Shown here one piece after another: positions 1 through 64,000 of a stretch of DNA of 64,000 nucleotides. The stretch lies in the NCBI RefSeq assembly GCF_009914755.1, contig NC_060925.1; one strand, written 5' to 3'. Both the position numbers and the translations under genes were made by a program. This stretch comes from the human T2T-CHM13v2.0 reference genome, Homo sapiens. Position 1 is the stretch's first letter. Every line of letters starts with the position of its first letter. The notes below the pieces were generated by a model. The model was not told the origin of the DNA. It worked only from the letters and a program-made list of their open reading frames with translations, and made no database searches.

Positions 1-832
1 CTGGAGCATTTGAAAGCTCTTGGCCCTGCCCACTCCCTGCGATGCACCCTCTGGTATACCAGCAGGCTGTGGCAGCCTGGACCCCAGGACACAACTCCGT
101 TCTCCGTGGGTGTGGAAGAGACGCTGCCAGGCACCCTAGCGTCACCTCCCTGGGCAACCAGGGCCCAGTGAAGGGCAAGCAGTTTAACCGGGAGAGGGTG
201 TGCCATGTGTGCATGGCAGTGCCATTACAGGCCTCAGCCTGCGTCTTCAGAAGGTACCACGGCACCTTCAGGATGGCACTGCCGCCTACAACAGAGGGCT
301 GTTGTGGGGAATAAGCACCTGCCCTGGCTGGTATAGCAGGTAGTTCTGTGGAAGATGAGCTTCTCCCAAGCTCTTTCCAGGCTGTGTCATCCTAGGCTCT
401 TTCCAGCGCCCGGTGCCAAAGAGCAGCTGCGGTGACTGTGTGGCTGACCCCATGGCTGACTCAAGGACAGCCCCCTTTTCCTAGAACTTGCTCCACCAAG
501 TGGGGTTGCCAGTACAGAATCTATTACTTGTACCACCATTCTTAGCTCTGTATGGTTCCAAAAAAGGTGCTGCCTCTCCTCCCGTGGCTGGAAGATGCTT
601 CCTGTTGAGCTGTCCTGCTGGCTTAGGCAGGAAGGATCTGCTTCCAGGACCTGTGTAGGGTTCCCTCAGCCCGAGCCTCTGTCCTGACCTGGAGGTATGA
701 ATGGCCCCTCCCCAGACAAACTCGCTGGGAGCCTGACCTGGGCAGGCGACCTTCCCTGGGCTTTGGCTTCTGAGGGGACACTGTACCCACAAGCTTCCCT
801 TTCAGCAACGATCATGCCAAACACTAGGTTAA

Positions 833-1172
<340 letters not shown>

Positions 1173-2450
1173 GGTTAAGGGCATTATTTAATCCCTCAAG
1201 TACTACTACTGCCATCCCTATTTTACAGATGAGAAAATGGAGGCTCAGAGAGGTCTGTAACTTCCCCCAAATTCACATGGTTATTAGCCAGACTATCACC
1301 TCCATGAGGGCCAGACCAGGCCTGCCTTTTCACAGCTCCATGCCCCATGCCCATGCTGGGCACATGGAGAATAAATGAAAGGGCAGACCTGGGTCGGAAA
1401 CCCACATGGTAGGGCTGGTACTTCAGCTTCTAACCCAGGAGGGAGGAGGCTGAAGTCAGAAGGAGATTGGAGGCCGTGATCACACAGCTGGTTCAACAGC
1501 AAGGCCAGAATGAGAACCCAGGTCTCTGGTCTCCCAGTCGAGGATTCTCTCTGATTCAGTCAGATTCCTTTGTTTCATCCTCCAAGACTGGCACGAGTCT
1601 GGAAGAACCAGAAGGATAGGCTGCTGGCAACAGCAGGGAGGGCCACAGAGCCTCAGACTGCAAATGAAGGCCACTCTAGGCTGGTGCTGCAAGAGAGGAG
1701 TCCCATCCAGGGCTAGCCCACAGCCTGAGCCCTGCAAACAGGCACAGCCCCACTCACAGGCTGGGTGGAAGGAGGAGCCTGGCTCTATCTCCTATGGGGA
1801 TGCTTTGGGGATTACTGTAGAGGGTGCCAGACTGTGCTGGGCCATGGGGGTGGTGCCCCAGGAGTTAGGGTATACCCCTGGCACCCAGTTCCCTCTAGCA
1901 GAGGCTGTAGTGACTCTAACCAAAACCCCCAGGTCTGGGGAATGGTGCTACTGTCTTTGCACACGGGCAGCCCTGGGGACAGGCCTGGCTCTCCAGCAGA
2001 AGCGGCAGCTGGGGGAGCCTCCGAGGGAGTTGTAAGTGCTTGTATTACAGCAGCCTGCTCACCAGGATGTGTGTGAAGAGCTGGGACGAGGCTGGCTCGG
2101 CCACTGCACGGAAAGGGCGCACTCATGTGTGGGGTGGGGATGAAGGATCTTGGAGACAACCCCAAGTTCTCCATGTTGGAGGGATGGGAGCTGGTGTAAG
2201 CCCCGGTTCCCTAAAGGATTTGGGCCAAGGACAAGGGGGAAAGAGAAAGCAACAGAGTCGACAGTGAAAGAGTTGCGAGAATGGGCTTTAGTGGGAGGCA
2301 GCCCTGGGGCTGCGCCTCCATTTTCCAGTTTACTATTTATTAGCTACGACTTTGGACAAGAGATGTCATCTCTCTGAGCCTCAATTTCCTCATCTGTGAA
2401 AAAAGGACTTAAGATAGATATTGGCCTCACAGGGTAGCTGTGTGGTTTAA

Positions 2451-2827
<377 letters not shown>

Positions 2828-3578
2828 GTGAGTTACTTATTTGTTTCGTGTATTATCTGTCTCATCCCCACTAGAAAGTCAGCTCCATGAAGGCAGCAAT
2901 GTTTGTCTACTTTGTTCCCTGTTGTCTCCAAAGTGTCTAGAACAGAGCTTTGGGCCTGGGTGGCCCTCAGCAAACAGTAACAGAATGAATGAACACAGAC
3001 AAGGAGAGAGGGCTCTGAAACACAAACTCACAGCAGCACACTCAGTTAAGAACTGTTCAATGGCTTCCACTCGCACTTGAAGTAAAGGATGACATCTCTT
3101 ACTGAGGCCTATGTCAGGCCTTGCCTGATCTGGCCCCTGCGCACCTCTCTGGCTTCCCCTTGAACCAGGCTCACTTTCTGAGCAGCTTGCAATTGCTCCA
3201 ACGTGCTGTGCTGCCTCTGGGACCCTCAGCCTCAGCCTAGTCACACATACCCAGGGAATTCCTAGTTTCCCTTAAGATCATAGCTCAACTGTCACACCTT
3301 GTGGGGAAAGTCCTCCAAGCACCCTTCATCCACTCTCACAGCAATCCCGTTCCTCCCTAGCACTAACCTCAGAGGAATTAAACATGCATTCATGTTATCA
3401 TTACGTCTTCCACCTCCAACAGACCAAACATTTTGTATGGGGAGGGACAGTACTGGTCTGGGCCCCCAGTGAAGCCCCAGCACCTTGCCCAGGGCCTGCC
3501 CACAAATTTGCTGAGTGGACTGTCACAGAGCCTGGCTGTATTGAGCTTAGAGGCCCAATGTCTGGCACACACACGTAC

Positions 3579-3694
3579 CGCTGAGCACGTCGGGACTGAT
3601 GTAGGCAGGGCTCCCTCTCTGGTCCTTCAGCAGGTCCCCCTCGCTCACCAGATGCTTCCCGAGGCAGAAGTTGGTGATGGTTATCCGATGTGTC
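3579..3694 (-). CDS. STK40: STK40 coding exon (THRITITNFCLGKHLVSEGDLLKDQRGSPAYISPDVLS)
   Basis: Acceptor cctag|G, donor G|gtacgt; 116 nt. NFC stands in place of DFG. Downstream exons are outside the window. Confidence 0.93.
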
Positions 3695-6600
3695 CTAGGA
3701 GTGGGAGACAGAGTGAACAAACCTCAGTGTCTATAGCAACAGGCACAAGATACGCAGGCAGGACACACCTCACTGGGCCAACACCCAATCCTGAACAGTA
3801 GGAGGTAGGCTTCTCGTCAGAGGGTGAAGCAGCTGCCCCGACCCCCTCTCCAGGGAGCAGAGCAGAGGAATCAGGCCCCAGACTTTTCTGGCCACCAGCC
3901 GAGCTGTCCCAGCAGGGATCGGCTTCTCTCCCAGGTATCTGAGTGTTGCACAGGCCATCCCTGGACCTGCTGCCCGGGCTGAATCTCGGGGTACAGCTTA
4001 GGGCTTAGAACAACTTTCAGAGATTTCTCAAAAACAGCCTCACGTAATATTCTAGACTGGGAGTGACCTGAGATTTAGTTCAATTTCCTCATTCACACAT
4101 GAGGAAAAGGAAGTCCAGCAGAGGTGAGTGACTCCACCTTGGAAGGTGACCCAAGGGCTGGCCCCGAGCCACCTCCGAACCACGGAATATGTCAGTTCTC
4201 ACTTGGCCCCACAACCACTGCAGAGGAAGAAACTGACAGTGGCCAATGAGGGGGATTTTCTCACGGTCCTGTTTCAGATGATACAACAAAGGCACAGGGA
4301 AGTGAAAGGACTTGGCCAAGGTCATGCAGCTGGTGAGCAGAAGAGCAGGATCCAAGACCAGGTCTGCAGGGCCCCAGAGCTGCACACACAACTGACAGCT
4401 GCCTCATGCCCAGATGTGTCCCTGGGCAGGGCCCCAGGCCCCGAATGACTTTTCCTTCTGTTCCATCAAAGCTGACTCATCCCTTACCTCGTACTTGTGA
4501 CTCTGCCCTGGCTAGAACATCACAGACCCTCCCTCTGAAAGGCGTGGGGCAGGGCAGCTTTGGGCTCTGATCCTTTGGAGAAAACTCACATGTGGACAAA
4601 AGGAAGTGCCCCGAGAGGACCCTTACACCTTACACCACACTGGGGGCTGGGAGGGTGGGCAGGCCCTGTCTAAGAGGCCTGGGAAAGGTTTCCTGGCCCA
4701 CTGGGGCAGGCAGTGAGGAAGGATGCCTCTCTACCCAACTGCCCTGCTCCTGTGTCGGCTGGCTGGGTGAAGAAGCTAGGGGGAGAAGCTGGGAGGACAA
4801 CAGGAAGGAGAGCTCCATGGGGGCCTTGGGCTGCCTCTCCCTACAATCAGCTCTCAGAGGCAGAGGGCATGTGTGGCTGCTGACGGATTTCCCCGGGAGC
4901 CGCATCCAGGCGGCTCTGAGAGCCCTCGGTGATCTCGGGGAATTCTGCTGGCAAAGGGCTCGATGCAAAACAAAGGCCAGCCCGTCCTCTGGATTCCCCA
5001 CGGAAACGCCAACTCCAGCGCCTATACAGGTCCGCCCTGTCAGCTGCCATAGGAGTCTGACTGGTGGCCCGCAGGCGGCTAGAGCCTGATCGCACAGGTG
5101 AAGGGTCACTGCAAAGGGTCACTAGCACGTCAAGGAGTGGGCTGCTCTAGCTCTGAAGCTCCAGTGCCGCTGCCCTGAATATGGGGCTGCTCGGGCCTCT
5201 TGTCCAGAAGGTTCCCACAGAGCAGAGGCACTGTGGGTTTTCTCCCCTGGTCAGAGATGGCCGCGGAAGCTGCAAATGCATCCTGTGGGTCTCTGAGGCT
5301 CAAGACGCTGAGAGGAGGACAGCTCAGGAGAAAGTACGGTGGGTTTGGGAGCCAGGTTCCTAGTCCTGGCTCTACCACTTCCTTGCTCTGTGAATCTCTT
5401 GCTAAACCTCAATTTCCTCATGCGTACAACAGTGAAATCCCAGCACCAAACTCCAGAACTGGGTTAGGATTCAGCAAGATAAGATAATCTCATGGAGGGC
5501 ACTTAGCCCAATGCCTGGCAAATAGTAGAAGCTGGTGTCCTCTCATCTCCGATGGTTGGCACACCTGGTAGGAAAAGACTCTGTCTTGGAGGCGGTAGGG
5601 GAGAGGTGCCATGGTGTGACAACAGGCCCCGGAGAGCACATGCCAGTGTGGCTGAGCTTTCAACTCAACACTGCTGGTGGGACTTTCCCACCCTCTGCCA
5701 GGGCACGGGCAGGCACAGCTGAGGCTCTGCAGGGCTGAGCGGCAGGCGCACTGGAGTCTCTCCACAGGAAGTGGCACGGGCAGCTCCAAGTCCTCCTGAG
5801 GTTTGGCAACACTCCCCTGCCCTGCCACCACCACCCAAGTGGGGGGTGCATGGCTCCCCGGGAGTCCCAGACCCCCTAGTCTGGTCCTGACAGGAGGGGG
5901 CAATGGCAGAGTGGGACGGAGGGAGGGGACGTGTGTCAGTAGGATCGGCTCTGAGTGAGTCACGCTTTAGCTATGGCCCTCTGGGCTGCCACAGTGTTTT
6001 TCTCCTTTTCTAGGAACTTGGTATGTTGCTTGCCTACCAAAAAGAAAGGAGGAAGGAAAAAGACCCCACAGCACCTCACATAACCCCAGAAGAGGATTTC
6101 GAATTTCGATCCTTTTAAAATCCAAAGCGGGGTGAACTTGTTGTTGCAGCTGCCTTGCCAACACCTCCCCCTGTCTGCTCCTTGAGAGCTCTCTGCTCTG
6201 CTGAGAAGGCCTCCAGCTGGTCCGCCTACTGCTCCAGTGGAGTTATAGCCTGGCATGATGGGTGGGAAGGGGCTGGAGTGGGCTGGAGCTCCTTCAGGTC
6301 AACTGAACGAGGTGAGAGTGGGGCCCCAGAGCGGAGGGTGTGCCAGAGGACACACACGGAGCAGTGAGTCTCTCTGCACCACACTACCCTGCCACTCTGG
6401 AGCGCCCATGACTCAAGTAAAAGGCAGCCAGAACCTCTGTCTGCCCTGAGACACAAAAAGGGGGATTTATCAGATTCAGGAAGTACAACCAGGACACTGG
6501 GTATGAGTGAGGCATTGGCATTCTGCACCCTGAGGAGCACGCACTCACACTCACAGCAGAGCTGCTACAGCCACGCCGGCGTATGCAGGGAGGTGCGACC

Positions 6601-8559
6601 CCTCGACTACACTCCCAGGACCAAGGGGCCCTGGGGAAGTGAGAGTTGGAAGCAAATCCCCCAGTGACACAAAGGGCCAGGAGTGCTGGTGTGGTTAGCA
6701 GGCATGAGCCCGGCAAGTTCCCATGACAACCCTGGGATGTTCATTTACAGCCAATGAATGGCTGCTGTGGAAGGTCTGGGAGCTCTCTAGTCCAGCTGGA
6801 GGGCACATGGGCTCTGCAGCCAGATGGATTTAGGTGCCCAAAAAATATGCTCTCTCTTTGTGAACAGTAAGCCTGTAGTCCACAGCAGGATGGGACTGGC
6901 CCAAGGCCCCAGAGAGGGCCAGGGGAAGGGGCAGGACCCAATTTCCCAACTTTATGACAACTGGCTCTCCACAGCCCAGGGCTGGTTTGCTCGGGGCTCC
7001 CCACCACCTCCTCTCATGATGCAGAGCTATGGCTGGGGGACCGCTGGGCCCTCACCAGGGGTGTCCTCGTTGGCCACTCAACATGCAGCAGGCCTCATCT
7101 CCAGAGATGTGAGCCCATGGGTCCTGTTCTCCTGTCTCTCAGCGACAGGCTCTCCAGTCCTGGCTACATTAGCACTGGGGTGTGCCCGTGATGCGCCAAA
7201 CCCCATCATATTACGCAGCCTCACACCCACTGATTTGCATCTCAGGCCAATCTTCCCAGGAAGCCAGGATGACCTTCACTTTCACAGATGAGGAAATGGA
7301 AGCTCAGAGAAGTGCTTGGTACCTCAATATATGAATTCAATCAATAAGTACCCAGAGGACCACACTCTCACGGTCTCCAAGATAACGAAGAAGTGGCACT
7401 GGGAAGTGAGCCAGGTCTGACCCCCATGTCAGTGCTGCTTCCGTCCTCCTCAACTCACTCACTCAGCCAGTCCAGGGTTCAAGCAGCTCTGGAATTTCCT
7501 GTTTCCCTCCCTTCCCCCTGCAGAGCATAGCAGGGCAAGGTTCTCATCCCTTCACTTTCTCAGCCTGGCAAATCCCAACTCATCCTTCACGAATTGACTC
7601 AGGTGGCAGCCACTGTCCCTCCACATGTCCCTTGCCCTCTGCACGCCAGTCCTCCACACATGATACCATCTTCTGGTCAGTACACCATCAGATGGTGGGC
7701 TCCAGAGGGTAGTGGGAACCACTGAGCGTTTCTGTCTGCAGCCCCAGCACCAGGTGGTGCTAGTCGAAGGATGGAGAACGCTTAGCAGCTGAGGTGCACA
7801 GCATCGTCCCGATGGCCTCTCAGGCTGGAGCTATGGGATCTGGAACCCCCAGCAGTAATTCCCCATCAGTTGAGATGGGGCACAAGGCAATGCCCCCTCC
7901 CCGGAGGCCAACCTCCAGGCAGCTTCTTTTCCTCTGACCACTGTGGCTTTGGCCTCTTTAGAGGACAGTGGGCCTCGGGCCCTTCCTGGGCTGGGCTGGC
8001 CACATCATGGAATGAATCACCCACCACAACACTTCTGCTGTGAGATTCAGGCTGCCTTTGTAAGCCCTCCAACCTGCTCAATGCCGAGTTGAGAGGTGAC
8101 AGAGGGGAGCTCAGAAATAATGGGTGGGGGCGGAGTGGGGGAGATGTGCCCTTCTCAGCCCTGCATTTCAAGGATCATGGTAGCCCACAGAGTGGGCCCA
8201 CTTCCTGCTGGTCCTGGGTTCCTACATGGTTGGTGGTCCCTCTAACATGGTGAGACAGTGGTAGCACTGTCCCAGATCACTCCAAAGAGGCCCAGGACCC
8301 TCTGTCGAGGCGGGATGACAACCTGAAACCAGGGCCGTGCTTGGTGTCCCTCTGCTGCTGGTTCACCCCAACAAGGGTGGGCCGCCAGATCCCCTCCAAG
8401 TCTAAGGCATGCTCTCCTTGCTGCTGAGAGAGCTGGTGGCATTTTACAGGTAACCACTCACAGCTGCATCCCTCTCCAGGAGGCCCTCTTAGCCAAAAGA
8501 AGCTGCCTTGCCTAAGAGAATGCCCCTCCCTAAGGACAGCAGACATTCAGTGACTGATT

Positions 8560-8765
8560 GCTGTGGGGGCACAAAGGCCAAGCGCGGGCCATCTGCAGGC
8601 CATCCCACTCTCGAGTTTTTCAGGCTGAGGCCCTGCTGGGACTTCACTGCGGTTCAGCTTCTCCCTCTGCCTAATTCCACCCCCTCACCCTGAGAGCACT
8701 TCACAGTAAACCTTCTGCACGTAAACCTCAGAGTCTGTTTCCTGAGGAAATTGACCTATGGCAAG
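8560..8765 (+). mobile_element. ERVL LTR (LTR16-like) 3' fragment
   Basis: AGTAAACCTTCTGCAC...CTCAGAGTCTGTTTCCTGAGGAAATTGACCTATGGCA resembles the LTR16 3' end. Confidence 0.5.
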
Positions 8766-9242
8766 GCATCATTTTGCTCGTTCCTTCACCCCATTTGTCC
8801 ATTCAAAAAATATATATATTTTTGTAGAGATGGGGTCTTCATTATGTTGCCCAGGCTGGTCTCAAACTCCTGGGCTCAAGTGATCCTCCCGCCTCAGCCT
8901 CCCAAAGTGCTGGGATTACAGGCGGGAGCCACCGCACCTGACCATTTAGTCCATTTTTATAGTAATTTTATGAGTACCCACTAGGAGCCAGGTGTGACAA
9001 ATAAATGGACAAGGGAGATCTAAAGTTCTTCCCAGAGCTCCCTTTCTGTGGCTCAAAACTCCCAGTCTCAGCAAGCCCCCAATTCCCATGTTCATCCCAT
9101 CCCGAGCCCTGGGATTCCTGGAGGAAGTGGGTTGTTTTGAGTCGGAATCCTCATGAGGACACTTCAGGGCACTGGAGAGTTGCAATGTGTAGCCTGCCCC
9201 AGCCCCGGGGTAACTGTATGGATGTAGAGACAGGGATCTTAC

Positions 9243-9295
9243 CTCTTGTTGAGCACCATGTTCCCCAGCTTCAGGTCTCTGTGCACGATATTTTT
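9243..9295 (-). CDS. STK40: STK40 coding exon, catalytic-loop region (KNIVHRDLKLGNMVLNKR)
   Basis: HRDLKxxN kinase motif. Acceptor tacag|AAA, donor AG|gtaag; 53 nt. Confidence 0.95.
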
Positions 9296-10084
9296 CTGTA
9301 AAACAACAGGCGTATGGTTTACATTGTCAATGTGAGAGGTGGGGTCAGGGCCCACCCTGTAAGATGGGGGCTCTCCAGGTGTTCGAGAAGGCAGGAAAAA
9401 TTCTATGATGTGTCTCTTTAGGCTCCAAGCACAGGCAGATCAGGACAGTTCTAAGTTCGCGTGACCTGCGCGTCTGGATGGGGAATGAATGTGCACCTAG
9501 TCAGTGTCTCCCCATCTGTGGCAGCTTCTTTAGCTCTTTCTCCCCTCAGGGCAGTGGCTGGTGGCGAAAGTCACTCATTTTTTCCCCTCCATTAGACATT
9601 CCATGGACAGGATGGATCTGGGGGTCGGGGAGGAGCTGTCATGGCTTTGTGACTAAGTACCACAGGCTCGGCCCACAGAAGCGGCACACCGGGAAGAGGC
9701 TCAGGCTCTCCTATCCTTTGTCCCAGCGTGCCTGACACCTCTAATCCTACAAAAAGCTCAGATGTGCTGTAGTTGCTTGGGTGGGTATCTCACTGTCATC
9801 ACTACATGGGGGTGGACACCAGGCCTCTTAACTGATGGGGAATTAACACAGTTGGCTGTGGTAATTACCACAGCTGGGCTGCAGGTCAGCCCTCACCAGG
9901 AAGGTGGCCTGCAGGGTGGCACTGTGCCTCACCCTGTGCACCTGCCATTCAGTCACTCTTCTTTTGGACACTCCCAGCTGCAAAGCACACCTGGGTGCAC
10001 AGGACAGAGCTGCCTTCTGCTCAGCAGCAGCAAGAAAGGTGGCTTTCTGTGGCCAGAAGGCGCAGCAGCAGGGTGTGGCCTCAC

Positions 10085-10312
10085 CTGGTGCAGGGCCTCC
10101 ACCACGCGGACCACGTCGTAGAAGATTACCACAGTCTCCCTCTCGCTGAGCCTCTTCTCCTTGATGACGTAGTGCTGCAGGTTGATGAGGTCAGCGGTCT
10201 TATCACTGAAGTCATGAGCACAGAGGCAGTCCAGGACGAGGCAGATGCGCTTCTTCATCTTCTTAACCATCCGGCTGGATTCTGTGTCCTCAACGATTTC
10301 ACAGGTGCGGTC
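10085..10312 (-). CDS. STK40: STK40 coding exon (DRTCEIVED...VVEALHQ)
   Basis: Core of ORF 9953..10435. Acceptor cccag|GAC, donor CAG|gtgag; 228 nt. Confidence 0.95.
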
Positions 10313-11238
10313 CTGGGAGGCAAGGGGGTAGCGCAGGGCTTGGCTGTGAACTTGGCAGGGCCAAGGCCAGGGCCTGGGACTCTCCTCTGGAGTGGGACAC
10401 TCAAACCAGTGAGGGAGCCTGGAATTAGCCTGCATGTGCGGGCCAGAGAGGACTGAGGCCTGGGCAGCCTAGACCATGGGGCAGGTCAGCACTGTGCAGC
10501 CTCTTGTGTGCCAAATGCCAGGACCAGCAAGAGGCTGAAGCTAAAACATCTCAGGTGAAGGCTTAATGCTTTGATCATAATGCAAAGGATTCAGATCAGG
10601 TCTGGGCATTTAGAGCCCAAGGGCCCTCTTAGCCCAGTGCTCAAGCAGCAAAAATGGGAATCCATGGCACCCAGATTCCGGTAATCACCAACAGAACCCC
10701 CTTTTGATATCTAAGATGGCGGAAGTTAGAAAGAGGTCAATCTTGGCAGGCTCCAGAGGCCATACAGGTTCTGTGTATCCAGGACACCTGTTTTCCTCAA
10801 GTGCCTTCCTGCTTTCCTCTTTTCTCAGAAAAGAGGACTGTCGGGATGCAGTACTCCCGACAGTCACATGATGGCTAAGAGTGACTCTGACCTCAGACTG
10901 CTGGGTTCAGGCCCCAGCCACCTTGTCTTAGCTGTGGGACCTGGGGCAGTCTGCTTACCCTCTCCAGGTCTCTAGTTCCTCATCGGTAAAAGGGAGCTAG
11001 TAATCTTTCCCCCACAGCCCAAGAGAAGTAAATAAGACAATCCATGTCCTGTGCTTAGGTCATGCACTGCCAGGGCTCAGTAAGTGGGTACTGCCACCAA
11101 TGTTGTGGCTGCGAGATGGACACAATGGTAGCAAACTCTAGACCCATTTTCCTTGCTGAAAGGTATTTCGAGTAAGACAAAAAACAGGGGGACTTCATCT
11201 GACCAGCTTGAGGAAGTCCTTGGTGTCATGCGGGGTAG

Positions 11239-11606
<368 letters not shown>

Positions 11607-12250
11607 TCCACATTTCTTCTTAAGAGCAGGACCACACCTCATATTTGCTTTTCCTAGCACAGTGTCTGGCACACAAACAGTACACTAGAAACACTTCTGA
11701 TCACCCAGGTTCTCTCATCCAAAATGACATGAACTAAGGCCAAGCTTCTGAAGATATCACAGACAAAATACCAAGAAACCACAATCACCCTCAATTTGAT
11801 TTCATGTTTATGGGGATACTCTAATTTTTGGAGTTGCCTAAAAATACTCTGAGTCACCTCTAATTGCAAATCTAAGAACAAAGATCTTGCTGGGGTGTAT
11901 ACATGGGGATGGGAAGTGTTTTCCCTTTGTTTTATTTTAGGAACTCAAGCTGACAAGGAGTTTTTATGCCTGAACAGCAATGATGATGACAGTGTTCCAG
12001 CAGCAGCTCAGTGCTTGACACAATCTCATTCATCGTCCCAACCACCAATGGAGGTAGGTACTGTTATCACTATCCCCATTTTATAGATGGGGAATCTGAG
12101 GCCTAGAGACCTTAAGTGACTTGCCCAAGGTCATACTAGCTGAATCCAGGACTGTCAGCATCAAAATGTGACTGCTCTCTCTGGCACTGTGTGCCTCTCA
12201 AACAGCAGGTCTGTCTTAGCAAGAGCTGGTCCTGGCCAGCAAACGGCTGA

Positions 12251-12795
<545 letters not shown>

Positions 12796-13120
12796 CTGGG
12801 CCCGGGTGTCTTTAAGTGACTTCTTGCTTTCCTCTTTTCTCGGAAAAGTGGCTCTTCAAAGAAAGCCTGGCTGCTGTTAAGATGCAAACTGTGTGCATTC
12901 CTGGCTAGGCTATAACCATCCCCACAGGAGCACAGCTAGTGTGGCCCAGCCTGACTTCCAGCCCAGCCCATCTCACCCACCCTGGAAGTCCTGATGTACC
13001 TAGCATGGCAGGGACACCCAAGGGTCACGTGAGCTGCTCGTATGGCTGTGGCCCCAGCAAGTGGCAGCCCACAGAGCCAGCCAGAGGTGAGCGCGAAGGG
13101 TGAGGGGGAAGGCCGCTCAC

Positions 13121-13264
13121 CTGGAAGAGGCCGTGGTGGTGCACCACGCCATCCTGCGTGTGCAGGAGAGACAGCAGTGAGTACTCGGTGTGCAGCAGCA
13201 TCTTGCCCTGCCGCTCTTCCTGGCTCTCTATGCCTTGGTCCCCCCTCTCCTCCAGGGTCAGGAT
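13121..13264 (-). CDS. STK40: STK40 coding exon (ILTLEERGDQG...HHHGLFQ)
   Basis: Core of ORF 13025..13303. Acceptor ctaaag|ATC, donor CAG|gtgag; 144 nt. Confidence 0.95.
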
Positions 13265-13618
13265 CTTTAGGAAAGCATAAAAATAAAACCAAAACCAGAA
13301 CACCTCACTTTACACAGCAGAACAACCAGAACGGGGGAAGCAGGGGGCTTTTTACCACATGACATTTGTGCACAATGCACACACAAACACACCAAGTGAA
13401 ATCGTTTTTCTTAATATGATGGTGATGTAATTTATGCACAGACAAAACTCTTTAAATCAGAAGTTGTTCTGAGGGAGACTGTGAACTTGATTGCTTCTCG
13501 GGAAGAAATGGCGCTACTCTTGTTCACAATGACGCAGGTGTGAAGGTGGAGGAGGGAGGAGTGGGTTGGCATGACAGGCCCTGTTCCTGAGGCACCCTCA
13601 CCCCCATGTCTCACTTAC

Positions 13619-13704
13619 CTTCAGCTGATAGAAGTCATCCGTGCCATCTTTCCTCGCCAAACACTGCACTATGCTTGGCACCGGTGAGTTGCCCAGACGG
13701 GGAC
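13619..13704 (-). CDS. STK40: STK40 coding exon (GPRLGNSPVPSIVQCLARKDGTDDFYQLK)
   Basis: Acceptor ccgtag|GT, donor AAG|gtaagt; 86 nt, cumulative 198 nt, in frame. Confidence 0.95.
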
Positions 13705-13951
13705 CTACGGCACAGAGAGCTGCTGGTCTACTTTTCAGAAGCCCTGGCTGTCACGACGCCAGGTCACCACGTGGTCTTTTACTAGACCTTCTATTCAGGA
13801 GGGCACCATAGCTCATGTGTACTGGACTGACCCTCCAAGGTCTCCTGGTGGAGAGTTTTCAAGGTCTCCCCTCCAAAAATAGAGGGGTATGTGTGCTCTG
13901 CCTGGAGCACATCCAGCTTTTGCAAACACATTTCCCAAAGAGAGGTTTTCA

Positions 13952-14605
<654 letters not shown>

Positions 14606-15389
14606 TTAACATACCACCCAAACTCCTTTGTCTGGCCCCCAAGGCCTTGCATGATTCAGTTCCCGCCCACCTTTCTAACAGGATGTTCCATTCCCTGTCC
14701 CATGCCACACTCCAGCTCCTAATGTTGGGCTCCTAGTTCCCAACATGGTAAGCCCTTTCCTGCTGCTGGGCCTCTGCAGTGCTGTTTCTTCTGTCTGCAA
14801 TGTTCTTCCCCAGCTTTCCCCACAGTTGCTGCTTCTCCTCCTCAGGTGTCAGCTCATATGGTGTTTCCTCATAAACAGGCCTTTCTTGCCTGCCCTACCT
14901 ACGGGCCCTTCTCATCTCACGTCATCGTGGAACTTCCTTCAAGGCACTTGCACCACCGGTGATGACTGGTGAGTTGTTTACTCTGTTTCTCTGTGAGGGC
15001 AGGAACTTGTCTTATTCACTGCTGCATGCCTGGCAAACAGCACAGGCCTGGCAAACAGCACAGGCCTGGCACGTAGTAGGTACACACCATTAAGTATGTA
15101 CTGAATGACTGGAGCTGGAACTATCCTGAGCCTGTAAGTCCAAAATGCTGTCCCAAAGTAAAACTCACGCCCAGTCTCTGGCTGCAACCCTGACTATAAG
15201 CAATTTGGACTGCTGGTCCTTATGCATCATGCAGAAATGCTTTGCTGCTCCTCTGGCCAACTGCCAACACCTGTGCCAGGATTTCTGTGCCAATTTAAAT
15301 AAATTTGGGGGGCTATACAAAATGCTTTGTGAAATTATGCCATCCAAGAATGGCATAAAGCAGTGCCTTGGATGATAGATCTTGGGTTT

Positions 15390-15724
<335 letters not shown>

Positions 15725-16102
15725 AGAGCTTGGGTTCTAATGCAGCTAATGACTTCTAATGGGTGTGCTTCCTGTGAGCACGTCACCATTCTAGGGGCAC
15801 ACATAGGATTCTCTGGGGGGAGAGTCGGAGCCTAGCTATTGGCTAAGGCTGATCTAAGGCTGGTATGGCTAAAACACTGACAGCCCCTGGTACAGAGTGA
15901 CCCAAGGCTTGGGTCTTCCACTGATATAAACATATTCTGTTTCAAGTAGTGAAGCTAGGGACCAAGCCTGGGGCAGGGCAGGACCACACACTGCTGTGGG
16001 TGGGCCACCTCACTCTGATGTCTGTAGGTCAGATCATGCGAGCCAATGTGCCCTGCCCCTGCCTCCCAGCCCACCCATTTTTCCCAAAGGTCAGAGGCTT
16101 AC

Positions 16103-16214
16103 CAAGGATGAATGGTCCAGCTCTCTTTGCATTATTTCCAGAAATCCCACTTCCTAGAGCCTTGGCCCTGGCCGACGTTTCCCCAGCTCCTCTGTCTGAT
16201 GCTCTCCGCTTCAT
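16103..16214 (-). CDS. STK40: STK40 first coding exon (MKRRASDRGAGETSARAKALGSGISGNNAKRAGPFIL); exon begins at 16222
   Basis: Matches the STK40 N-terminus. Acceptor tctag|AGCTGAGAATG and donor CTTG|gtaag; 112 coding nt. Confidence 0.95.
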
Positions 16215-17754
16215 TCTCAGCTCTAGACAAGACAGAAAGACCCCTTCTCACTGAGTAAGTCAGCGAGTTTCCTTATGCTAACCCAGCCTGCAGGCCTTTG
16301 ACTTGGGATGCATCACACAGCTGCCGCTGCTGCCTCCAACTCCTCCTGCTACCAGGGGAGCATCCAAGGCTCCAAGTGACAAAGAACCACAGCTCCTTTA
16401 CTTGGGATTAATTAGATGCTAAAGGTGGACATCCTTTAAGGCAGCATATACAGGGTACAGAGGCGGGGAGCCAACACACCACCACCAAGTGGCCAGTTAA
16501 ATTCAGAGAGGAGAAAACTGGGCTTTGTGCAGATGCTAATGCCAAACAGAGCCCCAAGAGACTACCACAGAGACAGAGAGGAGAGCCAGCCCCATCCAGC
16601 TGAACCCCAGCCCTGAGGTGAGCAACTGTTCCCAAAGTGAGACCTGCCCTCCAAATACCTACAGCCTAATGACCCGAGGTGCCCATTCCTGGCCCGTATC
16701 TGGACAGTGGGCCCCAGGAATGGGATGCTTGTTACACGAGGCCTGGGGGCTTCTTATGCCCACGGAGTTTGATGACTACAGCCCTGAGAACCCCTCTCCC
16801 CATCTTTCCTTGACTCTCTGGTCCTCTCAGATGAAAGAACCCCCCAAAGTTGTCAATGGCAGGGTTTACTTTCTCTTCCCTCATAAACTCAAACTTTTCC
16901 TGAATTACTTTTCAGAAAAAGAAAATTCATTGTGTATTTAAGAGTCAGTTAAAGAACACTACTGAAGATCACTGAGCACTCTGATTTGCCTGATAATCCC
17001 GAGATCCTCCTGCGTAAAAATGAAAGGCGGACATTGGGGCCAGAGGCTAAAAGACACCTCTGGACACAGATTTAAAAATAACAGATAAAAACACAAAAGA
17101 GGAGTTGTCTCTTCCAGCTCTCCAAAGTCAAACACCTTGGCAAAGCAGGATCCGGGGGGGACAAGGAAACAGATGTGTACAGACGAGTTCCACATGGGGA
17201 AGGTCAGGGTCACAGGATGCCCAGTGTGGGTGCAGGGCTCCGGGAAAATTTCCCTAAGGATACAGGAGTGGGCCAGGCAAAGGGCAAGGACCTTCATGGT
17301 AGGAGGGCCTCAGTGAGCAAACATGCCCAGGTAAGAAATGGCATGCAAGCCACCAACGCCAGGTAGTTTGTGTTGCTGAAGCATCCAACGCGAGGCAGGG
17401 AGTGGTGAGAGGTGGCCCAGGATAGAGGCCTGACACCCACCTTAGGAGTGTAGCCTTTACCCTTCCATAATGGACTCAAAAACACAGAACTCCAGCCTGT
17501 TCCTGTATTTTTCTTCATATAAAAGTAACTGATGTTCTCTGCAGAAACATTAGAAAATACGCATGTGCAAAAATAAGAAAATAAGGTACCCATGACCTTA
17601 CCTCCCAGATATAACTGCTGTTAACATTCAAGCATGTTTTTCCTGTGTGTGACTGTGTGTATGCTTATATAAAGTTTTATTATTACAAACATGTGGACCA
17701 CACTGTAATGCTATTTTATGTTTCCTTTTTTCCCACCTAAAATACATTAAGGGA

Positions 17755-20170
<2,416 letters not shown>

Positions 20171-21696
20171 TGTTTTGGCCCTTATTCTAAACCCTAGGAG
20201 ACTGACTATATGTGGTGCACCAGAAAGTAAGAGGGATGATCCATTGCACTGCAGGTCTAATCTACCAGGCTCCCAATTTGTTTTCAGAGCTGTGCCACTG
20301 GGGAGCACAGCCATGACTTAATTTTGAGAATAACTAGGATTGTGTAACTCACTGAGCCCCAACAGTCCCCAGATGGAGCAGAAGCCACAGTTAGGCTTGG
20401 CTGGGCCTTCTGCCAAAGAGGCTCATGCTGGAAGCAGATTCAGTGTCATTCACATAAAAGCAGAGAAGGGTAAAACTGCTTCTAGAAATATCTTTAAAAG
20501 CTGGGCAGTAATGTGTCTGGCACTGTGTTCCTGCTCTTTGCTTGGCTAACTCCTACGCATCCTTCTCAATCTAAGTATCACTTCCTCAGAGAAGTCTTCC
20601 TTGATAACCTCATGACCAGTGGGTCCCAGTTAGTCTCACTCATGGTGGTCTGTAATTTTCCTCCATAGTACTTTCCAGATTTTGTAACTATGTATTTATT
20701 TGTGTTTATATGCTTAATGTCTGCCCCCCTCCACCAGAAAAATTCCACCACAACTAAAAATTTCACAAGGAAAAACAAATGTATAAACATATATATAAAA
20801 CCACTGCAGCCCACTGCCAGGCCCAGCAGATACTCCATGAGTGAACGGATACCTTCCCTCCAGCTGGTGACAGTCATTGCCAGGGTCGGCGGCCCTGGGC
20901 CTGTCCTGCGCTGCCCACTGCCTCCAATAGTAAGTTGGTATCACCACCCTTCTGATCCTGTTCTCTGTCTTCCCGGGAGCAGTAAGCCACCTCTTTCTTT
21001 CCCAGGTCCCTGGAGACCACCATGGAGGCGCGTAACATCTGTGTAGACGCTGCCTACGCGCCTACGCACAGGCATGGTCTAGACAACAGTTTGCAGGGAG
21101 CAGCTGCAGCACAGACAATCAGTGGGCTCAGCCTGACCCGCCCCTCCCCCATCTCAGGATTCGACTCAAGCAAATGGCGTGGGAACTGCTCCAAGACACA
21201 GGCCGACAGAAGGATGGCAACAGACGCGCAGGGAGATGAAAAAGATGCTTGTGGGGGAAGAGGGAGCAAGGCTGCCTCCCTTCCTGCCACCCCTTCATGC
21301 TACCCAGAGTTGACTGAAGCAAAGGAAGCGTCATGAAGAGGCAGGCCCAGAAAACCGGAAGCTGCTGCAGGCTTACTAGTAGGGTGAGCAAAGACACAGC
21401 TCCCAGGGACAGACCCCCCTTTCCCTGCCCCATCCTCCAATCATCTGGCTGTGCGTCCCTCCAGAGACACGCCTGCAAGTGGTCCACAAACACTCCTCTA
21501 GAGGGCCTGCTCAGAGGGATCCCGGCTTCACAGTGAGATCTGTGATGATGCCCCAGCTACTCTGGTCTCAGGAAGACTGGGAGCCCAGGTCCCCCCAGAC
21601 ACCTGGTCCTCAGGCTGGGGTGCATGGTCCACTACTCGGTGCCCCAGGAACTCAACAGTCCTTGCTTAGCAGTCTCCGGAGCTTTGAATCTGTTAA

Positions 21697-22072
<376 letters not shown>

Positions 22073-23019
22073 TAGAACCTGAACTCAACAGGAAGCTCAG
22101 AGAGGCAACAATGAGGGTGAGGGGAGGAGGCCAGGAAAGAGCAAGAGAGCCCAGCTGGCACTCCGCCGTCCGCAGGCTGTAGCTGTGCCTGATTCTGAAA
22201 GCAGGGGGTTCCATTGCTTTGCCAAGCCTGGGGAGCAACTGTGGGCCTCAGTGTGAGAGGGCCTCACCTGTGGGACAGCTCCCACTGCGTGGCCTGAGTA
22301 GGGGGTACCTGATCTTACTCTGTCAATTTGGGGCTAAAGTCATCTCACCCTAAAGCTACCGGGCAACGTGAGCCCAGATCTCCCAGCAAGGCAGTGAAAG
22401 CCAAGCCATCAGAGCCACATAAGGGTTCCAAGGCTGAAGATGCCCGGAGTCCAGTGGTATAGTGTGACCAGGTCCAGGAAAGCTGGCAGGGATAGCTCTA
22501 CCCCATGGTTCCACCTGGTAGACACACCAATCTCCAAAGGGATGAGGGGTACAAAGATGGCACTGAGCAGATGAAACGCCACCACTGATCTCCCCAGCTC
22601 AGTCTGTCCTCATGTCTACCCAACTACAAAGGAGCTGAAGCCTGGCCAAGGCATGGAGGGTCCCCCACTCTACACTGAGAAGCATCCCCACAGGCAGCCA
22701 CATAGGAGCGCACACATGCTGGCAATTACCTACTTGACATACAGTAAGGGACTGTCCAGGATGAAGAGTCCGCCAGCCTCCCTGAATGGGTCTGTGGTCA
22801 TGCTCCAGTTGGAGGTGAAGTGTGGGTGGTGGGGAGGAGTCTGGAATTCAGACCTGGTGCCTCCAGCTTAAGATCTCTTGGAGCAGGATTGCGGGAGGAG
22901 AGCAGAGCACATATATTGTGCTGTAAAACTTTTACTGCCGAAGGACATAGCTTCTGGGTGTGTGCACTGGTCAAAACAATTGAACAGCACAGTTAAAAGA
23001 CATGTGAAATCACTGTGTG

Positions 23020-23830
23020 TAAATATACCTATATTTTTTAAAAGGCAAGCTGCAATCTTAACCAACTGGTCAAAGTTACTATCACCAATAACAGAACAAA
23101 CTGGCATCACACACCTCCTAACATGATGCCCTTAATAAACATGTACTACTCATGCTATATATATATATTTTTTCGAGACAGGGTCTTGCTCTGTCACCCA
23201 GACTGGAGTGCAGCTTCCACCTGCCAGGCCCAAGTGATTCTCCCACCTCAGCCTCCTGGGTAGCTGAGACTACTGGCACACATTACCATACCTGGCTAAT
23301 TTTTAAAATGTTTTGTAGAGAGGAGGTCTTGCTATGTTGCATAGGCTGGTCTCGAACTCCTGGGCTAAAGTGATCCTTCCACCTTGGCCTCCCAAAGTGC
23401 TAGGATTACAGGCGTGAGCCACCACCCCCAATCTACTCATGCTATTTTTTTTTCCAAAAATGTATAATTTGAATCTAATCATGAAACAAACCCAAATTGA
23501 AGGACATTCACAATAGGCCTGTATGTTTCAAAAACATCCATGTCAGACAGTTAAAGAAAAGCTGAAGAATGATTCTAGATTAAAGGAGACTAAAGACATA
23601 CAACAAAGAAATACAATGGGTGATCTGGGAGAAAAAAGGTATAAAAGACATGATTGGACAACTGGTAAAATCTGAATATAGACTGTTTATTAGATAATAG
23701 TATTGTATCAGTTAAATTTCCTGAACTTGCAAATTGCATTGTGGTTCTACAGGAGAATGCCCTTGTTCTTAGGTGATACATACTCAAGTGTTTTGGGGTG
23801 AAGGGTCATGAAGTCTGTAACTTACTCTCA
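23020..23830 (+). mobile_element. Old L1 (L1MC-like) 3' fragment interrupted by an AluJ (~23156-23430)
   Basis: AT-rich L1M 3'-end motifs such as TTAGATAATAGTATTGTATCA and GGGTGAAGGGTCATGA. Confidence 0.6.
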
Positions 23831-24078
23831 GGTCCCCCGAGGCAGAGGAGAAAATCCAGCCTGCTCGAATAGCTCCCAAGACCTGATTCACAGGTTCAGA
23901 GGGACCTGTGGCTTGTGGGTACACAGCCCACAGTGGCAGAACTTGCAGTCTCATATATGTTGGGCAGAGCCAGCCTGGCATGAACAGGAATTCAGTCTTT
24001 TATGGCCCCCTCTCTTCAACACTGTGCTATTATCAAAGAATTGGTTGGGGGGGCGGGGCCTCCATGCAATCTCCAGGC

Positions 24079-24092
24079 CTGCCACCTGGTGG
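24079..24092 (-). promoter_or_regulatory. Candidate CTCF site CCACCAGGTGGCAG
   Basis: Near-consensus CTCF core, with CTGCAC 12 nt upstream on the minus strand. Confidence 0.45.
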
Positions 24093-25631
24093 TGTCTTTC
24101 TGTAGTGCAGCTTCACAGGGTTTTTCTGCACCAGGTGCAGGATGGTGGGGCCCTGCTCTCCTCAGGCTGATCAGGAAGGATGCACTCCATGGGAAGAGCT
24201 CACCTCAGCCACCTGTGTAAGTGGGGCTGGGCAATCAGATCCCAGGAGGCTGCCGTCTCTCTGCCTGCTGTGGAGGTCCTCCAAGGGCTCCATGCTCTTC
24301 AGGAAGAACCCCAATTCCTCAGTGAGCCTAAGCAGACCTAGAATACTTCTCCAGCCTCACTGCCTTTATATGCACCCTAAATCCAGCCACACCAAATGAC
24401 ACAATCCCGAGTATGCCATGAACACCCCTGCCCCGCCCAACTCTCCCTGGTTGGCACATCCTTCTCCCTTGGTCCTCACTGAAATGTCACCTGCTGCAGA
24501 AAGTCTTCACAGAAGGCCTCCTGCCAAAGCTGGCTGCTCCTCCTCCAACCCCCAGAGCACCTGAGTACACCTCCGTCCCCTCCCACTGTGCTGCAACCAT
24601 TGGTTTATCTGTCTGACTCCCCCATCTCAGGCTGTGGGCTCCCTTGAGGGAGCAACTCCAATCCACCGCTGCCTCCCTGCACCCAGCCCACTGCCTGGCG
24701 CAAAGCTGGAAGAGAACACAGTGTGGGGCTGTTTGCTGGGCATCTATAAGGCACCATGGTCCCTGCTGGGGCAGGAGACAGAGGCAGTTGAATAAAGAGG
24801 TACAAGGTGTGATTCACAGGAAAACTCTGTCCAAGGAGGGGCCAGTGGCTGGAGTGGGACCCTGAAGAAAGTACAGATGGTCAGACTAGCCAGTATCTGC
24901 CAAGTCATGGCTGGAGACAGGGTGCCACAGCTGTAGGTAACTGGGGCTGCACTGGATAGTCTGTCCAGGAAAAGTCCCATGTCAGAAATGCATGAGGCAG
25001 AATGGGGACTAGGCTGGCTGATTACCGGGGGTTTTGCTTAGACAGCATTTGCTGCTGGAGAGCAACCCCTACTGAAGAATTAAACCTGTTCATAACATGC
25101 CTGCAGCTGTGCAGAAGCCCTCACTGATGAAGGGATGGACCAGGCCCTGTGCGGGAGAATCCCCCAAATCCAGCCAAACGATCTGCTTTCCTGCGGCAAG
25201 ATGTGGGGAGTGTGTGAGTGGCAGCCTGGCCTGTCCCTTCACACTGGTGACAGGTCCTCCAGGCCACTCCAGGTTTGTGGTGTGAAAGTCCTTCTGCTGG
25301 TCAGAAAAATTCCAACCACTTGCGCTTCTCTGAAAAGAGAACTTCTGGCCTAACCATGCATTTATCTGACTACACCTGGGGTGAAATGACAACACTCTAG
25401 GTGAGTGATGTGAAATCTGAATGCGCGATGCAACTGAGGTCACCACCCACGCTCTGCAGACCACCCGTGCACACTAGGTGGCTGCCAGGTCTCTTGTAGA
25501 TTCCTGCGCACCTCTCTGGGTGGTGAATTTCAGACTTAAAACCTGCAAGGGCGGCTCACACTCTCAGATTAACTATCAGAACTAATTTTTACACATGGCT
25601 TTATAGTTTACAAAGCATTTGTGAATATAAT

Positions 25632-27014
<1,383 letters not shown>

Positions 27015-30000
27015 CATAATGATAACTGATCACCTCCCCACAACACACACACACAACACAAAATTTTCTAGAAAAAGAAATTGAGCCCGGGCACGGTGGC
27101 TCATGCCTGTTACCCCAGCATTTTGGGAGGCTGAGGTGGGAGGATCACTTGAGCCCAGGAGTTCAAAGCTGGCACAGCTGGTAGACCCAGCTACTTGGGA
27201 GTTTTAGCTTGCTTAGTTTGGAGGACTGCTTGAGCGCAGGAGTTTGAGGCTGCGTGAGCCATGACAGCACCACTCTAGCCTGGGGGACAGAGTGAGACCT
27301 TGTCTCAAAAAAAAAAAAAAAAAAAAAAAAAGAAAGAAAGAAAAAGAAAAAAGAAATTGAGACTCAGAGCTGCCTGAAGTCACCTGGCTAGCTGTTGGAA
27401 GAGGTGGGATATAAACACAGCTTTTTCAATGCTGAATCCCATATTCTTTTTCCCTGACTGCACTGCTTCCTCAACTGCCCCTTCTCCACCCAATGTCTGC
27501 ATGGTTCCAGGCATGCCAAGCACAGACTTACTTATAAACAATCATTCTCCTGGAACCAGGGTGCTGTCAAGCCAGAAAGCTGCAGGTGAGCAGGGAGGGA
27601 GAGAGGTCATGCTTCCCTCAGAATGAGGCATTTCAGGGGCTGCCGAGCGGGGCCTCTCTGGAGAAAAGGGCTGAGTCAGAGGTGGGTTACTGAGATATCC
27701 CTCCACCAGCCAACAGGCAGCATCCCCCACCCTTCCCTGACACAAACACTCTGGGCGCCACCCCTGATGCACTTAATACTCACATGTAGATGCTTCTACC
27801 AGGGATACCTACAGACCTGCTCTCCATCCACAAAGGCAGTCCAGGAAACCCAGAGGAATTCACAGCTCAGAGAACCAAGGGTTTCAAGCCATGGACCAGT
27901 TACGCAAATGCCAACTGGGATAGCAAGATGGATTTGGGGGTCATGGAGGTCCGGGCTCAAATTTCAACTTCTGACACTCACTTATTTTGTGACTCTACAC
28001 TAGTCACCTACCCTTCAGGGGCCTCAGTTTCCTCATCTGTAAAACAGAGATGGTAATATGCCTTCACAGGACAGCTGAATGATGCTGTGGCTGGCGGTGT
28101 CACCAGGTCTTTGCTGGGTGAAGGGTGGGTGCTCCCTGCTCCGTGCTGAGGCCGCTTCCCTGTGGCAAGTCTCTGCAGGTATGTCTTTTTTTCATTATCA
28201 TTTGATGGGCACCCACCGCTTGCCAGAAACCATTCCCAGTGTTTCCCAGATTCTCTCTTTAACTCGCACCACTTTCTGATGTGGATTCTCCCCTTCTATT
28301 ATTGAAAAAGCAAAGCCTAAAGACTGTGGCCCAGGTTGAGGCTCTGGTGAGGGCTTTTCCACTGAGTCTGAATGACAGCCATCCCTGAAGAAGGCATGCA
28401 CCCTCTCCCCGGGAGCTTGGTGGCTATGAGCAATCTCCTTAGGAACCCATTGGAAGCCATTTGCTTTGTGCTCAGGACAGATGCTGACAGGCTGGGGAGG
28501 CGGATAGAGAGGAGGATTAGTAATCCCTCGATTTCAGCCAGGACTCCCTGACGACAAAGATTCATGCATGTGCTGTCATCTTCACTGCTCCAAAACAGAG
28601 CGATGATTTTGTTCATTTTTAAAACGCAGGACATGTATAGCTCCAATTTGTCAAGAATACATAATATCACATCATTTAATGCATAATATCACATCTCCAA
28701 ATGCTGCACTTTATTGCCTTGGGGGTTATAAGTGAACTGGCTGCTTCTAACCAGAGCTCTCTTTGTATAGGATGACCCCACCCCCTGAGGCCTGCTCTGC
28801 TCCCAGCCTGTGGGAGAGTACCTGCTGCAGCCAGAGAGGAAGTGACTCAGCCCAGTGGGAAGTGGGAGGGGCGGTCAGCAAGAGGGCCCTGCGCCCAGCC
28901 TGCTCCCCCAGCACATCCTCTGCCACCGCTGCCTTTCCTCAGCAGGACTCCAATGTGCTGAGCACAGCAGGCCTGGGGGCCAGGCAGGGCCTGAAAGTCC
29001 AGGGTCTGCAGCTTGGTGACCTAGCTCTAGTCTCCTCCAGGAAGCAAGGTTCATGAGTTAGCCCCACATAAGGAGACTGCGTAATCAGTGACATCCCTCC
29101 TCACCCCACTGCCCCGAGGAAGTCCCCACTGGGCTTTTCTGTGACCTCCTTTGGAGGCTGCAAAGAAAGCCTAGAAGCTAAAGGCCCCTGGCCAAGGGGG
29201 TGCATCCCAGAGAAATTCTGGAAGAAAAGTCTCAGGGCTGTGCACACAGAGGTAGAGAGAAGCTTTCTCTGCAGGCTCTCCTGGGGAAAAAATACATGGA
29301 GTTAGAGACCGGTCCCCATAGCCCTGAACCAGACCGGCTGCTCCTGGGAGCAAAGGGCTTCACCAGCAGTCACACTGAGAGCCACCAGAGCAGAATCCAG
29401 GGCAGCATTGCCAGCCCTGCCACCAGCTCTCCCCTCCCAAGGGCCTCCGGAAGCAGCTGATGTGACAACAAATAATCTGTCACTGTGTGTGGGTGTCAGA
29501 GGAGGAAGGGACAGACTTACAAGCTCTTTCTCTGGGCCGTACTGGCCTGGCCTCTCCATCCAGAGAGGTAGCCTGGGAAAGCAGCCAAGCACCCTGGCTT
29601 AGGGATGTTTGCGGTGGCCCCTTGGCTCTTCAGGGTGCCTTCTGCCATGCGCAGTGACGGCAGACTGAGTCACTGGCAGGTCTTCCCTGTCATACTGGCC
29701 TGCTCTGGCTCATTTGGACTAGAAGAGGAGATTGCAACAAGGGAGATCCTGGCATGGGCATGTGACTAAGAGTCCCTTCAGCTCCAACCATCAGTTGTTG
29801 CTTTGTGCAGTGACTCAGTCCTGGAATAAGGCCTGCCATGGGGTCCCATGTGGAGTTCAAGTTCTTACCACCCATGATAGCCCAAATCAGGCAAGGAGAA
29901 AGCAGCAAGCAACCGCAGAACAACTGGTTGATTCTAAAAGCCACCATTCTGTCCACTGTGTGACCTGGACACATGCTTCTCTGCTCTGCAGTCTTCTCAT

Positions 30001-30107
30001 CTGGAGGACAGGGACAGCGCTACTCCCAAAAAGGGTTCCCTTCAGGATTGCCAGGGCCCAGTACATAGGAGGCACTAGACGCTTAACTTAGAAATGTTAC
30101 GTTTCCT

Positions 30108-39268
<9,161 letters not shown>

Positions 39269-40625
39269 TAATTAGACTGTATGCTCCTTGAAATAAAAAT
39301 AGATAACATTTATTGAATTCTTATTACGTGGCAAACATGGTTGTATGTTTTACATGTTAACTTTTTACTCTTCATAATATCTCTCTCTGTTATCATCCTT
39401 GTTTTATAGACGAAGACACTGAGGCACAGGGAGACTAAGCAATGTGCCCAGGTACACACAGCTGGAAAGTTGCTGAGCCAGAATTTGAACTCAGGAAGTC
39501 TGGCTCCAAAGCCTACTCTTAACCACTATGCTGTCTAGCACTTGCCTCTAGGCAAGGACTCTTGTTGTGGTCATGTGAGAAATGAATGAATGAATGAATG
39601 AGGACTGTCTAGATTAACCCAACCAACAACTTGCACAGCACGGCCATTAGGAAGCACTAAAGGAGCTCACAGGCACTGTTTACAAACAAGATTATTTTGG
39701 CCCTACAATTACACATTCTGCTCTTCCTTATCTCACGCAAAACTACTCAAAGAGGGAAAGGCGCCCAGCCCAGTATGCCTACCCTCTTCCCCACTGGTTC
39801 TCAAAACCAAAGCAAAGCCAACCGGTTTCCTCCAGTGACTTAAAACAGAGCAAAGTCTATCCTGCCACACAGAGGGCGGCTGTCATCTCTTCCTTCCGCT
39901 AACAAAAGGGCTTCAAACCTGGGGATTGGGGTGGGCAGAAAACTCGGCATCAGGAATCCGAATGTCCCTACCTAACTGGCTGGAAGGCGGGGCCAAGTGG
40001 CGTGGGAATGGGCGGGCCTGACCGGCTCGGCAGGTGAAACACTGACCACAGCAAGCTCTCCTTGGAAAAGGCCGGCCAAACGTGGCCTTGGCAAGCAGGT
40101 AGCTGTGACTCGTACCTGAACGCCGCCCGGGATATGAAAATTCCCCAGCAGCGGTAGCGCCCGTGCCAGAGTGAGGGCTCTTGGAGGAAGCCCTGGCTGG
40201 CCCTCCCTGGGGACTCGTTCTAACTATCAAGTCACCCTCGGGATTAGGAGGGAAACACGGAGAGGCAGAAGGTGTCTTTTTGGAAAGATCTGGCTGGATT
40301 CACACGCCGGTTGCTTCACTCACTGGCTGGGTGACTCTAGGCAAAGCTGGCAGTGCCCACTTCCCAGAGCTGCGGCGGGGACTGAAGCTCCCGCGGCCTC
40401 CCGGTACCCGGCGCGAGGCAGCCCTCGCCCCTGCCGCCGGGGAAGGGCAGAGCCCCAGCGGAGGAGGGGGCATTCGCCGGGGCCATTTCTGCTGCACTCA
40501 GATGGCTTCAGGCTGTCACTCCGATTCCACCGCCGCGGCCGCCGGGGCCCGCCCCGCCTACCCGCAACCCCCACCCGGCTCCCCGCTCCTGGACCCCTGC
40601 CCTCACCTTCGCCGGGTGGTCAGAG

Positions 40626-40637
40626 CTATTCGCCCAT
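40626..40637 (-). CDS. Candidate uORF2 in the STK40 leader (MGE*)
   Basis: ACT ATG GGC GAA TAG, with A at -3 and G at +4. Confidence 0.5.
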   Translation of the reverse strand: MGE

Positions 40638-40714
40638 AGTCCGTAGCCCAGAGCCGGGGCTGCTCGGCTCTCCCTCCCGGGGGGCCGGGGCCGGGCTGGA
40701 GGCGTGCGAGCCTC

Positions 40715-40777
40715 TCACCGCCGCGTCCCAGCGCAGCCACCCGAGCCGCCGCCGCCGCCGCCGCCGCCTCCCTCCAT
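40715..40777 (-). CDS. Candidate uORF1 in the STK40 leader, MEGGGGGGGGGSGGCAGTRR (20 aa, poly-Gly)
   Basis: GCAGCCATGG strong Kozak context; GGA(GGC)8; TGA at 40715-40717. Translation is not demonstrated. Confidence 0.55.
   Translation of the reverse strand: MEGGGGGGGGGSGGCAGTRR
40745..40768 (-). repeat. (GGC)8 trinucleotide repeat in the STK40 5' UTR
   Basis: GCCGCCGCC... on the plus strand. Confidence 0.95.
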
Positions 40778-41522
40778 GGCTGCGGCGCCGCCACCTGACA
40801 ACGGAAGTGACGCACCGCCCCCCTCCTCCCCAGCCTTAGCCGCGGCCCCGCCCCCCCGGGCCCCGCCCTCCGCCTGCGTCTCCAGCCCCACGGCTTTCGG
40901 ATTGGGGCGCCATCTTGACGATGGGCGGAAGACTTCAGGCAAGAGGCCAGAGTCCGATTGAGGATTGGTTCAGGGTGGGGTCTGGGCGAAACCTGTTACA
41001 CGATTGGAGGCCGAGGCTCTAATGGGGCGGTACTTACTGCTGATCTATATCTGCGGCGAGGCTGGGACGGAGGCACCGCCCCGCCCGACCCCACAGAACC
41101 TCGCGGGCCCTACACTCCCCCTGCCGAGGTTGAAGTCCCCAGCGGTTGGAAGATCGGCCAATTGTAGTGTATTTATCAGAAAAGTGACTCATCCTTGATC
41201 CTCATTTCCCGGTTTGTGGAACTCTGTGAGGAAAGCCCTGCAGTTAGGCTCAATAAAAGACAGAAATTCCTGTCGCAGCGCTCATAATTCATTTCCCTCT
41301 AGGTCTGTCGCCTTTGTAGAAACCCCGAGGATGGCAACCTTCAACCTGGAGATCCCTGAAGCCTTGACCAGGGAGGTTTACAGTGAAGCGTTCCTATTAG
41401 CGACTACAGCTATCTAACCTCAGTTCCTCCTGCTGCAGTTTCGGTCCCTTTCTCCTCCTCCTCCAGCAACCACGCCCTCCATGAATCAGCTTCTTGCACC
41501 AGCAGATGAGCCCTTTAAAGGG

Positions 41523-41531
41523 ATTGCATCA
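41523..41531. promoter_or_regulatory. C/EBP-ATF composite element (AARE/CARE) ATTGCATCA
   Basis: Exact match to the TGATGCAAT consensus (reverse strand), ~0.7 kb upstream of the STK40 TSS and next to AP-1 TGACTCA at 41538-41544. Confidence 0.45.
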
Positions 41532-42652
41532 GGCAAGTGACTCACTGGGGCCCTCTAAGAGCCTGGCTTCCCTCCCTTGGCATGCAGAAGCAGCTAGAAG
41601 GGCTCAGTGGCAGCAGCACCAGCGGCCGTAGCCCCACTCCCTTGTCCCAGAGGTGTGAGTCAGGGTGTTTGCTGCTTATGATGTCTAACTCTTGGCTGTC
41701 TTTCCAGCTGTCCCCTGGGTCACTCTATATCCATGTGTGGGCACACGTGTCTAAGCTTGTGTGCACTGCTGGGTTTTCCTAGGGTGTGTGGCCACTTGTG
41801 TGTATGTGCATTTGTCATCTCCACATAGGCAGTGCCAGGACACAAGAGCTGATATGAGTGAAGTCTGGCTGCCTCTACCTGTGTCCTTTGTCTCTGAATG
41901 CCTGGTGCCCACTGAGCTGCTGATAGGGCTGACTAACAAGAGTAATCAGGACAGCTCCCACCGTTGTGCCACACTCTGCATGGAGCACTTGAGACAGTAT
42001 TAGGTAGGAGGCTGTTTACAGCTGAGGAAGCCAGTGCTCAGAGAAGGAAATTAATGTGCCCAAACACACACAGCTAATAATGGCAGGGCTAGGATTCAAA
42101 TCAAGTCTGATGGATTCCAAAAAACTTGGCTTTGAATCCCTGCTGCATCACTTACAAGCTGGGTGACTATGTGCAAATTGCCCAATCTTCCCCTTCTGTC
42201 CAAACAGGGATAACGCTTGGGGGATCACTGTGAGGACTCGGAGTTATAGAAACAGCTTTTTGCAAGACCCAGCGAGCACTCATACTCATCTCAGTTGAAG
42301 GGCTTCAATGAGGTGGGTGACCAAAAGACAGGCATAAAGAAGGCCCCAGCCCAGCAAGCTCCACTCTCTGACAAAACAAAAAGCCTAGGGATTCCGGAAG
42401 CCCTGACTCTGACAAAAATGAGTTCTGGGTTTTCCAGAGCTCTAATTATCAGCTAGATGAATCACTCTGCGCTGACACCACCATTCCTACCCCCAGGAGA
42501 CTCTCAGCTGATTGAAAATCCAGGATTTTAACAAAGGAGAGGAGGAGGAACAGAAAGCTAGGAGGAGAAGAAGTAATGAATAGAAACCAAAGGTGCCAGC
42601 CAGAGGAAATGAGAAACTGTCATCAGGACACTACCATGAGGAGAACGCTGGG

Positions 42653-42685
<33 letters not shown>

Positions 42686-42688
42686 CAC
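42653..42688. repeat. (CA)n microsatellite
   Basis: Direct reading of the sequence. Confidence 0.95.
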
Positions 42689-43218
42689 GCTGACATACTC
42701 TTGCTGGCTCTCCAACTCTAGGCTTACGGCAGACGGTGCTGCCATAACAAAGTGACGCCTGTCACAACAGCATGAGATGGTGGCTTGACAAGGTATAGGC
42801 AGATCTGCCTATCACAGAAGGAGGGAAAGAGACCTTCAACCCCCAGGGGCTTCCTCAGGCTTCTGAACCCTCGTCTCCATTACTGGTTGGCTCTGGCTTC
42901 TCTTTGTCACCAAATCGCAAGGCCTAAATCTGGCAAATTTTGAGTGTCAGACCTACACCCTGTGGCTAGGTACCACCACTGTGGTGAACAAAGGCACCTC
43001 TTATACTCTGTCATCAGTATGATGCCAAGAGTGCTGGGAAACAGAATAGCACAGCAGTTAAGATCATTGAGTTGGAGTCACACAGACCTGAGTTCAAATC
43101 CCCATTCTGTTGTTCACCTTGAGCAGGCCACATAACTTCCTTGAGCCGGTTTGCTCAAATGTAAAATGGTGCTATTAATATATGGGGTTTTTATAATGAT
43201 ATAATAAGATTACTTTCA

Positions 43219-47745
<4,527 letters not shown>

Positions 47746-48333
47746 GCCACTTTCACTAAGACGGTTGTTTGCCTGTGGCAGGCCTAGAATGACAACAAGG
47801 CAGCTACTACAAGGACGTGGGTTCTAACCCTGAGAACCCAATAACTCTCAGATTAGAGATGGAATTCCTGCTCCCACAGGTGCAGGAATGTGTGTGCCGA
47901 GCTCCCACACCCCAGGGGAGGAGGGCCCAGGATACTGCAACCTCTCTGCTTCAGGAAACAGCAACAAGACTAACAGCCTCTTCAACAAGGACTCTGAATA
48001 GAAAAGCCATTTTCCACCTGACCAGACTGAAGTACTCTCCTACCATTCTAAAACTGCTACATATTAGAATTGCCTGGGAAATTAAAAAAACTCATAGCCC
48101 TCAGACCATACCCCATACCAATGAAATATGAATCTGTGAGGGTGGGACAGGTGATTCCAACGTGCAGCCAAGCTTGAGTCTGCCCCCGACTACACAGGAT
48201 GGCCTGGGAGCGCAGCACACAGAAGGGAAAGCCTGGGGCACGGACCTGTTTGTATCCAAGTTGGGTTTCATGAGAAAATGAACACAACTGCATGAGAAAT
48301 GGAGACACTTAGAGGTGGCTCAGGCTGAGCATG

Positions 48334-48339
48334 TTTAAT
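48334..48339 (-). terminator. LSM10: Probable LSM10 polyadenylation signal ATTAAA
   Basis: ATTAAA ~300 nt after the stop codon on the minus strand, followed by GT/T-rich sequence. Confidence 0.6.
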
Positions 48340-48641
48340 TATCCTCACTGGGAGAGTTGAAAACTACTTGACAGGTTCCATAATCAATAAGTCAGAGATT
48401 CAGATCATCAAAAAGGGGGATTGTCACCTACCCCAAGGCCACATATAGGATTCTGGGTCCCAGAGTGAGTCTGGGAGGTGGAACCCTGTGAAAGGCAGCT
48501 TTGACAGGTGGTGTCTGTTGGACACCAGCTTCTGGCCTGGCCCTGCTTTCTTCTCGGGTACCAGACAGGGTGTGAGGGCAGGGAACTAGCTCCGGAGATC
48601 ACTGGAGGACTCCGAGTTGGGGCCAGGGCTTGCTGAGGGCC

Positions 48642-49064
<423 letters not shown>

Positions 49065-49264
49065 CTATAGCAGGGTAGGGGGTACAGTTGCCAACTCACC
49101 TCCACCAGGTTCTCAAACAAAATTCCCAGCACAGACCACCTCTGCAATTTTTGTATCTGTGGACACAGATGCTTCCCGCACATGTCTCATAGAATCCTCA
49201 CACCAACTTGCAAGCCAAGGATTACTTATGCTCATTTTATGAATGAGAAAAATATGGCTAGGAT

Positions 49265-51964
<2,700 letters not shown>

Positions 51965-52349
51965 TTATGAAAACCTAGAAAAGTTAATGTCTCTGAACCT
52001 GTTTCCACATTTATTAAACTACAGGAGAAACAAAGCTACCAGAATCACACTCCACTAAAGGTACTCTCCTTTGATTTCAACATGCCCTGATAATGTATTA
52101 GTGCACTATGTCTTACCTATCCCTTATTTTCAGACCTGAGTTAAAGGGGGTGGAACGCTCTCTCTTTACGACCTCACTCAGCATCCCGTCCAGGGCTGTG
52201 CAGTGTGGCACTGAGCGTGGCAAGCCAGACTAGGCCAGTGACGAGGGGGCCTGGGAGCTAGGTCCCTGGGCATGGCCTAACGACCAGCCACCCGGCTGCA
52301 GCCTGATGAATCTGCGATCAAGCAAAGGTATGGGGCTGCTGCTGCGACT

Positions 52350-52990
52350 GCAAAGAGCAGTCACCGGACCTCGAGTCAGGCCCGGGTTCTAGAACAGGCT
52401 TTGCCACCTCCTAGGAGGGCGATCACTTAGCAAACCACTTAGCTTCTCCAAGCTAGCTAAGCTACCGGTAAAACGGGATGAGCACCGCTTACTCAGAGCA
52501 GCGGGAGCGGGTCTGGGGAAAGGAGCTATACTCGGTAAATGGGGAAGAAAACGCTTCCTGGGCTCCGGCACCTCCTTCCGGAGGTCCTGGCATCCCCCGC
52601 ATTCCGCCCCGGGGCTCCCTGCACCGCCGACCCGGACCCACCACGCGACATTCCTTCCGCTTTCCCCGTCTGGGTCGCCGCCGAAGCTAGCGGGCGCCTG
52701 GACTGGCTGCCTCCCGCCGGCTGCAGCAGGACGGAGAAACCATGCCGGCGACCGGGCCGCTCTGTCCTCCGGGCGCAGAGTGCGTCAGTGCTCTGCGAGT
52801 CACCGCGTCACGGAGAAACTACAATCCCCAGAATGCTTCGCGGCGCGGGGCTCGTGCTCCGCAAATCCCGGCCTGCGTCATTGGAGTCTCTTTCACTAGA
52901 GTCGTTCATTCATTCCGCACGCATTCACTGAACCGGCGACCTGGGCCAGGCTCCTTCCCAGGCTCCGGCACGGAGCGGTGACCAAGATCA
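52350..52990. promoter_or_regulatory. LSM10: LSM10 CpG-island promoter with a ZNF143/THAP11-type motif
   Basis: CpG-rich. ACTACAATCCCCAGAATGC at 52818-52836, several CGTCA half-CREs, ATTGG at ~52870. Confidence 0.8.
52642..52795 (-). other. LSM10: Probable LSM10 non-coding exon 1
   Basis: CpG island 3.6 kb upstream of the coding exon. Best visible donor is GTG|gtgggt at 52642; both ends are uncertain. Confidence 0.5.
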
Positions 52991-53365
52991 AGTGGCTCCC
53001 TGAGCTGATGGCGCTGCAGGGGAGAGAGTCTTAAGAAAACAAAGAAGAAAAATAGGGAAAAATTTCTTCAGAAGATTAAAGGTGTGATGTGATGATGACA
53101 AGGTGGTCTTTTATTGGATTGTCAGGGGTGCCCTGAGAAGGTGACATTTGAGTTGAGATTAGTGACATGAAGCCAAGCTTGTGAAAACTATGGGAGGAGC
53201 ATTGCAATTAGCGGGAACAGTTTGTTAAGTAAAATTTATAGGAGGCAGGGCCGGGTGCAGAGGCCCACACCTGTAATCCCAGCACTTTGGAGGACAAGGT
53301 GGAAGGATCACTGGAGCCCAGGAGTTCGAGACCAGTCTGGGCAACATGGGGAGACCCTGTCTCTA

Positions 53366-54002
<637 letters not shown>

Positions 54003-54325
54003 GTTCATGCAAAGAACCTGGGGGAAATGACCTTGACAATTTAGGAACACAGGAAAGGCCAGGGAAGCTGGGGAGAGTGGTATAACGAGGCCAGAGAGGA
54101 AGCAGGAACCAGAGCATATAGGGCTTTGTGAGCCAAGGTAAGGAGTTTAGATTTCATGGTTAGGAGTGCAGCCTCCGGATACAGTGCCTAGGTTCAAATC
54201 TACTCCTGGCTAATTGTGACTTTGGGCAAGTTAGTATCTTCTCTGTGCCTCAGTCTTCTCATCTAGTACTAGAAGTGCTATGACAGGCTATTGAAAGGGA
54301 GCGAAGTGATTTGATTTACTTGTAG

Positions 54326-54583
<258 letters not shown>

Positions 54584-54657
54584 TAAGATTTAAGTGACCT
54601 TCATTAATGTGTGAAAGCATCTGGCACAGAGAAGAAGCTCAGTAAATTAGGCTTCTT

Positions 54658-57348
<2,691 letters not shown>

Positions 57349-57604
57349 AGGCTTCTTTCATTCCTTCACTCTCTCATTCATTGATTTCCATCTCTCCTAG
57401 GAGGCTTCCCTTTTTATCAGCAATCACAGTTGGGCTCTTCTTATTCTAAAAATAAAATTGTCTTTCTCCTCCATGCAATCTACTGTTTTCTTACTTTCCA
57501 CAGTCAAACTTCTCAAAAGGCCCTTATGCCAGCCTTTCCGCAAGTATGATCACTTTTCCAGCTATCTATGTGAGACTGGATTTGCTTCTCTTCTTTTAAA
57601 TATT

Positions 57605-57744
57605 CAGTCTCCATAGAGACTGTCAAAAGTTGCCAATGCCGACTATATTGCAAGTTTTCATGGCTGGGTGTTGGGATTTTTCAGTGAGCGAGAATTGTGC
57701 CGCAGATAAACCTCATTGTTGATAATACTGCTACTTACATAAGT
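57605..57744 (-). pseudogene. U4 snRNA retrocopy (RNU4-type pseudogene)
   Basis: Reverse complement contains AATGAGGTTTATC...ACTTGCAATATAGTCGGCATTGGCAACTTTTGACAGTCTCTATGGAGACTG, matching U4. Flanked by TTTTAAA at 57594-57600 and 57744-57750. Confidence 0.9.
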
Positions 57745-57750
57745 TTTAAA

Positions 57751-59150
<1,400 letters not shown>

Positions 59151-59307
59151 AATTTCTGAATGAATTAATATTACATTTTTATTTTAATTTCCAATATGAC
59201 AGAAAATACATATAACCCACATAATCTGTCAATCATTTTGAAGAGTATGTAGAGGTTCCAAGACCAAGAAGAAGTTTGAGAACTGCTGCTGTACAGTGAG
59301 GCTTCCA

Positions 59308-64000
<4,693 letters not shown>

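What the first reader, a model, noticed from the sequence alone, without database searches (positions are those of the whole stretch)
40715..40777. Strong-Kozak poly-glycine uORF encoded by a GGC repeat in the STK40 5' UTR
Seen: in exon 1, GCAGCC-ATG-G opens MEGGGGGGGGGSGGCAGTRR*, with (GGC)8 in the Gly frame. This context is better than that of the main ATG (CTGAGA-ATG-A). Established: an upstream start in frame with a 5'UTR GGC repeat is the architecture of the NOTCH2NLC uN2C-polyG and FMR1 FMRpolyG uORFs, which yield toxic poly-Gly proteins when the repeat expands. Inference: STK40 may carry a translated polyG micro-ORF that controls STK40 output and could be a latent repeat-expansion locus.
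Basis: partly seen in the sequence, partly recalled or inferred. Interest (0 to 1): 0.8.

Follow-up and report, generated by a model that had tools for sequence, protein, structure and literature searches.

The report
Poly-glycine upstream ORF in STK40 leader
The STK40 messenger RNA leader really does carry a short upstream reading frame that turns a GGC repeat into nine glycines, but it looks like an ordinary translation brake rather than a proven disease locus.

Summary
On the minus strand, ATG 40777 in the context GCAGCC-ATG-G opens MEGGGGGGGGGSGGCAGTRR*, ending at 40715. A perfect (GGC)8 at 40745-40768 is read as glycine. The ATG lies 31 nt from the RefSeq start of STK40 exon 1.

- a second strong-context mini-uORF (MGE*, 40637-40626) that ends 27 nt before the main AUG;
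- a predicted cap-proximal hairpin (-37.9 kcal/mol) built from the repeat, with the AUG in its loop.

A scan of the whole T2T genome shows that the ATG/Gly-frame pairing is at chance level (15 of 44 ATGs). Such loci are nevertheless few: 15, of which 4 have a strong context. NOTCH2NLC uN2C is one of the 15, and its context is weaker than STK40's.

No main text in the library links STK40 to a uORF or a CGG/GGC repeat. Translation, TSS usage, conservation and repeat polymorphism could not be tested here, and supplementary tables were closed.

Best reading: a probably translated, modestly repressive uORF in a CpG-island leader, with the glycine frame incidental. Its status as an expansion locus is hypothetical. 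It would be a new member of a known kind, of modest interest.

The parts
40607..40808 (-). STK40 exon 1 (RefSeq NM_001282547.2), entirely 5' UTR, 202 nt, 76% GC
   Evidence: Hub annotation; sequence read; length and GC; single copy in the T2T genome
40804..40810 (-). Initiator-like TCACTTC with its A at 40808, the RefSeq transcript start; overlaps an ETS-like CTTCCG (40807-40802)
   Evidence: It is the only YYANWYY match between 40500 and 40898; the motif consensus is recalled
40815..40868 (-). Three GGGCGG boxes (40820-40815, 40853-40848, 40868-40863) upstream of the start; no TATA; CpG island
   Evidence: GC 72.5%, CpG o/e 0.77 over 40300-41000
40774..40783 (-). Start context GCAGCC-ATG-G of uORF1 (G at -3, G at +4)
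40715..40777 (-). uORF1: 20 codons plus TGA, MEGGGGGGGGGSGGCAGTRR*, mRNA nt 32-94, frame +2 relative to the main ORF
40745..40768 (-). Perfect (GGC)8 read as Gly in uORF1
   Evidence: 8.0 copies, 100% matches, score 48
40746..40804 (-). Predicted cap-proximal hairpin (mRNA nt 5-63): the leader 5' arm pairs with the GGC repeat and the AUG sits in the apical loop
   Evidence: -37.9 kcal/mol, 82.5% of the ensemble, z -1.94, 7 of 200 shuffles fold at least as well; predicted stability rises with repeat number
40626..40637 (-). uORF2: ATG GGC GAA TAG (MGE*), context CGGACT-ATG-G (A at -3, G at +4). It starts 77 nt after the uORF1 stop and ends 27 nt before the main AUG
40638..40642 (-). GGACT, the only RRACH (m6A consensus) in exon 1; its A (40640) is the -3 base of the uORF2 start
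   Evidence: STK40 is reported as m6A-marked, and its m6A-marked region was tested as a 5' fusion to luciferase; the exact reporter region was not seen
16212..16214 (-). Main STK40 start codon, context CTGAGA-ATG-A, mRNA nt 211, 8 nt into exon 2
   Evidence: hub annotation

Best explanation
[quoted passage not shown] It most likely acts as an ordinary cis-acting brake on STK40 translation. Scanning 43S complexes that load at the annotated cap meet AUG-32 in a strong context after 31 nt, and most initiate there. They make a 20-residue Gly-rich peptide with no function of its own, which is rapidly degraded. They terminate at UGA (nt 92-94). Because the uORF is short, part of the 40S subunits resume scanning. 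Some are caught again by the strong-context 3-codon uORF2 (nt 172-183), which ends only 27 nt before the main AUG. The rest reach the main AUG (nt 211). The uORF1 stop lies 108 nt upstream of the exon 1/2 junction, so it could also expose the mRNA to nonsense-mediated decay. The GGC repeat is a CpG-island microsatellite that happens to be in the Gly frame. Its more direct contribution is probably the predicted cap-proximal hairpin, whose stability scales with repeat number. Shown here: sequence, frames, contexts, distances, predicted fold. Inferred: initiation, reinitiation, NMD, peptide instability.
For: The sequence and frame are exact. The start has a purine at -3 and G at +4, and there is no upstream in-frame AUG in the exon. 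The annotated start at 40808 coincides with an initiator-like motif preceded by three GC boxes, and no other initiator match lies downstream of the AUG in exon 1. uN2C has a weaker context (CTCCCC-ATG-T), yet it is reported to be translated from its AUG independently of repeat length, giving a small unstable protein (passages). uORFs are described as generally repressive (review passages). STK40 is reported to be under translational control, and its m6A-marked region, fused 5' of luciferase, changed reporter activity when mutated (passages). The hairpin is -37.9 kcal/mol with z -1.94, and its predicted energy goes from -16.3 kcal/mol at 0 repeats to -61 at 20.
Against: There are no ribosome-footprint, TIS-seq, CAGE, conservation or reporter data for this AUG. 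CpG-island promoters usually start over a broad zone, so part of the mRNAs may begin downstream of or too close to the AUG. A -38 kcal/mol hairpin starting 4 nt from the cap could hinder 43S loading altogether instead of favouring the uORF. The whole-exon fold is no more stable than shuffles (z +0.49, 134 of 200 shuffles fold at least as well). The ATG/Gly-frame pairing is at chance level genome-wide, so nothing argues for selection on the polyG product.
Confidence: 0.55

Rival explanations
1. Incidental sequence with little translation. Most STK40 transcripts start downstream of or within a few nucleotides of the ATG, or the cap-proximal hairpin blocks loading. uORF1 is then rarely decoded and has no measurable effect on STK40.
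For: CpG island without TATA. The transcript start is known here only from one RefSeq model. Hairpin of -37.9 kcal/mol beginning at nt 5. Chance-level frame statistics. No publication on this uORF.
Against: The RefSeq start coincides with the only initiator-like match in the exon region and sits 7-60 nt downstream of three GC boxes. 31 nt is enough leader for AUG recognition (recalled rule). The context is strong.
Confidence: 0.2
2. The repeat works as nucleic-acid structure or as a protein-binding DNA element, independent of the reading frame. As RNA it would be a cap-proximal hairpin or two-tetrad G-quadruplex that sets scanning efficiency. As DNA it would be a GC-rich promoter or silencer element. 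Repeat-length alleles would tune STK40 output without any role for the peptide.
For: The local hairpin is more stable than 193 of 200 shuffles. Predicted energy falls by roughly 2.4 kcal/mol per added unit beyond 12 units. A continuous run of G2+ tracts spans mRNA nt 34-98. RefSeq lists a silencer element at 40536-40915 over the whole exon (hub annotation). About 96% of CGG loci with a median of 8 units are reported to be polymorphic (passage).
Against: These are predictions only. There is no G3+ quadruplex motif. The whole-exon fold is not exceptional. This reading does not exclude uORF translation, since both can act together.
Confidence: 0.15
3. Regulated two-uORF switch. A permissive uORF1 followed by an inhibitory mini-uORF2 gives GCN4/ATF4-like delayed reinitiation. 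STK40 translation would then be spared or raised when eIF2 ternary complex is low, possibly modulated by m6A at the -3 base of the uORF2 start.
For: The layout is a 20-codon uORF1, a 77-nt gap, a 3-codon strong-context uORF2, then 27 nt to the main AUG. The only RRACH of exon 1 puts its A at -3 of uORF2. STK40 translation fell after WTAP loss, and mutating the motif adenines in its m6A-marked region, fused 5' of luciferase, lowered reporter activity (passages).
Against: uORF2 does not overlap the main ORF. No stress-translation data for STK40 were found. The reporter region used in that paper is in a supplement I could not open. Weakening the uORF2 context would be expected to raise, not lower, downstream translation.
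Confidence: 0.1
4. Latent polyG repeat-expansion locus. Rare large GGC expansions at STK40 would be translated from the strong AUG into an aggregating M-E-(G)n-SGGCAGTRR protein and cause a NIID/OPDM-like disease.
For: Same architecture as uN2C, with a stronger start context. The repeat is pure. Loci with a reference length of 8 units, FRA10AC1 and AFF3, are reported to reach 115 and 47 units (table passage). Only 15 loci in this genome share the ATG-in-Gly-frame layout.
Against: Eight units is far below any pathogenic range quoted (over 60-70 units). No paper in the library links STK40 to a CGG/GGC repeat or an expansion. 1836 CGG repeats are reported in 5' UTRs, and only a handful are known to expand pathogenically.
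Confidence: 0.03

Closest known systems
NOTCH2NLC uN2C / uN2CpolyG upstream ORF
   Same: A canonical ATG lies a few codons upstream of a GGC repeat in exon 1 of the 5' UTR, read as glycine (15 nt upstream in uN2C, 9 nt in STK40). With a normal repeat it is a small ORF; uN2C is reported as 56 aa, unstable, and translated regardless of repeat length. Both are recovered by the same genome-wide pattern.
   Different: The STK40 uORF is only 20 aa, with an 11-residue tail. It has 8 rather than about 12 units (10 in this T2T haplotype). Its context is strong (GCAGCC-ATG-G) against weak (CTCCCC-ATG-T) for uN2C. No translation, expansion, antibody or disease evidence exists for STK40.
FMR1 FMRpolyG (CGG repeat uORF)
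   Same: A 5' UTR CGG/GGC repeat is decoded as polyglycine by cap-dependent scanning, and it acts as an upstream ORF that lowers main-ORF translation even at normal length.
   Different: FMRpolyG starts at a near-cognate codon and overlaps the FMR1 ORF, with a normal length of about 30 units. STK40 uses an AUG, terminates 116 nt before the main AUG, and has 8 units.
GIPC1, antisense RILPL1 and LOC642361 polyG ORFs of oculopharyngodistal myopathy
   Same: GGC repeats in sequence annotated as noncoding lie inside small unrecognised ORFs and are translated to polyglycine (abstract and passages).
   Different: Those are defined by patient expansions and demonstrated proteins. STK40 has neither.
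Ordinary repressive AUG uORFs, and two-uORF leaders of the GCN4/ATF4 type
   Same: Short upstream ORFs with good context capture scanning ribosomes, and the spacing permits reinitiation (layout; general principle).
   Different: No conservation, footprint or stress-response data exist. The last uORF does not overlap the main ORF as it does in ATF4 (recalled).

Membership tests
PolyG upstream ORFs (uN2C / FMRpolyG class) | GGC/CGG repeat on the sense strand of a transcribed 5' UTR or 'noncoding' exon | tested here: met
   (GGC)8 at 40745-40768 lies inside RefSeq exon 1 (40607-40808) on the gene's strand (hub annotation)
PolyG upstream ORFs (uN2C / FMRpolyG class) | Upstream initiation codon in the glycine frame with no intervening stop | tested here: met
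   ATG 40777 lies 9 nt before the repeat; the translation is MEG9S...
PolyG upstream ORFs (uN2C / FMRpolyG class) | Translation of the ORF demonstrated (reporter, mass spectrometry, antibody or ribosome footprints) | not testable with these tools
   No such data in any main text found; supplementary ORF catalogues were closed
PolyG repeat-expansion disease loci | Repeat expanded beyond roughly 60 units in patients | not testable with these tools
   One haplotype only, with 8 units. No paper links STK40 with CGG/GGC repeats or expansions
PolyG repeat-expansion disease loci | PolyG protein in p62/ubiquitin-positive intranuclear inclusions | not testable with these tools
   Experimental feature (described)
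Regulatory (cis-repressive) uORF | AUG upstream of the main start within the annotated mRNA, in a favourable context | tested here: met
   mRNA nt 32, G at -3 and G at +4
Regulatory (cis-repressive) uORF | Start codon and frame conserved across mammals | not testable with these tools
   No non-human vertebrate sequence is reachable. The only related fact is that chimpanzee SVA copies carry STK40 exon 1; their sequences were not seen
Regulatory (cis-repressive) uORF | Mutation of the uAUG raises main-ORF output | not testable with these tools
   The published STK40 5'-fusion reporter addressed m6A motifs, not the AUGs
GCN4/ATF4-type delayed-reinitiation leader | Short permissive first uORF followed by an inhibitory last uORF close to or overlapping the main start | tested here: inconclusive
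   The layout fits (20 codons, 77 nt, 3 codons, 27 nt), but uORF2 does not overlap the main ORF and its inhibitory strength is unknown
GCN4/ATF4-type delayed-reinitiation leader | Preferential translation under eIF2alpha phosphorylation | not testable with these tools
   No data found

The most novel reading that the evidence does not exclude
The STK40 leader is a repeat-tuned translational rheostat. The polymorphic GGC tract sets both the length of a strongly initiated uORF and the stability of a cap-proximal hairpin that displays its AUG, upstream of a second m6A-flanked mini-uORF. Common length alleles would then change STK40 protein dosage. Rare expansions would yield an AUG-driven polyG protein from a better start site than that of NOTCH2NLC, making STK40 one of about 15 candidate polyG loci in the genome.
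Probability: 0.07. Interest if true: 0.7.

Novelty: new member of a known kind. Interest (0 to 1): 0.3.

Why it matters
STK40 is a COP1-binding pseudokinase (recalled). It is reported to be needed for erythropoiesis and to be under translational control, so knowing what in its leader sets protein output is useful. The more general value is the short census. In a complete human genome only 15 loci place an ATG within 30 nt upstream of, and in the glycine frame of, a perfect (GGC)8 or longer, and one of them is the NIID gene. Such a list could be checked against unsolved polyG-type disease. For STK40 itself there is as yet no sign of more than an ordinary uORF.

Tried and rejected
The Ribo-seq ORF catalogues, the Annear CGG catalogue and the Kuppers reporter sequences therefore remain unseen.
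3. One term-syntax error, corrected.
4. Literature. STK40+uORF gave 0 papers. STK40+'upstream open reading' gave 1 paper, unrelated. STK40+CGG gave 28 papers, of which 20 were listed and none by title or abstract start concerns the repeat; I did not open them. STK40+Ribo-seq or ribosome profiling gave 2 and 3 papers, with only the m6A study relevant. STK40+tandem repeat gave 19 papers, with only the SVA study touching exon 1. Two OR-type searches were swamped by papers without STK40, and one more found no transcriptome-wide polyG-uORF survey.
5. Whole-exon RNA fold: not more stable than shuffles (z +0.49), so a special global leader structure is rejected. Only the first 66 nt stand out, and modestly.
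6. Rfam scan of 39500-42000: 0 matches.
7. Enrichment of ATG upstream of GGC runs: rejected (62 against 50 control matches; frames 15/9/20).
8. Processed copies of exon 1 in the human genome as a proxy for 5' ends: none, single match only.
9. I counted only GGC runs preceded by A, G or T (261). The two complementary patterns were not run, so the total number of runs is a lower bound.

Full report
OBSERVATION. Read on the minus strand, the window shows gcagcc ATG gag gga (ggc)8 tcg ggt ggc tgc gct ggg acg cgg cgg TGA. The A of the ATG is at 40777 and the last base of the stop is at 40715. Translation under the standard code gives MEGGGGGGGGGSGGCAGTRR*. Tandem Repeats Finder reports a period-3 array at 40745-40768 with 8.0 copies and 100% matches. 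The uORF has GCAGCC-ATG-G. The main start at 16214 has CTGAGA-ATG-A. By the -3/+4 rule (recalled) the first is 'strong' and the second 'adequate'.

ANATOMY OF THE LEADER. I spliced exon 1 (40808..40607, 202 nt, 76% GC) to exon 2, which gives a 210-nt leader.
- uORF1 occupies nt 32-94 and is out of frame with the main ORF.
It reads ATG GGC GAA TAG and its context, CGGACT-ATG-G, is also strong. It starts 77 nt after the uORF1 stop and ends 27 nt before the main AUG at nt 211.
- The only RRACH motif in exon 1, GGACT, places its adenine (40640) at the -3 position of this second start.
- If the alternative exon 22730-22966 is included, four more AUGs enter the leader.
- No in-frame AUG precedes uORF1 within the exon. 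The only in-frame near-cognate is a TTG at nt 8. A GTG at nt 15 opens a 92-codon poly-Ala-frame ORF that overlaps the main start, but it lies very close to the cap.

TRANSCRIPT START. I could not consult CAGE. At the sequence level, the RefSeq start A (40808) is the A of TCACTTC. This is the only YYANWYY match between 40500 and 40898, and none lies downstream of the uORF AUG. It overlaps an ETS-like CTTCCG and is preceded by GGGCGG boxes at 40820, 40853 and 40868. There is no TATA. The region is a CpG island, with GC 72.5% and CpG o/e 0.77 over 40300-41000. The motif consensuses are recalled. This is modest support for a start upstream of the AUG, but broad initiation is typical of such promoters.

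RNA STRUCTURE. The whole exon folds at -107.5 kcal/mol, which is no better than dinucleotide shuffles (z +0.49; 134 of 200 shuffles fold at least as well). The first 66 nt form one dominant hairpin of -37.9 kcal/mol that takes 82.5% of the ensemble. Its z-score is -1.94, and 7 of 200 shuffles fold at least as well. In it nt 5-27 pair with the GGC repeat and the AUG is in the apical loop. I ran an in-silico series in which only the repeat number was varied. The local energy goes from -16.3 (0 units) to -37.9 (8), -41.9 (12), -61.0 (20) and -157.0 kcal/mol (60). The AUG stays predicted unpaired for 4 or more units. No Rfam family matches 39500-42000.

IS THE ARRANGEMENT MORE THAN CHANCE? The window's assembly could be searched whole.
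- The pattern ATG, 0-30 nt, (GGC)8 has 62 matches (24 forward, 38 reverse), against 50 (37+13) for the reversed control.
- These collapse to 44 distinct ATGs at 42 repeat loci. By length modulo 3, 15 are in the Gly frame, 9 in the Arg frame and 20 in the Ala frame. So there is neither enrichment of ATGs nor preference for glycine.
- The class is small, however. I fetched the other 14 Gly-frame loci and examined all 15 Gly-frame loci of the 44 ATGs. Four have a strong context: STK40, C2:60559106, C7:98235768 and C16:11951763. Six are adequate and five weak.
- Seven of the 15 ORFs are 36 aa or shorter on unspliced DNA.
- One of the 15 is C1:148519681, MWICPGGGG..., the uN2C ORF of NOTCH2NLC. The identification rests on the ATG lying 15 nt before the repeat, as; the peptide start is recalled. 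Its context, CTCCCC-ATG-T, is weak.
- Another, MDPGSGGGG...SSSGSSSSDSAPDCWDQ, I recognise from memory as the N-terminus of GSPT1, a coding polyG.
- As a denominator, at least 261 runs of (GGC)8 or more begin after A, G or T. Runs beginning after C were not counted.
- Limits: one haplotype, perfect repeats only, and no transcript annotation for the other loci.

LITERATURE.
- No paper holds both STK40 and uORF.
- The single paper with STK40 and 'upstream open reading' is unrelated.
- The STK40+CGG search returned 28 papers, 20 of them listed. By title and abstract start none concerns the repeat, and I did not open them.
- Passages of Boivin and Charlet-Berguerand 2022 (PMC8918734) and Boivin 2021 (PMC8186563) give the comparison points. 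The uN2C ATG lies 15 nt upstream of about 12 repeats. The protein is 56 aa and unstable, and it is translated independently of repeat length. FMRpolyG starts at a near-cognate codon by cap-dependent scanning and represses FMRP. Aggregation appears above about 30 glycines and disease above 60-70 repeats.
- The 2026 Nat Genet paper (PMC12987736; abstract and passages) extends this to GIPC1, antisense RILPL1 and LOC642361. It asks whether other such ORFs exist. Its Supplementary Note 8 was not readable.
- Annear 2021 (PMC7844047, passages) reports that 1836 of 6101 CGG repeats lie in 5' UTRs. About 96% of loci with a median of 8 units are polymorphic. Fragile-site loci with a reference length of 8 (FRA10AC1, AFF3) reach 115 and 47 units. 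STK40 is not in its main text.
- Wright and Todd's review (PMC10027321, passages) argues that repeat-containing uORFs may regulate translation natively.
- Kuppers 2019 (PMC6787028, passages) is the only study found that bears on STK40 translation. STK40 mRNA is m6A-marked and translationally down after WTAP knock-out in HEL cells by ribosome profiling, with lower protein. STK40 was the only one of six genes whose m6A-marked region was fused 5' of luciferase. Mutating the motif adenines lowered activity. The cloned sequence is in a supplement I could not open.
- Damert 2018 (PMC6139936; passages and section 10) reports that a chimpanzee SVA subfamily of 94 elements captured STK40 exon 1 by splicing. 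In the human T2T genome the exon is single-copy.

MECHANISM. The best-supported reading is an ordinary repressive uORF system.
- Shown: the sequences, frames, contexts, spacings and predicted fold.
- Inferred from established rules (recalled: Kozak context, leaky scanning and reinitiation after short uORFs, the 50-55 nt exon-junction rule for NMD, inhibition by cap-proximal hairpins): most scanning subunits from the 40808 start initiate at AUG-32. After 20 codons a fraction resume scanning and are partitioned between uORF2 and the main AUG.
- The uORF1 stop lies 108 nt upstream of the exon junction and may trigger NMD.
- The 20-residue peptide is unlikely to have a function of its own.
- The repeat contributes to the hairpin, so length alleles could shift output.

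I put this reading at 0.55. The rivals are:
- little or no translation, because of start-site heterogeneity or hairpin block (0.2);
- a frame-independent structural or DNA-element role of the repeat (0.15, not exclusive with the main reading);
- a regulated two-uORF, m6A-linked switch (0.1);
- a latent polyG expansion locus (0.03).

COMPARISON AND VERDICT. The locus works like uN2C in layout and meets the two sequence-level criteria of that class: a sense-strand 5' UTR GGC repeat, and an in-frame upstream start with no intervening stop. The criteria that make uN2C and FMRpolyG what they are could not be tested here: demonstrated translation, expansion in patients, and polyG inclusions. I therefore file it as a candidate new member of a known kind, not as a polyG disease locus. 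The instance appears unreported in the main texts searched. Interest is modest at 0.3. Specialists already expect further AUG-in-frame GGC uORFs, and nothing here shows that STK40's is used or unstable. The short genome-wide list and its stronger-than-uN2C start do make it a reasonable entry on a candidate list.

Noticed in passing
window 40626-40642 (-): A second, strong-context 3-codon uORF (MGE*) ends 27 nt before the main AUG. The only RRACH motif of exon 1 (GGACT) has its adenine at -3 of this start. This may connect to the published m6A-dependent translation of STK40.
   Followed up: partly
window 40836-40913 (-): A 25-codon ORF (MAPQSESRGAGDAGGGRGPGGRGRG) starts in a YY1-like AAGATGGCG motif about 105 nt upstream of the RefSeq start. 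It would become an additional upstream ORF if any transcripts start further upstream.
   Followed up: no
window 40776-40961 (+): The uORF1 start lies in a CCATGG palindrome. The plus-strand ATG of the same palindrome opens a 61-codon Pro/Ala-rich ORF running away from the gene. No transcript is annotated there.
   Followed up: no
window 22730-22966 (-): The alternative STK40 exon would add four more upstream AUGs to the leader (ORFs of 26, 14, 23 and 33 codons). The last one overlaps the main start out of frame.
   Followed up: partly
L004 (G000:C2:60559106 +), L008 (G000:C7:98235824 -), L002 (G000:C1:43850410 +): These are other short ATG-initiated polyG ORFs on perfect (GGC)8-9 tracts. L004 has a strong context and 28 aa. 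L008 has a strong context, and its polyG runs straight into a long poly-Cys (TGC) tract. L002 has an adequate context and 21 aa. Their genes and transcription status are unknown here.
   Followed up: partly
G000:C2:86916129-86916938, C2:110255833-110256023, C2:110999375-110999714; L005: These are clusters of many separate (GGC)8+ runs spaced 40-120 nt apart, i.e. higher-order tandem arrays. The L005 translation shows a repeating GLGLGLAGRRRR...AAAASAWPGGGG unit.
   Followed up: no
literature (PMC6139936), concerning window 40607-40808: In the chimpanzee, STK40 exon 1 was spliced onto an SVA retrotransposon and amplified to 94 copies (pt_SVA_D6). The exon with its uORF and GGC repeat is therefore a mobile promoter module there. 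In the human T2T genome it is single-copy.
   Followed up: partly
L003 (G000:C1:148519681 +): The NOTCH2NLC uN2C start has a weak -3/+4 context (CTCCCC-ATG-T) and 10 pure GGC units in this haplotype, yet it is the validated polyG uORF. Start-context strength alone is therefore a poor predictor.
   Followed up: partly
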